A DNA stretch of 64,000 nucleotides from Cenarchaeum sp. (GCA_965212015.1 OZ243037.1:1184001-1248000); one strand, 5' to 3'. Positions 1 to 64,000 are shown, counted from the stretch's first letter. Translations and numbers: made by a program. Notes: generated by a model from the sequence alone, not told the origin.

Positions 1-656
1 AACTCGTCGAGCATTGCGCCCAGCGAGCGCCTTATCGACTCTGCGCCGCGCCCGGAGACGATTGCCGTCTTGCCGCAGAATCTTGCCCGGAGGCGCGCCA
101 AAAGATCCCATCCCAGTATCACCATGTCGTTTTCAATCAGGCCCGGCCCGGCAAAGGCGGATTTTTTCTTGAATATGCTGTAAAACATGTCCGGCCCGTA
201 AAAGATTTGATTAAACGTTGCGTGCAGCAGACCCGTGCCGTCCCCGGGATAGTCCAGCTTTGCCCTAATCCCAGAGACGTCAGACGCATCCAGGTATTTT
301 TCGACTGATTTTATTCCAGTGTCATCAGAGTTTTGAATCACACGCATGACAAAGTCGCGCGGATTACTTCCCGTGTTGCGCGCGGCTACCACCGAGAGTA
401 TTGCGGCATACGTGAGGTCGACTTCGTCGTTGAACCCGCCGGTGGCCTTGAAGCCGTCTATAATCTCCGGGGTGACCGGCATTGGATCCGGAATCGCCGC
501 CGCATTCTCCAGCACGTACCGTGCGGTTTTTTTTATGGTCAGGTCGTACGATTTGCGAATGTCCACTAGCACCCCGTCGCAGTCAAACACTACAGAGTCG
601 ACTGAATCCAGCCGCCCCACGGCCTTTTTGTCCATGTGGATTCCGCCGGAGCTCAT
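1..656 (-). CDS. HAD-superfamily hydrolase, probable histidinol-phosphate phosphatase (3' end runs off the window)
   Basis: Not in the ORF track; translated by hand: MSSGGIHMDKKAVGRLDSVDSVVFDCDGVLVDIRKSY... with HAD motif I DxDGVL. Its ATG overlaps the hisC stop (ATGA). Confidence 0.8.
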   Translation of the reverse strand, partial: MSSGGIHMDKKAVGRLDSVDSVVFDCDGVLVDIRKSYDLTIKKTARYVLENAAAIPDPMPVTPEIIDGFKATGGFNDEVDLTYAAILSVVAARNTGSNPRDFVMRVIQNSDDTGIKSVEKYLDASDVSGIRAKLDYPGDGTGLLHATFNQIFYGPDMFYSIFKKKSAFAGPGLIENDMVILGWDLLARLRARFCGKTAIVSGRGAESIRRSLGAMLDE

Positions 657-1723
657 CCCAGCAGATCCCTTATCGCAAGCAGGAATTTCGAATTCATGTC
701 CCGGGTTCCAATGGTCACGCGCAGGCACCCCGTGTGTCCCCCGATCCTGCCTAGCTTTCTTATGGATATTCCCTGCTCGACGAGCGCAGTATAGACGTGT
801 TTTTCTGCCCCGCGGGCGTCAAATAGCACGAAATTGGCCCGCGAGTCAAAGACGTCAAACGAGTCGTATTTTTTGAGGCTGTCTATCACCCTCTTGCGCT
901 CCCCCACTATAGTTTTGACGGATTCCTTGAGGAGCTTTGCCTTTTGGAGCGAGGCAATGCACGCCTCGATTGCAACGGTATTCACCGGATACGGATACTG
1001 AATCACGCGCCTGAACGTGTCAGTAAAGAGCCGGTTGGCCACAAAATATCCCAGCCTCAGCCCGGCAAGGCCGAAGGATTTCGAAAACGTCCTGGTCACG
1101 ATCAGGTTGTCCAGCTTTTTTGTCCAGGGTACAGCCGAATAGTCCCCAAACTCCCCGTATGCCTCGTCTATAATTACGAGTCCGGCAAAGTTTTTCACCA
1201 GTCCTTCCAGCTCGGGCCTGGGAAACTGGAATCCCGTCGGGTTGTTGGGGACGTCCAGATACAAAATGTCGGCGCTTTTGGACTTGGCTGCGAATTTTGA
1301 GGCGTCAAGCGTCATGTCTTTTGAGAACGGAATGCGTGTCATCGGAACAGAGTACAGTGCGCACCTCTCCTCAAAGAATCCAAAGGTGGGATTCGACGTG
1401 AGGACCCTGGTCTGCCTTGATGCAAAACTGCCAAGTATGAGATCCAGGATTTGATCAGAGCCGTTTCCCACGCCGATCATCGACTGCGGCATCCTGAGGT
1501 GCCTTGAGAGCGACTCTGTCAGCCTTTGCACCCCGCCGAGCGGATACTGGCGCAGATCAGAGTTCTTGGCCGCCGCACTCAAAAGATCGTGCTGTGCCTG
1601 CCTTGGAATGACAAAATTCTCATTCGAGTCGAGCTTTAGCGCGCCGTCGTGTATAGGGGGGGGCACGTACCCGCGCAGCTCCGAGTATTTGGCGGTTTTT
1701 TTCTCAAACCAGCCGGCGTTCAT
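653..1723 (-). CDS. hisC: Histidinol-phosphate aminotransferase
   Basis: LDSNEN, GNGSDQ, PNNPTG, DEAY and RTFSKSFGLAGLRLGY (PLP lysine) motifs; his operon context. Confidence 0.96.
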   Translation of the reverse strand: MNAGWFEKKTAKYSELRGYVPPPIHDGALKLDSNENFVIPRQAQHDLLSAAAKNSDLRQYPLGGVQRLTESLSRHLRMPQSMIGVGNGSDQILDLILGSFASRQTRVLTSNPTFGFFEERCALYSVPMTRIPFSKDMTLDASKFAAKSKSADILYLDVPNNPTGFQFPRPELEGLVKNFAGLVIIDEAYGEFGDYSAVPWTKKLDNLIVTRTFSKSFGLAGLRLGYFVANRLFTDTFRRVIQYPYPVNTVAIEACIASLQKAKLLKESVKTIVGERKRVIDSLKKYDSFDVFDSRANFVLFDARGAEKHVYTALVEQGISIRKLGRIGGHTGCLRVTIGTRDMNSKFLLAIRDLLG

Positions 1724-2991
1724 TGCAGCCTCTCCTCTAGCGCGGCATAGTGGTTTGGCAGGCCCTCAGATGACGTCAGGGTTTTCATGTGCGGGGCAAT
1801 CCTGGCAAGCTCGTCTGCGCTTGTCCTGACCTGGGTTCCAAGCTTTAGGAAATCCAGCACCGAGAGCGACCCGCGGGTTCTGCCGGCGCCGCCGGTTGGC
1901 AGGATGTGGTTTGATCCCAGCAGATAGTCGCTTGCGGCCGAAGGCGTGTTTGGGCCCAGCAGGACCAGGCCTGCGGCGTTTATTTTGGATCCAAGCGCGC
2001 CGGGGTTTTTGGTCATTATCTCAAGGTGCTCTGCTGCCAGTCTGTTGGCAAGGTCGATCATGTCTTTTTTTGTCCTGCAGACTGCAATAAACCCGTTTTT
2101 TTGCAGGCTGGCCCGAATTATGCCGCCCCTTTGCGCAGAGGCCGCCCTTTTATCCAGTATCGCGTCTATCTCTGATGCCTTTTTTGGCGAGTCAGTTATC
2201 ACGTGGCAAAAGGTGTCCCTGCTGTGCTCTGCCTGCGATATCAGGTCGGCGGCGACTAGCTGCGCATCAGAGGACGCATCTGCAATTATTCCCAGCTCCG
2301 TGGGGCCGGCAGTCATGTCGATTGCCTGGTGGCTGCCCACCTGCGACTTTGCAATAGTCACAAAGGCGCCGCCGGGGCCGACAATCTTGTCTACCGGCCG
2401 GATGGACGCAGTGCCGTACGAGAGGGCGCCGATTGCCTGCGCGCCGCCTGCCTTGTACACCTCTGTTGCGCCGCACATGTCGGCTGCAACAAGCGTCATG
2501 GGATCAATCCTGCCTGCCCCATCAGGCGGGGTGACTGCCACTATTCTCCCCACCCCCGCAATCCTTGCGGGAACAATCGACATTATCGCCGAGCTCGGAT
2601 ACCTGGCCAGCCCACCCGGAACATAGCACCCCACGCTTTGAATCGGAAAAAACGACCGGGATATGCTAGTTGCCCCGTCCCTTACCGTAAAGTCCTGCAG
2701 CTTGGATTTTAGAATCCTCTCCGAGTTCTCCAGGCGCCTCTTGACTCCCCTTATCGCCGCAGTCTCGCTTTTTGAGACCGCGCGATAGGCGCGCTTGATC
2801 TCTGTCTCAGATACCCGCAGTGATCTGGCGCCGGCGCCGAATTTTTTCTCGTATTTTTTGACTGCGGCGTCCCCGTTTTTTTGGACGTCGGCAAGTATGG
2901 CCCTCACCGTGCCTTGATCCCTTTTGGAATGGTCCCGCCGGGTCTTTGTGACAAACCCGTCCACGTTACGCACCGCAATGATTCTCATCAA
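1720..2991 (-). CDS. hisD: Histidinol dehydrogenase
   Basis: GCYVPGG, GGAQAI, KIVGPG, DMTAGPTE, SQAEH, AAEHL, GSNHILPT motifs. Confidence 0.97.
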   Translation of the reverse strand: MMRIIAVRNVDGFVTKTRRDHSKRDQGTVRAILADVQKNGDAAVKKYEKKFGAGARSLRVSETEIKRAYRAVSKSETAAIRGVKRRLENSERILKSKLQDFTVRDGATSISRSFFPIQSVGCYVPGGLARYPSSAIMSIVPARIAGVGRIVAVTPPDGAGRIDPMTLVAADMCGATEVYKAGGAQAIGALSYGTASIRPVDKIVGPGGAFVTIAKSQVGSHQAIDMTAGPTELGIIADASSDAQLVAADLISQAEHSRDTFCHVITDSPKKASEIDAILDKRAASAQRGGIIRASLQKNGFIAVCRTKKDMIDLANRLAAEHLEIMTKNPGALGSKINAAGLVLLGPNTPSAASDYLLGSNHILPTGGAGRTRGSLSVLDFLKLGTQVRTSADELARIAPHMKTLTSSEGLPNHYAALEERLQ

Positions 2992-3962
2992 TTTTCTTCG
3001 TCACGTTTTATCTCTTCGAGCTCCAGTATCTGGCGCGGTTCGTGAACCACCAGTCCCTGCGCGGTTTTCCGCAGTTTTGGAATGAGCTTGTGATAGTCGG
3101 ATTTTAGAATCACCGTGTTTACGCCGTACCAGCCGTCCTCGCTTAGCGGGCTTATCGTGGGACGTTTCAGCGACGTGATTCCATTTAGCAGCCGGTCTAG
3201 GTTCTTTTCCTCCACGTTTAGGTATATGTGCAGGTACTTGCGCCCGTGTACGGCGCCGCGCATGAGCGTGATAATGTCGAATATCTTTTCCCGCTTTGAG
3301 CTGTCTGCGAGTGATTTCCTGTTCACTATGAGGTGTGCGGTGGATTCAAGCACCTGATCTGCGATCTTTAGCTTGTTTTGCCTGAGTGTCGTGCCCGTCT
3401 CGGTGACGTCGATTATCGCATCGACGTCCTCTGGCGGCTTTGCCTCCGTTGCGCCAAAGGAGAGGTGAATCTGCACCTTTTCGTTTTTGCCAAGGCGAAG
3501 CCACGGCGTTACAATCAGGGGATCCCTTGCGCCGTAATATTTCTTGTAGGATTTTGACTGTTTGATGAACCTTGACGCAGTGGTAAGGTATTCAGACGAG
3601 ATTCGCAGTGTTTTTTTCCTTTTCGCATAATCGGCAATCATTGCATCGAGGTTCTTGTAGCGGTATTTGTCAGGAAAGGCCACCACCAGCTTTATTCTTC
3701 CGTACTCTAGATCCAGGACCGGCTTTGCGTCGGATTTTGTCTCCTCTATCCAGTCCATTCCGGTAATGCCCACGTCGTACAGGCCTTCTGATACCAGGGT
3801 GGGTATCTCTTGCGGCCTTAGCATCTTTACTATAATCTTGGGATCGTCAAGAAAGACCCTGTAGGTTCTGCTTTTTCTGTTTACCTTGGTCCACGACTTT
3901 TCAAGCATCTTGAATGTGGCATCCTCAAGGCTGCCCTTTGGTATGGCAAACTTTACTGACAT
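2988..3962 (-). CDS. hisG: ATP phosphoribosyltransferase (long form)
   Basis: AIPKGSL, LRPQEIP, GITGMD, GATEA, DVTETGTTL motifs and a C-terminal regulatory domain (PTISPL). Confidence 0.97.
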   Translation of the reverse strand: MSVKFAIPKGSLEDATFKMLEKSWTKVNRKSRTYRVFLDDPKIIVKMLRPQEIPTLVSEGLYDVGITGMDWIEETKSDAKPVLDLEYGRIKLVVAFPDKYRYKNLDAMIADYAKRKKTLRISSEYLTTASRFIKQSKSYKKYYGARDPLIVTPWLRLGKNEKVQIHLSFGATEAKPPEDVDAIIDVTETGTTLRQNKLKIADQVLESTAHLIVNRKSLADSSKREKIFDIITLMRGAVHGRKYLHIYLNVEEKNLDRLLNGITSLKRPTISPLSEDGWYGVNTVILKSDYHKLIPKLRKTAQGLVVHEPRQILELEEIKRDEEN

Positions 3963-3984
3963 TGCTGGATTTTTACCTAATAGC

Positions 3985-3991
3985 TATATAA
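3985..3991 (-). promoter_or_regulatory. TATA box of the probably leaderless his operon
   Basis: TTATATA on the minus strand about 23 nt upstream of the hisG ATG. Confidence 0.55.
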
Positions 3992-3999
3992 CATCGTGC

Positions 4000-5250
4000 C
4001 TAGAGCCGGCCTAGAATCCGGCCCGCCCCGTCTGCCGTCATGTCGTCCTGCTCGATCATTTTTGCCACTACCGTATCTATTTGGCCGGGTTTGGCACCTG
4101 CCGCGGCTGCGAGGTTTCTGGCATGAAGCCTCATGTGTCCCCTTTGGATTCCCTCATCAGAGAGGGCCCTCATCGCGCCAAAGTTCTGGGCCAGCCCGGC
4201 TGCTGCCATGACGCATGCCAGGTGTCCTGCCGATGTGACGCCGAGTATCTTTGTGCAGACCCTCGCAGTCGGGTGCGAGCCGGTTATTCCGCCAATGATT
4301 CCGACTGAGAGCGGAAGCGCAAGCTTGCCCGTCAGGTTTCCGCTCCCGTCCTTTGACCACTCGGTAAGCGAGCTGTACGAGGACCGGGCGGCATACGCGT
4401 GCGCTGCGGCCTCGATGGCCCTGCCGTCCTGCCCCGTTGCGTTGGCCACCGCAATAATGCCGTTCATTACGCCCTTGTTGTGCGTCACGGCCCTGTACAC
4501 GTCGTGCTTTGCAAACTGGTATGCAAGAAGCATCCTGTCGACTATCTCCCCGCCGCCTGTCGCGTCACGATCAAACGTGGCCGTGGCACTGACCATCCGT
4601 CCCGTGGAATAGTTCGAGAGTATCCGCAGTAAAGCTTTGCCGCCCGTAACCCTCTCAATTATCGGCGCTGCGGCCTCGCACATTGAATTGGTAACATTGG
4701 CGCCCATCGCATCGGCTGCGTCTATTGACAGCTCGACTATAAGCATCGGCCCCGCATCGGTTTTGATCTGCCTGCATGACACCTTTTTTGCCCCCCTGCC
4801 CATCCTTGAGAGCGTCCTGCTTTGCGAGTTTGCGGCACTTAGAATCTCGCCGGATGCAGCCTCAATCCCCGGTATTGCAGCGGAATTAGCACCAAGAATT
4901 TGTATTTGTCCAATGTTAAATGACCCGCCGGCCTCTGCAGAAAAGCCCCCGTGAATCCTTGCAATCTTTGCTGCCTTTGAGGCAGCTGCTACCACCGACG
5001 GCTCCTCGATTGCCATCGGGACAAGATAGTCCCGCTTGTTTATCGTGAAATTCGTGGCAATGCCAAGCGGCAGGGAGAATGTCCCGATCGCGTTTTCAGT
5101 CATCCTGTCTGCGTCGGCTCCCCGGATCCCCCCGGCATCATCGGTCAGAATCCGTGCCTCGTCACCTGACAGGCCGGCAAAGTCCCGGACTAGCTCCACC
5201 CTCTCCTTTTGGCTTTTTTCAAAAAATCCCGGAATCGAGGAGCTGGCCAA
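4000..5250 (-). CDS. hmgA: Hydroxymethylglutaryl-CoA reductase, class II (bacterial-type)
   Basis: ENAIG, PMAIEEPSVVAA, DAMGAN, RAVTHNKGVMNG, GIQRGHMRLH motifs. Confidence 0.95.
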   Translation of the reverse strand: MASSSIPGFFEKSQKERVELVRDFAGLSGDEARILTDDAGGIRGADADRMTENAIGTFSLPLGIATNFTINKRDYLVPMAIEEPSVVAAASKAAKIARIHGGFSAEAGGSFNIGQIQILGANSAAIPGIEAASGEILSAANSQSRTLSRMGRGAKKVSCRQIKTDAGPMLIVELSIDAADAMGANVTNSMCEAAAPIIERVTGGKALLRILSNYSTGRMVSATATFDRDATGGGEIVDRMLLAYQFAKHDVYRAVTHNKGVMNGIIAVANATGQDGRAIEAAAHAYAARSSYSSLTEWSKDGSGNLTGKLALPLSVGIIGGITGSHPTARVCTKILGVTSAGHLACVMAAAGLAQNFGAMRALSDEGIQRGHMRLHARNLAAAAGAKPGQIDTVVAKMIEQDDMTADGAGRILGRL

Positions 5251-5251
5251 T

Positions 5252-6355
5252 TTACCTCACTATCCTCACCAGCTTGTCGTCAAGGCCGTCCGGAAAGCCC
5301 TTTCCGTCGGTGTTGGAGGTAAGCACGTACAAAAACCCGTCGGGTCCCTCGCTTACGTCGCGGATTCTTCCAAGGCCGCCCAGGATGCTCTGCTCCATGT
5401 TTGCCTGTCCGCCATCCAGGTCAAGCTTGTAGAGGTTTGAGGTACGCAGGGAGGCCACCAGCATCTTGTCCTTTAGCGGAAGCCTGTCGCCGGAATATAT
5501 TTCGATTCCGCCCGGCTCTATTGCGGGATCAAAGCACGCAGCAGAGTCGGCAAAGCTCGAGTTTCCGGAGCACTGTTGTTCTGGCCACCCGTAATTCTGC
5601 CCGGGTATTATCAGGTTGATCTCGTCGTTTTTTGTGGGACCGGCCTCGCTTGAGAACATTGTTCCGGTCCTGTCCCATGCCATGCCGTGGATGTTTCTGT
5701 GTCCCAGGGTAAAGACCGGCGAGTCCTCAAACGGATTGTCCGCAGGTATCGTCCCGTCGTCGTTTAGCCTGAGTATTTTTCCCGCAAGCGAGTCTGCGTC
5801 CTGGGAGAGGTGTAGCGAGTCAGACACCGAGCCGGTGCCCACGTACAGCTTGCCGTCCGGGCCGAACTTTAGAACGCCGCCGTTGCTAAACTGTGAGCCG
5901 GGGATTCCGTCCAGTATCGTCTCTGCGTCCTCAAGCTTGCTGTCCTTTTCGGTTATCCTCAGTACCTTGTTCCACAGACTCCCGTCCTTGGCATACGTGT
6001 AATAGACGTAAAGAAAGCCGTTTTCTGAAAAATCCGGATGGGTGGCTATCCCCAGCAGTCCGCCGGCAAACACGTCGGCGGTTCGCAGTGTCGCCAGCGG
6101 TTCGTCCAGCAGAACCTGATCCTCGACTACGCGTATGTTCCCCTTTTTTTCCGTGACAAAGATTCTCTCGTCGCCAAAGGCGATATAGCGCGGTTTTTCC
6201 AGGTTTGATGCCAGGACTGTGACTGATTCGTTGCCAAGCTGTGTAGTTGACGGATCTGGAAGCGGCAGCGGATCAGACGGGGAGGTAAGGATGATTATCG
6301 AAAATGCCACTGCTCCAATAATTCCTGCTATGCGAAGGCGTTTGTCCACGTACAA
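5252..6355 (-). CDS. Membrane-anchored PQQ-dependent glucose/sorbosone dehydrogenase family protein
   Basis: N-terminal TM; GLLGIATHPDF, FGPDGKLYVGTG, GKILRLNDDGTIPADNPF, GHRN, NYGWP, GRIRDV motifs. Confidence 0.9.
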   Translation of the reverse strand: MYVDKRLRIAGIIGAVAFSIIILTSPSDPLPLPDPSTTQLGNESVTVLASNLEKPRYIAFGDERIFVTEKKGNIRVVEDQVLLDEPLATLRTADVFAGGLLGIATHPDFSENGFLYVYYTYAKDGSLWNKVLRITEKDSKLEDAETILDGIPGSQFSNGGVLKFGPDGKLYVGTGSVSDSLHLSQDADSLAGKILRLNDDGTIPADNPFEDSPVFTLGHRNIHGMAWDRTGTMFSSEAGPTKNDEINLIIPGQNYGWPEQQCSGNSSFADSAACFDPAIEPGGIEIYSGDRLPLKDKMLVASLRTSNLYKLDLDGGQANMEQSILGGLGRIRDVSEGPDGFLYVLTSNTDGKGFPDGLDDKLVRIVR

Positions 6356-6463
6356 TGATCCGCCGGTTCCTATTAATTACTTTCAGCAAGTCGCAGGACC
6401 GCCCCGGATCTGCCCCGCCGGATTCCTCCACGGTGCAATCCGTCCCGGGCCGGCGATTCATGC

Positions 6464-6551
6464 TGGTGCGGGAGATGGGATTCGAACCCACGAACTCCTG
6501 AGAGATAAGGATCTGAACCTTACGCCTTTGGCCAGGCTGGGCGACTCCCGC
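6464..6551 (-). tRNA. tRNA-Leu(CAG), CCA genomically encoded
   Basis: Acceptor stem GCGGGAG/CTCCCGC, anticodon arm TAAGG-TTCAGAT-CCTTA, long variable arm, GGTTCGAATCC T-loop, ends ACCA. Confidence 0.96.
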
Positions 6552-6691
6552 ACGATAAAAATGAAAAAAAATACGGCATAAGTTTCTTTATGTGGCACAG
6601 ATCAGGCGCCATTTGGGGGCGCATGACGGATCGGGCGCAAACCGGATGTTTCGTTAGTTAAAATGAGAGGCCGTCGATCCCCGTGTGGGAA

Positions 6692-6874
6692 ATGACGCGA
6701 TACAGGGAGATTTATTGCAATAACTGTAAAAAGATTCTTGGCAGGTACAATACAAAGTATTACTCGGAGAGCAAGATCGGCGAGGTGATCAGGACAAACC
6801 ATTCCCTGCACGTAAGGGAGGGACACGACCTAGAGCAGAGGCTGACGCAGGAAAAACCGGATCACGGGAATTAA
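6692..6874 (+). CDS. Small putative zinc-binding protein (CxxC ... HxxHxxxxH)
   Basis: MTRYREIYCNNCKKILGRYN...NHSLHVREGH; TTAAAA box upstream at about 6658. Confidence 0.7.
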   Translation: MTRYREIYCNNCKKILGRYNTKYYSESKIGEVIRTNHSLHVREGHDLEQRLTQEKPDHGN

Positions 6875-7956
6875 GAGTCGAATTCCTCCAATAGTTTTTT
6901 TTGCGTTTTGGTCAGCTTTTTGGGTATGTTTACGACGATTCTCACGTATTGATCCCCGCGGCCGGAGCCCTGGTGCGGCACCCCCCTGCCCTTCAACTTT
7001 ATGATATGGTTGGGCTGGGTGCCCGAATCCATCACTATATCCTCCGTGCCGTCAAGGGTCGGAACGCTGATTTTCCTGCCGAGTGCGGCATCGGTCATGG
7101 AAACGTCCCGATCATAAAAAATGTCGCCTCCGTCCCTTTTGAATTCCCGATGCGGCTCGACGTGGATTCTGATTATCAAGTCCCCGTTGACGCCGCCCGG
7201 TACAAACTCGCCCTCGTTTTGTATTGTGTAGTCCCCATTGTCGGCCCCCGGCGGAATCGAGAATTCCAGGTGCTTTGTTCCCTTTTTTACCCCCCGTCCC
7301 CTGCATTCCTTGCATGGTTTTTGAATCACCTGTCCCTCGCCCCTGCACTTTGGGCACGACACCACCGTAACAAACGAGGTGAATCCCATGTTTCTGCTTT
7401 TTCTGACCTGGCCGTGTCCGCCGCACTGCGCACAGGATGTCTTTGAGCTTCCGGGTTCGCATCCTGTCGCCTCACAGGCGTTGCATGCGACGTTTTTCTT
7501 GAGATCAAGATCCATATTTTTTCCCTTCAGGACGTCTATGAGTGAGATTGCAGTCTCGTACAGCATGTCTGAGCCGCGCTGCCTCCTGCCCCCAAAGCCG
7601 CCTCCCTGTCCCATAAAATTCTCAAAGATGGATTCGAATCCGCCCCTTCCGGAACGGCCGAACAGATCATTGAATACGTCATTAAAGTTGCCGCTTGCGC
7701 CCTGAAATATGTCCTCGGTGCTGTACTTTCCGTCGACTCCGGCGTGTCCGTACTGGTCGTATATCCCCCTTTTTTTGGAATCAGATAAAACTGCATAGGC
7801 CTCGGAGATTTCCTTAAAGTGCTCCGAGGCTTCGGCCGACTTGTTACGGTCGGGGTGGAATTTTAGGGCAAGTTTGCGATACTGGGATTTAATCTCGCTG
7901 GCCGGAGACGACTTTGATAGTCCCAAGACTTCGTAATAATCTCTTTTTGCAGTCAT
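6871..7956 (-). CDS. dnaJ: Chaperone DnaJ
   Basis: J domain with HPD, G/F region, four CxxCxxxG repeats. Confidence 0.98.
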   Translation of the reverse strand: MTAKRDYYEVLGLSKSSPASEIKSQYRKLALKFHPDRNKSAEASEHFKEISEAYAVLSDSKKRGIYDQYGHAGVDGKYSTEDIFQGASGNFNDVFNDLFGRSGRGGFESIFENFMGQGGGFGGRRQRGSDMLYETAISLIDVLKGKNMDLDLKKNVACNACEATGCEPGSSKTSCAQCGGHGQVRKSRNMGFTSFVTVVSCPKCRGEGQVIQKPCKECRGRGVKKGTKHLEFSIPPGADNGDYTIQNEGEFVPGGVNGDLIIRIHVEPHREFKRDGGDIFYDRDVSMTDAALGRKISVPTLDGTEDIVMDSGTQPNHIIKLKGRGVPHQGSGRGDQYVRIVVNIPKKLTKTQKKLLEEFDS

Positions 7957-7984
7957 GAATAGTCGTACAAGAATTACAAATTAT

Positions 7985-9907
7985 TTAATTGGTTCCCGTT
8001 CCCTTGTTTTTGTCCTGATTTTCAGGGTCGGGTTTATCTGCATCTGCCTGTCCTGCATCTGCCTGTCCTGCATCTGCCTGTCCTGCATCTGCCTGTCCTG
8101 CATCTGCCTGTCCTGATGCCTGATCCCCTCCAGCGGATCCCGGCCCGGGGGAGGCGGCGTTTTTATACAATTCGGTGGTAATTTCGTTTACTATGGACTT
8201 TAGGGATTCCAGCTTTGGCTTTAGGACGCCTACTTCCTTGTCAAGCGCCTCTTTTACCTCCTTTATTGCGTCGGTGACCTTGATTCCCTGTTCCTGAGAG
8301 ATTTTATCCTTCAAATCGTGATTGACCAGCTTTTCGGTGGTATAGATATAGCTCTCCGCCTCGTTTTTGATTTCCACCTTTTCCTTTTTCTTTTTGTCCT
8401 CGTCGGAGAACTTTTCGGCGTCCTCTTTTAGATTTTTGATTTCATCCTCGGATAGCTTTGAGCTGGACTCTATCGTGATTTTTGCCTCCTTTTGCGTGCC
8501 CAGATCCTTTGCAGTGACGTTGATTATTCCGTTGGCGTCAATGTCAAATTTCACCTCTATTTGCGGCACTCCCCTGGGCGCGGGCGGAAGATCCGTCAGG
8601 TTAAAGCTTCCAAGTGACACATTGTCAGTCGCCATCGGCCTTTCGCCCTGGACAACATGTATGGTTACTGCCGTCTGGTTGTCTGCCGCGGTGGTAAAGA
8701 CCTTGCCCTTTGAGGTGGGAATTGTGGTGTTTCTCTCGATTAACGGTTCACGGACGCCGCCAAGGGTTTCAATGCCCAGAGTCAGCGGGGTGACGTCAAG
8801 AAGTACAATGTCGCTAGAGACATCGCCTGCTATGATTCCGGCCTGAATTGCGGCGCCCATTGCTACTGCCTCCATTGGATCCACGCCGGATTCTGCCTCC
8901 TTGCCCACTACAGAGCTTACAAATTTTCTGACAGAGGGCATCCTGGTGGGTCCTCCCACCATTACAATCTTTGATATGTCTGATGAGGAAAGTTTTGCAT
9001 CCTCGAGGGATTTTTCAATGGATGTCCGGCACTTTTCAATGATCGGGTTGACTAGATCCTCAAGCTTTGCCCTAGTCAGCCGCAGCTCCAGGTTTTTGGG
9101 TCCCGACGAGGGATCATGCGATATGAACGGAAGGTTGATGTCAGTCTCCATTACCGTGGACAGCTCGATTTTCGCCTTTTCGGCGGCCTCCCGTACGCGG
9201 GTTATTGCAGTACTGTTCCCCGACAGATCGATTCCCTCTTTTTTTCTAAAATCATCCACGATGTAATCTATGATTGACTTGTCCATGTCCGTTCCGCCAA
9301 GCTGCGTATCGCCTGACGTGCTCATCACCTCAAAGACTCCGCCGCCCATCTCCATGGTCGTGACGTCGAGTGTTCCGCCGCCAAAATCAAAGACGAGTAT
9401 TTTCATGTCCTGCTTTGACTTGTCAAGGCCGAATGCAAGCGAGGCCGCAGTGGGCTCGTTGATTATCCTGACCACATCAAGGCCCGCAATGGTGCCGGCA
9501 TCCTTGGTCGCCTGGCGCTGGTTGTCATCAAAATACGCGGGAACCGTAATTACCGCCTTTTCGATTTTTTCCCCGATGAATGCCTCTGCGTCTTTTTTGA
9601 TTTTTTGCAGGATAAACGAGGAGATTTGCTGCGGCTTGTAATCCTTGCCCTGAATTTTAAAGACGTGATCGCTGCCCATCTTTCTTTTTGCCGCAATGAT
9701 GGTGTTTTCCGGATTGGTGACAGTCTGCCTGCGTGCGGGTTCGCCCACCAAGAGATCACCGTCCTTTGAGAAGGCAACGACTGACGGGAATGCCTTGCCC
9801 CCCGTAGTCGTCCCCTCGGCGGCGGGGATTATGCTGGGCTTGCCGCCCATCATGACTGCTGCCGCAGAATTGCTCGTTCCAAGGTCGATACCGATTATTT
9901 TTGCCAT
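7985..9907 (-). CDS. dnaK: Chaperone DnaK (Hsp70)
   Basis: [42 protein letters not shown] motifs. Confidence 0.99.
8041..8115. repeat. 15-bp tandem repeat, 5 perfect copies (CATCTGCCTGTCCTG), encoding (GQADA)5 in the DnaK tail
   Basis: Units start at 8041, 8056, 8071, 8086 and 8101. Confidence 0.97.
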
Positions 9908-9921
9908 TTTATTTCATCTAA

Positions 9922-10518
9922 TTAATTTGATTTTGGTTTTTTTGATATTTCAACTAGTGCCGGTCTAATTACCGTATTATGAGAAATATATCCTTTCCTG
10001 ATCTCCTTTGTGATTGTGCCGTCATCTAGCATGCCGTCCTCGGCCACGGAGATCGCCTCGTGGAAGTTGGGGTCAAATATCTCCCCTAGCGAGTCAATCG
10101 GGGTGACTCCGCACTTTAGGAGCAGCGATTGCATATTCCTTAGGATAGAGTCAAAACCGTCGGCCAGCGTCTTGTTTTCGGCCGCCGCCGCCCTGGCCCT
10201 GTTAAAATCGTCGTATATCCCGAGAAGATCCAGCATGTACCTGTCGATTCTCGCATTGATGCCGTTCTCAATGTCGGATTTTGTCTTTCGCTCCAGGTTT
10301 TGAAAGTCGGCCATGGTGTGCTTTAGTTTTTCATCGGCTGCGGCGACTTTATGCCTTTCCTGCGAGAGCAGATCACGCAGCTCCTCGACAGAATCTCCGT
10401 GATCGATTGCCGGGCCGGGCTCTTTTTCCGGATTGTGCGGTTCCGGCCCTTGATCTGGGGCGGGTTCCGAATCCCTTATAATCACCGGAATCTCGTCTGA
10501 TTCGCCGTTTTCTTCCAA
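9922..10518 (-). CDS. grpE: Nucleotide exchange factor GrpE
   Basis: ADFQN, FDPNFHEAI, KGY...VIRPALV motifs; directly upstream of dnaK. Confidence 0.96.
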   Translation of the reverse strand: MEENGESDEIPVIIRDSEPAPDQGPEPHNPEKEPGPAIDHGDSVEELRDLLSQERHKVAAADEKLKHTMADFQNLERKTKSDIENGINARIDRYMLDLLGIYDDFNRARAAAAENKTLADGFDSILRNMQSLLLKCGVTPIDSLGEIFDPNFHEAISVAEDGMLDDGTITKEIRKGYISHNTVIRPALVEISKKPKSN

Positions 10519-10552
10519 TCTAGCAACTGCTGGTTTTTGGCTGATTTTAATC

Positions 10553-11692
10553 CTATTGTATTACTTCGCACAACGGGTTTGCCTTTATCACGATGAGATC
10601 ATTGTTTTTCTTGCCCTTTTTGATTTTTTCAAGGTCTTTTTTGGAGCAGACTACGACTATGATGATCCTGTCGTCGTGGTACAGATCAAGGTTGCTTTCC
10701 TCGTACGATTCCACATCCCCGATATAGTCGCGAAGATGCGACGTCAGGTGCCGGTACATTTCAATTTTATCGCCCCGCATCTCGTGCCGATCCATGGTCC
10801 ACGCGAGGGCAATCTTGATTCTGCTGGCCTTGAGATCGTTTTTCTTTAATGTGGAGCGGATCTCGTCTATCAGCCGTTTGATATATCCCTCTATTCCTTT
10901 TACTCCCCCGTTTATCAGGTACATGAGCGTGCTTGTGCCCTCAAAGGAGGTTCCAAGCGAGCGCAGATCATACAGCCCCCCTACCATGTCATCAAAGAAC
11001 ATGTTCTTGAATTCGTCAGACGAGAGATCTCTCCGCGTCTGCTTGTCCATGACGAACTTGAAGACCTCAAGGATGCTGCAAAGCGTGGAGAAATGCGTCA
11101 GCACGTCAATTGCGTGATAGTGCTCAGAAGACGACAGGGAAACAAAGCTTTTTGCGGCCTTGTCGGCTAGCAGTTCCAGCAGTTTTTCGTCGGTTTTATT
11201 GTTAAACGAGCCGATTACATGCGGGTTGTTCTCTGCGGAGCTTAGGGGATAGTAATAGTACGATGTGGTCTTTCCCACCTCAAAGCCCGTCACGTGTTCA
11301 AGCAGTGATATGTTCTCGTTGTTTCCGTTAAACCCCGTGGGAAGGTTGTACACCACGGAGCTGTTTTTCTTGAGGGCCGATATGGCATCCTTGAATTTCG
11401 AGTGGATTTCCGTTTTTATGTCCTGGCCGGTTTTTCTTATTCTGGGTGCGAAAAACAGGTACTGCGCCTTTGAGATGGCCACGTCGATGGGCTCAAGGGA
11501 CAGTATGGGCTCGTCCTCCTGCAGTGAGGAGACATCAGGGTAGGATTTTGCAATGTCAGGCGTGAGGGATATGGCAGACGGCGTAAGCTCGTCGATAAGC
11601 GAGACTGGGATTCCCCTGATGGCCATTTGACACGCAATTGCATAGCCCTCGGTGCTGAGTCCGTAAACTACCACCTTGGGGCCTTTCATCAC
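10553..11692 (-). CDS. Conserved hypothetical protein with degenerate NDP-sugar dehydrogenase-like Rossmann fold
   Basis: N-terminal KVVVYGLSTEGYAIA; C-terminal KIALAW...DRHEMR resembles the UDP-binding domain; no catalytic GGxC. Confidence 0.75.
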   Translation of the reverse strand: MMKGPKVVVYGLSTEGYAIACQMAIRGIPVSLIDELTPSAISLTPDIAKSYPDVSSLQEDEPILSLEPIDVAISKAQYLFFAPRIRKTGQDIKTEIHSKFKDAISALKKNSSVVYNLPTGFNGNNENISLLEHVTGFEVGKTTSYYYYPLSSAENNPHVIGSFNNKTDEKLLELLADKAAKSFVSLSSSEHYHAIDVLTHFSTLCSILEVFKFVMDKQTRRDLSSDEFKNMFFDDMVGGLYDLRSLGTSFEGTSTLMYLINGGVKGIEGYIKRLIDEIRSTLKKNDLKASRIKIALAWTMDRHEMRGDKIEMYRHLTSHLRDYIGDVESYEESNLDLYHDDRIIIVVVCSKKDLEKIKKGKKNNDLIVIKANPLCEVIQ

Positions 11693-12234
11693 ACAAAATC
11701 AGCGTGAATGGACTAAAAACTTATTGAACTAGGGGATTCCGTCGGAAATGCCTGAAAATCAGGTTTGTGCCGGTTCTGCGGAATCGCCGTTTTTCAGACC
11801 ATCGCAAGACCGCCCCGCACGGTTTGGCGCTTTGCCGGATTTTTTATTTTTGGTATTTTCTGGCCGATTTTGCCAGAAATCACCGCTTTTGCATGCAAAA
11901 TGGAGCTGGGTCTCGCGGCATTTGCATTCCATACAACACGGATGCGGATTCGGGAAGCTAGTTTGTCTGGAATTATGAGCAGTCAGAGTATGCCTGTTGT
12001 GACTGCAAATCGGGGCAGTTTTGGAGGTATTCGGCCAGAAAAGGCAGTGTCAGGATTGCACCGGGAAAAACCAGACGCATTCCCGCGTCTTGCGCCAGAA
12101 ATGCGGACTGTCCCAAAAAAACGCCGGCGACTGCAGGTGCCGTGAGATCGGCAGGTGGGATTTGCAGATGCGGCATGATACGGGCCGCTTGCAATAGAAA
12201 ATAACATTAAGGGATTGAAAACCTTGCTCATAGA

Positions 12235-12307
12235 AGCCCGGTAGTGTAGTGGTCAAGCATGGGGGCCTTTGGAGCCCTTGACCCCAGTTCGAGTCTGGGC
12301 CGGGCTA
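12235..12307 (+). tRNA. tRNA-Gln(TTG)
   Basis: Acceptor stem AGCCCGG/CCGGGCT, anticodon arm GGGGC-CTTTGGA-GCCCT, GTTCGAGTC T-loop. Confidence 0.96.
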
Positions 12308-12318
12308 TCTCTTTTTTT
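12308..12318 (+). terminator. Oligo-T archaeal terminator after tRNA-Gln
   Basis: TCTCTTTTTTT immediately 3' of the tRNA. Confidence 0.55.
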
Positions 12319-12324
12319 GCGGTG

Positions 12325-13086
12325 CTAAAAGTCCAGCTTTGTCAGCATCTTGATGGCGACTGCAAACAGTCCCGCTGCAAGTACGGTCACTATCATCATC
12401 TCTACTATGACAAACTCTGTGATGGTTCCAAAGATTCCCGCCCGGATCACGTCCACAAGATAGGTCAGGGGATTGAGGTAAAAGGCAACTGAGAGCAGCT
12501 CGGGGGCGCCAGATGCGGGATAAAACGCCGTGCTGACAAACGCAAAAAACAAAAACACCGTGTTGATAATTACATTAAACCCCTCGCTTGATTTGAGCCT
12601 CGTCGATATTATCGACGCTATGGAGCCGAACAGGATCGAGCCCGTAATGGCGGCAAAGACTAGCAGCGGGATCGTTACAAGGCCAAACTCAACCTGTTCG
12701 AAATAAACCAGGTATCCCAGCGCCGCAATCAGGGCGGCGCTGACCAGTCCCACGATTCCCTGCGTGATCACGTTGCTTATGATATAGTGCGTCCTGGTAA
12801 ACGGCCCGGACATGATCTGCTCGAACATTCCGTGCCGCCTGTCATTCCAGATTATTATCCCGGTAACCAGCGTGCTGTTCATTATGTTAAAGCCGATCAT
12901 TCCCGTAGCCAGATACGCCGGATACCCGAGATCCTTGTCCCCGAACGGGACCTTTTCAATCAGGGAGGTGTATGCGAATCCCGCCACAAAGATGTAAATC
13001 AGCGGGAATATCACCTGCCAAATCAGGAATCCGGGGTTCAACGAGATGGTGATGTTGCGGTTTACAAGCCTAATTACCGGATGCAT
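12325..13086 (-). CDS. ABC-2 type exporter permease
   Basis: Multiple TM helices; NPLTYLVDVIR motif; start taken at MHPVIRLVNRN. Confidence 0.92.
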   Translation of the reverse strand: MHPVIRLVNRNITISLNPGFLIWQVIFPLIYIFVAGFAYTSLIEKVPFGDKDLGYPAYLATGMIGFNIMNSTLVTGIIIWNDRRHGMFEQIMSGPFTRTHYIISNVITQGIVGLVSAALIAALGYLVYFEQVEFGLVTIPLLVFAAITGSILFGSIASIISTRLKSSEGFNVIINTVFLFFAFVSTAFYPASGAPELLSVAFYLNPLTYLVDVIRAGIFGTITEFVIVEMMIVTVLAAGLFAVAIKMLTKLDF

Positions 13087-14011
13087 CGTAATCCTCCACC
13101 ACTTTGAGAAATATCTCCTCGAGGTTCGTGGGAACGGCGGACAGATCCTCAATCTCGACGCCGTTGTCGCCGAGTATCTGCAGCACCCGCAACAGGACGC
13201 CGCTGGACCCGGCAGAGCGTATGGTGATGTCAGTGCCGGTCCCGAATTCTATCTTGCAGTCGCCGATTCCCCCCAGCAGCCCGGCGACGTCCTGCCTCCT
13301 AGAGGAGATGTGAATCTTGATTGTCTTTTGCTGGCCGAACCTGTTTTTGAGCTCCTCAGGCGAGGCGACTGTAATGATTCTCCCCTTGTTGATTATGGCT
13401 ATCTCGTCGCAGATGTACTCGGCCTCTGTCAGAACGTGCGTGGTAAAAAAAATCGTCAGGCCCGATTTTGCCTTGTTTTTGAGATAGTCAAGCAGGCTTC
13501 TTCGCGCCGAGGGATCCAGGCCGGAGGTGGGCTCGTCAAGAAACAAGAGATCCATGTCGTGCATGAACTCCCTTGCAACCTGCACCCTGCGCCTCTGCCC
13601 TATCGAGAGATCCTCGTTTTTCTGTCCCCTGATCCCAGACAGGCCAAAGTCGGCTATCAGCTGCTCTGTGCGCCTCCTGCGATCCGCCGCCGGAACGTCC
13701 CACATCATGCCGTACTTTTCTAGCGACTTTTCAACGGTCAGGGTGGGCTCGTAGCTTGGCTGCTGGAGGACGACGCCTATTCTTTTTCTCACCCCAAGGG
13801 GGTGCGCCGTCGCGTCGGTTCCAAACACGCTCAGCTCCCCGCTGCTTGGCCGAATCAGGGTGGTAAGCAGCTTTATGGTGGTGGATTTGCCCGCCCCGTT
13901 GGGGCCCAAAAACCCAAAGACCTGCCCGGATTTCACCGACAGATCGATGCAATCCACGGCATTGACGCCCCCGTATGACTTTGTCATCTTGCGCGCGCTA
14001 ATACACGACAT
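13070..14011 (-). CDS. ABC exporter ATP-binding protein (DrrA-like)
   Basis: Walker A GPNGAGKST, signature LSIGQ, Walker B LFLDEPTSGLD, H-loop. Confidence 0.95.
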   Translation of the reverse strand: MSCISARKMTKSYGGVNAVDCIDLSVKSGQVFGFLGPNGAGKSTTIKLLTTLIRPSSGELSVFGTDATAHPLGVRKRIGVVLQQPSYEPTLTVEKSLEKYGMMWDVPAADRRRRTEQLIADFGLSGIRGQKNEDLSIGQRRRVQVAREFMHDMDLLFLDEPTSGLDPSARRSLLDYLKNKAKSGLTIFFTTHVLTEAEYICDEIAIINKGRIITVASPEELKNRFGQQKTIKIHISSRRQDVAGLLGGIGDCKIEFGTGTDITIRSAGSSGVLLRVLQILGDNGVEIEDLSAVPTNLEEIFLKVVEDYDASGN

Positions 14012-14079
14012 GACCGTGATCCGGGGCGCCTCCTAATGTAGTTAATGAAATTTTTATAATGCGTCATTTGCAAACAAGC

Positions 14080-15474
14080 ATGGCCGAATTCGACGAACTG
14101 CTAAAAAAACTGCTGGGGCAGAGGCCGGAGCTGAGCCAGGCCGATATCGAGGAGAGGATCAAGCAAAAGAAGGAAAAGATCGGGGCGGGCTATCTCACCG
14201 ATCAGGGGGCCCTGTTCTTGATTGCAGCGGATCTGGACATATCGATTGCCGGGCCGCTCAAAGTCGAGATGGGCCTCAAGGATCTGTACGTGGGGGCAAA
14301 AGAGATCTCCGTAGAGACCCGGGTGCTGAACCTCTCGCCCACAAAGCAGTATTCCAGAAAGGACGGCACAGAGTTCTCGCTGCGCACAATGACGGTATAC
14401 GACGGGGACTCGACTGCAAGCGTAAAGCTGTGGGACGAAAAGGCCAACCTTCCCGGAATCGGCGAGCTAAAGCCGGGGGATTTGATTAGGATCATAAAGG
14501 CGTATGTAAAGTCCGACCTGGACGGGTCGGCCACCATCAATGTCGGCTCTGGATCAACCATCGAGCCGATGGAGGATCAAAGCAGCATCCCCTCGATTGA
14601 CTCGATAACTGTGGATTCAAGCCAGATCAAGGAGGGCGGAAAGAACCTCGTAGTCTCCGGACTAGTCGACGGCCCGATAGGCTCGATACAGTTTACCAAC
14701 TCGCGGGGACAGCCCGGCAAGGGGCTAAAGTTCGGATTAAAGGGCAAGGACGGCAAGTCAGTCAGGATAGTTGTGTGGGGACGGGACGAGGCAGACCTGC
14801 CGTCGGTGATATCGCTTGGCGCCAAGGCCAGGTTGCTCGGGGTCAGGACAAAGGACGGGCAGCAGGGGCTGGAGATTCACGGCAACGAGTCGACTATAAT
14901 CCAGATAGACGGCCCGCACGAGGCCCAGCCCGTCACTGCCAGGATAATTGCCATGACAAAGACCGACGCCGGAAACAGGATCGTGGGGGTGGACGGCGAG
15001 AGGAATCTCTTGCACTTTTCGGACGGCTCTGGCATCACAGGCGAGTTCAAGGAGGGCGACGTAATAGAGTGCATGCCCTCAAGGGCCTTTGGAAACTCGA
15101 TCACGCTTGATTCCAACTCGTTTGTAAGAAAGATGGACGACTCGCAGTCGATTCCCAAACGGGGCGAGCTGAGAACAAAGATCTCAGAGATAAGCGCCGA
15201 GAACACCTATTGTATAGAGGCCATAGTGCTAAAGATTCCCGGCAGGCGGGACATTCAGACAAAGGCAGGCGAGTCAGTGGCGCTGTCTGAAATGTTCATA
15301 GAGGACGACTCGGGACAGATGTGGGTCAAGGGATGGAGAAACAATGCCGGATTGATCGACAAGTGCTCGCTCGGGGAGATTGTCTCAATCGTGGATGTAG
15401 CCGCAAAGGCGGGCTTTGAGGGGAGAACCGAGCTGGTCCTGGGGGCGTTCTCAAAGGTAACCAAAAAGGACTAG
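14080..15474 (+). CDS. rpa: Replication protein A-like multi-OB-fold ssDNA-binding protein
   Basis: N-terminal GAGYLTDQGALFLIA helical domain plus repeated OB folds (DSTASVKLWD, RIVVWG, DDSGQMWVKGW). Confidence 0.88.
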   Translation: MAEFDELLKKLLGQRPELSQADIEERIKQKKEKIGAGYLTDQGALFLIAADLDISIAGPLKVEMGLKDLYVGAKEISVETRVLNLSPTKQYSRKDGTEFSLRTMTVYDGDSTASVKLWDEKANLPGIGELKPGDLIRIIKAYVKSDLDGSATINVGSGSTIEPMEDQSSIPSIDSITVDSSQIKEGGKNLVVSGLVDGPIGSIQFTNSRGQPGKGLKFGLKGKDGKSVRIVVWGRDEADLPSVISLGAKARLLGVRTKDGQQGLEIHGNESTIIQIDGPHEAQPVTARIIAMTKTDAGNRIVGVDGERNLLHFSDGSGITGEFKEGDVIECMPSRAFGNSITLDSNSFVRKMDDSQSIPKRGELRTKISEISAENTYCIEAIVLKIPGRRDIQTKAGESVALSEMFIEDDSGQMWVKGWRNNAGLIDKCSLGEIVSIVDVAAKAGFEGRTELVLGAFSKVTKKD

Positions 15475-18197
15475 TCCCAAAAACCCCGGGTCATCACGTA
15501 CTGCCTTTCTGCCTCGTATATCTGCCTAAAGAGGGTCTCGCCGTCAACCATGTTGCGCAGTATTCTCGCCGCAGTGTCGGCCCCTATGCCGTACCCCGAA
15601 AGGACCACCAGCGCGGTCCTGCCAAAGTTTTCAACCAGCGATGCCACCTTCCACGCCCTGTCCAGCCTGCGGGCCTCCTCGGCAGACGGCCTTGCTCCGC
15701 CGTGCCTTTTGCGTATTATCCCCGACAGGTCGTGGTCAGAATAAAACGTGGCCGTGATCTGGCGGCCCTTGCAGCGGGGGCACGACATTTTGCCGGGCAC
15801 CTCGCATGTCTTGTAGGAGCGCTCCCACTGCCCGCACCTTGCGCAGACCAGCCTGTGGACGGTCCCGTCCAGGCGCTTTTTTATCACCTCTAGGATCTTT
15901 TGGTCCACGTCTGCCGGCGACGAATAGTACTTTGCAAGGTGATCCAGTATGGGCTCGGCCAGCTTGGAGAACTTGGATACGTCAAGCCATTTTACCGCAA
16001 TCTCGCCGCCCCTAATCTCGTCAAGGACAGTCTGCGTCCTTGCAAGATCATACTTGTCATGGAATAGCTCGCGCAGCGCCTCCTTGACTATCGGGGTCTT
16101 GGAGTATTTTTCATACAGGTATCTCGTAAGCCTGCGCTCGTATGCGTCGTGCCTTCCGACGACGCCGAATTTTTTCGAGACGCACCACGTCCTCCAGTTG
16201 GCATTGTGGGTGCCGTCAAGGGATGCTGCCACTATCACGGACAGGTCATAGCTGTCGTGCAGCACCTTGCAGAGCATCTTTTCTGTTATCCTAGAGTTAG
16301 AAGAGAGGACAATCCTGTACGCATCAGATCTCGATTCCACAGAAGAGTCAAGCAGGGACGTCATCATGGAGGAGAGCAGCGCAGAGAGTGTAGAGTTTAT
16401 CCTGGTCCCCAGACACGCGTGCATGACTATCACGCCGCTCGACCTTGAGGATTCTACTGTGATCGTTTTTTCATCGGGAGCCGTGCCAAAGTCCAGCTTG
16501 GAGACGGTCTTGTCCACCAGTGCCAGCTTGAATCCGGCCTTGCTTCTAAAGAATCCCGCCCGCCTGGCCGTCCCAAGATCAACTGGGATGTTCTCGCCCT
16601 CCCAGTACGGGACGGTAATCTCCCCTGCGTGGTGCGGCTCGACGTTTACCTGCTGGGATTTTTCATCAACGTTGAGTATCCTCCACTTGGAGCCGCGCAG
16701 GACAAAGACGTTTCCCTGCTTGCCATAGTCGCCGACAAACCTCTGATCAAGCGTTCCGATCATCTTTTTTCCCACCGAATCAAACACGCGGAACCGGAGT
16801 CTGTCCGGAATCGTCGAGAGGTTTTCAAAATAATACCTAAACGAGCCGTTTTTTTTCCGCAGCAGCATTTTTTCCCTGTCAAATAGCAGCAGGTACCGGG
16901 AATCAAGCAGCTCAACTACGCTGAGAAAATCCCCCCGCGTTACGCCGCAAAACGGATACGCCTGCGTGACTATCCCAAAGGCGCGCTCTATTGTAATGCT
17001 GCCCAGCTGCATCGTCAGGCCGACCAGATGGTGTGCAAGGACGTCAAGGGAGCCGTCGTGGATCTTTTGCTCCTCGATAGAACCCTTTTCTATCCTCTCC
17101 AGGATTGCCCTCGTCTCGCACTCGTCATCAACATTGTTCGTCACGACCAGCCCCCTTGCAGAGGATCCCCTGTTGTGCCTGCTTCTTCCTATCCTTTGCA
17201 TGAGCTTCGTTACCTGCCTGGGCGAGCCATAATGGATTACCAGCTCGACTGAGCCGATGTCCAGTCCCAGCTCCAGTGAAGAGGTGCACACGACGAGCCC
17301 AAACCGGCCCTCCTTGAGCGAGTCCTCTGTCTGCTCGCGCACCTCCCTTGAGAGCGATCCGTGGTGCAGCTCGACTGGAATGGACGATTTTTCCTTGAGG
17401 ACTGATGCCAGAAATTCCGCCTCGCCCCTGCTGTTTGTAAAAAGAAGCACCGGCGAGTCCAGGTTGAGGGCGCCGACATACTCTATGATTGATTCGGCCA
17501 CATCAGAGATGGATCCGTCAATATGCCTTATCTCTACGTCGTATTTCCGGACAGAGGCATCCTCGATTATCTTGCACTTTCTTTTCGTTCCTGCTATGAA
17601 TTTTGAGGCGGCGACTGCGTTTCCCACCGTGGCAGACAGCCCTATCCTGGTCAAATCCCTGTCCGAGTTGATTGCCAGCCTCTCCAAGCTCAGCGACAGC
17701 TGCGATCCCCGCTCGTTGGGCAGCAGCTCGTGGACCTCGTCGATTACCACCCATTCCAGCTCAGAGAGGGCATCCAGCATGTTTTTCTGCGTCAGCACTA
17801 CTACAAGGGTCTCCGGGGTGGTGATGAGCACGTCGGGGGGCTCTAGCGATATCTTTTTTCTGATTTTTGGCGGGGTGTCGCCGTGCCGTATCTCAATTGA
17901 CAGATTATCTGCCTTGGCATACGACGTGATGCGCCTAAAGACGTCGCGGTTGAGCGCACGCAGCGGCGTTATGTACAGGACCCTGATTTTTCCGTGCTCC
18001 CTGAGGTTCCGCAGGTGAGAAAAGATTGGAATTATCGCGCACTCTGTCTTGCCCGAGCCCGTCGGGGCTATCACCAGCGAGTCTTTTTTCTGGTATATCA
18101 CAGGTACTGCCTTTTTCTGTATCTCCGTTAGACGCCCAAAGCCAAGGGATTGAAACTTTTCTGCCAGTACATGATCACGAGGCCGGCTCTTTTGCAT
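15471..18197 (-). CDS. lhr: Lhr-family ATP-dependent DEAD/DEAH helicase
   Basis: APTGSGKT, YITPLRAL, TTPETL, DEVH, SAT, HHGSLS, LELGLDIG, QRIGRS motifs; C-terminal Zn ribbon. Confidence 0.94.
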   Translation of the reverse strand: MQKSRPRDHVLAEKFQSLGFGRLTEIQKKAVPVIYQKKDSLVIAPTGSGKTECAIIPIFSHLRNLREHGKIRVLYITPLRALNRDVFRRITSYAKADNLSIEIRHGDTPPKIRKKISLEPPDVLITTPETLVVVLTQKNMLDALSELEWVVIDEVHELLPNERGSQLSLSLERLAINSDRDLTRIGLSATVGNAVAASKFIAGTKRKCKIIEDASVRKYDVEIRHIDGSISDVAESIIEYVGALNLDSPVLLFTNSRGEAEFLASVLKEKSSIPVELHHGSLSREVREQTEDSLKEGRFGLVVCTSSLELGLDIGSVELVIHYGSPRQVTKLMQRIGRSRHNRGSSARGLVVTNNVDDECETRAILERIEKGSIEEQKIHDGSLDVLAHHLVGLTMQLGSITIERAFGIVTQAYPFCGVTRGDFLSVVELLDSRYLLLFDREKMLLRKKNGSFRYYFENLSTIPDRLRFRVFDSVGKKMIGTLDQRFVGDYGKQGNVFVLRGSKWRILNVDEKSQQVNVEPHHAGEITVPYWEGENIPVDLGTARRAGFFRSKAGFKLALVDKTVSKLDFGTAPDEKTITVESSRSSGVIVMHACLGTRINSTLSALLSSMMTSLLDSSVESRSDAYRIVLSSNSRITEKMLCKVLHDSYDLSVIVAASLDGTHNANWRTWCVSKKFGVVGRHDAYERRLTRYLYEKYSKTPIVKEALRELFHDKYDLARTQTVLDEIRGGEIAVKWLDVSKFSKLAEPILDHLAKYYSSPADVDQKILEVIKKRLDGTVHRLVCARCGQWERSYKTCEVPGKMSCPRCKGRQITATFYSDHDLSGIIRKRHGGARPSAEEARRLDRAWKVASLVENFGRTALVVLSGYGIGADTAARILRNMVDGETLFRQIYEAERQYVMTRGFWD

Positions 18198-18325
18198 TTT
18201 TTGCCCTTGTCCGTTCGTACACCATGACGCCCACCAGTCCCGCGGCAAAAAGTATTACAGAGATTATCGGAATTTGATCAAATATTCCCGCCATGTGCAG
18301 TGTCGTATTTTCACGGTTAAATAGA

Positions 18326-18973
18326 TTAAGGTGCGCCAGAGATGCCCTCCGGCGTGATTACAAGGGAGAGCTTTGAGCTGCGGTTTACGGTAGTCGCCGT
18401 CCCGCGTATCGAATCCCCGTCCTTTGTCAGGCGGATTTTAAGGTGTGCAAATGGGCTGATCGCCCTTTCCATGCTTTCCACCCCGGTCCCGTCGATGTTC
18501 CGGATTGTATTAGTCATGATTACCGGAATGTCCTGCTCGATTGAAATCCTGGACAGATCGTGCATGTATTTCATGAATAGCTTGTTTTTCTCAAGGGACT
18601 GCCCCTCCCGGGAGAATTCAAAGGAGAATAGCTCCGTGACGCCCTCGATTATCACCAGCGAAAAGCACGGCCGGATCCTCAGGAGGCCGGAGATTTGCTC
18701 GCCCGTGTTGGTGATCCTCAGGACCCGGATGCGCTCTAGCAGTCCCCCGTCCCCGCCTTTAGTCCCGAGCATCTCTAGTATTCTTTCTGGCCTGAACTCG
18801 CCTTTTGTGTCCAGAAACAGGACCGTGTGTCCGTGCGCCACTGCGTTTGCGCACACCTGAAAGACAAGCTGCGTCTTGCCAGAAGCGGGGGAGCCGAAAA
18901 TATCCGTGACTAGGCCTCCCCGGAATCCTCCGTTTAGAAGCTCGTCGATCTGTGCAATGCCGGACTCTATCAC
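18326..18973 (-). CDS. radB: RadB/RadA-paralogue recombinase-like ATPase
   Basis: IDELLNGG, GSPASGKTQ Walker A, LDTKGEFRPERI; no N-terminal RadA HhH domain. Confidence 0.8.
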   Translation of the reverse strand: MIESGIAQIDELLNGGFRGGLVTDIFGSPASGKTQLVFQVCANAVAHGHTVLFLDTKGEFRPERILEMLGTKGGDGGLLERIRVLRITNTGEQISGLLRIRPCFSLVIIEGVTELFSFEFSREGQSLEKNKLFMKYMHDLSRISIEQDIPVIMTNTIRNIDGTGVESMERAISPFAHLKIRLTKDGDSIRGTATTVNRSSKLSLVITPEGISGAP

Positions 18974-19059
18974 ACACTGTACACATTCAAAGTGAAAATT
19001 AAACGAATCTTATCTGCTTCTAAAAGAGGCAAGGCTTTTATTCTAGTTAGCATCGATGC

Positions 19060-19320
19060 ATGACGAGTGAGCGATTAGTGTCAGAATCTAGTGCAAAAAG
19101 ACCCCTAACCATACTACAAAAAAGCACCAAGAAAAAAGTTACAATTCGTCTGAAAAACGAGGTGGAATACAAGGGAAAGATGGACAATGTTGATTCCTAT
19201 ATGAATCTCATAATGACGGATGCCGACGAGCTCCACGACGGCAGGGTCATTGCAAACTATGGCAGGGTCATAGTGCGGGGAAACAATGTGCTGTTCATAA
19301 AGCTAGAAAATGAGCTGTAA
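19060..19320 (+). CDS. lsm: Lsm/Sm-like RNA-binding protein
   Basis: Sm1 (KGKMDNVDSYMNLIM) and Sm2 (VIVRGNNV) motifs; true start may be GTG 19078. Confidence 0.93.
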   Translation: MTSERLVSESSAKRPLTILQKSTKKKVTIRLKNEVEYKGKMDNVDSYMNLIMTDADELHDGRVIANYGRVIVRGNNVLFIKLENEL

Positions 19321-19335
19321 TTTCTGGTGGTTTTT

Positions 19336-20502
19336 ATGACAAGGAATTTTCTGTTTACATCAGAGTCAGTCACGGAGGGTCACCCAGACAAGGTCTGTGA
19401 TCAAATCTCCGATGCGATTTTAGACGAATACCTGAGGCAGGATCCCGATTCCAGGGTCGCAGTGGAGACGATGGCGACTACTGACTTTGTCGCAGTGGCA
19501 GGCGAGGTGACTTCGAGGGCGGAGTTTGGCCGGGATGCGCAAGAAAAGCTAGTCAGGGATACGATTCGGGAGATAGGCTATGACAGCGCGGATCTAAAGT
19601 TTGACGCAGAGACGTGCCGCGTGGAGCTGAGAATCCACGCCCAGAGTCCGGATATCAGCCAGGGGGTGACTGCCACGGACGGCAGGGAACAGGGGGCAGG
19701 CGACCAGGGACTGATGTTCGGATATGCAACAAACGAGACAGACGAGCTCATGCCGCTGCCGATACTGCTGGCGCACAAGCTTACAGAAAAGCTCGCCGCA
19801 GTCAGAAAGTCAGGCGCCATTGACTGGATGAGGCCCGATGGAAAATCGCAGGTGTCAGTAGAGTACGAGGACGACAAGCCAAAAAGGATCGAGACTGTCG
19901 TAATCTCTACGCAGCACAAGCCAGAGGTATCCGCAGACAGGATAACAGACGCCATGATCGGCGAGGTGATAAAGCCGGTATGCGGAAAGTTCTGGAGCGA
20001 CAAGATAAAAGTGCACGTAAACCCGACTGGCAGATTCGAGCTCGGAGGGCCGCATGCAGACACCGGACTGACGGGAAGAAAGATCATAGTAGACACATAC
20101 GGCGGGTTTGGGCGCCACGGCGGAGGTGCCTTTTCGGGAAAGGATCCCTCAAAGGTCGACAGATCTGCGTGCTATATGTGCAGGTACATTGCAAAGAACA
20201 TAGTCGCAGCCGGACTGGCAGACAGGTGCGAGATTCAGGTGGCATACGCAATAGGCGTGGCCGAGCCTGTGTCCCTGATGATCAACACGTTTGGAACATT
20301 CAAGATTCCGGAGGAGGGCATTGAGGGTATAGTAAGAAAGCACTTTAAGATGACTCCGGCCGCAATCATTGCGCAGCTTGGCTTGAAGAGGCCGATCTTC
20401 AAAAAGACTGCGTCATACGGGCACTTTGGAAGGGACAATCCCGAGTTCAGCTGGGAGAGAACGGACAGGGCAGACGAGCTAAGACAGGCCGCTGGCCTCT
20501 AG
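19336..20502 (+). CDS. metK: S-adenosylmethionine synthetase, bacterial/eukaryotic type
   Basis: [34 protein letters not shown] motifs. Confidence 0.98.
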
Positions 20503-21324
20503 TGCGTCGGCATATCCCGCAAACTCTAGGCCGGATGATTTTTTCAGCGCTTTAAAATCGCCTGTAAATCCACCCACCAAAATGTTCAGATCGTCTATTC
20601 CAAAGACGGGATCGGGATCACGCATGGCCCGCCGGTATGCCTCCTCAAGGCTGATCTTTTTTGTCTTTTTAAAGCGCAGCGCAGAGACGAGGCGGCCGTA
20701 CGTTACGGTCTCCGGGCCCACCAGATCGACTGTCTTGCGCGAATATCCCGAATTGATGGACTGGAGGATTATCCTGCAGGCGTCATCAATGTGGATTGGC
20801 TGCATCGGGAATCTTCCAGAGCCGGGAATCACTATTTGGCCGGCGCGGATCTGTCTCTTGAGGCTTTTCGTGAGATGATCGTCTTTTCCGATTATGTAGG
20901 AGGGACGGAATATCGTATAGTCGAGCCCCGAGCGGATGACGGCCTGCTCTGCCCTGTACTTTGAGACGAAATAGTCAGTTACGGATTCCGGTGACGCCCC
21001 CAGCCCGCTGTTAAAGACGAATTTTTTTACGCCGGCCCTGCCGCACAGCCCGAGGAGCCTTTTTGTCAGGTTTACATTGACAGACGAATAGTCAGAGCCG
21101 GCATTCTGCCTTCCGATTCCGACCAGGTGGACAAATACGTCGCACCCCCCTAGCTTCGGGAGCAGCTTGTGCGTATAGTCCGTGATTACCTTGTCCTCGT
21201 TCTTGCGGCCCTCAAAGTCCCGGCGGGCGAGGCACACTGCAGAAATGCCTTTTTGGGCCAGCAGTCTTCTGAGGTTTCTTGCGACAAACCCGTCTGCCCC
21301 GCTGATTGCAACCCTGCCTGCCAT
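20479..21324 (-). CDS. NAD(P)-dependent epimerase/dehydratase (extended/atypical SDR, NDUFA9-like)
   Basis: SGADGFVA Rossmann motif, YFVSK (YxxxK), [15 protein letters not shown]. Confidence 0.88.
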
Positions 21325-21400
21325 GTATGGTTTATGCCGGTGCGGGATTTTAATTCATCCCTGTTAATGGTTTATCAAGAAGAATCGACACGGTATTGGC

Positions 21401-22492
21401 GTGGATAAAAAACAGCTGAGAACGGGATTTACCACCGGGACGTGCGCTGCGGCAGCATCCAGGGCTGCTCTTCTGGCGCTGGCAGGACAGCGCAGGATAG
21501 AGTCGGTGCCCGTGATTCTGCCAAAGGGATCCGTGGTGGATATGGCAGTCAACAGCTGCCGGTTCTCTGCTGACGGGGCCGTGTGCTCTGTGATAAAAGA
21601 CGGGGGCGACGATCCGGACGTCACCCACGGCGCTGAGATTTTTTCAAGCCTGTCGCTGACGGAATCGGCAGGCGGAATCGAGATAGACGGGGGCGACGGG
21701 GTGGGAACGGTGACAAAACCCGGCCTGGGCCTGGAGATTGGCAAGGCCGCGATAAATCCCACGCCCAAAAAAATGATTCGTGAGAACATCCGGGCGCTCG
21801 GGTGCGGCATTCTCGAAAAAAACGGCGTCAGAATAGTCATCTCGGTTCCAAGCGGCCGCGAGCTTGCGCCCAAGACGGACAATCCCAGGCTTGGAATCGT
21901 CGGCGGCATATCGATTCTCGGGACAAGCGGCATAGTGATCCCGTTTTCCACTGCGGCATATGCGGCATCAATACGCCAGAACATAGACGTGGCAGTGGCC
22001 ATGGGCGACGCAGACGTGGTCCTGACGACCGGCGGGCGAAGCGAGGATTTTGCAAGAAAAATAATCAGTCTTCCGGACCACTGCTTTGTCCAGATGGGTG
22101 ATTTTTCCGGGTACGCCATACAGCAGTGCGCAAAAAAGCAGATAAGAAAGGCGTTTGTCGCAGGCTTTGTCGGCAAGCTGGCAAAGATGGCGACAGGGAC
22201 AAGGCAGACGCACCTGAAAGGCTCCAAGGTGGACATGGGTTTTCTGGCCGGGCTGGCAGAAAAGGCCGGCGCGTCAGGCGACACGATACGGAGGATCAGG
22301 GATGCGGCCACTGCAAGGCACGTCCTTGAGATCATCCAGGAGGCCAAAAACTGCGAATTCTTTGGGCTCGTATGCGAGGAGGTGTGCCGGCAGATGCAGG
22401 CCCACTCAGATGGCAAAGTCTGCATCGAGGTGATCATGTTTGATTTTGACGGGGCGGTGCTTGCCAGGTATTCCAGGCCAGAGACCGGCTAG
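21401..22492 (+). CDS. cbiD: Cobalt-precorrin-5B C1-methyltransferase
   Basis: LRTGFTTGTCAAAA, KDGGDDPDVTHG, GGISILGTSGIV motifs. Confidence 0.97.
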   Translation: MDKKQLRTGFTTGTCAAAASRAALLALAGQRRIESVPVILPKGSVVDMAVNSCRFSADGAVCSVIKDGGDDPDVTHGAEIFSSLSLTESAGGIEIDGGDGVGTVTKPGLGLEIGKAAINPTPKKMIRENIRALGCGILEKNGVRIVISVPSGRELAPKTDNPRLGIVGGISILGTSGIVIPFSTAAYAASIRQNIDVAVAMGDADVVLTTGGRSEDFARKIISLPDHCFVQMGDFSGYAIQQCAKKQIRKAFVAGFVGKLAKMATGTRQTHLKGSKVDMGFLAGLAEKAGASGDTIRRIRDAATARHVLEIIQEAKNCEFFGLVCEEVCRQMQAHSDGKVCIEVIMFDFDGAVLARYSRPETG

Positions 22493-22702
22493 GCTGTGCC
22501 CGGTCCGCGCGGGTTTTGCACGCATGCCATAACAGGGTTTGAATCATGCCGCTACACTGACAGATGCCGTGATACAGTCCGGCTGCGGACGGGTGCAGGT
22601 AGTGCTGCTGCGGATTTGCGCAGACAGAATGCCGGTATGGGTGGCGGGTTTTTTCCATTGCCGGTCAGTAAGGTATTTTATCATACATGGCAGAGTCAAC
22701 AC

Positions 22703-23752
22703 GTGGAAAACACCTCGGTTCTGGCAATCACCAGAAACGGAATACGAATCGGCCAAAAGTTGAAGGGTTTTTTTCCGGAATGGCGCATCTATGCCCCCGC
22801 AAAGCTTGCAGACGGCAGCGCCGGCACGGTCTGGTTTGACAATCCCACCTCATCGAAGCTCGAAGAGCTATTCAGGACAAGCGATGCAATAGTCTGCCTG
22901 TTCTCTCTTGGCGCAGTAGTCAGGCTGATCGCGCCGCACCTGCGCGATAAAAAGACGGATCCCGCCGTGATCGTAATTGACGACCAGGCCGGCTTTGTAA
23001 TCAGCGCGCTGTCAGGACACCTGGGCGGGGCAAACCAGCTGGCTGGCCGGATTGCCAAAAAGCTGGGGGCCACGCCCGTCATAACTACGGCCGCAGACGT
23101 CAACAAGACCATAGCAGTAGACCTGATAGGGAGGGATTTTGGCTGGCAGATTGACAATGACGAGCATGTGACAAAGATAAGCGCGTTTATGGTAAACGGT
23201 GAAAAAATAGGATTGTACCAGGACGCCGGCCAGAAGGACTGGTGGGGTGGCAGCATGCCCGGAAACGTCACCACATACGGCAGCACAGATGAGCTGCAGG
23301 ATTCGGACTCGAGGGCATTTCTGGCAATCACCGACAGGATATTAGAGCTGGACAGGCCTGCGGTGATATTTAGGCCAAAGACGCTGGTGGCGGGAATAGG
23401 GCTGCACCAGGACACAACAAAGCAGACCATCCGGGACGGACTAGACGCGTGCCTGGAAAAGTTTTCGCTCAGCCCGAAATCCGTCGCAAAGATTGTCTCG
23501 ATAAAAAAACCAAGGGATGTGGCGGGGCTGGTTGATTTTTCCGGCGAGGCGGGGATTCCGCTGGAATACGTCAAAAGAGAAGAGCTGGCAGGGGTGGATA
23601 TTCCCAACCCGTCTGAAACCGTCAGGTCGTTTGAGGGAACGCCGAGTGTTTCAGAGGCCGCAGCGATGCTTGGATCCGGCGGCCCGCTGATAGTGGAAAA
23701 ACAGAAATTCCCCCCGGATCTGACTGTCGCCATAGCGAGGGTGATGTTTTGA
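22703..23752 (+). CDS. cbiG: Cobalt-precorrin-5A hydrolase
   Basis: DKKTDPAVIVID, LSGHLGGAN, PVITTA, SVSEAAA motifs; GTG start at 22703. Confidence 0.95.
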   Translation: MENTSVLAITRNGIRIGQKLKGFFPEWRIYAPAKLADGSAGTVWFDNPTSSKLEELFRTSDAIVCLFSLGAVVRLIAPHLRDKKTDPAVIVIDDQAGFVISALSGHLGGANQLAGRIAKKLGATPVITTAADVNKTIAVDLIGRDFGWQIDNDEHVTKISAFMVNGEKIGLYQDAGQKDWWGGSMPGNVTTYGSTDELQDSDSRAFLAITDRILELDRPAVIFRPKTLVAGIGLHQDTTKQTIRDGLDACLEKFSLSPKSVAKIVSIKKPRDVAGLVDFSGEAGIPLEYVKREELAGVDIPNPSETVRSFEGTPSVSEAAAMLGSGGPLIVEKQKFPPDLTVAIARVMF

Positions 23753-24501
23753 GGCGCGGACTGTTAGTAATAGACAGGGGAAGCAGGGAGCGCGAGGTCA
23801 GAGACGAGCTAAAAGAGATCTGTGCCAGAGTAAAGGAGAGGGGAGGTTACGAGTTTTCGGATTTTTGTTTTTTGGAGGTGACGGGCCCGTTTATCAGGGA
23901 GGGAATGGAGCGCGCCCTTAGCCAAGGAATTGACACGCTGACGATCGTGCCGTATTTTTTGTACCCCGGAAAAAAGGTAAAGGCCGCCGTTACTGACGCA
24001 ATGAAGTTTCAGGCGGCGACTGGCGTAAAATTCGTCGTGACAAGGCCCATGAGCATGCACCAGACCATGGTTGATATCGTGGAGAACAGGATTACATCGG
24101 CATTAAAAAACGACAGCTCCGGCCTGCCAAAAGGCGAGATCGACGTGCTAGTCATCGGACACGGAAGCAAGGATCCCAACGCCAAGCTGTCCATACAGTA
24201 TCTGGTAGGCGGGCTAGAGCCGTCATACAGAAACGTGGAATACTGCTTTTTGGAGATCGAGGAGCCGGACATACGGCAGGGGATTGCCAAATGCGAGGCC
24301 AACCATCCAAGGGTGCTAGTCATTGTGTTTTATTTCCTCCACGAGGGCGCGCACGTAAAGCGCGACATTTACGAGGATCTCAACCCGTGCCTGGAAAAAT
24401 CCGGCCTGAACGTCCTCATCACAAGGCACATAGGGGCAGACGAAAAGATGGTCGACCTGATAATCGACAGGGCAGGCGAGGTGGAAGATGCAAACCGGTA
24501 A
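23749..24501 (+). CDS. cbiX: Sirohydrochlorin cobaltochelatase (two CbiX domains)
   Basis: FLEV...VPYFLYPG and GHGSKD...FLEIEEP...YFLHEGAHVKRDI. Confidence 0.92.
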   Translation: MRRGLLVIDRGSREREVRDELKEICARVKERGGYEFSDFCFLEVTGPFIREGMERALSQGIDTLTIVPYFLYPGKKVKAAVTDAMKFQAATGVKFVVTRPMSMHQTMVDIVENRITSALKNDSSGLPKGEIDVLVIGHGSKDPNAKLSIQYLVGGLEPSYRNVEYCFLEIEEPDIRQGIAKCEANHPRVLVIVFYFLHEGAHVKRDIYEDLNPCLEKSGLNVLITRHIGADEKMVDLIIDRAGEVEDANR

Positions 24502-25120
24502 GGGGCAGTCAATAGAGGACGCCAGCATGAGGATTATAGAGGACGAGGTGGGGGACCACCCGTACGGCAAAATGGAGTGGCCGATAGTCAGGAGGATCAT
24601 CCACTCCACGGCCGACTTTGACTTTGCGGGCAAAAACGCGGTGGTCTTTGGCGACGGGGCGGCAAGCTGCGGCATTGACGCACTTGCGCGCGGCTGCAAC
24701 ATTGTTACGGACGTAAACGGCGTGGGCGGCCTGTTCAACAAGCAGAATCTGAGGGATTTTAAAAACACCCTGATCTGCAGGATATCCGACGAGGAGACCG
24801 TCATGCTTGCCAAAAAGGAGGGCATGACGCGCGCAGAGGCCTCCATGATGCGATCCAAATCCGAGATGGACGGCGGCATAATAGTAATCGGCAACGCGCC
24901 GACTGCCCTGCTAGAGGTAATCAGGATGGTCGGCAAGGGTGTAAGGCCCGCCCTGATAATAGGAATGCCCGTGGGATTCATCTCGGCTGCCGAATCCAAG
25001 GCAAGGCTGGAGACAGTCGAGGTTCCGTTTATCACAAACAGGGGAAGAAAGGGCGGCAGCCCGTCTGCCGCTGCGATAGTCAATGCGCTATTCAAGCTGC
25101 TAAGGGAGTCACCTGCGTGA
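24488..25120 (+). CDS. cbiC: Cobalt-precorrin-8 methylmutase
   Basis: RRIIHSTADF, IGNAPTAL, GMPVGFISAAESK, GRKGGS motifs. Confidence 0.96.
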   Translation: MQTGKGQSIEDASMRIIEDEVGDHPYGKMEWPIVRRIIHSTADFDFAGKNAVVFGDGAASCGIDALARGCNIVTDVNGVGGLFNKQNLRDFKNTLICRISDEETVMLAKKEGMTRAEASMMRSKSEMDGGIIVIGNAPTALLEVIRMVGKGVRPALIIGMPVGFISAAESKARLETVEVPFITNRGRKGGSPSAAAIVNALFKLLRESPA

Positions 25121-26452
25121 GTGCCGGATGCAGCTTTCTGCAAGCCTTTGCGCCATTTTAGAGTCAAAATACAGGTGCCCGTAGGAGGCCAGTGTGTTGT
25201 GGGCCATCAGGCCGTCCTTTTTGCCCCCTATTCCCTCGCCCAGCGACATGTCATAGGCGAATCTCGAGTCCTCCGGAACCTCCTCTATCTCCGAATAGTG
25301 AAACTCGTGGCCGTGGAGTCTCTGCGATTTGGCAGCCGTTATACAGTCGCCTGATACCGTCGCCTTTGTATAGTTGAGCTTTACCCTTTTGGTCATTATC
25401 GTCCTTACGTCAAAGACGCCTGCCATTTTATAGTCGCCAGACCCGCTTGTGATGGAATCGGCAAGGTACATCAGCCCCCCGCATTCGGCATAGACCGGCC
25501 CCCCGTCTTGTGCGAATTTTTTGACGGCCGTCTTCATCCTGCGGTTTTTTGCCAGGCGTTGCGCCCGGATTTCGGGAAACCCCCCGCCGATGTACAGCCC
25601 GTCGCACCGTGGAGGCGCCGTGTCGTCGACGGGGCTAAAGAATTTTATCTCCAGTCCGGCGCGCCTCAGGGCGTCAAGGTTGTCCTGATAATAAAAATTA
25701 AAAGAGTCGTCAAGTGCCACGCCGATCGAAGCCTTTGCCGGCCTTTGCCTGCGCACCGGCGGCCCCGGCAGGGTGGGGGCGGTCTTGCAGATCTGAATTA
25801 TCTTTTTGGCGTCGACAAAGCCCGATATTTTTTCTGCGATTCTTCCGAGCTTTGATGCGGATTCCGGCGCAACAACCAGTCCGAGATGGCGCGAATCAAG
25901 CGACAGGGCGGCGTCCCTTGGAACGCATCCCACAACTGGAATCCCCAGCGGTTTGAGGGCCTGCCTGCAGAGTCCCTCGTGCCTCGGGCTTGCCAGCCTG
26001 TTGAGTATGATTCCGCGTATCCTGGAATTTCTGTGGAACTTTTTGAATCCCAGGGCGGTTGCGGCAATGGAGCGCGACGTACGGCTGGCATCCAGAACCA
26101 GAACCACGGGGGCCCTTAGGATCGATGCGACATGGTGCGTGCTAGACGCGTTGGAATCGCCGGCAAAGCCGTCAAAGTATCCCATCACGCCCTCCACTAC
26201 AGAGACGTCACTAGTAGAGCTTGCAACAAAGCTGTCCATCAGGTTTTTTTTGCCCATCAGCCAGACGTCCAGGTTCCGGGCGGGGTTTCCCGATGCCAGC
26301 TCAAGATATCCGGGATCAATGTAATCCGGGCCCACCTTGAAGGGCTGGACGGTATGGCCGAGCTTTCCCAGTGCGCAGATTATGCCGCACGAGATCGACG
26401 TCTTTCCCACCCCGCTAGAGGAGCCCGCCAGGACAAGTCTGGGTATTTGCAA
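25109..26452 (-). CDS. cbiA: Cobyrinate a,c-diamide synthase
   Basis: SGVGKT, FKVGPDYIDP, EGVMG, FNFYY, AECGGLMYL, GHEFHYS motifs. Confidence 0.96.
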   Translation of the reverse strand: MQIPRLVLAGSSSGVGKTSISCGIICALGKLGHTVQPFKVGPDYIDPGYLELASGNPARNLDVWLMGKKNLMDSFVASSTSDVSVVEGVMGYFDGFAGDSNASSTHHVASILRAPVVLVLDASRTSRSIAATALGFKKFHRNSRIRGIILNRLASPRHEGLCRQALKPLGIPVVGCVPRDAALSLDSRHLGLVVAPESASKLGRIAEKISGFVDAKKIIQICKTAPTLPGPPVRRQRPAKASIGVALDDSFNFYYQDNLDALRRAGLEIKFFSPVDDTAPPRCDGLYIGGGFPEIRAQRLAKNRRMKTAVKKFAQDGGPVYAECGGLMYLADSITSGSGDYKMAGVFDVRTIMTKRVKLNYTKATVSGDCITAAKSQRLHGHEFHYSEIEEVPEDSRFAYDMSLGEGIGGKKDGLMAHNTLASYGHLYFDSKMAQRLAESCIRHSRR

Positions 26453-26676
26453 TTCAAGCTGATACGGCCCGTTTTAATTTAAACCAATGTCCGGGAGGCA
26501 GCGCCTGCCTTGCGTCCGGCGCGCATTCTTGCATGCCGGCTTGTACCGGACTGTCCCGCGAAATGTCAGGCGTGTCAGGACATGGTGCGCGCATGGCAGC
26601 TAGCCAGACCAGCATGATGGATTATCATCCTAGAATCAATGAGGGGTTTAAATTAAAAATTATATGCGTGGTGCCG

Positions 26677-27138
26677 ATGAATAGAAAAATAATCCTTCCG
26701 CTTTTAGTTATTCTGCTTGTGCCATTCGGGCTTGCGTCAGCGGACAGCCAGGAAAAACTTGATTTTGCCGCAGGCCTCGAGGAGACGCTCTGGCACTTTT
26801 GGGCGCCGGAGCAGAACCTGGATGAGGGAAACGCCCAGCTGGCACTGGTGCATGCGACGCATCCAATTGCAGGGCTGTACGATGCAATAAAGCCGACGCC
26901 GGCCGCATCCGATCCCGCACTTGACTCCAGGGTGCTGCGTGAGATGATAAAATCAGGCGCGCCTGCATCAAAAGTCGACGCACAGATAGACTCTGTCCTA
27001 AAAGAGATCGACGGGGTGGCAGTTGTCCCAGAGTTCGGCGTCGTGGCAGTTATTCTTGCAGTGGCAATAGCCGGCATAATAATAGCTGCCCGCTCAAGAC
27101 CCGGCCTGATTTCAAATCACGTCGAATCCCGCGTTTAA
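26677..27138 (+). CDS. Short PEFG-CTERM surface protein, possibly internally deleted or decaying
   Basis: Signal peptide MNRKIILPLLVILLVPFGLASA; His/Glu-rich helical segment (EETLWH, VHATHP); VPEFG + TM + basic tail. Confidence 0.7.
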   Translation: MNRKIILPLLVILLVPFGLASADSQEKLDFAAGLEETLWHFWAPEQNLDEGNAQLALVHATHPIAGLYDAIKPTPAASDPALDSRVLREMIKSGAPASKVDAQIDSVLKEIDGVAVVPEFGVVAVILAVAIAGIIIAARSRPGLISNHVESRV

Positions 27139-27263
27139 CCGGCCAAATTAAGGGCCGCGGCTTTTCTGTGTGCGACGGCTTGTGTAACGATTCGCCGGTT
27201 CCGGATTTTAAAAATCTCATAGTGCAAATCAATGTTTTTTAAGTCACGGCGCATACTAGACGG

Positions 27264-27794
27264 GTGGAAAAAGGGCTGGTCATAGTATACACCGGGGGCG
27301 GAAAGGGAAAGACAACTGCCGCGCTGGGAATGGCGCTGAGGGCCATGGGATACGAGCACAGGGTCTGCATGATTCAGTTCATCAAGGGCTCGTGGCACTA
27401 TGGCGAGGCCGATTCGGCAAAAAAACTGGGGCCGAACTTTGAGCTAATCGCCGCAGGCATGGGGTTTGTGGGCATAATTGACGATCATAGTCCCAAGGAG
27501 GATCACCGGAGGGTGGCCCGGGAGGCAGTGGAGACTAGCCGCAAAAAGATTGCGTCTGGAAAATACAATCTGATCATACTAGACGAGATCAATTACGCGG
27601 TAAACCTGGATCTGATAAAGACAGACGACGTCGTCGACCTGATTAAAGACAGGCCAGCAGGCCTTAATCTGGTCCTTACTGGAAACCATGCAAGGCAGGA
27701 GATAGTCGGGCTTGCGGATCTGGTAACGGAGATGAGGGAGATCAAGCACCCCTACAAATCCGGGATAAAGGCGAGAAAGGGAATAGATTTCTAA
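27264..27794 (+). CDS. cobO: Cob(I)yrinic acid a,c-diamide adenosyltransferase (CobO/BtuR)
   Basis: YTGGGKGKTTAALG, QFIKG, ILDEI, LVLTG, KHPY, GIDF motifs. Confidence 0.96.
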   Translation: MEKGLVIVYTGGGKGKTTAALGMALRAMGYEHRVCMIQFIKGSWHYGEADSAKKLGPNFELIAAGMGFVGIIDDHSPKEDHRRVAREAVETSRKKIASGKYNLIILDEINYAVNLDLIKTDDVVDLIKDRPAGLNLVLTGNHARQEIVGLADLVTEMREIKHPYKSGIKARKGIDF

Positions 27795-27831
27795 GGCAAC
27801 ATTAAATTACCAAGAAAATTTTTTACAGCCA

Positions 27832-28626
27832 ATGTCCACAGAGATGCAAGAGCTGCCCGAGCAGGGCGAGATTGTCATAGTGACGGTTACAAAAATCATG
27901 GATCACGGCGCGTATGTCACGCTTGACGAGTTCAACGGAATACAGGGGTTCCTTCACGTCTCGGAGATTGCCCCGGGCTGGATAAGATCGGTCAGCAGGT
28001 TCATCAAGGTGGGCGAAAAAAAGGTCCTTCTCGTAAAGAGGGTAAACACCAAAAGATCCGACATCGACCTGTCATTAAAGCAGGTATCCAACGACCAGAA
28101 AAAGAAAAAGATTCTGGAGGTAAAGCGGTACGAAAAGGGCAGGACGCTGCTTGACGGCGTAAAGTCAAGGGCGAATCTTTCAGAGGACGACATGGACAAG
28201 CTCGAGGAAAGCCTGTACTCAAAGTTCGACTCTGTATACGACGCATTCTCGGGGATTGCCAGAAACGGAATCGCCGTGATCGGGGATTTAAAGCTGGCAG
28301 GGGCGACGCTTGCGGCCATAGAGGAGATTTGCTCAAAGATAAAGCTGCCATCAGTCGAAATCCGCGGCATTATGGAGATATCAAGCGGCAGGTCCGACGG
28401 CGTCGAGATAATCAGGGCCGTGCTGCTAGACACGCTAAAAAAGCAAAACGTGACTATAAGCTATCTTGGGGCCCCGAAATACAGGATTTCGGTAACGGCA
28501 GGCGACTTTAAATCGGCAGAGAGGGAGCTAAAGCCGCTAATCGAGCAGATACAAAAGTCCGTCGAAAAGAAAAAGGGCACGTTCCGCTTTACCAGGGAAG
28601 AGTCAAAAAAGACCAGGGAGAACTGA
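27832..28626 (+). CDS. eif2a: Translation initiation factor 2 alpha subunit
   Basis: S1 domain ([29 protein letters not shown]); YLGAPKYRI; upstream of nop10. Confidence 0.96.
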
Positions 28627-28781
28627 TGAGGTTCCAGCTGCGAGTCTGCCTAGAGTGCAACGCATACACCCTGAAAGAAAAGTGCCGCCTGTGCGGCGGC
28701 GATACAAAATCCGCCCATCCGGCAAAATTCTCCCCCGATGACCGGTACATGAGATACCGCCTGGCCGAAAGGTACGGCTAG
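28626..28781 (+). CDS. nop10: H/ACA RNP protein Nop10
   Basis: Not in the ORF track; translated by hand: [51 protein letters not shown]; canonical position after aIF2-alpha. Confidence 0.95.
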
Positions 28782-30931
28782 GGCTCCGGCGTATAGTCCG
28801 GGTTTACCTTGTAGATCAGCACCGCCGTAATCGGGCCTTGCGTCTCCCTCTCAAAGGAGGCCGACGAGTATGCCAGTGTCAGCGGGCCGGTCCCGTTTAC
28901 GGGATACTTTACGTCCTGCTGGTACACTGCCGTATAGCCCTGCCGGTACGTCTCGGACTGTTGGTTGGTTTCCGCATTGACGTATACCAGCGGCGAGAAG
29001 GCCATCATGTTGCCAAGCAGCGTGTCTTCCCAGAAATGCTTGGTTCCGCTCTGCATGTCAGGATGCAGGTATTTTTCAATCGGCTCCTCCTGTGCAATCC
29101 TGATAAACCACTGCTTTTTGCTCTCGTCTCCGCCGCCTGTAAGGATATACAGCGGAAGCGGATCATTTTGCAGCTTTGTGGCAGCAACAAAGATCAGGAC
29201 ATAGTCTGCCTCCATCTCTTGCAGTATCCTCCACGCCTCGTCCGGACTGGCAAGAAGCATCCTTGCAATTCCCTGTATTGCTATCGTGTCTATGGTGGCA
29301 TTGTCAGCCAGTGTAGTCCTCTCGCCCAGCGTGGTTATCCAGTACCCATAGTCCCACCATGACGCTATGATGGAATCCGGCGGCGTGTTGTTTTTTATCC
29401 ATTCCAGCGTGTCGGGCCAGTCCTGGACTGCAATCCGATAGTTGGTCCCGCCGTTGAGGATGGTGGGCGGAACGTCCGTTGCGCTGACCCAGTTGCCCTG
29501 CGTCGGAATCACCGTCGGGACTACCAGCAGCGCAATGACGACTGCCACAAACGAGATCTTTGTGTACGGGGAGAACGGCTTTATGGACTGTTTTTCCCGT
29601 ATGCGCGGCTTTAGCACCTCCGAGGCGAGAATCGAGAGGCCGATCGACGCAAGTACAATGACGGAGATGGACGCAAACAGCTCCAGCCGGATAAACGCCG
29701 AGCTGATGTACGCCCCGAGTATCCCGATTATCAGCGCAAAGGCAGTCATGTCCGGCGATACCCGCGTGGCGTACCGCTGCAGCGCCTTTTTGTTGTTAAA
29801 GATCAGCCACGCGCCGATTGCCGCAAAGATCATCATGACGGACAAAAAGAAGAACGACTGGGAGAGCGTCGTAGTGGCGTGCTCGGACACCGAATCGACT
29901 AGCGGATCAACTGTGGTAAGAAAGGGGTTGATTGCGTTGAGATACCTAAACGACGGCGCAGTCAGGAACTGCACCACAGAGTTGAGCATAAAGACGGATA
30001 TTCCGGCTGCAATCACGCCGCCCAGAAACACCAGCGTGTTGCGGATTCGCTTTTCCTCGCCGGAGATCCTTTGGACTATCATGCAGGCGGCCAGGCACGC
30101 CGACGATCCTATCATCAGCATGCCTCCGAATCCCGTGACAAACCCGATGCCGGGCCTCTCGGTGTTGGCCACCGCAAGAAGAAAGCTCGCGGCAAATACC
30201 GGTATTGCCCAAAAGAGAAAGTTGAGGTCCTTTCGCAACAGCGGCAGGACCAGTATGAACAGGGCTATGGGCATGACAAAGAACTGGATTCCGCCCCACG
30301 CAGACAGTCCCAGCGCAAGGATCACGCCGCCGCCTATCAGCTTTGGCAGCGCGACTCTTTTGTCCCTCGAGTTTATTCCGCTGAGAAACAGATAGACTGC
30401 AAGCATCCCGTAGAATAGTCCGAGCGGTTCGGACTTGAACCAGCCTATGGTGCCGCGGATCAGGATCGGAGTCGATACTGCAAACAAGAGCGCCGCAAAA
30501 AGGCCCGCCGTCGTGCCGCCCAGCACCCTTACCAGCGCAAAGACTATGATTGCAGTCATGGAGCCAAACACGACAGGAAACAGGATTATAAAGTCATACA
30601 GCGACGAGGAGCCGCCAAAGATAAAGTACGTATACGCCGCAGTGGCGTGCAGTACCACCTGGGATCCGCCCGATACGTTCCTGCCTTTCGGATGCCAGCT
30701 CATGTCGTCGTGCCACGAAAAGTATTCGGCAAACCCGTTGTCCACTATGAACTGCGTCGCCCTATAGTTGAAGAACGGATCAAACTCGTTTAGCTCGTAT
30801 CCGTAATCCGCCGGCTGGGAGCGCAGCATGAAGGAGATCGAGACTGCGGCGGCCAGTATTCCGATGATCAGTAGGTGCTGCAGTCGCAGCTCAAAACCCC
30901 CAATACGGACAAGCCTAACGTTGGATGCCAA
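28778..30931 (-). CDS. aglB: Oligosaccharyltransferase AglB (STT3 family)
   Basis: EFDPFFNYR, many TMs, [19 protein letters not shown] motifs. Confidence 0.95.
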
Positions 30932-31107
30932 TTGTTGTTTCAGGTCTGAAACAGCTTAATTACTCTTTTGTAAACCATTGTCATGCATGATCGCACCAGG
31001 ACACAAAATACCCGGCCCCTGTCTTGGACTGCGTTGCCCCGGCACGCAGGCGACCATGCCGGGATGGGTGCGAAAAATTTAATTCCGCCCCCGCCGGAGG
31101 TGATGCC

Positions 31108-31551
31108 TTGTCCGGATTGTACCTTAAAAGCACCGCCTTTGCAGACGGCGGGCAGATACCCAGAATGCACGGGTACAACAATGGAAATCACATCCCGCCG
31201 CTGTCAGTCGGCGGGGTCCCCCAGGGATCCGAGTCGCTGGCCCTGATAGTAGACGATCCAGACGCCCTAAAGGCGGTGGGAAAAGTCTGGGTGCACTGGA
31301 TTGCATGGAACATTCCGCCCGGCGCGTCCAGAATCGAACAGTCCGCCTGTGTGGAGGGCACGACGGACTTTGGCAAGGCCGGATACGGAGGGCCCGCCCC
31401 GCCTGACAAAAGACACACGTACTCCTTTAGGCTGTACGCGCTGGACTGCATGCTGGAGCTTGCCCATAGCGCACACAAGACCGATCTGGAGGAGGCCATG
31501 CGGGGACACATTATACAGCAGGCAGTCCTGTATGGAACATATGATCCGTAG
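31108..31551 (+). CDS. YbhB/YbcL (PEBP/Raf kinase inhibitor-like) protein
   Basis: LIVDDPDA, WVHW, YGGPAPP, HTYSFRLYALD motifs; TTG start preceded by SD-like GGAGGTGA. Confidence 0.93.
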   Translation: MSGLYLKSTAFADGGQIPRMHGYNNGNHIPPLSVGGVPQGSESLALIVDDPDALKAVGKVWVHWIAWNIPPGASRIEQSACVEGTTDFGKAGYGGPAPPDKRHTYSFRLYALDCMLELAHSAHKTDLEEAMRGHIIQQAVLYGTYDP

Positions 31552-31653
31552 CGTCCGGATCTGCTAATCATTAGATGCGCCGCAGGAATTGACGACAAGA
31601 GTGCGGCATTGCAGTTTTTCTGCCTGCGCCTTTTCCAGGAGGCGCGGTTTTTC

Positions 31654-32022
31654 TCAGCCCTCCAGGATTATGCGATCGTTTGCAACTGACAGCACGGAAC
31701 CTCCGGCGCCTTTCACCCTGCCTTTTAGCTCCGCGTCCATCGTGGCCACGATTCCGCCGTGCTTTTTTATGTAATCCAGTATTGCGGCGTCTGCAAAGTC
31801 GCCGGTGATTGCGATTCCCGCAAGGCCTCCGGCATAGTCAAGCGCCGATGCGGCACGGGCGGCCTTTTTGGAATCGCCCGAAAGCCGTTCTAGCTCCCGC
31901 AGGACTGCTGCGGGCACGGCATAGTCGAGATTTCCGATCTCCGTTTGGATTCTGGCAGTGTTTTTTATCCGGGTGTTTGCAACGTGCATCAGAAAGCTTG
32001 TATCACAGATTACCCTAGCCAA
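31654..32022 (-). CDS. PIN-domain protein (Fcf1/Utp24-like)
   Basis: ICDTSFLM, VLRELE, ADAAI, VATMDAELK motifs; canonical position after aIF2-gamma. Confidence 0.9.
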   Translation of the reverse strand: MARVICDTSFLMHVANTRIKNTARIQTEIGNLDYAVPAAVLRELERLSGDSKKAARAASALDYAGGLAGIAITGDFADAAILDYIKKHGGIVATMDAELKGRVKGAGGSVLSVANDRIILEG

Positions 32023-33277
32023 CTGTTCCTGCCCCGATCAGCCGCCACCTGTCAGAGATCCGCCGGCTGATTGCTATGCTTGCGCCCTCAAAGAGGCACA
32101 CGGATCTCCTGAATTCAACCCGTATGTTGCCGTCCTTTGCCCCGAGCACCTTGCACAGGGCAGGCGCGGTGCCGACGCTGAGTCGCAACATCTCGCCGGT
32201 CTGGATTGGCGTCACCTTGGCTGCGGCGTCTGTTCCCACCGCCGAATCAAAAAGATCCACTGTCATTTTGGACTCGTCAGAGTTCTCAGGCAGCGTTCCT
32301 GGCCTGCCTATCACCGAGCCGATAAACGCATCCCCGCTGGTCATCGAGGGATCAAGCTTTGTGCCTATTGCGATGAGTCCGCCGGGCTTTACTGCGTCCA
32401 CCATTCCGGCGCCGGTTCCCAGCGAGATGATTTCGGTCCGTATTGACTCGTACGACTTTTTTTTCTCATTTAATAGTCCCGGCTTGATTTCCACCTCGTC
32501 GCCGACCTTTAGCGTTCCCTGGGTAAGCGAGCCGCCGATAATCCCCCCCTTCATGTCGCCTATCCTTGTGCCCGGCCTGTTGACGTCAAAGGAGCGCAGC
32601 ACGTGCATGACGGGCTCTTTTGACTCGCTCCTCTCGGGGGTGCGTATGGTCGTCTCTATTGCGTGCACCAGCGCGCGCATGTTGAGTCCGGACTGTGCAG
32701 AGACGGGAATTACCGGGGATTTGGACGCGTCTGTCCCCTTTAGAAATTTTGCAATATCCGAATAGTTTTCCATGGCCTCCTGGTATGTCAGCAGATCGAC
32801 TTTGTTTTGCACCACGACTATCTGCTTTATGCCCAGGATTTGCAGCGCAAGCATGTGCTCTTCGGTCTGCAGCTGCGGCACCTTTTGGTTTGCACCCACC
32901 ACTAGCAGCGCCCCGTCCATCAGTGCGGCGCCAGAAAGCATGTTTGCCATGAGGCTTTCGTGTCCGGGGCTGTCGACAAAGCTTACGACCCTCGAGAACT
33001 CGGACTCTCCGCCGCAGTTGGGGCACTTTGTGGACGTGGAATATCCCAGAATCGGCTCGCAGCTCGGACACTTGTAAAACGCGGCGTCAGAATAGCCCAC
33101 GCGGATTGTAATCCCACGCTTTAGCTCCTGGCTGTGGACGCTGGTCCAGACGCCGGTCAGGGACTGGATCAGAGTCGTCTTGCCGTGATCCACGTGGCCC
33201 GAGGTCCCTATATTGACGCACGGCTGGTATCCGTATTTTTTTACATACCAGTCGGGAAGGGTTTCTTTCCAGTGCAA
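32015..33277 (-). CDS. eif2g: Translation initiation factor 2 gamma subunit
   Basis: GHVDHGKTT, RGITIRVGY, Zn ribbon, DSPGH, QNKVD, RWRLIG motifs. Confidence 0.97.
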   Translation of the reverse strand: MHWKETLPDWYVKKYGYQPCVNIGTSGHVDHGKTTLIQSLTGVWTSVHSQELKRGITIRVGYSDAAFYKCPSCEPILGYSTSTKCPNCGGESEFSRVVSFVDSPGHESLMANMLSGAALMDGALLVVGANQKVPQLQTEEHMLALQILGIKQIVVVQNKVDLLTYQEAMENYSDIAKFLKGTDASKSPVIPVSAQSGLNMRALVHAIETTIRTPERSESKEPVMHVLRSFDVNRPGTRIGDMKGGIIGGSLTQGTLKVGDEVEIKPGLLNEKKKSYESIRTEIISLGTGAGMVDAVKPGGLIAIGTKLDPSMTSGDAFIGSVIGRPGTLPENSDESKMTVDLFDSAVGTDAAAKVTPIQTGEMLRLSVGTAPALCKVLGAKDGNIRVEFRRSVCLFEGASIAISRRISDRWRLIGAGTVG

Positions 33278-33309
33278 CGATCAGATACAAAAAAGCCGTA
33301 TATGTTAAG

Positions 33310-33690
33310 CTATTCCTTGGTTTTGTCGGCTGTCTGCTCGGCCTTTGGCAACTCGCCGTCAAGCCGGCAGTTGATCTGGTAAATCTCCTCGGAGATTTGG
33401 TTTCCCCGCACCAGCTTGCGCACGCGCTCGCCTTTTTCTGCATCCTGCAGCCCCACTCCCTTGGATAGCAGGACGTATTTTCTTGCCGCACCGTGCACGT
33501 CCTCGCGCATCGGCACGCCCGACTTGTCGCTTCCGCCGGTAATCGTAATCTTTCCTGGAAAATCAACTGCCGCCGCGTCTGCCTCCGAGCCTATCTCTAG
33601 GCCCAGCAGCGGGTTGGCATCGCCGTCTTTGAGCTCTTTGGTAATTGATTTTCCCTTGCTGTCAGATATTGTCAACTTGAAGCTGGCCAA
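33310..33690 (-). CDS. rps6e: 30S ribosomal protein S6e
   Basis: ITGGSDKSGVPMR, GERVRKLVRGN, QIN motifs; rps6e-eif2g-PIN gene order. Confidence 0.96.
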   Translation of the reverse strand: MASFKLTISDSKGKSITKELKDGDANPLLGLEIGSEADAAAVDFPGKITITGGSDKSGVPMREDVHGAARKYVLLSKGVGLQDAEKGERVRKLVRGNQISEEIYQINCRLDGELPKAEQTADKTKE

Positions 33691-33814
33691 GTATTGCAAA
33701 AAAACCGCGAACTACTAATTAAGGTTTGCCTAGTCGCAGGTAAAGCGCGCCACATCCGGCGGATGCACGGCGCGGCGAAAAATTGTTTTAAGGCAGGGAA
33801 TGGATGACTAGTCT

Positions 33815-33937
33815 GTGCCGGAGGATATTGCGTGCCCCATATGCGATACCAAGATGCTGGACATACAGGTGTGCCACATGCTGTGCCCAAGGTGTGGTGC
33901 GAATCTGGACTGCTCAGACAAGGGCAGCTATTGGTGA
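33815..33937 (+). CDS. 40-aa CPxCG-type zinc-finger microprotein
   Basis: Translated by hand from GTG: MPEDIACPICDTKMLDIQVCHMLCPRCGANLDCSDKGSYW; TTTAAG box about 25 nt upstream. Confidence 0.75.
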   Translation: MPEDIACPICDTKMLDIQVCHMLCPRCGANLDCSDKGSYW

Positions 33938-33938
33938 A

Positions 33939-34115
33939 TCACATGCCGCCGGGCCTGTCGGGGATATAGTCGGCTGCCATGTTGACTGCCTCCTGCTTCA
34001 TGATCTCTAGGTACTCGTCATAGCCTGCCTTAAAACCGCAGTGCGGGCAGAGCACCCTTGTGACATTGTCATCCAGTACGGCGATATTGCCGCACTCGGG
34101 ACACCGCGCATCCAT
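33939..34115 (-). CDS. 58-aa zinc-ribbon microprotein (two CPxCG motifs)
   Basis: Translated by hand: MDARCPECGNIAVLDDNVTRVLCPHCGFKAGYDEYLEIMKQEAVNMAADYIPDRPGGM. Confidence 0.82.
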   Translation of the reverse strand: MDARCPECGNIAVLDDNVTRVLCPHCGFKAGYDEYLEIMKQEAVNMAADYIPDRPGGM

Positions 34116-34136
34116 GACTGGGATGGGCCTTCAAGG

Positions 34137-34143
34137 TATATAA
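34137..34143. promoter_or_regulatory. TATA box possibly shared by the divergent zinc-ribbon gene and tRNA-Gly
   Basis: TATATAA/TTATATA lies about 22 nt from the minus-strand ATG (34115) and about 24 nt from the tRNA 5' end (34168). Confidence 0.5.
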
Positions 34144-34167
34144 CGATAGTTTTCAAATCCAGTGTGT

Positions 34168-34241
34168 GCGGAGTTAGTCTAGCCCGGTATGACGTCAGCT
34201 TCCCAAGCTGAAGGTCGCGTGTTCAAATCCCGCGCTCCGCA
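34168..34241 (+). tRNA. tRNA-Gly(CCC)
   Basis: Acceptor stem GCGGAGT/GCTCCGC, anticodon arm TCAGC-TTCCCAA-GCTGA, GTTCAAATC T-loop. Confidence 0.93.
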
Positions 34242-35203
34242 TCCAATTCACCGAGCGCCTGCCGGACGGACTCGGCGTCAGACGCATTGGGGACGCGCCT
34301 GAGATAGTCCTCCAGGTCGGATTTGGCCTGGGCGTTTTTGTCCTGCTGCATTCTGGCAAGTGCGCGGTTTTTGTAGATCGGCCCGTACCTCGTGGGATTG
34401 ATCTGTATGGCGCGCGTGTAAAATTTCTCGGATTCGGCAAAGTTTTTGGTCTTTAGGTAATAGTTGCCAAGGCCCCTGTACGCAAGAAAGGAGAGGCCGT
34501 TGATCTCGATGCTTTTCTTATAGTAACTGACGCACTCGGCAGAGTTTTGCTCGTTGTGGATGGAGCCCAGCATCGAGTAGGCAGTCGCGTTTTTTTTATC
34601 AAGGCGCACTGCCTGCATCAGCGAGTCGATCGCCTCCTTTGTGTTTTTTAGCAGGTTCAGCCGCTCAGAGACAAAGCACAGGCGGTTTGACTTTGCGCCG
34701 TCCTCGTCTGCTGCGGGGATTTTTGAGATGGCCTCTGCCGTTCCAAGGATTATCATCAGCCTTCCGTCCTCAGACCAGATCCTGTCGAACTGTTTTTCTG
34801 GTATTATTCCCACCTGGAACTCGTCGCCGCTTACCGCCTGCGGGATATAGTGCATGATGGTCCTTTCTGCGTCGTCGTACCCGGATATGACAGACGCGTG
34901 CTGGATCGTGTTTTGGACCCCCGGCAGTATTACTATCGGCGGAATGCCCGCGTCAATCACCCCCTTTAGCCGGGCGAGGCTTCCGTGGGCTATGATGCCC
35001 CGCAGGCCGTGCCTTTCGGCCAGCTCTATGCCCTCAATCAGGATGCTGCCGTTGATGCCTGCGTATTTTTTCGAAATCTCTACTGCCTCGCGCATCGGCA
35101 GCTCGACGTTCCAGTATTTGGACACTGCATTGATGGAGAGCGGCAGGCATATGTTGTCCTCCCTGATCATCGGCAGTATCAGCTCGTGCTCGGACGAATC
35201 CAT
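34223..35203 (-). CDS. C39-like cysteine peptidase domain + TPR repeat protein
   Basis: NICLPLS (Cys), QHASVISGYDD (His/Asp), C-terminal TPRs (AYSMLG, AYRGLGNYY, IYKNRA). Confidence 0.85.
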   Translation of the reverse strand: MDSSEHELILPMIREDNICLPLSINAVSKYWNVELPMREAVEISKKYAGINGSILIEGIELAERHGLRGIIAHGSLARLKGVIDAGIPPIVILPGVQNTIQHASVISGYDDAERTIMHYIPQAVSGDEFQVGIIPEKQFDRIWSEDGRLMIILGTAEAISKIPAADEDGAKSNRLCFVSERLNLLKNTKEAIDSLMQAVRLDKKNATAYSMLGSIHNEQNSAECVSYYKKSIEINGLSFLAYRGLGNYYLKTKNFAESEKFYTRAIQINPTRYGPIYKNRALARMQQDKNAQAKSDLEDYLRRVPNASDAESVRQALGELDAERGI

Positions 35204-35237
35204 ACACGTGCAAAGGCGCCCTAGTTATTAATACCAA

Positions 35238-35798
35238 TCAGAGCATGACGAATCTGCGTATGAGCTTCTGTCCGTCCTCGCTCATCTCTGGGTGAAACTG
35301 CGTGCCAAATATCCGGGAATTGCCCACGCGCACCAGCTCGTTGTCGCAGCTGCCGGATCGTCCAATGCCGGACATGGAGCCGCCCAGCTTTGATATCTCA
35401 AAGCGGTGGCTCTCAAAGACTGACATGCCGCCAGAGCACAGCGGGTTGGATTCGAGAACCTCCACGGTCTCTGTGCCCCGCACGTGGGCGGACCGCCTTA
35501 TGGTTCCCCCGAGGGTGAGGGCGAGGATTTCTGCGCCGTAGCAGATGCCAAGAAGCGGCATGCCGCCAGATACCGCATGCCGGACTATGCTAGAGTTCAG
35601 CGCGTTCATGGCCGCGCTGTTTTTTATGCGCCCCGACAAAATGTACGAGTCAAAGCCTGCCAGCTGCGAGACGTCCAGCACGTCGGAGGCGATTCTCCTA
35701 AAGTCGGTTCCAAGCGTGCGCAAAAAGTCAACGAGGTTTTTTGTAAAGACAGAACCGTTGTCAAGTACCAGTAGCAACCACCAGTAGGAAAAGGCCAT
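35238..35798 (-). CDS. Stand-alone class I glutamine amidotransferase (GMP synthase subunit A-like)
   Basis: LDNGS, LGICYG (Cys), SH, QFHPE motifs; start may be TTG 35777. Confidence 0.88.
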   Translation of the reverse strand: MAFSYWWLLLVLDNGSVFTKNLVDFLRTLGTDFRRIASDVLDVSQLAGFDSYILSGRIKNSAAMNALNSSIVRHAVSGGMPLLGICYGAEILALTLGGTIRRSAHVRGTETVEVLESNPLCSGGMSVFESHRFEISKLGGSMSGIGRSGSCDNELVRVGNSRIFGTQFHPEMSEDGQKLIRRFVML

Positions 35799-35846
35799 CT
35801 TAAATGAATCTTTCAGGGCGCGTATGTTGCGGGTGAGTCTGCGCGC

Positions 35847-38702
35847 CTAGCCGCCGACTTCGATCGAGATGTAGTGCAGCTGCGTAATGCCGTCCTTGAC
35901 TATGATGGTGCCAAAGTTAAACGCGTCGTCCTGCTCCCATATGAAGACCCTTTCGGTGGGTGCGGCAAACTCGTCGATAAAGTCCGATATCAGCTCCTCT
36001 GTGTCCCTGCGCTCGGCGTCGGTATAGAAGAATATCTCGCCCTCCTGGAACGACACCGGAACCTGGATCGAAGTCGGCTCGATGATCTCAATGTCCGCCT
36101 CTGCAAACAGCCCCTTGATCAGCGAGATTCTGTCGGATCTTTCCAGCTCCGCAGACGAGCCCCCGGTGACGGCGGAGTTGGTGGGAATGCCGGAGAGTTT
36201 TTGCAGGTACGCCTCAAAGGCCTCCTCCTGCGTCTGGCCCAGGCCCACGTGGTATTCGCCGGTAAAGGCAGCACCCACTGCCGCAATGGTTCCCAGCTGC
36301 GCAACTACGCCGCCGGCGCCTGCGGTGTATACGGGGATGAAATATGTGTCGTGATCCCCCACGTGGTACAAAATGTTGTCGCCCACCCGCGGGTTGCGCA
36401 GCAGCGTCTTTAGCTGGGCAAAGTCCGGATCCCGGTCCAGTGCCTCGTTTACCGCAGTCGGGCCTATCAGCTTTGTAGTGGAGTTTAGCGGCACCTCGTA
36501 GAACTGCATGTTGCCCAGGTTGGGAAGATCGTTTTGCACGACCATGAATCCGGCCAGGTTACGTCCCTGCGATCCCCGCAGCTCAAGGGAGAGCAGGCCG
36601 ACGAACTCTGGCTTTTCAAAGCCGGGAGGCTTGGCCTCTATGTAATAGGTGTCAAGCCCGCGCGGTATCTCGTAGAACTCGTTTGCCTGTATGTAGGTCT
36701 CCACGTCAGTCACGTGGTAAAAGTTGTACATGCTTGTCTTCCAGTTGAAGAGCTCGACTGGATACCTTACCTGCTCTTGCAGCCACGAGGGGATTGGCTC
36801 GAACTCTTCGCCGTACTGGTTTTCAAACATTTCGGTAAAAAAGTCGTCGCCGACTTTGAGCAGGCGGATCTCCCCGTCATAGGTGTCAATCAGGGCATAG
36901 CCGATCAGCCGTATGTAATAGTTGTCGTCTGCCCACGGGACGTCGTCGGCCCTGATGCCAAAGATCAGCGGCACGAGCCAGTAAGAGTCGATCCCGTCGG
37001 TGACAGGGTAAGAGTCCAGCTCCTTGTCAAAAAAGTTGTATACGAAATACGGATAGAGGGTCTCCATCCTGGAATTGATGTCCTTGTACCTCATGATGTG
37101 GATCGGCTCTGTGGGAAACGAGAGCAGAAAGTTCGGCTCAAATATCCAGCTCATCGGGGGAGGCAGCGTCAGGCCCCCCGTGCCGTCGTAAAACTCTTCG
37201 TTTAGCTCCGCGCTGACGTCGCCCCGGTTGACCGGGTATCCCGACCAGGTATCGGCCAGCAGGCCGCCCTCGCCGTAATAGATGAGCCTTTGCGAGAAAA
37301 ACTTTGAGCTGTCGACTATCTGGCCCTCTGTTGCGTCCAGGGTGAGGAATCCGTTGGGCACGTGCGTGTACACCAGGTGCTCGTTGTACCATCTGTCGGC
37401 CACATCAACGGACGGCGGCAGTATGGGCGTCATCGACGCAGTCCAGTAGAGCGTATTGTTAAAGCGCAAAATGTCATTGTCCTCAAAGGCGACGTACGGG
37501 ATTAGGCCTATTTCGGGCTTTAGCTTTGCAAAGGCCGCCTCCCAGTCCCATACGCGGATGACGTCTAGCACGTCGCTGTTCTGCCGGATATAGCTGTCGA
37601 TATTGTTAGCAGAGATCGGATCTAGATGCACGTCGTGGACTTTTTCGTTGATCTGATCCAGCTCCGCCAGATAGCGGTTCACGCCTATCTGCTGCGCCGT
37701 GTACGGGCCGAGGTACTCGATCTTTCTTGCGTCGGCTATGCTGTCGTTGACGAGGATTATTCCGACTGTGATTATGGTGATGGCGATTATCACCAGGATG
37801 CGGATGTATACGTCCCTGCTCAGCATGTGGGTGAGAACCTTGGCGCGAATCCTGTCGGTAAGCGAGAATGCTATGAATGTAAACCCGATTATCAGCACGC
37901 CTGCGATCACGTATCTTGTGTTATAGTCAATCTGACTGGTGAAAAACAAATTAAAGCCCGTCCACAGGACGCCGATTCCGATTATCGCCTCGATTGTGGA
38001 CACATAGTTCAGATAGCGCGGCTTGCCCTCTGAGGTGTCGTGTATGTACGACGTTATGACGCCGATCATCGAGTGCAGTCCGACGTAGAGAATCAGCCGC
38101 AGCCCGACTGCAGTCAGGATCGGCGGGATCAGCACCAGCAGCGCGGGAATTATCGGGATTATCTGCTCGTCAGAATACGCCGGATCGGTGGGCGGCGTGA
38201 CAAACGGAAGCGAGAACAGCGTGGGAATGTTCTCCACGCCCAGCGTGTTGCCGTCGATGACTTCCATCGCGGCGAATCCGAACAGCACGTTTGTGAAAAA
38301 CGCCCCAAAGAGGAATATCTTGGTTATCTGCCATATTACAAACTGGACGGATCCGATCCTATAGTCCCTGTAGCTTGTAATGCCGGCAGAGATCGGCTCG
38401 CGCGAGCTCCTGCCCATAAACGTGATGGCCGTGCTGATCACGTACCAAAAGATCGACGATCTGCGCGCCACATTGACGCGTACCAGCGAGACGGCAGACA
38501 GTATCAGCGCCGAGATTACAGAGTAGAATAGCGGTTTTATGAACTTGTCATCGAACTCGCTGATGTTCATAAAGAGCGTAATGCCCTGGACTCCCACTAT
38601 GAACAGTATTGTCAGCCCTATGGCGGCGACTATGGCAAATTTGACGTATTTGCCAGCATTTGGTGGCGGAGCCCTCTCAGTAGATGCGCTATACAAAACC
38701 AA
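35847..38702 (-). CDS. UPF0182 family membrane protein
   Basis: Multi-TM N-terminal half; IRVWD, WYNEHLVYTH, IYYGE, RYPVELF, YHVTD, NLAG motifs. Confidence 0.88.
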   Translation of the reverse strand: MVLYSASTERAPPPNAGKYVKFAIVAAIGLTILFIVGVQGITLFMNISEFDDKFIKPLFYSVISALILSAVSLVRVNVARRSSIFWYVISTAITFMGRSSREPISAGITSYRDYRIGSVQFVIWQITKIFLFGAFFTNVLFGFAAMEVIDGNTLGVENIPTLFSLPFVTPPTDPAYSDEQIIPIIPALLVLIPPILTAVGLRLILYVGLHSMIGVITSYIHDTSEGKPRYLNYVSTIEAIIGIGVLWTGFNLFFTSQIDYNTRYVIAGVLIIGFTFIAFSLTDRIRAKVLTHMLSRDVYIRILVIIAITIITVGIILVNDSIADARKIEYLGPYTAQQIGVNRYLAELDQINEKVHDVHLDPISANNIDSYIRQNSDVLDVIRVWDWEAAFAKLKPEIGLIPYVAFEDNDILRFNNTLYWTASMTPILPPSVDVADRWYNEHLVYTHVPNGFLTLDATEGQIVDSSKFFSQRLIYYGEGGLLADTWSGYPVNRGDVSAELNEEFYDGTGGLTLPPPMSWIFEPNFLLSFPTEPIHIMRYKDINSRMETLYPYFVYNFFDKELDSYPVTDGIDSYWLVPLIFGIRADDVPWADDNYYIRLIGYALIDTYDGEIRLLKVGDDFFTEMFENQYGEEFEPIPSWLQEQVRYPVELFNWKTSMYNFYHVTDVETYIQANEFYEIPRGLDTYYIEAKPPGFEKPEFVGLLSLELRGSQGRNLAGFMVVQNDLPNLGNMQFYEVPLNSTTKLIGPTAVNEALDRDPDFAQLKTLLRNPRVGDNILYHVGDHDTYFIPVYTAGAGGVVAQLGTIAAVGAAFTGEYHVGLGQTQEEAFEAYLQKLSGIPTNSAVTGGSSAELERSDRISLIKGLFAEADIEIIEPTSIQVPVSFQEGEIFFYTDAERRDTEELISDFIDEFAAPTERVFIWEQDDAFNFGTIIVKDGITQLHYISIEVGG

Positions 38703-38774
38703 CTTTGGTCGTTTCTTGGCAAATTAATGTCTTACCGGATGGGCCGTACGGGGATTGGGCGTGAAAAATTCGGC

Positions 38775-39902
38775 TCAAAGGGGGGCTATGGTGGCCAGTC
38801 CCTTGCAGACCATGTATGCGGCTGCGAATCTTGGCACGACGACTGATTCGCCCCCATATGGGCCGAATTTCGTGTTTTTGAGCATGAATTCCGCCGGGAC
38901 GTCGGCAGTCACCCTGACCTCGTCTGCGTCAATCAGGCACGCCTCGTCATACGGGTCAAACCCGTCAATGTCCGGGCAGGGAATCTTGGCCAGGCCGCTC
39001 TTGCCGTTAAGTGAGCCGGCAAGCCTGAATATCCTGTGCACGTCCATCGTGACGTTGGGGTCGATTACTGCGCCAATTACAGGCGAGAGATCCCGGAGCC
39101 GGCCTGCAAACGAGTCATAGCCGTCCTCGATCATCTTTGTGACGATTTTGGATCGCTGTGACTTTGGGTTGAGGATTTCCCTGGAGAGCCTGCCCCTCCA
39201 TCCCTTTTCATCGTGCGTGGGAAATTCGGATCTGCGCTGCTTGTATCTCTTTATTCCGAACCTTTCGGGAATCGCGCCGGTAAACGTGATATAGTCTACG
39301 ATGCCCCTGCGCTCCCTAGAGTTGAGCTTTTGAAACTGCGTGTCAGGCACGTGCACGTGAAACCCCTCGTTGCCCGAAAAATAGACTGCGATTGACTTGC
39401 GGTCCACGCCCAGGTCGCCAGTCAGGATGTCTGAGAGCTTTTTGATCTCTTTTTTTGCCGCGCCGATACAGTCCGCGCACGGAAGCGACTTTGTCTCGTT
39501 TTTTGCGGACTTGCAGTGAGGACACGCCGGATCCCCCAGGAATATCCTGCCGCACGATCCGCATTTTTTAAACGTGTGGGCCGGGCGGCACGGCAAGTTG
39601 AGATCCTTTGCGTCTATGTCAAATATCAGATCCGCCTCCCTCCAGTCCTTTTCTGCCATCGGCAGGTCGGGAAAGGAATAGTGGCCGTTTGAGCAGTAAA
39701 TGTCAGACGGGGAGTTTTGCATTATTACAAGGCGGAGCTCCCTGTCGTTTCTGAGGTGCAGGTGGCGCGTCATTCCAGAGTTGAACTTTTGGTATCCGAA
39801 CTCGCGCAGAAACGGCTTTGGCGGGATGCCGATCAGATCAAAGTGATCAAAATAGTACCTCTTGAAGGACTCTTCTAGCATCCTTGCGTCGTCCTCACGC
39901 AT
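38775..39902 (-). CDS. priS: DNA primase small (catalytic) subunit
   Basis: REFG, LIFDIDAKD, FSGNEGFHVH, IDPNVTMDVHRIFRL motifs; Cys-rich Zn insertion. Confidence 0.95.
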   Translation of the reverse strand: MREDDARMLEESFKRYYFDHFDLIGIPPKPFLREFGYQKFNSGMTRHLHLRNDRELRLVIMQNSPSDIYCSNGHYSFPDLPMAEKDWREADLIFDIDAKDLNLPCRPAHTFKKCGSCGRIFLGDPACPHCKSAKNETKSLPCADCIGAAKKEIKKLSDILTGDLGVDRKSIAVYFSGNEGFHVHVPDTQFQKLNSRERRGIVDYITFTGAIPERFGIKRYKQRRSEFPTHDEKGWRGRLSREILNPKSQRSKIVTKMIEDGYDSFAGRLRDLSPVIGAVIDPNVTMDVHRIFRLAGSLNGKSGLAKIPCPDIDGFDPYDEACLIDADEVRVTADVPAEFMLKNTKFGPYGGESVVVPRFAAAYMVCKGLATIAPL

Positions 39903-40926
39903 TGCGCCTCCTCCTTCCGAACTGGAGCGGGTTGACTATGCCGTCGCATTCCGGAACGGCAAAGCACAGGTTCTGGGTCTGGAGCTTTGCGCACGAGGGG
40001 CACGAATATTTTGTCCCGCTTCCAGAGGAGCCGGCAAGGTGGTTGAGCTGGTACAGCGTGATCTTTTCGTCATAGTCCGGCGCGTTTTTGAACAGCGGGG
40101 CGATCTGCTGGACGGTCTGGCCCCTGCCAAGCAGGAACGTGGCAAGCATAAAGCGTCCGGAGTGGGGCAGATTCTCGCCGCGCTCTAGCACCTTTATCCC
40201 GTGCTTTATGCACGGCGGAAACTCGGTGGACACCACGGTGCCGGTGGCGAACTTTTTTGCAAGCAGCGCCAGCTTGCTTACCGGCCCCTCAAAGCCGGCG
40301 TACATCTGCGGGGTGTTTGCGGAGGTGATTTTGGAGTGGATATAGTTGCCCAGCTTTGTCCGGATCAGGCGGACGGTCTCGTGTGGGGAGAGAAACACGC
40401 ATCCGTCCTCGACGCGCCTGTTTATCAGGTTCCATTCCCGTTCATGGAATGGCGTGGCGTGCACCACATAGTCAGATACTGAAATCACAAAGCTGTCCTC
40501 GCGCTTTGAGACTGCGACGCCAAACAGGTCCTTTATCAGCCGGACTGCCAGATCGTCCTTTCTTTGGCCGGAGGCGTCGATCAGATCCCTTTCGAGGAAC
40601 TTTTCTGCCCTGCGGGACTCGGCCAGGGCGAACCTCCTGATTAGCGTGTGCATGCCGCCAAACTTTAGCAGGACCACTGCCAGCAGGAACGAAAAGATCT
40701 CGCGCGGAAGAAGCGAGTCACTAGAGACAAAGCTGTCAGTCAGCTCCGACTTGTAGATTTTGCCGTCTGCGGCCACCCGTATCCGGTCATAGGCGCTGTC
40801 CACTATTACCTTCAGGTCGGGATCAGTCCCGAACTGCTCTAGCGAAAAACCCTGGTCCTTGAGATATTTGCCGGAATCTGCAAGAAACGGGTATTTGGCC
40901 ATTTCATCTGAGCCTAGATTTATCAT
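39895..40926 (-). CDS. priL: DNA primase large subunit
   Basis: AKYPFL, FPPCI, LPHSGRF, APDY...TLYQ, YSCPSC...LC...C Fe-S motifs. Confidence 0.94.
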   Translation of the reverse strand: MINLGSDEMAKYPFLADSGKYLKDQGFSLEQFGTDPDLKVIVDSAYDRIRVAADGKIYKSELTDSFVSSDSLLPREIFSFLLAVVLLKFGGMHTLIRRFALAESRRAEKFLERDLIDASGQRKDDLAVRLIKDLFGVAVSKREDSFVISVSDYVVHATPFHEREWNLINRRVEDGCVFLSPHETVRLIRTKLGNYIHSKITSANTPQMYAGFEGPVSKLALLAKKFATGTVVSTEFPPCIKHGIKVLERGENLPHSGRFMLATFLLGRGQTVQQIAPLFKNAPDYDEKITLYQLNHLAGSSGSGTKYSCPSCAKLQTQNLCFAVPECDGIVNPLQFGRRRRNA

Positions 40927-41013
40927 GCCATATTTTTGTCCCATCCACTTAAAAAATTTGATTCGGGGGCCCATTCTGCGGGGGGCGCCTGCCTGTCAAA
41001 ATTCCTGCGGGTT

Positions 41014-43860
41014 TTATCCGAGCTTTTCTAGCTCTGCCAGGTACTCGATCACCTTGATGAATTCCTGGTCTGATATGCGCCCCGCCACCCACCAGTCCGC
41101 CGCATCTTTCACCCATTCGGGAACGTCGGATTTTGCATCCTGCGCTATATAGGATATGATGGAATCGATTGCCTTTTTTGCATCATCAGAATTGTTGCCC
41201 TTTGTGAAAAACCCCGCATTGTTTTTTACCCATTCGGGCAGTGCATCCTCTGGCGGGATATATCCTCCGGTATCGCCGATGCGGACAGATACCGATCCGC
41301 GCTGCGTCAGCGAGTCTCGGTCCTCGCCCGCATACACCAGTACGGTGTGGTTTCCCGGTGTATCCGGTATCCAGGACAGCGCGGCAGACGCAGTCCTGTT
41401 TGCCGCTATCGTACCCGCAATGGAGCTTGCAGCAGAGTTTGCCGGCGCTATCTGGTATACGAACGGCAGCTCTGTGCCGTCCCTGCTGCGAATCTCTGCT
41501 GCAATGTGTACCATCTGGTTCTGCTCTAATACGGATACGCCCTCGCCGGCAGAGTTTACCGTCCTTATGTCGGATATTACCAGTGAGTCTGCCTGGGGTT
41601 TTTCCGTTATGTTTATTTTATCCTGTACCATGATGAATCCATGTGCGTGCCTGTCACGATCTCTGGCTATGTAGAAATGCAGTCCGGGTTCGTTGAATGT
41701 GAATGCAAAGGTGCTGCGTTGCGAGTCTCCTATGGCTTTCTTGCAAATACGGTGCTTTATTCCAAGTTTGTTATCGACTACAGGAATGCATTTTTCTGCA
41801 TTCATGCTCCATTGTATGGTGTCACCCACATCTACCTTGATGCCGTTTGGAACAATACACAGCGAGCCGGTACATCGATCGTCATTTTTGGAATCCGTGA
41901 TTAATACCTGGTTTGTTTCTGTAAATTCCACACCTAGCGCCTTTGTCGGGCAACTCCCCGACCAAAAACATTTTCTAGGATCATTATTGGCCCACAGTTC
42001 ACCATTATCACGATTCATAGATGCACCTTGGATTGTTATGTGCTCTGCACCCCTGAGAAACGGGATCTGCAAAGTGATTGCATCAGGGGATATGATCTTG
42101 TCTTCAATAGCCCTTATGCCGTCTACTGTGAGACGGAATTTATTATACAAAAATGCATGTGGTTTTATAACCTCTTGTGGCAGCGTGATGGTCAGTGATC
42201 CCGATTCCGTGGCAGTCATGTTTATCAGCATGAATGTGCCATATTCCTCACGTGAGTTAATAGAATCATAAAACGTCTCGACTGATTGTATGCTTCCCCC
42301 GTCCATGACATATTTTAGCTCATCACCCGTGTTTCTTATCTTTATAGTCTGTCCCGACTCTGTGGGAAGCACGTAGGGCGGGGGAAACAGCTTGTTGCCT
42401 GTTATCTCTATCGTGTTTTCGACTCCGGGCTCCAGGTGCGGAGTAAACCTTATGGTGTTGCTGATGGTGTTTTTTGTGCCAGAGACTCCGACATTTTCCC
42501 CATTGTGCGTCACTACAAACTCGTCGCCCAAAAGCGTGTACGGGATTGTCACCTCAAAGGGATACCTCTCCCGTCCAAAGCTCTTTGTCACAATCTCCAG
42601 CTTTTTATCCTCGGGCACAAACTCCATGCTGCATATGGTTCCAAGCTGCCTTGTAACTACCTCTAGCCCTTTTCCATTAGCATCTATAACAAACCTGTCC
42701 TTGTGGAATTCCTCGGGCTTTTCACGCCCGTCGTTTCTTACCGTCTCGCTTTGAAACTCTTCGCCGTGGGAAAGATCAAACCTTGATCCTCCAGCCTCAA
42801 AGCTTATCCTGATCTTTTTGTATCCGCAGCTGGTGCTCTCCAGGTGCTCTAGGTCCCCGACGCCCCTTCCATAGTGTTCCCTTTTTATCTCCCCGCCGTA
42901 CAGGTCAAGCTTGTCTACAAGCTCCCGGGGGTACTGGAGCGTTATGCTGCCCGAATCCTCCGTCATTATGGAAAACCCATGCTTGCCAAAGTGGGAAATC
43001 TCACCTGTGGTCATCTCGTAGGGTATGTCGTACAGATAGCTTGCAGTGTACAGCTTTGCCACCCCTTTTGTCCTGTCATCGTTCAGATAATGGAGCCCAA
43101 ACCCGTCGTATATCAGTCCCGTGGAAATTAACTTTACAAAGTCGTGCCTTGCAATGTTTGGCAGCTCGTCTACTGGCAGGACTATGTGCAGGGTGTTGGA
43201 CTTTGCCACCTTGTCCAGTGGGGGTATGTATCCTATTCTGTCGCCGGGTATGGCCTTTAGGACGTCAAGCAAAAGCTCCATGTTCTTGGAATTATACGTG
43301 ATTCCAGTCGTAAAATGCTGCTCCCCTATGTGTATCACCACATCCATCACGTCTATCATGTCGTTTTCTATTGCGTCCATAAAGTATGCAAACTGCCTGT
43401 CAAACTTTGGATTGTCCTTTATTCTCTGGGCTATGCTTGCGTCAGGATCATCAACGTGTGCCGGCTCCTTGGCTATTATTACGCCTACAAACCTGTGCTG
43501 TAAAATGTCCGGCAATACGGACGCCGGAATCGCAGCTTCTGCCACGTATCCAAAGACCGGATGCGACACTACTGTGGCGTTTACGTTATAGTGGTTTATC
43601 AAGAGTGACGCTATGGTCTCTGCGGTGAGCTTTATGGTGCCAGAATCATCGCCTAGCCTGTGCGGCACTATCATAAAGTTGTGCTCATACATTGCATTTT
43701 CATCTATCAGATGGAGTAGCTTGTCTGAGAATCCAAAGTACCTGTCGTCTGATCTTATCTGCTCTGACAGAGAGACCTCTTGTGCATGGGCGTAAAGCGG
43801 GACTACAAGCATGCATGCTGCCAAAACGAGCAACATGTGTGGATTTTGCATCGGATCCAC
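41014..43860 (-). CDS. Large secreted mosaic surface protein with thaumarchaeal PxWxK C-terminal repeats
   Basis: Signal peptide ending AHA-Q; repeated beta-sandwich modules (GSITLQYPREL, GSLTITLPQEV); cupredoxin-like module; LPEWVKNNAG and VPEWVKDAADWW...ISDQEF tail. Confidence 0.85.
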   Translation of the reverse strand: MDPMQNPHMLLVLAACMLVVPLYAHAQEVSLSEQIRSDDRYFGFSDKLLHLIDENAMYEHNFMIVPHRLGDDSGTIKLTAETIASLLINHYNVNATVVSHPVFGYVAEAAIPASVLPDILQHRFVGVIIAKEPAHVDDPDASIAQRIKDNPKFDRQFAYFMDAIENDMIDVMDVVIHIGEQHFTTGITYNSKNMELLLDVLKAIPGDRIGYIPPLDKVAKSNTLHIVLPVDELPNIARHDFVKLISTGLIYDGFGLHYLNDDRTKGVAKLYTASYLYDIPYEMTTGEISHFGKHGFSIMTEDSGSITLQYPRELVDKLDLYGGEIKREHYGRGVGDLEHLESTSCGYKKIRISFEAGGSRFDLSHGEEFQSETVRNDGREKPEEFHKDRFVIDANGKGLEVVTRQLGTICSMEFVPEDKKLEIVTKSFGRERYPFEVTIPYTLLGDEFVVTHNGENVGVSGTKNTISNTIRFTPHLEPGVENTIEITGNKLFPPPYVLPTESGQTIKIRNTGDELKYVMDGGSIQSVETFYDSINSREEYGTFMLINMTATESGSLTITLPQEVIKPHAFLYNKFRLTVDGIRAIEDKIISPDAITLQIPFLRGAEHITIQGASMNRDNGELWANNDPRKCFWSGSCPTKALGVEFTETNQVLITDSKNDDRCTGSLCIVPNGIKVDVGDTIQWSMNAEKCIPVVDNKLGIKHRICKKAIGDSQRSTFAFTFNEPGLHFYIARDRDRHAHGFIMVQDKINITEKPQADSLVISDIRTVNSAGEGVSVLEQNQMVHIAAEIRSRDGTELPFVYQIAPANSAASSIAGTIAANRTASAALSWIPDTPGNHTVLVYAGEDRDSLTQRGSVSVRIGDTGGYIPPEDALPEWVKNNAGFFTKGNNSDDAKKAIDSIISYIAQDAKSDVPEWVKDAADWWVAGRISDQEFIKVIEYLAELEKLG

Positions 43861-44081
43861 CTGCGAGCCGGTTGCTAATTATATATTACTCAGAATTCTA
43901 CAGTTCGTAATGTGTGATACGCGCAATCTCGGATCGGGTTTGTTTCTGATGCCCATTTGTCAAAAATCAGGCAAAAAACACCAATGGCGGCAATCTGTGG
44001 GATCCGCAAGTATCACAACATATCTGATCGATGAGGTGATTTGCAGTGACTAATAATCACCTCGATCGATACAATCCACAT

Positions 44082-44613
44082 ATGAGGAAATTCACATGTT
44101 TTTCGTTTATCGTACTGCTTTTGTCTTCTGTGATCACGTTTCCCATGTCCTCGGATGATTGCATATGGACAGGATCTGGGGGAAATCAGGGAATACCTGA
44201 CATCATCCCGCACAGGTGATGTATTTTACATCGACATACCAGAGGAATATGTTCTTTTTGGAAAGGACATCAATGTTTTTGCCGAGCTTGAAAGCAGTTC
44301 CAGTATTATCGAGCCTCGGCTACTAGAGTTTGCAGATACTGACGGCAACGGCATAGTCGATCAGGTGCGATGGAGCAATCCCTCGTCCCAGGCATCCGGT
44401 GACTCGTCTGGTCAAGATTATGTGTTTTATATTGATGCGGGGGAATCTAATTTCACGGATGCGGAAAAACAACTAGAAAAAATGCAAGACAGATTTGATG
44501 TAGGATTTTACAAGAAAACACTCGGCATGCTCAACGCCAAGGCATCCGGAAGCCTTCAGACACATCTTGATTCCGTGAGGGGCGAATCCGGAGGGTTTTT
44601 CATTCCCATCTAG
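44082..44613 (+). pseudogene. Frameshifted, truncated remnant of a secreted protein
   Basis: Signal-peptide-like MRKFTCFSFIVLLLSSVITFPMSS (ATG 44082) is one frame off the downstream ORF MIAYGQDLG... (44155-44613), which contains DTDGNGIVDQVRW. Confidence 0.6.
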
Positions 44614-44721
44614 TTATGCGGGGCCGGCCGCAGAGCCGGGGCACCGCAATTGCCCGCACCGGCCTGGTGTGCCGCCACACGAATATACGGATTTAAATTA
44701 TGCCAGCCTGACTTTACGCTG

Positions 44722-45555
44722 ATGCGGATAGGATGCCACGTGTCGATTTCAGGCGGAATCGACAGATCGGTGGATAATGCAGTGGAAAGAGAGTGCACGG
44801 CGTTTCAGATTTTTACGCGCAATCCCCGCGGATGGCGTGCCAAGGAGATTACCGATTCTGAGGCGGACGTGTTTGGGACAAAGCTGAAAAAAAGCGGCAT
44901 AGACAAATCGGCAGTATGCGTGCACATGCCGTATCTGCCAAACCTCTCGTCTACAAACGACGAGTCATACGCAAAGTCAGTCCAGACGCTAGTCGACGAG
45001 ATAAAGAGATGCGGCAAGCTGGGAATCCCGTACCTTGTGACCCATCTGGGCAGCCACCTGGGAGCAGGAGAGGAAAAGGGGATTGCCAGACTGGTAGGGG
45101 CGTACAAAAAGGCAGCCAAGGTAGAAAACGGCGTGACTGTCCTGCTTGAAAACACGGCGGGGCAGAAAAACTCTGTGGGCTCTGACTTTGGGCAGCTGGG
45201 ATCCATCTTTTCACAGCTGGGATCCGGTTTTGGAATATGCATCGACACGTGTCACGCGTTCGTCCACGGATATGACCTGCGTACACAAAAGGCGGTAAAA
45301 AATACGTTTGACGAGTTTGACAGCATTATAGGATTCGAGAATCTAAAGATTTTGCACCTCAATGACGCAAAGGGTGAGATCGGCTCAAAGCTTGACAGGC
45401 ACCAGCACATCGGCCTTGGAAACATAGGCAAAGCGGGCATGCAGGCCGCAGTCAGAATGGCCAAAAAGAGGGACATTCCCGTCGTGCTAGAGACGCCGAT
45501 AGACGACGAGCGGGACGATTTTGCAAACATCAGGATCGCGCGGGAGCTTGCATGA
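44722..45555 (+). CDS. nfo: Endonuclease IV (AP endonuclease)
   Basis: GCHVS, QIFTRNPR, HMPYLPNL, HLGSH, LLENTAG, CIDTCH, HLND, DRHQHIG, LETP motifs. Confidence 0.96.
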   Translation: MRIGCHVSISGGIDRSVDNAVERECTAFQIFTRNPRGWRAKEITDSEADVFGTKLKKSGIDKSAVCVHMPYLPNLSSTNDESYAKSVQTLVDEIKRCGKLGIPYLVTHLGSHLGAGEEKGIARLVGAYKKAAKVENGVTVLLENTAGQKNSVGSDFGQLGSIFSQLGSGFGICIDTCHAFVHGYDLRTQKAVKNTFDEFDSIIGFENLKILHLNDAKGEIGSKLDRHQHIGLGNIGKAGMQAAVRMAKKRDIPVVLETPIDDERDDFANIRIARELA

Positions 45556-45571
45556 CTGGAGATGATTTACG

Positions 45572-47026
45572 GTGGGTTATGACGAGGTAATGAAAATAGC
45601 GCTGGAGCGCGGGTTTTATTTTCCAAGCTGCGAGGTGTACAGCGACGCGCAGGCAGGTTTCTGGGAGTACGGACCGACCGGCGTATTGTTCAAGAATCGG
45701 TTTCTGGAGCTGTGGAGGCGCGAGCTGATCAGGCGCGATCAGATGATCGAGATTGACGGCTCGCAGATAATGTCCGGATCCGTCTTTGCGGCATCTGGGC
45801 ACCTGGAGGGCTTTGCAGATCCGATAATAAAATGCGCAAAGTGCGGCCTCACGCACAGGGCCGACAGGATGATCGCAGAGGCGGCGGGAATAGAGATTGC
45901 AGAAAATGCCAGCACAAAAGAGTTTGATGCGGCCGTCTCAGAGAACGGCATTGTATGCAAGAAATGCGGCGGCGGCTTTGAAAAGACGCAGAGGTTCAAC
46001 ATGATGTTCAGGGTGGGAATCGGTCCCGGAGGCGAGCCGGCATACCTCAGGCCGGAGACCTGCCAGTCGATTTTCGTGGACTTTCCAAGGCTGTTTAAGA
46101 CCATGCGCGGAAGGCTTCCACTGGGAATAGCGCAGGTGGGAAAGAGCTTTAGAAACGAGATATCCCCCAGGCAGAGTCTTTTGCGACTGAGGGAGTTTTA
46201 CCAGGCAGAGATCGAGGTATTTTACAATCCGAAAAAACCAGACGCAGTGGCCTTTGACGAGGTAAGGGACACGGTTCTTCGAATACAGACAGGCGGCGCA
46301 CTCAAAGAGATGACGTGCGGGGAGGCAGCAGAGTCCGGTGTGATACCGGACAGGTTTACTGCGTACTATCTCGGGCTGCTTGCGGGGTTTTATGAAAAGA
46401 CGGGCATTGATGTAAAGAGGAGCAGGTTCAGAGTGCTGGATGAAAAGGAGAGGGCGTTTTATGCAAAGGTCGCCTTTGACTTTGAGGTGGAGACTGCCAC
46501 CGGATGGCTGGAGCTCGTCGCGTGCAACTATAGATCCGACCACGATCTGTCGGGTCACGCCGGCAAGAGCGGGGAAAAGTTCGAGGTGATGGACGGCGAG
46601 GAAAAGGTGCTGCCGCACGTCTTTGAGATATCCATGGGAGTTGATCGAAGTTTGTACGCCATACTGGAGCACAGCCTGAGGGACGATGAGAAAAACGAGA
46701 GGACGCTGCTGGCGCTAAGGCCGTACCTGGCGCCGGTCCAGGTGGGCGTCTTGTCGCTGGTAAAAAAAGACGGCCTGCGGGAAAAGACCGACGAGGTGTT
46801 TCGCATTCTGAGGGGGGATTTTGACGCATTTTTGGATCATTCCGGCGCAATAGGAAGGCGGTACAGGAGGCTAGACGAGATCGGCGTGCCGTACGCAGTA
46901 ACGATAGACCATCAGACGCTCAAGGACGACACCGTGACCGTGCGGCTCAGGGATTCCATGGAGCAGAGCCGCGTGGGGATTCCGGAGCTAAAAAAGATGA
47001 TGCGCGACGGGCTAGCGGTTTTCTGA
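45572..47026 (+). CDS. glyS: Glycine--tRNA ligase (alpha2 type)
   Basis: EYGPTG, SGHLEGF, FNMMF, YLRPETCQ, GKSFRNEISPR, REFYQAE, IGRRYRRLDEIG motifs. Confidence 0.97.
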   Translation: MGYDEVMKIALERGFYFPSCEVYSDAQAGFWEYGPTGVLFKNRFLELWRRELIRRDQMIEIDGSQIMSGSVFAASGHLEGFADPIIKCAKCGLTHRADRMIAEAAGIEIAENASTKEFDAAVSENGIVCKKCGGGFEKTQRFNMMFRVGIGPGGEPAYLRPETCQSIFVDFPRLFKTMRGRLPLGIAQVGKSFRNEISPRQSLLRLREFYQAEIEVFYNPKKPDAVAFDEVRDTVLRIQTGGALKEMTCGEAAESGVIPDRFTAYYLGLLAGFYEKTGIDVKRSRFRVLDEKERAFYAKVAFDFEVETATGWLELVACNYRSDHDLSGHAGKSGEKFEVMDGEEKVLPHVFEISMGVDRSLYAILEHSLRDDEKNERTLLALRPYLAPVQVGVLSLVKKDGLREKTDEVFRILRGDFDAFLDHSGAIGRRYRRLDEIGVPYAVTIDHQTLKDDTVTVRLRDSMEQSRVGIPELKKMMRDGLAVF

Positions 47027-47659
47027 GTAATACTTGCATAGTTTTTTTATACCGCAGACTTTGCACATTGGGGATACGGGCTTGCAGATGTTCTGCCCGT
47101 ACATGACAAACGTATTGTTGACGCGCAGCCAGTATTTTTTTGGAATTTTTTTGACTAGCTGCTCCTCTGTCTGCTCGGGGGTCTTTGTTTTTACCAGGCC
47201 GATGCGGTTTGAGATGCGGTGCACGTGAATGTCCACGGGTATCGCCGGCTTTTCATAGGCGTATACCAGAACACAGTTGGCAGTCTTTCTGCCCACGCCC
47301 GGAAGCCGAATCAGCTCATCCACGTTATCTGGAACCGTACCGCCGTGCTCGTCGCGTATGATTCGTGCAACGTCTATGATTCTTTTTGCCTTTACGTGAT
47401 AAAAGCCGATGGACTTTATGATCCGCTCGACGTCTTTGATTTTTGCCGATGCCAGCTCGTCTGGGGTGGCGTATGCCTGAAATAGTCTCTTGACCACTCT
47501 TGCGGTGTTCTCGTCCCTGGTGCGCGCAGACAGGATTGTGCCGATCAATATGCTAAACGGGTTTCCCATCTCTGCGTCATGCAGCTCCTGCAGTGCGGTA
47601 ATTCTGGGCGGCTTTGCCTCGTTCATTGTCTTCATCATCCCGTCAAGTATGCGCTTCAT
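47012..47659 (-). CDS. nth: Endonuclease III
   Basis: ILSARTRD, HhH LPGVGRKTANCV, PVDIHVHR, Fe-S motif Cx6Cx2Cx5C. Confidence 0.96.
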   Translation of the reverse strand: MKRILDGMMKTMNEAKPPRITALQELHDAEMGNPFSILIGTILSARTRDENTARVVKRLFQAYATPDELASAKIKDVERIIKSIGFYHVKAKRIIDVARIIRDEHGGTVPDNVDELIRLPGVGRKTANCVLVYAYEKPAIPVDIHVHRISNRIGLVKTKTPEQTEEQLVKKIPKKYWLRVNNTFVMYGQNICKPVSPMCKVCGIKKLCKYYSENR

Positions 47660-47714
47660 GGGGTCTTGTATTGTAGTGGGTTCTGTAAAGCTATCGGAGT
47701 CTGGGATCCTTTGA

Positions 47715-47840
47715 TCGTACTATGGAGACGGAAACTGGTGCATATATGTTGAAAAATCATGGGCATGCGATATATCCTATGATCCAAATAATGTTCCTCG
47801 AATAATAAAACAACACTATCCTGCACTATCCAATGATTGA
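47715..47840 (+). pseudogene. Possible start-less 3' gene remnant
   Basis: AT-rich open frame of 41 codons (SYYGDGNWCIYVEKSWACDISYDPNNVPRIIKQHYPALSND) bounded by stops. Confidence 0.3.
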
Positions 47841-47979
47841 GAGCTTTCCTGTCATTTCGTTAATCGCCTATCAAGCAAATTAGGCGGAATCGATAAATTA
47901 AGAGAAATTTCATTTGTGCTCAGACTTTACAAAACCCTGCTGCAATCCACTTATCTATCATGGTTTTCCATCATACTCT

Positions 47980-49005
47980 ATGGCAGCATTCAAAATCCTT
48001 GGAATTCTGGCAATGCTGGCAGCAGGCATGATTACCACACCCGATGTATTTGCCACACAGTGCAGCGAGGACAAAAATCCCATAATGTCGCCAAGTGGAA
48101 AACTGGCTTGTGTGTTTGATGATACGTTTGCCAAACTCTTGGAGAGGGGATGGAGTATGCCAACTTTGGACGAGCAGAATATACAAACTGATGGTTCTGT
48201 TGTACCGACTATAGACACATGGAACACGAAAGATTTTGTAATATCACATGATCCAGATACAACGCCTCCTTTGATAACTATTGACCGGTTGTTTCCACTG
48301 CTAGAGATCGAAATACCAAAGTCGACGCCGATAAACGATGTCATGAACATAACCATACACTATGACTATTCACCAAGATATAACATATTCGATAACGAGG
48401 AATGGACGGAATTTAATCCTGCAAACTTAAGAAACACAATATCGATACGTCCAAACGTATACGGTGAATTTATGGGACCAGAGATGTATTTCAGACACAC
48501 AAAACATTTGGAAATGATCAGTGACTTTCCTTTGTTGGAGCGTTATCCTCCTAGCACCGACTATTATGGCGAAGGACTGTATTCGTATTGGATAACCCTG
48601 CCATACATTGGAAACATACCGCATACGGAACAGATATCATTTAAGGTAAAAAAACCAATGCTGTACGACCAGGAAGAATTTCACATGTCAATGTGGCATG
48701 GCATATACCCACCAATACAGACCAATTGGTATTCCTCGACTAATGACGGCAGACTGACCATGTCTCCGGTTCCAATATATTTCGAAGGCATATTTGATGA
48801 ATTTCCACGAAGAGGTCAGGGAGAATTCAACTTGTCCGGCCAGTATACAATAGACAAGCCGGGTACGGAATCCATCGATTTGGATCAGATAGACAGTCTT
48901 GTTCCAGATATTCAAAGGGAGATACACAAATGGCTGGCAAAGATGAACGTCGGAGTGAACCAATTACTGGCAGACGGAATATCATTCAGACAAGACATCT
49001 TTTAG
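47980..49005 (+). CDS. Secreted hypothetical protein with thaumarchaeal C...ACV...KL..RGW module
   Basis: Signal peptide ending VFA-T; CSEDKNPIMSPSGKLACVFDDTFAKLLERGW; AT-rich relative to flanks. Confidence 0.75.
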   Translation: MAAFKILGILAMLAAGMITTPDVFATQCSEDKNPIMSPSGKLACVFDDTFAKLLERGWSMPTLDEQNIQTDGSVVPTIDTWNTKDFVISHDPDTTPPLITIDRLFPLLEIEIPKSTPINDVMNITIHYDYSPRYNIFDNEEWTEFNPANLRNTISIRPNVYGEFMGPEMYFRHTKHLEMISDFPLLERYPPSTDYYGEGLYSYWITLPYIGNIPHTEQISFKVKKPMLYDQEEFHMSMWHGIYPPIQTNWYSSTNDGRLTMSPVPIYFEGIFDEFPRRGQGEFNLSGQYTIDKPGTESIDLDQIDSLVPDIQREIHKWLAKMNVGVNQLLADGISFRQDIF

Positions 49006-49133
49006 ATCCCAGTTCCACCATGGAATAAGAAACGATCACGGGCCGACATTTCAGGCCCCCCAGTACGTACTCCTGCATGCCTCCGGATGCGGCACAATGC
49101 AAGTGTTATATCCGCCACAATACAAAGACAGGC

Positions 49134-50282
49134 ATGGAGCTGACAAGGGAAGAAGAGCTCGCACTGGGGGGCGAAAAGGGCGAGGTCATGCAGCTTGCAT
49201 ACAGAATTCTGGTCGCAACCGGCGAGGCCACCGACGCTGAGCGTCTCATACCGATAAAATGGGCGCACCTTTCTGGCGTCAACTATAACACAATCGGCGA
49301 TGCGGGAATGGAGTTTCTTGCCGGCCTGAGCCGCAACGCGCGAGTCGCAGTAAGGACGACTCTGAATCCCATGGGGTACGACATTGACAGCGTCTCAAGA
49401 TATCACATAGGCGAGGATTTTATAAAAAAACAGGAGAGCATAAGGGAGTCGTACGTGAGGATGGGCGTCACCCCGTCGTTCTCGTGCATTCCCTACGAGA
49501 TATTCGACCTGCCAGAAAAAGAGACGCAGGTATCCTTTGCGGAAAGCAATGCGGCAATATTCGCAAACTCTATGACTCCGATGAAGACCAACAAGGAGAG
49601 CGCGTTTAGCGCCCTTGCAAGCGCGCTGACCGGAAAGAGCCCGTATTCCGACCTGAGAAAGGACGGCGATCCCGGCATGACTATCAGGATGAAGATCAAA
49701 AATCCCAGCGAGATGGCGTACGGCATGCTAGGATACTTTGCCGGCAAGATTGCCGGCAGTTCTGCGAGAATCTCCGGCGTAAGCGGGCTTGACAGGCGCA
49801 GCTGCAAGTCAATGTGCGGCGGCATGGGAACATCCGGCACGTGCGGCAGGTTTGTCCTGGGAGACGGCGGCGCAGAGGGCGTGGACTTTGGCAAAAAAGA
49901 GATGCAGGACATACATGACGAGCTAAACACGGCAGAAAAAGGGGACCTTGTCACGCTTGGAAGCCCGCAGCTGGGGCTGGGCGAGATGTCGGATCTCTCA
50001 TCAATGCTAAAGGGAAGGTCGTTCAAAAAGCGGTGCATGGTGTTCTGCCCTAGAATAGTGCAGGAGCAGGCAAGGAGTCTGGGCCACACAAACGAGATAG
50101 AGAGGGCCGGATGCGAGATTCTGTCGGACTGTTGCACGTGCCTGACTCCTCTGATCGACTGCAGCGAGGTGGATTCTGTGACTACCAACAGCATAAAGGG
50201 CGCCTATTACATGAAAAACTCCAACAAGGTCGGCATAAACCTGAAACCGCTCTCGGACATAATAAGGGACGAGACGGCATGA
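49134..50282 (+). CDS. Aconitase X catalytic subunit (probable phosphomevalonate dehydratase large subunit)
   Basis: AHLSGVNYNTIGDAG, TTLNPMG, SFSCIPY, AESNA, TNKES, LGSPQ, DCCTCLTP, TNSIKGAYY motifs. Confidence 0.9.
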   Translation: MELTREEELALGGEKGEVMQLAYRILVATGEATDAERLIPIKWAHLSGVNYNTIGDAGMEFLAGLSRNARVAVRTTLNPMGYDIDSVSRYHIGEDFIKKQESIRESYVRMGVTPSFSCIPYEIFDLPEKETQVSFAESNAAIFANSMTPMKTNKESAFSALASALTGKSPYSDLRKDGDPGMTIRMKIKNPSEMAYGMLGYFAGKIAGSSARISGVSGLDRRSCKSMCGGMGTSGTCGRFVLGDGGAEGVDFGKKEMQDIHDELNTAEKGDLVTLGSPQLGLGEMSDLSSMLKGRSFKKRCMVFCPRIVQEQARSLGHTNEIERAGCEILSDCCTCLTPLIDCSEVDSVTTNSIKGAYYMKNSNKVGINLKPLSDIIRDETA

Positions 50283-50662
50283 CCATAAAGGTGATAGTCT
50301 CCGGAAGGGTCAGCGGTATAGTGGTAAAGTCGTCTGACCCGATAAACTTTCTGGGCGGCGTGGACAAAAAGACCGGAATGATAAAGGATGCAAAATACGA
50401 CATTGCCGGCAGATCAATTGGCAGTGCCATACTCGTGTTTCCGCACGGGGTTGGAAGCAGCGTGGGGGCGTACACCATCTATTCCCTAAAGGCCAATGAC
50501 TGCGCCCCGCGCGCCATGATCTGCACAAAGGCGGATCTGACAGTCGCCTCCGGATGCGCCCTTGCGGACATTCCGTTCGTTATAGTGGACGCAGAACAGT
50601 TCGATTCCATTGCAGATAACACACAGATAACGCTGGATACCGGGACGCGCTCAATCACCTAG
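50279..50662 (+). CDS. Aconitase X swivel subunit (DUF126; probable phosphomevalonate dehydratase small subunit)
   Basis: INFLGGVDKKTG, LVFPHGVGSSVG motifs; overlaps the large-subunit stop. Confidence 0.9.
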   Translation: MTIKVIVSGRVSGIVVKSSDPINFLGGVDKKTGMIKDAKYDIAGRSIGSAILVFPHGVGSSVGAYTIYSLKANDCAPRAMICTKADLTVASGCALADIPFVIVDAEQFDSIADNTQITLDTGTRSIT

Positions 50663-51259
50663 CGCATGCCGTGTTATGTTTCCATTCGGCGCCTCCTCCC
50701 CAAATATAATGCCCTCAAACCTTGAAACTATGGTGCCTTTTTTCTTCCAGGCGTCCCTCTCAAGGCCTGCCTTTTCGCACGCGTGCCCCAGAAACTCTGT
50801 CGCACTCCAGCCGTACTCTACTGGAACCTGCGGTAATAGCAGCCCGGAGCTTGACTTGGATTTTATGATCAGCCCGTCCCTGCCGATCCGGATTTTTGAC
50901 GGATACTCTGACGGATCGCCTGCTGCAATCTCTTTTGGCGCAGTCAGCACCGTGACTTCAAACGTGATACAGTCAAGCTCGTCGGGCGTTACCGGCTCAA
51001 ACCTTGGATCGGTCACGGCAGATGCTGCCGCATCGGCAAGTGCCTCTGACAGGTTTCTGTCCGGAAGCACATATCCTATGCATCCCCGCAGGCCGTCCTT
51101 GTTGTCTATTGTAACAAACACCCCGCAGGAAAACGCAAACCTCGACTCGAATCCGGGATCCGGTTCCGGTGCGCCGCCCGTGACAAAGCGTGTCGCGATT
51201 TTTCTGGCCGCGCGCACCAGCAGCTCCCCGTCGGCGTGCGATATGTGGCGGCCAGTCAC
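50651..51259 (-). CDS. AMMECR1/TIGR00296 family protein
   Basis: GVFVT, LRGCIG, DPRF, EVTVLT, GRDGLI, GLLLPQV, CEKAGL motifs; GTG start overlaps the rqcH stop. Confidence 0.93.
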   Translation of the reverse strand: MTGRHISHADGELLVRAARKIATRFVTGGAPEPDPGFESRFAFSCGVFVTIDNKDGLRGCIGYVLPDRNLSEALADAAASAVTDPRFEPVTPDELDCITFEVTVLTAPKEIAAGDPSEYPSKIRIGRDGLIIKSKSSSGLLLPQVPVEYGWSATEFLGHACEKAGLERDAWKKKGTIVSRFEGIIFGEEAPNGNITRHALGD

Positions 51260-53169
51260 AGTCCGCCCACGCCGGTCTTGATTATGCTGCTCTTGCCGGC
51301 GGGCAGCACGCGGACTAGCTCGTCGATTGTGACGTGTTTTGCGGCATCGCCGGCGATTTTCAGAAACTCTGTCCTGAGCTTTTTTGCAGCGTCGGTCATC
51401 TCCATCCCCGACGGCTCTATTACCGCGTAATAGGCGCTGTTCTTTTTTATGATGTCTGGCGGGCCGCACGAGATTACACGGGCCCCGTCCTGCTCCATTA
51501 TCCCCACCCCCAGCCTCAAAGTCGGAATTTTTACATAGTTTCGCTGCCCGTCAATCGTAAAGGATCCCCTGGGAAGGTACTGGCCGCTCGGGGCGGCCTT
51601 TTTTACCTGCTCGGGGCCCACCCAGTACGCGCTCAGCCCGAACATCGACTCCCTCCACGCGCGGCTAAAGCACACCGTTGCGTGGGCCGTCTCGTTGAGG
51701 CCGGCAGGCTTGGCGTCTGCGCCGTCCTTGAGGATGAAAAACGGCGAGCCGTGTATGTCGGCATGAAAGATGACGTCGTTTTTTTCCATGTGCTTGCGTA
51801 TTATGGACGAGTTTGATGACGAGTCCCTCCCCCCTATGGCGAGGTTTCCGTCCGTGGTAAAAAACCACCTGTACCTCTCGTACCAGCTTTTCTTTCTTAC
51901 CTCCGAGAACGTGACGGTCTCTTTTTGCTTCTGCGACTTGGTCTTTAGCTCGTCGAGCTGTCTTTGCGTCTTTTTTCTCTGCCTTTCTATCTCGGGGACT
52001 GCGTGCGACTGTTTTTTTGCCTCGTCAAACAGGCCGGATGCGATTGCGTGCAGGGACGACTCTGGGTTGATCCTCACCTTTTCGCCCTGCACGCGTATCA
52101 GCGGCACGCCCTTTTCGACCGTATGATCAGAGTTGTTCTCTGCAAGCGCGCCGGCCACCCGGGAGTCCCCGAATGATGCCGCACCGCACGAGACCAGCCC
52201 GAGAAGCGACTTGGCAAGGGCAGATATCCCGCGGGATTTTTGCTGCACAATGTGCACCGCCTTGTCCTGCTCGCCAATCGTAGTCTCCAGCTCTGCTATC
52301 TTTTGCTCCGTTCCCTGCGACTGCACGGCCTTGCCGGATTCCACAATCTGCCGCGTAAACAGGTCGTCCAGTCCATCTGCAAAGCTGGAAACTGCCGTCT
52401 CTTTGCCGTCGTGCAGCAGGCCTACCGGGTACACCTCCGGGCCTCCTCCGCCGTCCACTATTACCGGGCTGTGTCTTCCGTCAGTTACGCGCGACACAAG
52501 CTCGCCTGTCGATGCGACTATTGACTTTAGGTCGTCTTCTGAGAGATCCGAGCACATTGTCCTGGTATCTATCTGCGCGTTGTGCAGGATGGTGCCGACG
52601 TACCGCGCCGGAAGCCCCAGCGTCCTGCCAAGCCACCTGTCAGACGTTATGTCCGGGACGCGGTGCGAGTCAAGCTCTGCGTGCGTTATTCCAAAGACGT
52701 CCAGATTGTTCTCAGGCGGCGGCTTGTAGGTCAGGCCGACACGGAGCTCCCTGTGCCTTACGTCCAGCGAGTGCAGCAGCGCGAGTATCTTCATGTCCTC
52801 GTTGCACAGTACCATGTTTCCGTCCCCAAAGAACTCGCCGACTAGCACGAATGCCCTGTCAAACCCCCGGAACCTCAGGTATGCGATGCGCTCTGTTCCC
52901 GGGTGCTCTATGCCCTCCAGCTTTAGCCTGAGAAGATCCTTGCGGAATCTCCTGAGAAGCTTGTTCTCCTCTATCTGCCTGATTTTGACTGAGCTGGCCC
53001 AGAGCCCAAAGGTGGAGAACATGAGCATTATGTCCGGGTTTTCGGGGTGGTGCAGCTTGAAGAGGAGGCTGTCCTTTGATATGCCGTAAATGTTGCTCAC
53101 ATAGTATCCCTTGGTGCCCTCAGACAGGCCGTTTACAAGATAACGAAGCTCGATTCCTGCTATCTTCAT
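51256..53169 (-). CDS. rqcH: Ribosome quality-control factor RqcH/NEMF (NFACT family)
   Basis: NFACT-N (ERI, EFFGDGN), coiled coil, NFACT-R (WYERYRWF, GGRD, FHADIHGSP, SGQYLPRGSF). Confidence 0.93.
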   Translation of the reverse strand: MKIAGIELRYLVNGLSEGTKGYYVSNIYGISKDSLLFKLHHPENPDIMLMFSTFGLWASSVKIRQIEENKLLRRFRKDLLRLKLEGIEHPGTERIAYLRFRGFDRAFVLVGEFFGDGNMVLCNEDMKILALLHSLDVRHRELRVGLTYKPPPENNLDVFGITHAELDSHRVPDITSDRWLGRTLGLPARYVGTILHNAQIDTRTMCSDLSEDDLKSIVASTGELVSRVTDGRHSPVIVDGGGGPEVYPVGLLHDGKETAVSSFADGLDDLFTRQIVESGKAVQSQGTEQKIAELETTIGEQDKAVHIVQQKSRGISALAKSLLGLVSCGAASFGDSRVAGALAENNSDHTVEKGVPLIRVQGEKVRINPESSLHAIASGLFDEAKKQSHAVPEIERQRKKTQRQLDELKTKSQKQKETVTFSEVRKKSWYERYRWFFTTDGNLAIGGRDSSSNSSIIRKHMEKNDVIFHADIHGSPFFILKDGADAKPAGLNETAHATVCFSRAWRESMFGLSAYWVGPEQVKKAAPSGQYLPRGSFTIDGQRNYVKIPTLRLGVGIMEQDGARVISCGPPDIIKKNSAYYAVIEPSGMEMTDAAKKLRTEFLKIAGDAAKHVTIDELVRVLPAGKSSIIKTGVGGL

Positions 53170-53269
53170 GCAGGGGGTGGGAGCCGTAACAATATACTCT
53201 TTTTTGTGAGCCGGGATTTGTGACCAAAGATTTTAAACAAGGCAGTTGGGAGTCAACCTAGAAATTTAA

Positions 53270-53749
53270 TTGGCCAAGCATAAAAAAAGAAAATCCCTGC
53301 CCACTCCCGATCCCGAAGAGCCCAAAAGCTCAATCTTTGAGGCAGTGGAGGGGGACCTGCCAGAGACAGAGGGCGCGGCAGGGCCGCCCAAAAAGCCCGA
53401 AAAGATCCTGTCGGATTCAGAGACTGCCAGCTATAAGAAAAAGCTGGACAAGCTGTTCTGGCTGAGAATCGGCCTGGCCCTGATAGCCGGAACCGCCGCA
53501 ACGTTTGTCTTTGAGCCCTTTGAGGGCGAGGAGCGGCGCTGGGCGTCCATCGGGTTCATGATAGTACTGTTCATGGGCACCATCATAGTGGGCAAGGCCA
53601 TGAGGATGCAGCTGCCGTCTTCTGACAGAAAAAAGCTGGTCACGCAGGGCATTGGCAGCTATGTCTTTCTCTATTTGTTCATGTGGATAGTCTCGTACAC
53701 GCTGCTAAACGTCCCCGACACGGGTGGGATTGCCCCCGTAATACCATAG
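53270..53749 (+). CDS. Three-TM membrane protein, EMC6/Rab5ip-like
   Basis: Charged disordered N-terminus, 3 hydrophobic helices, C-terminal QGIGSYVFLYLFMWIVSYTLL. Confidence 0.7.
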   Translation: MAKHKKRKSLPTPDPEEPKSSIFEAVEGDLPETEGAAGPPKKPEKILSDSETASYKKKLDKLFWLRIGLALIAGTAATFVFEPFEGEERRWASIGFMIVLFMGTIIVGKAMRMQLPSSDRKKLVTQGIGSYVFLYLFMWIVSYTLLNVPDTGGIAPVIP

Positions 53750-53753
53750 AGGC

Positions 53754-54344
53754 ATGTGGGACTATAAGACTCCGGGAATTCCGGACTCTGAGTTTGAAAG
53801 ATACGACGACGTGCCGATAACAAAAGAGGAGGTGCGCGCCATACAGATAAGCAAGGCGCGGCTGAGGCCTGGCTATACCGTGTATGACATCGGATGCGGA
53901 AGCGGATCCGTCACGGTGGAGGCGGCACTGCAGGTGGAAGAGTCAGGGGCGGTGCACGCAGTGGACTTTGATCCCAGGGCCGCAGAGCTCACCAAGAAAA
54001 ACCTGGAAAAATTCGGGATAAAAAACGCGACGGTAATCTCTGGCAACGCAAAGGACGTGGTCGCGGGGCTTCCCGAGGCAGACGCGATATTCATCGGCGG
54101 CACGGGGGTGGATACGGCGGAGATCATAAAGCTGTGCGAGGACAGGCTGAAAAAAGGCGGACGCGTGGTAATCGGCATAATCCTAATTGAGACGCTGTTT
54201 GCGGTAATCAAGACGCTGGAGGGGGCGAGCTTTTCGTCAGTAGACATAACGCAGGTTACCGTATCCAAAAGCAGAAAGACGTCCACGGGAACAATGATGC
54301 TGGCCAGAAATCCCGTCACGGTAATTTCGGCGGCAAGGGATTGA
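53754..54344 (+). CDS. cbiT: Cobalt-precorrin-6B C15-methyltransferase (decarboxylating)
   Basis: PGIPD, PITKEEVR, DIGCGSGS, FIGG, ARNPV motifs. Confidence 0.95.
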   Translation: MWDYKTPGIPDSEFERYDDVPITKEEVRAIQISKARLRPGYTVYDIGCGSGSVTVEAALQVEESGAVHAVDFDPRAAELTKKNLEKFGIKNATVISGNAKDVVAGLPEADAIFIGGTGVDTAEIIKLCEDRLKKGGRVVIGIILIETLFAVIKTLEGASFSSVDITQVTVSKSRKTSTGTMMLARNPVTVISAARD

Positions 54345-54381
54345 GGTCTAGCTTTTAATTAGGAACGGGACTGGATTTTTC

Positions 54382-55104
54382 ATGGCCGGATTGGTTGGAA
54401 TCGGTGTGGGTCCGGGCGATCCGGAGCTGCTGACGGTAAAGGCAGTAAAGGCCATCGGCAATGCGGACGTCATAATGTGCCCCGCCTCAGGCGAGGACCG
54501 GCCCAGCATCGCGCTGTCGGTGGTATCAAAGCTGATAGACAAGTCAAAGAACCAAGAGATTACAAAGCTGATTTTTCCCATGACAAAGGATCGGGACGTG
54601 CTCGAATCCACCTGGAAGAAAAACGCGCGCATCATGGCCAAAAAGGTGCTGTCGGGAAAAAACGTGGTATACCTTACGGTGGGCGACCCGTACCTGTACA
54701 GCACCTGGATATACATGCACAGAAACATCAGCGCCAGCAACCCCGAGCTGAAGATCAGCGTCATACCGGGGATTGTGTCCATGTTTACGTTCGCCTCAAA
54801 GGTGGGCGTGAGCATTGCCGAGGGCTCAGAAAAAGTCGCCATAATCCCGTCGTGCTATGACCTTACCACCGTAAGGGAGATTGCAAAAAACGCCGAATCG
54901 CTGGTATTTCTCAAGGACGGGAGGTATTTCGACCAGGTAATCGACCTGCTGAAGGAATCTGGCTTTCCGGACGACTCTGTGTTTGCGATAGGGCAGGATC
55001 TGGGGACCGACGGGGAGATAATACGAAAGATGACGCTTGGCGAGGCGAGCACCGACGCGCTGACCTCAAAGTATTTTTCGATTCTGGTGGTAAAGCGTGC
55101 CTAG
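54382..55104 (+). CDS. cbiL: Cobalt-factor II (precorrin-2) C20-methyltransferase
   Basis: GVGPGDPELLTVKA, FPMTKD, GDPYLYST, IPGIVS, YFS motifs. Confidence 0.95.
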   Translation: MAGLVGIGVGPGDPELLTVKAVKAIGNADVIMCPASGEDRPSIALSVVSKLIDKSKNQEITKLIFPMTKDRDVLESTWKKNARIMAKKVLSGKNVVYLTVGDPYLYSTWIYMHRNISASNPELKISVIPGIVSMFTFASKVGVSIAEGSEKVAIIPSCYDLTTVREIAKNAESLVFLKDGRYFDQVIDLLKESGFPDDSVFAIGQDLGTDGEIIRKMTLGEASTDALTSKYFSILVVKRA

Positions 55105-55870
55105 GGTGCACTTTGTCGGATGCGGCCCTGGCGACCCGGAGCTGATAACCGTAAAGGCCAAAAAGCTGATCCAGGGGGCAGACGTGATAGTCTATTCCGG
55201 CTCGCTGATTCCAGATGCGATCCTAAGCATGTGCAAAAAGGCAAAAAGGCACGACGCGGCGGGACTCGTGCGCGAGGAGATATTCGAGCTGCTGAAAAAA
55301 AACGCCACAAAAAACAAAAAGGTGGTGCGCCTGCACGACGGGGATCCCGCAATATACGGCGCGATACGAGAACAGATGGACCTGCTCGAAAAGGAGGGCG
55401 TTGAATGTGTGGTCGTGCCCGGCGTCACGTCGTTTCTTGCGGCGTCTGCGGCGCTGGGCGCGCAGCTGACGCTGCCGGGCGTCACGCAGACCATCATAAT
55501 AACCAGGGCCGAGTCCAGGACAAGCGTTCCCAGCCGGGAAAAAATCTCCGAGCTTGCAAGGCACGGGTCGACCATGGTGTTTTATCTCAGCGTACACCTG
55601 CTGCCCGGGATAGCAAGGCAGGCGATAAAGGGCGGATACAAAAAAACAACGCCGGCCGCAGTAGTCTATCGCGCAAGCTGGCCGGACCAAAAAATTGTCA
55701 CGGGAAGCCTGGGGGACATTGCCAAAAAGACAAGGGAGCAAAAGATAACCCGCACTGCCATCATTATAATCGGCGACATTGTAAGGCCAGAGTCCTACGA
55801 GTTTTCGCGCCTCTATGACAAGACGTTCAGCCACGGCTACAGAAGGGCGAAAGTCAGGGCAAAAAGCTGA
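55097..55870 (+). CDS. cbiF: Cobalt-precorrin-4 C11-methyltransferase
   Basis: GCGPGDPELITVK, RLHDGDPAIYGAIREQ, LTLPGVTQT, YRASWPDQ, SRLYDKTFSHGYR motifs. Confidence 0.96.
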   Translation: MPRVHFVGCGPGDPELITVKAKKLIQGADVIVYSGSLIPDAILSMCKKAKRHDAAGLVREEIFELLKKNATKNKKVVRLHDGDPAIYGAIREQMDLLEKEGVECVVVPGVTSFLAASAALGAQLTLPGVTQTIIITRAESRTSVPSREKISELARHGSTMVFYLSVHLLPGIARQAIKGGYKKTTPAAVVYRASWPDQKIVTGSLGDIAKKTREQKITRTAIIIIGDIVRPESYEFSRLYDKTFSHGYRRAKVRAKS

Positions 55871-56606
55871 CCCTGTTGCGGATTCCGACGCCCAGCAGGA
55901 GCCTGTGGAATCTTTCGGGATCCGACGACGTGTATATGCGCAGCCTGTTTCGCCTGGATTTTGCAGTCCTTTGCACTATGGTTCTGGCAATACATTCCGC
56001 CGGATCCAGAAACCGTACGGTGGGAAACTCGTCGCGCAGGTGACGGGACAGAAACGGCAGGTGCGTGCTAGACAGGGTGGCAGTGTCGATGCCATTGTCG
56101 GCAATCGTCCTTTTCAAGAGCCTGCGAATAACTGCGGCGCATCCTGCGGGGTCGGAAAGAAACAATCCCGACTCTACCAGCTTTACGAGCGGGGATGCAT
56201 TGATGCGAAATACCGGTCCGGGGACATTCTGGCTTTTTATGAACTCTGAAAGCTCGGGGCTTTGGGCCACGGATTTTGTGGCAAGTATCGCAATGCGCCC
56301 CGTCTTTGAGGCCCCTGCCGCCAGGCGGAGCGGCGGCGTCACGCCTGCCACGTCCCCCCCGATCAGGTTTTTCAAAAGCAGCGTGGGCGTGTTTGATCCC
56401 ACTATTATGAGATCCGGCCGGAATCTCTCCCTCAGCATGGCAATGCGGCCCCTGATGATTCCGTCCAGCTGGATCCGGGTCTTGTGCCCGTATGGAAAGT
56501 TCTTCTGGTCTGCAAAATAGACAATCTCGGATTTTGTGAGCCTCCAGATGGGCCGGATTATGGACAGAGATCCCAGCCCCGAGTCAAATACGGCTATCTT
56601 GCCCAT
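55854..56606 (-). CDS. Glutamate racemase (MurI)-fold protein with Ser in place of both catalytic Cys
   Basis: FDSGLGSLS and ADQKNFPYG retained; GSNT and SSTH replace ACNT and GCTH. Confidence 0.85.
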   Translation of the reverse strand: MGKIAVFDSGLGSLSIIRPIWRLTKSEIVYFADQKNFPYGHKTRIQLDGIIRGRIAMLRERFRPDLIIVGSNTPTLLLKNLIGGDVAGVTPPLRLAAGASKTGRIAILATKSVAQSPELSEFIKSQNVPGPVFRINASPLVKLVESGLFLSDPAGCAAVIRRLLKRTIADNGIDTATLSSTHLPFLSRHLRDEFPTVRFLDPAECIARTIVQRTAKSRRNRLRIYTSSDPERFHRLLLGVGIRNRVSFLP

Positions 56607-56707
56607 GCCTGAGGATGTAGCAGCCCGTATTTTTGTTAGCTAAATTTAGTTTCAAGTCGATCTAAATACACACCTCTCATTAAGAGCAAAAACCACGACT
56701 AGCGGCC

Positions 56708-57355
56708 ATGCCAAGCTTTGATAAGACCTGGGCTCGTCAGGAGACCCAGGGCGTAACGGACAAGATCCGCGGGGCAGTCAAGCCCCAGGGCGCACTAAAG
56801 CCGCGAATTCAAAACGCAGTCAACAAGCTACAGATCCAGATCTCAAAGATGGACTCTATGCTTGGAAAGCTCAGTGAGAGGGATGCGCGGCTGTTTAAGC
56901 GAATCGTGGCTGCAATGCAGCAGCACGATACGAGTGCAAGCAGGGTTTTGTCAAACGAACTAGCCGAGATTCGCAAGGTTACGACAATGCTGAGCAACGC
57001 AAGGATGTCACTAGAACAGGTACAACTAAGGCTAACAACTATTCATGACCTCGGTGATGCAATGGTATCGATTGGTCCGGCAGTCTCCACAATGAAGGGA
57101 TTAAAGACCTCGCTGGGAAGATTCATGCCAGAGGCCGACTCGGAGTTGAACTCTATGACCCAGACACTAGGCGGACTCATGACCGAATCGCTCGCAGGGG
57201 ATTCGTTTAACATGGAGCAGGAATCCACCAACGAGGAGACAGAAAAGATCCTTCAAGAGGCCGCAGGCGTTGCAGAGCAGCAGATTGGCGACAAGTTCCC
57301 ATCTGTACCAACTCCCACCGGACTTTCGTCAGAGACTACATCCACCTACGAATAG
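56708..57355 (+). CDS. ESCRT-III / Snf7 (CdvB-family) protein
   Basis: Helical Snf7 core (ASRVLSNELAEIRK, LEQVQLRLTTIHDLGD), acidic ILQEA...FPSVP tail. Confidence 0.9.
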   Translation: MPSFDKTWARQETQGVTDKIRGAVKPQGALKPRIQNAVNKLQIQISKMDSMLGKLSERDARLFKRIVAAMQQHDTSASRVLSNELAEIRKVTTMLSNARMSLEQVQLRLTTIHDLGDAMVSIGPAVSTMKGLKTSLGRFMPEADSELNSMTQTLGGLMTESLAGDSFNMEQESTNEETEKILQEAAGVAEQQIGDKFPSVPTPTGLSSETTSTYE

Positions 57356-57370
57356 ACTGACGACTGTTCC

Positions 57371-57383
57371 CTTTTTTTGTTTT
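57371..57383 (+). terminator. Oligo-T terminator after the ESCRT-III gene
   Basis: CTTTTTTTGTTTT 15 nt after the stop codon. Confidence 0.55.
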
Positions 57384-57408
57384 ACCAGTTACTGCCAGTG
57401 GCGCGCCC

Positions 57409-58578
57409 TTATGGCCACAGTTTTTCCCTGAACGTCCACCGCTTGTTCAGGACAAAGTTCCCAAACGCCGCAGCCAGAACCGCCACTACAAGTGCGGCGG
57501 GATACGCCACAGAATAGCTCTCCACAAGCAGGTACACCATGCCCAGCTGGACTAGCGCGCCAGCAGAGCTAAACATGATGAACTTTCCGTACTGTACCGC
57601 AGTCTCCCTCGTCCGGAACGACCTGTCGCCAAACGTCCAGTATTTGTTAAGGACAAAGTTCGTGCTCATCGACGTCAGGATTCCGATCAGGTTTGCGTGC
57701 AGATACCAGAACTCGATAATGCCGCCTGCAAACAGCGTGGAGAATGCATAGTTTATGGCAAGGCCCGTGGCGCCGACCGTATAGAACCGCGCGGCCTTTG
57801 AGAGAAACTTTACGGAGGATCTGCGCTCGTTTTCTGGGGACTTTTTGCCAAAACGGTAGAGCTTCCAGACGGAATGCACGTAATCAAGTATGGTGCCCAG
57901 TCCGAGCTTGCTGCATCCCAGCTGCCTGTTCCGAAAGGTGTAGGGAATCTCCCTGACGCTGGCGCCCTTTGTCTTTACCAGGAACTCTAGCAGTATCTTG
58001 TATCCGATTCCGTCAAACTTTAGGCCGTTGATGAGCGTCTTTTTGAATGCAAAGAATCCCGACATCGGATCGTGCTGGTCCACGCCCAGGCCCCTTTTTG
58101 CAATATTGGTTGCAATCCTGCTCAGGAACTTTCTTTTCAGCGACCAGCCCTGTATCTTGCCGCCGGTGATGTACCGCGACGCGACTACTATATCGCACTG
58201 CGACTTGCGCAGCGACTCGATCATGTTGGGTATGGTGCTAGGGGGGTGTGAAAAGTCGCCGTCCATTACCACGATCGTGTCGCCGTTTGCGTGCTGTATG
58301 CCGTGCAAAATGGCCGAGCTCAGACCCTGCTTTGCCTTGCGGTGGATTATGTCAATGGTGTGGTTTGCCATCTCTTTGACGTTTTTGATATAGTCATCAA
58401 CCAGCCTTCCGGTTCCGTCAGGCGAGTTGTCATCTATTACAATTGTCTCAGTGGCGGTGTCCTTTGGCAGGTTCTCGCCTATTGATTTTAAAAAGCCGAC
58501 TATGTTTTTGGACTCGTTATAGGTGGGCACGAGGATTGATACCTGCGCCTCCCTGCATCCGTGTGGATTTCCCGCCAT
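57409..58578 (-). CDS. Dolichol-phosphate mannosyltransferase-like GT2 fused to GtrA domain
   Basis: VPTYNE, IDDNSPDGT, MDGDFSHPP, DPMSGFF, GYKILLE motifs; C-terminal TMs with NFVLNKYWTF / NFVLNKRWTF. Confidence 0.93.
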   Translation of the reverse strand: MAGNPHGCREAQVSILVPTYNESKNIVGFLKSIGENLPKDTATETIVIDDNSPDGTGRLVDDYIKNVKEMANHTIDIIHRKAKQGLSSAILHGIQHANGDTIVVMDGDFSHPPSTIPNMIESLRKSQCDIVVASRYITGGKIQGWSLKRKFLSRIATNIAKRGLGVDQHDPMSGFFAFKKTLINGLKFDGIGYKILLEFLVKTKGASVREIPYTFRNRQLGCSKLGLGTILDYVHSVWKLYRFGKKSPENERRSSVKFLSKAARFYTVGATGLAINYAFSTLFAGGIIEFWYLHANLIGILTSMSTNFVLNKYWTFGDRSFRTRETAVQYGKFIMFSSAGALVQLGMVYLLVESYSVAYPAALVVAVLAAAFGNFVLNKRWTFREKLWP

Positions 58579-58785
58579 ACGGCTATCTCAAAAATCAAAG
58601 GTTATTAATTTTTTAACCGAAATGTCCGGCTCAGCCGGCAGGCACGGGCGGCCCTCCGGTGCGGGGGCATTTTGCAGTAATATGCGGCAGCTGCGTGCCC
58701 CAGGCGGCAGACGCCGGCTTTTTTGCCATCGTGGCTGCAAAAACCCCGCATGCCCGAACCGGGTCGCGCCGGCAGGCCCGGGCAC

Positions 58786-59448
58786 CTAGGATCTTTTCTT
58801 TACCAGAAACAGCGCCGCCACCAGCACGCCCACTGCGGCAGTGACATAGAACGGAAAGAACGCAAACACGTTTTTGCCCGGATCGCCAGATAGCAGCTCC
58901 ACTGTCATGCTGCCAGAGTTGATCGCAGGCGGATCAGTTGAGCTCTCCATTCCAAACACGGAATACGAGCCCACTGCAAAATCCCCAATGTCCAGATTGG
59001 ACACCACTATCCGCTCTCCGTTGTTGATAGTCATGCCGGCCCTGTCCGTATAGGACACTATGGTCTTGGCCTCCGGGTGCCATCCGCGCTCCGTCTTGCT
59101 GTGGACTATCACGTACCCCTCGTCGCCGGGAATCTGCACGGCTATCCAGAATTTTTTCTCAGGTATGCTGCCCATGCCGATCTCTATGAATTTGTCCTCC
59201 TCTGTGTCGTGAATCCGGATTACTGCGTTGCCCAGCGGGTTTTCATAGACTAGATTGTTGTCTATGGTCGCCTGCCAGCTTACAGTATGCGTGTGGTTGA
59301 GGGACACCGTCGAGGAGTCGCGCCCGACTATGTTAAACTCGCCGGCGGGTATCTCTATTAGGTCGACAGTTATCGACGGGTTTTTGATCTCTTGTGCGTA
59401 TGCGGGCACCAGTACAAGGAGCGCCAGAAACACGGGTAAAAACCACAT
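58786..59448 (-). CDS. Hypothetical exported protein with C-terminal membrane anchor
   Basis: Signal peptide MWFLPVFLALLVLVPAYA-Q; beta-rich body; TM + KKRS; starts 2 nt after the sat stop. Confidence 0.8.
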   Translation of the reverse strand: MWFLPVFLALLVLVPAYAQEIKNPSITVDLIEIPAGEFNIVGRDSSTVSLNHTHTVSWQATIDNNLVYENPLGNAVIRIHDTEEDKFIEIGMGSIPEKKFWIAVQIPGDEGYVIVHSKTERGWHPEAKTIVSYTDRAGMTINNGERIVVSNLDIGDFAVGSYSVFGMESSTDPPAINSGSMTVELLSGDPGKNVFAFFPFYVTAAVGVLVAALFLVKKRS

Positions 59449-59450
59449 GG

Positions 59451-60581
59451 CTAGTCCACAAACGGTTTTGGGTGGTTGAGGATTATCTTGGATACCTCGG
59501 GCCTCATGATGAACTCGTTGGGCGGGATCTTTTGCTGTATCTGTTCGCGAAGCTTGGTGCCGCTGATCTGCTCCCGGTCTTCTGCGGCGTGCGGGCACGC
59601 CTTGGGATTCGTATAGGTCAGGCATTTTTTGCAATAGAAAAACGCCGGGAAAAAGACCGGCTTTATCTCGAGATCCTCGTAATCCTCAAAGATCCTGTGC
59701 GCCGCAAACGGATCATAGTATTTTCCCACCCCGGCGTGATCACGGCCTATTATTATGTGCGTGCAGCCATAGTTCTGCCTCATGATGGCGTGGTGAATCG
59801 CCTCCCTGGGGCCGGCATACCTCATCTCCGTGTGCAGCGTGGCCAGCGTGCACCTGTTCTGCGGGTAATAGTGGCGTATCATGGCCTCATAGCACTGTAC
59901 GATTACCTCGTCGACGAAATCGCCGGGTTTTTTCTTGCCCACAAGCGGGTTTACAAACACCCCGTCCCTGGTGGTGATGCTGGTCTTTTGAAGCATCTCG
60001 TGTGCGACGTGGGGCGGATTCCTGGTCTGAAACGCCACTATGGTCTTCCAGTTCGCCTGCGAGAACGATTCGCGCGTCTGGGTGGGAGTCATGCGGTATT
60101 TGCGCGTGGGGGTCTCTTGCGGCCTCTGGATATAGTCTATCTTTCCGCCCACCAGATAGTCCCCCATGGACTGCGTCCTGGCGACGCCCGGATGGCCCGA
60201 ATCAGTCGTCCCATAGACCCCTTTTGCCATTTTTTCCTTCTCAAACTTGTATACGTCGTCTGCGTGGATTATTGCAATGCCGGTGCCCTGCGGATTCTGC
60301 AGCAGGACGTCAGAGTCCTTCATCCTGCCGGCGGTCTTTTCGTCCACGTCGAGCACCACCGGAATGGTCCACGCAGTCTGGTCTGCAAGCCTTCCGTGGT
60401 CCAGTACGCCCTCAAAGTCCGCCCGGCCCAAAAACCCCTCCAGCGGGCTGAATATTCCGTCTGCAATATTCTCCACGTCGTTTGCAAGGCCCTCGGAGAT
60501 CCTTACCGATTCCATCCCGGACGGATCGGTGCGGGTAAAGCGGTTGATCAGCGATCCCCCGTGCGGCCTAATTCCGGTCAT
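59451..60581 (-). CDS. sat: Sulfate adenylyltransferase (ATP sulfurylase)
   Basis: [46 protein letters not shown] motifs; start MTGIRPHGG. Confidence 0.97.
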
Positions 60582-61303
60582 GCCAACTCCTTGTAATCCA
60601 CGTGCATGCCGCATTCCTTGTGTCCGTCTTGCTCCCACCACCACCGTCCGGCCCTCTTGTCCTCGCCGGGTTTGACGGCCCTGGTGCAGGGGGCGCATCC
60701 GATGCTCGGGTATCCCCTGTCTAGAAGCTTGTTGTAAGGTATGTCGTTTTGTTTAATGTAATTCCACACGTCGTCCCACGTCCAGTCAACGATCGGGTTG
60801 ATCTTGAGAATCCCGCCGTGCTGTGAATCAAGCTCAAAGATCCGCGCGCCGGTCCTGTTTTCTGTCTGATCCTGGCGCAGTCCCGTAATCCACCCGTCAA
60901 GGGTTCCGAGTATTTTGTCCGTGGGATTGATCTTTCGTATCTGGCAGCAGAGCTTTCTGTTCTCGGGGCTGTCATAGAACAGATTGACTCCGCGTGTCCG
61001 TACCATCTCCTCGACTTCGTCTGCGTCAGGAAACAGGATTTCAAGTTTGATGCCGTATTTTTTTGCCGTTTCGTCCATTATGTCATAGGTCTCCTGCGGC
61101 AGCCTTCCCGTGTCAAGCGTAAAAAACCTGAATTCCGGGTTTATCTTTACCATCATGTGGGTTATGGCGGCGTCCTCTGCGCCAAAACTGGACGCCTTGG
61201 CCACGCCGGGATGCAGATTCTCAGAGGCCCATTTAATGGCCTCCTGCGCGGTGCCGAACTGTGAGTTTAGCTCGTCGACTTGGGACTGGGAGAACTTTGT
61301 CAA
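60578..61303 (-). CDS. cysH: APS/PAPS reductase (Fe-S, APS-reductase type)
   Basis: [46 protein letters not shown] motifs; TTG start with TATAAAA box about 22 nt upstream. Confidence 0.94.
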
Positions 61304-61548
61304 CGAGCCTGCTGGCCCGATTTGTTTTATATTTGATTGCAAGCGTGGTTCCACGCAAAGCATTCTTGCCGACATCCGTTCCTGCCGTCCTGCCTCCCTT
61401 ATGTTTGTGGCTGGGCGCACAAGATCTGTATTGGCCGCACACGCTGCCGCAGGCCGGACTGTTTCAGGCGGAAATATCCGCGCTGCGGGATTTTTTCTCC
61501 AGTCCGCGCATATGGAAAGGCACGTGCATGCCATTTAGATAAAAAATG

Positions 61549-61644
61549 GCGTGATCCCTAGTTTGCAGGAACTTTGGGAGACTACCTCCCGGTTCAGGCC
61601 CACTCGTGGCGCCTGATTTCACATTTTGTCCTGCGGGATCACGC
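61549..61644 (-). ncRNA. Candidate structured non-coding RNA (three-way junction)
   Basis: Nested stems GCGTGATCCC/GGGATCACGC, GCAGGA/TCCTGC, GGGAG/CTCCC, TCAGGC/GCCTGA; minus-strand TATA-like box upstream and T6 tract downstream; strand inferred from these signals. Confidence 0.6.
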
Positions 61645-61686
61645 AGCTCTAGTCGATAGTAATTGGATCTATCGGCATCACACAGT

Positions 61687-61728
61687 ATAGTAATTATTAC
61701 TATTTAACATTTAGTATGAAAATTCATA
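61687..61728. promoter_or_regulatory. Palindromic operator-like sites overlapping a TATA-like box
   Basis: ATAGTAAT-T-ATTACTAT (61687-61703), TATGAA-AA-TTCATA (61715-61728), minus-strand TTAAATA at 61701-61707. Confidence 0.55.
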
Positions 61729-61914
61729 TAAAATCAACCGTCATATTGGAATTTTTTGAGGCTAAATGATGCAAATGTCCGGATCCGGACCGGTGCAGAT
61801 GGCATGGCAGGAGCAGCCGGCGGCGGAATCCCGCACGCTGCGGGTCTGCACCTGCAAAAAAACGGCGCGGAGGTGGAAATAGAATTAATAGTACAGGTGC
61901 AAGACTCGAGAGCC

Positions 61915-62124
61915 ATGGAGCAGCTCAAAAAGAGAAAGATTCGCCTGATTATCCTGCTTGCAGTCATTTGGTTTGTCATTACACTTCCGCTTCCGTGGAT
62001 TGTCGGAAATCCCGACGTAAAAGAGTCCTCGTTTTACACAATTCTGGGAATCATTGGAATCATGTCGATTCCGTTTGTCATGCTGGGAATTGTCTGGACC
62101 CTAAAGCCAGAGCTTACAACATGA
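61915..62124 (+). CDS. Small two-TM membrane protein
   Basis: MEQLKKRKIRLIILLAVIWF...; stop overlaps the cysQ start (ATGA); TTAATA box upstream. Confidence 0.8.
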   Translation: MEQLKKRKIRLIILLAVIWFVITLPLPWIVGNPDVKESSFYTILGIIGIMSIPFVMLGIVWTLKPELTT

Positions 62125-62927
62125 AAGTTCCCATACAGGACAAGATGCCCGAGCTTGACTTGGCCATAGAGGCCGCACTCACGGCGGGCCGGGAGATAAT
62201 GAGAATCTACCGGACTGATTTTTCGTCGGGAACCAAGGCCGACGATTCTCCCATTACCGAGGCGGACCTGGCAAGCAACCGGATAATAAGGGACATACTT
62301 GCAAGGTCGGGCCACTATATTCTGTCAGAGGAGGATGCGGACAGCGCAGACAGGCTAAAGGAGACCGTTCTGTGGATTGTAGATCCGCTGGACGGGACGT
62401 CGGACTTTATCGACAGGACGGGAGAGTTTACCGTAATGGTTGCGCTGGTACGCGACGGCAGGCCGGTAATAGGGGTGATTAACTGGCCGGACGGGGGCGA
62501 GCTGTTCGTGGCACAGAGGGGCGGCGGCGCATTCAGGCTCTCCGAGGGAGAATGGAGGGGGATTGCAGTCAGCCCCGTCACGGAGCTGGGATCGTGCAGG
62601 ATTGTCGGAAGCAGGCACCACCTGTCCCGTCTGGAGCGCGATCTAATCGGCAAGATGGGCATAGGCGAGTTTGTCAGCGTGGGCAGCTCCCTGAAGGCCT
62701 GCAACGTGGGCTCTGGAAAGGCAGACGCGTACTTTACCCTGACTAACAAGATGAACGAGTGGGACTCTGCGGCATCAAGCTGCATAGTGACTGAGGCAGG
62801 CGGAAGGATTACCGACATGTGCGGTAATGAGATCACGTACAACGGCGGCGACGTCAGGCACCAAAACGGGATATTAATCAGCAACGGCGGCCTGCACGAA
62901 AAGATTCTGAGGGCCGTACTAGATTAG
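62121..62927 (+). CDS. cysQ: 3'(2'),5'-bisphosphate nucleotidase (CysQ, inositol monophosphatase family)
   Basis: KADDSPITEAD, LSEE, WIVDPLDGTSDF, GSRHH, GSSLK, EWDSAA motifs. Confidence 0.94.
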   Translation: MKVPIQDKMPELDLAIEAALTAGREIMRIYRTDFSSGTKADDSPITEADLASNRIIRDILARSGHYILSEEDADSADRLKETVLWIVDPLDGTSDFIDRTGEFTVMVALVRDGRPVIGVINWPDGGELFVAQRGGGAFRLSEGEWRGIAVSPVTELGSCRIVGSRHHLSRLERDLIGKMGIGEFVSVGSSLKACNVGSGKADAYFTLTNKMNEWDSAASSCIVTEAGGRITDMCGNEITYNGGDVRHQNGILISNGGLHEKILRAVLD

Positions 62928-63434
62928 ATTTCTGGATTTCAGGTGATCCTTTACCTTGCCTGCGGACTCTGTTAATGACTCGTGTTCTGCGTCAATTAGG
63001 AGATCCGGACTCTCCGGGGCCTCGTATGGATCGTCGATTCCCGTAAATCCCTTTATTTCGCCGGCCCTTGCCTTTGCATACATTCCCTTTACGTCGCGCT
63101 TTTCGCACTCTTGCAGCGAGCATTTCACATAGACCTCGGAGAATTGATCGTCGGATGCTATGATCTTTTTTGCAGTGGAGCGGTTTTCAGCATACGGGCT
63201 GACAAGGGAGACGCAGCTGGAAACCCCGTGCCGGAGCAGGAGCTTTGCCAGATGGGCGACTTTTCTGTTGTGCTCGTCGCGTCCGGCCTTTGAAAAGTCC
63301 TTTGGCGAGAACCATTCGCGCAGCTCGTCGCCGTCAAGCATTGCCAAATTGGGAACGTCCTTTTGCAGCTCTTGGACGATCGTGGTCTTTCCAGAGCAGG
63401 GAAGTCCAGTCATCCACAAGACAAACGGCTTCAT
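62919..63434 (-). CDS. cysC: Adenylyl-sulfate kinase
   Basis: WMTGLPCSGKTT, LDGD, RDVKGMY, FTGIDDPYEAP motifs. Confidence 0.96.
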   Translation of the reverse strand: MKPFVLWMTGLPCSGKTTIVQELQKDVPNLAMLDGDELREWFSPKDFSKAGRDEHNRKVAHLAKLLLRHGVSSCVSLVSPYAENRSTAKKIIASDDQFSEVYVKCSLQECEKRDVKGMYAKARAGEIKGFTGIDDPYEAPESPDLLIDAEHESLTESAGKVKDHLKSRNLI

Positions 63435-63501
63435 AATGCAGAAATCTCCGGCCTTGCCTTAAAATCCTTTTGCCGTTTTGCAGAAATATTCATAGCTCCG
63501 G

Positions 63502-64000
63502 CTAGCGGCACCAGTCCTGCGATTCTAGCACCCCAATCTCCCTTACCATCTCGTCTATCCTCTTTGAGGTGGCAGTCACGGCCTGGAAATACTCGAACAT
63601 TTCCCTCTCTTCTAGCTCGTCGATGGCTTTTTGCGCCTCATCAAAGAACCTGTCCTCCTTTTCCAGATGGTCCCGCAGGTAAATGCAGTAGGTCCTCATG
63701 AACCTGGCAACCGGCTCCCGTGCGTCCTCGCCGTTCTTCCATCTTTTTAGGTGCCGGGATATCTGAAACGCCACGTTGCGCCCAAACTGGTGCTCTATGA
63801 GAAACTTTCTTAGCTCCTCGGCAAAGCCGCCAGAGGCGCCAACGCACGGAAAATACGAGTCCTCCTCCCTGGAATAGTGGATAGAGTCCAGAAACTCGGA
63901 TATTATCAGCGTAATCTTTTCCATGTCCTCAAACGGGATGTCGGCCCCGCCGTACAGCGCCTCGTAGCATTTCGTAATCACCTTTTCAAGCCGCCTTACG
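63502..64000 (-). CDS. Hemerythrin (HHE) domain protein (5' end outside the window)
   Basis: HYSREED, EHQFGR, HLEKED motifs; frame stays open to the window edge. Confidence 0.88.
   Translation of the reverse strand, partial: VRRLEKVITKCYEALYGGADIPFEDMEKITLIISEFLDSIHYSREEDSYFPCVGASGGFAEELRKFLIEHQFGRNVAFQISRHLKRWKNGEDAREPVARFMRTYCIYLRDHLEKEDRFFDEAQKAIDELEEREMFEYFQAVTATSKRIDEMVREIGVLESQDWCR

Follow-up and report, generated by a model that had tools for sequence, protein, structure and literature searches.

The minus strand of positions 61707-61541 of the window (the 64,000-nucleotide stretch of Cenarchaeum sp. DNA that was analysed) carries an independent small gene of ~135 nt with two domains: a 5′ hairpin (P0) that contains a short reading frame, and a three-way junction followed by GCC and a U-rich tail. 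The gene belongs to a small RNA family that is restricted to the taxonomic family of the window's organism and had no prior catalogue entry. Taken as a whole, it is best explained, at about even confidence, as a stand-alone leaderless mini-ORF RNA in which the passage of a ribosome would compete with the folding of the closing stem of the junction (P1).

In the window, the element is flanked by a minus-strand ORF that encodes a PAPS-reductase domain (cysH, 60578-61534) and by a plus-strand gene of the inositol-monophosphatase family (cysQ-like, 61968-62927). It consists of a TATA box, a mini-ORF located in the 5′ hairpin, the three-way-junction domain, GCC and a T-run. The sequence features listed in an initial annotation of this DNA were all found in place, and the parts of the gene are as follows:

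61712-61708, minus strand: BRE-like A-rich AAATG, upstream of the TATA box (consensus tAAAT in 142 copies).
61707-61701, minus strand: promoter TATA box TTAAATA, at -29 to -23 from the A of the ATG, with zero length variation in 142 aligned copies.
61687-61703: perfect 8-1-8 palindrome that includes most of the window's CTATA box (window copy only).
61686-61690, minus strand: promoter-proximal CTATA box, downstream of the TATA box and ahead of the start (consensus cTATAat at about -13 to -7 in 142 copies).
61678-61649, minus strand: mini-ORF of 9 codons, MPIDPITID, with the ATG at 61678-61676, ~22 nt after the TATA box, and the stop codon TAG at 61651-61649.
61674-61654, minus strand: P0, the 5′ hairpin CGATAG / CTATCG, enclosing most of the mini-ORF (window fold and all 12 first homologues).
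61549-61644, minus strand: three-way-junction domain of 96 nt, comprising P1, the bulge, P2, P3 and P4 (folds and alignments).
61644-61635 with 61558-61549, minus strand: P1, the 10-bp closing stem, GCGTGATCCC with GGGATCACGC (fold).
61634-61629 with 61570-61565, minus strand: P2, GCAGGA with TCCTGC (fold).
61616-61594, minus strand: P3, variable hairpin (fold).
61590-61576, minus strand: P4, conserved hairpin GGGAG-GTAGT-CTCCC (fold).
61564-61559, minus strand: 6-nt bulge on the 3′ side (fold).
61548-61541, minus strand: 3′ end, in which the final C of the invariant CGCC (61548) is unpaired and is followed by one A and T6 (61546-61541), the presumed oligo-U terminator (consensus of 142 copies).

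The family is defined at its 5′ side by a TATA box at -29 to -23, a start codon at +1, 8-9 codons in P0 and a stop codon 3-5 nt before P1, and at its 3′ side by P1-bulge-P2, a variable P3, a P4 of the form GRGAG-GNRNU-CUCYC, and CGCC with a U-rich tail. Every one of these features is present in the window copy, whose 141.4 bits with the covariance model R1 are the top score among all matches. Counted from the second base upstream of the ATG through CGCC, the matches span 109-136 nt. Some details that had been read from the window prove to be local. The tRNA-like NCCA end is seen in the window copy, but only GCC is kept in 142 copies, the next base having no majority. Similarly, the 8-1-8 operator palindrome is perfect in the window but specific to it, as the relatives keep only the outer ATAG...CTAT boxes. 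The alternative hairpin GCCATTT/AAATGGC has no counterpart among the relatives in the 142-copy consensus.

A 186-nt stretch containing the element folds with a minimum free energy of -59.4 kcal/mol, vs. -40.9 ± 3.9 for shuffled sequences (z = -4.76), and 0 of 200 shuffles were as good. The plus strand of the same stretch folds equally well (z = -4.88), so the strand needed to be settled by other evidence. A blastn search detects the element in 11 genomes belonging to the window's family, with E values between 1e-24 and 1e-5. Folded singly, the 12 first homologues share a common architecture that includes P0, while the sequence of P3 is different in nearly every one. RNAalifold applied to a plain MAFFT alignment of the 12 copies recovers P0, P1, P2 and P4; 11 of the 30 pairs carry compensatory changes. 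The MAFFT result and the single-sequence folds are free of the bias towards the modelled structure and strand that affects the alignments fitted with the covariance model (A3 and A4). Subject to that bias, 88.2% of the cells of A4 (99 distinct rows) pair, vs. 39-57% when the partners are slid by 1-3 columns; both sides change in 33 of 37 pairs, and 0 of 500 shuffles reach any of five measures. The paired cells of A4 amount to 97% in P1, 95% in P2 and 97% in P4, vs. ~40% with slid partners. In P0, 71% of the cells of the 99-row alignment are paired and both partners change in 5 of 6 pairs. Together with the family-wide matches described below, these alignments bear out a conserved, covarying fold in the relatives.

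In the 99-row consensus, sequence conservation is confined to helices P1, P2 and P4, and J2/3, J3/4, J4/2 and the bulge appear as "n". This combination of conserved helix sequences with a variable junction and bulge is the opposite of what a metabolite aptamer displays. A corrected mutual-information scan recovered the known helices and no convincing extra long-range or pseudoknot pairs. Constraint can also be followed at the strain level. Contigs from two runs of a close relative (X3 and X4; DNA-type contigs, the kind of run not being on record) are ~98% identical to the window and cover the whole of a 701-nt stretch. They differ from the window by 14 substitutions and one 9-nt deletion, all of which fall in the other 561 nt, with 0 differences within 61541-61680 (140 nt) and the nearest at position 61683. 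At the flanking rate ~3.5 differences would be expected in the 140 nt, and the finding of none lends weak extra support to constraint.

The RNA belongs to no known class. A search of the whole window with Rfam 15 (4227 models, gathering thresholds) returned three tRNAs only, all outside the element. At E up to 10, the region 61400-62000 gave only chance matches to rdlD (15.1 bits) and isrK (12.5 bits), both again outside the element, and at E up to 1 there was no match at the RNA in 15 diverse homologue loci. With no family at the locus or in the 15 homologues, the novelty proposed in the initial annotation stands. ARAGORN located 3 tRNAs elsewhere in the window and no tRNA or tmRNA at 61530-61728. 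A tRNA or tmRNA was rejected on these negative results, on the lack of a majority base after GCC in the 142 copies and on the AUG that begins the ORF. A divergent 5S, SRP or RNase P RNA was likewise rejected, since canonical copies of all three occur elsewhere in the window's genome (G000; 79.6, 106.5 and 185.6 bits, respectively). Guide sRNAs are recognised by C/D boxes with a K-turn, or by a pseudouridylation pocket with a 3′ ACA. Here, P1 and P2 are fully Watson-Crick, the bulge is on one strand only, and P1 is followed by GCC and not ACA; no snoRNA-type Rfam match was obtained at the locus or at the 15 homologue loci, and a C/D-box or H/ACA guide was rejected. A full-text literature search retrieved no description of this RNA: the accessible part of one source describes no thaumarchaeal ncRNA (PMC5069720), that of a second mentions only the SRP and RNase P RNAs of another ammonia oxidiser (PMC13475601), and a third, as far as its accessible part goes, has its coverage limited to Rfam-10 families (PMC3840354).

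The distribution of the RNA is sharply bounded. Full-length matches to R1 occur in 138 of the 151 genomes searched in the window's family (Nitrosopumilaceae according to the initial annotation), with 1-4 per genome and in 26 of 27 genera; without three unpublished genomes (G093, G107 and G108), the count is 135 of 148. The only genus without a match (0 of 4 genomes) has genomes of 0.8-0.9 Mb. Across the order, R1 matched 23 of 23 genomes in the family and 1 of 127 outside it. This single outside match is weak (74 nt, E = 4.7e-4) and was taken as chance. A second model (R2), built from 101 copies, found the RNA in 80 of 80 genomes of the family (79 of 79 without G093) and in 0 of 70 genomes from eleven other families of the class. 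Altogether, R1 and R2 detected no convincing copy among 197 genomes of other families. The window's genome has a single copy, and a repeat or mobile element was rejected on this ground. A viral origin was also rejected, as the lone pattern match in viral contigs is a chance P4-like hairpin (model score 9 bits, E 0.1).

Within the modelled helices, G-U cells outnumber A-C cells (388 vs. 138), which favours the modelled (minus) strand. The archaeal TATA box is located ~26 nt before the transcription start, with the BRE on its upstream side. When the 142 copies are aligned on the ATG, conservation starts exactly at the ATG and the two preceding bases vary. The fixed position of the TATA box at -29 to -23, with an A-rich box upstream, indicates minus-strand transcription from a start that coincides with the A of the ATG or adjoins it. 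The RNA is inferred from these elements to be leaderless and to end at the U-tract just after P1. The tail reads CACGCC followed by a T-rich stretch in the 142-copy consensus, and a run of at least 4 T is present in 103 of the 142 copies. The promoter-proximal box calls for a separate caution, because CTATAAT at -13 to -7 could serve as TATA box to a start lying within P0, and the AUG would then fall outside the RNA. A scan of the window's genome for TTAAATAGT-N7-ACTATA, the motif of the promoter, allowing at most 2 mismatches, gave this gene and 2 unrelated sites, the reversed control giving 7; no regulon is defined by the motif there. A divergent leaderless ORF upstream was rejected as well, given that an ATG on the other strand near -38 exists in only ~40 of 141 copies and that the ORFs are not conserved.

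Downstream ORFs, defined by calls made for this analysis (at least 80 aa), were available at 147 loci. The downstream ORF converges on the RNA in 118 of them, usually abutting the tail or overlapping it by a few bases, and lies on the same strand in the other 29. At these 29 loci, the same-strand gene encodes a CorA-type transporter in 8 (at 62-98 nt), an Fe/Mn superoxide dismutase in 5 (at 12-30 nt), a zinc-ribbon protein in 4 and cysH in 1, the rest being singletons; there is no common theme. In the commonest layout, a cysQ-like gene and/or a short-chain dehydrogenase gene diverges upstream and F0, a 145-residue membrane-anchored protein without Pfam family, converges downstream (90 loci). 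A functional pairing with F0 was rejected, because in the window's genome F0 is ~96 kb away and the RNA is kept. Neighbouring genes overall have no common functional theme.

In the 12 loci first compared, cysH adjoins the RNA only in the window's genome; in the relatives, the coordinates place it on the same contig ~12-113 kb away. In the window, 7 nt separate the end of the T-run from the cysH-containing ORF (60578-61534). However, 32 of 33 cysH matches in other genomes align from residue 58-94 (mostly 69-80) of this 318-residue ORF, and the cysH frames in those genomes are mostly of 240-280 residues. The exception is a genome of the same genus (G001), in which cysH aligns from residue 7 within a 313-residue frame. 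Because the homologues align mostly from residue 69-80, the real start of cysH in the window is probably Met54, at ~61375 and not 61534, which is ~160 nt further on. The RNA's position upstream of cysH is due to a rearrangement specific to the window's genome and is not a sign of a sulfur-specific leader. The sulfur-responsive leader or attenuator for cysH-sat considered in the initial annotation finds no support, given the unique cysH adjacency, the convergent downstream gene in 118 of 147 loci and the lack of junction conservation. The reading favoured in that annotation, a stand-alone sRNA, gains from the RNA's own promoter at a fixed distance, the absence of an Rfam family and the family-wide covariation.

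The mini-ORF had been regarded as incidental, but it is among the best-conserved features of the family. Of 148 distinct copies, 142 have an ATG at one and the same position of the model. In these 142, the ORF has 9 codons in 131 copies, 8 in 10 copies and 13 in one low-scoring copy (18.6 bits). The six copies without an ATG in place comprise two with GTG there (8 codons), one with TTG at the next codon (8 codons), one with an offset ATG (9 codons) and two that are low-scoring and degenerate. All three stop codons occur among the 142 (TAA 109, TAG 18, TGA 15). In three lineages of three genera the loop is shortened by 3 nt and the original stop stays in frame. In one lineage the P0 hairpin is 7 nt shorter and the spacer 3 nt longer, and a new TAA or TAG lies in frame. 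The old TGA of this short-hairpin class is still present out of frame, a hint of an RNA-level role for the triplet.

To follow the history of the stop codon, a tree of the 131 nine-codon copies was computed from the nucleotides on the 3′ side of the stop. On it, one stop codon is exchanged for another 21 times, and the first T never changes; the three spacer positions after the stop change 24, 47, and 40 times. The second and third stop positions vary between A and G only, the same as expected if a purine were required, and since TGG would be expected under independence in ~1.7 of 131 copies, its absence is not significant. Within codons 2-9 of 108 distinct sequences, stop triplets occur in frame in 6 sequences (the 8-codon forms), vs. 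78 and 26 sequences in the other two frames.

The peptide encoded by the mini-ORF takes 74 distinct sequences in the 142 copies, the commonest being MPKDIIPID. Residue 2 is mostly P or S, and paralogue classes carry distinct peptides. The ORF nucleotides that belong to the stem are invariant, including third codon positions, and the loop codons display neither three-base periodicity nor an excess of third-position changes. Frozen stem codons together with loop codons of this kind give no sign of selection on the peptide. Across the 74 distinct peptides, no repeated codons for one amino acid were found, and most loci lack an operon downstream. As for the attributes of an attenuator, the ORF is conserved and ends shortly before P1, a U-run comes after P1, and translation itself is predicted. 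In 133 of 142 copies, 3-5 nt separate the stop codon from the beginning of P1. The position of P0, which begins 3-4 nt after the AUG, would hinder initiation. Start-codon substitutes, interchangeable stops, frame-keeping indels and the TATA-locked AUG nevertheless make it moderately likely that the mini-ORF is a translated leaderless mini-cistron, a reading derived from sequence comparison.

These features can be assembled into a mechanism. Transcription would begin at or next to the A of the ATG, yielding a leaderless RNA that would finish at the U-tract. The mini-ORF would be translated and, as its sequence varies freely, the peptide would not be the product. Rather, it is the passage of the ribosome that would matter. 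The footprint of a ribosome extends roughly twelve nucleotides beyond the A site on the 3′ side, so that with the stop codon 3-5 nt before P1, a terminating ribosome would occupy P1's 5′ strand and melt most of it. The folded junction domain and translation would therefore be mutually exclusive. In this way, translational activity could set the shape of the RNA, its half-life or the formation of its 3′ end. The folded domain most probably acts in trans through a protein or RNA partner: the sequences of P1, P2 and P4 are kept and the junction is not, which suggests recognition by such a partner.

The main alternative is a purely non-coding stand-alone sRNA, either an RNP component or a trans regulator, in which the AUG, the hairpin length and the U-R-R triplet would be a recognition site and the ORF would never be translated. 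All the structural and distribution evidence fits this alternative equally well. Nucleotide conservation in the helices and in P0 extends to third codon positions, there are 74 peptides in 142 copies, the short-hairpin class retains its old TGA out of frame, and P0 sequesters the region right after the AUG. However, the exchange of ATG for GTG or TTG, the use of all three stop codons with no sense codon at the stop position, the 3-nt indels in three lineages and the new in-frame stop that follows a frame-changing deletion form the pattern of a reading frame, and the distance from TATA box to ATG is fixed exactly as in a leaderless start. A purely non-coding RNA is possible but doubtful. It is improbable that the gene is instead a tiny mRNA whose product is the 8-9-residue peptide, with the three-way-junction domain acting as a 3′ stabiliser and terminator. 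The conserved position and length of the ORF agree with such an mRNA, as do the distinct peptides of the paralogue classes and the predominance of P or S at residue 2, which permits removal of the initiator Met. Yet nearly every position of the peptide varies, even between orthologues, without third-position excess, and conservation is much stronger in the 3′ domain, with its sequence-specific helices that a stabiliser would not need, than in the coding part.

The two remaining alternatives place the function of the element in a neighbouring gene or on the other strand. A cis-acting leader (riboswitch or leader-peptide attenuator) would control read-through into the gene downstream, here cysH-sat. 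The 7 nt between the T-run and the cysH-containing ORF, the succession of short ORF, stem and U-run, which resembles a bacterial attenuator, and the same-strand gene in 29 of 147 loci, including the CorA-type (8) and superoxide dismutase (5) genes, are compatible with this role. It is very improbable all the same, given the convergent gene in 118 of 147 loci, same-strand genes without a theme, a cysH adjacency unique to the window's genome with the real cysH start probably ~160 nt further on, junction nucleotides that are not conserved and the lack of a codon run for one amino acid. Hardly any probability attaches to the plus strand as the functional one, whether as a 3′ element of the left-hand gene or as a leader of the cysQ-like gene. 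The plus strand does fold as well (z = -4.88) and a cysQ-like gene is the commonest neighbour on that side, but the ratio of G-U to A-C cells (388 vs. 138) supports the modelled strand, the TATA and A-rich boxes point the other way and sit between the element and cysQ, and the left-hand gene differs between loci and in the window is on the other strand.

The stand-alone, ribosome-responsive RNA preferred here shares features with several known systems. In bacterial leader-peptide attenuators (trp, his, ilv, pyrBI), a tiny ORF likewise lies just before a GC-rich stem and a U-run, and a ribosome on the ORF would block formation of the stem. In contrast to these attenuators, 118 of 147 loci have no regulated gene downstream, there is no codon run for one amino acid, the stem closes a conserved 96-nt junction domain rather than a simple hairpin, and the RNA is archaeal and apparently leaderless. 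Archaeal termination is not known to need a hairpin. Dual-function sRNAs (SgrS/SgrT, RNAIII/delta-haemolysin, SR1/SR1P) are also stand-alone structured sRNAs with a short frame. Their peptides have 26-43 residues and are conserved, whereas the present frame has 8-9 codons, encodes a peptide that is not conserved, and is archaeal. The RNA further resembles the sRNAs that form GC-rich islands in AT-rich archaea (HgcC and relatives), being stand-alone, GC-rich and highly folded amid A/T-rich spacer. Unlike them, it has a mini-ORF; it also has no Rfam match and occurs in a different phylum.

With tmRNA, it has in common a structured RNA with a short internal frame and, in the window copy, an NCCA end. 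The tag ORF of tmRNA has no start codon, whereas the present frame starts with AUG and is placed at the 5′ end; moreover, the CCA is not conserved and there is no mimic of an acceptor or T-arm. Three-way-junction riboswitch aptamers (purine, TPP) are comparable in that a long stem closes the junction and, in the window, metabolic genes are near. In contrast to those aptamers, the junction residues vary and the helices are conserved, no consistent gene lies downstream, and no Rfam match was found.

The carriers of this RNA are ammonia-oxidising archaea, which dominate nitrification in the ocean and in many soils. Almost nothing is known about RNA-based control in these organisms. Roughly nine in ten of the genomes searched in the family carry the RNA, often in 2-4 copies, with covariation support on par with that of many curated Rfam families. 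Such family-wide presence and covariation, with no Rfam model and no paper found, reveal a clear annotation gap. With the models R1 and R2, genomes could be annotated for the RNA and its abundance measured in marine metatranscriptomes. The fusion of a leaderless start codon and a tiny frame to a structured domain also provides a testable case for translation-gated folding or termination in archaea. Gating of this kind is textbook knowledge in bacteria and unproven in archaea. A bolder version, unlikely as a whole, is that this is the first archaeal ribosome-gated RNA, a leaderless stand-alone transcript in which translation of nine codons would melt the closing stem of the junction domain, the copies before the CorA, superoxide dismutase and cysH-sat genes having been co-opted as true attenuators. 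If this were true, translation would set whether the RNA folds, ends at the U-tract, binds its partner or is degraded, and the RNA would be a sensor of ribosome availability in the ocean's most abundant ammonia oxidisers.

The reading frame downstream of the RNA gene is probably annotated with too early a start. The following window features lie on the flanks of the RNA gene:

60578-61534, minus strand: ORF containing cysH
61434-61496, plus strand: terminator-like GC hairpin, then T6 (CCGCGCTGCGGGATTTTTT)
approximately 61716-61728: additional conserved A/T box
61756-62124, plus strand: ORF of 122 codons, without Pfam match
61968-62927, plus strand: cysQ-like ORF

In 32 of 33 hits from other genomes, the alignment to the cysH-containing ORF begins only at residue 58-94, mostly at 69-80, and the homologues in these genomes have frames of their own of about 240-280 residues. 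The sole exception is a genome of the same genus (G001), in which a frame of 313 residues aligns from residue 7. These alignments suggest that the ORF is called too long and that translation more likely begins at Met54, whose ATG lies near 61375; this would leave about 165 nt between the T-run of the RNA and cysH. The plus-strand hairpin, which lies within the region of this ORF, is a chance match to isrK (12.5 bits), and no plus-strand gene ends at it.

On the opposite flank, the additional A/T box (TATAAaatTT.at) occupies positions -50 to -38 relative to the ATG, upstream of the RNA's own TATA box, and is present in most of the 142 distinct copies aligned on their ATG. It may represent the TATA box of the divergent neighbour or the site of a regulator; of 141 copies, only some 40 have an ATG on the opposite strand at this box. 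Between the RNA promoter and the cysQ-like gene, a GC-rich spacer lacks 9 nt in a close relative (runs X3 and X4, at window position 61807). The 122-codon ORF covers, in a different frame, the initial 157 nt of the cysQ-like ORF. Since four relatives share the cysQ-like N-terminus from its first residue onwards, the 122-codon ORF is probably spurious.

Matches to the RNA are not uniform within the family. The covariance model gives no match in the four genomes of genus g4 (G007, G049, G072, G090), which are very small (0.8-0.9 Mb) and 79-95% complete. In genus g12 it matches only two of five genomes, with low scores, and the single copy examined (L067, in G015) has neither ATG nor stop. In both genera the gene may have been lost or have decayed.

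Elsewhere the gene is duplicated. One genus carries it as a same-strand tandem pair, with copies about 180 nt apart:

L133, same strand: copies at 1501-1626 and 1805-1929
L158, same strand: copies at 1501-1626 and 1810-1934
L169, same strand: copies at 1475-1599 and 1778-1894

Two paralogue classes are located close upstream of same-strand genes:

MRKD..NK class, followed after 62-98 nt by a CorA-type transporter gene: eight loci (L061, L063, L130, L131, L136, L151, L160, L167)
MTFVVRxMD class, followed after 12-30 nt by an Fe/Mn superoxide dismutase gene: five loci (L145, L146, L159, L161, L162)

Ahead of these transporter and dismutase genes, the RNA copies might act as leaders.
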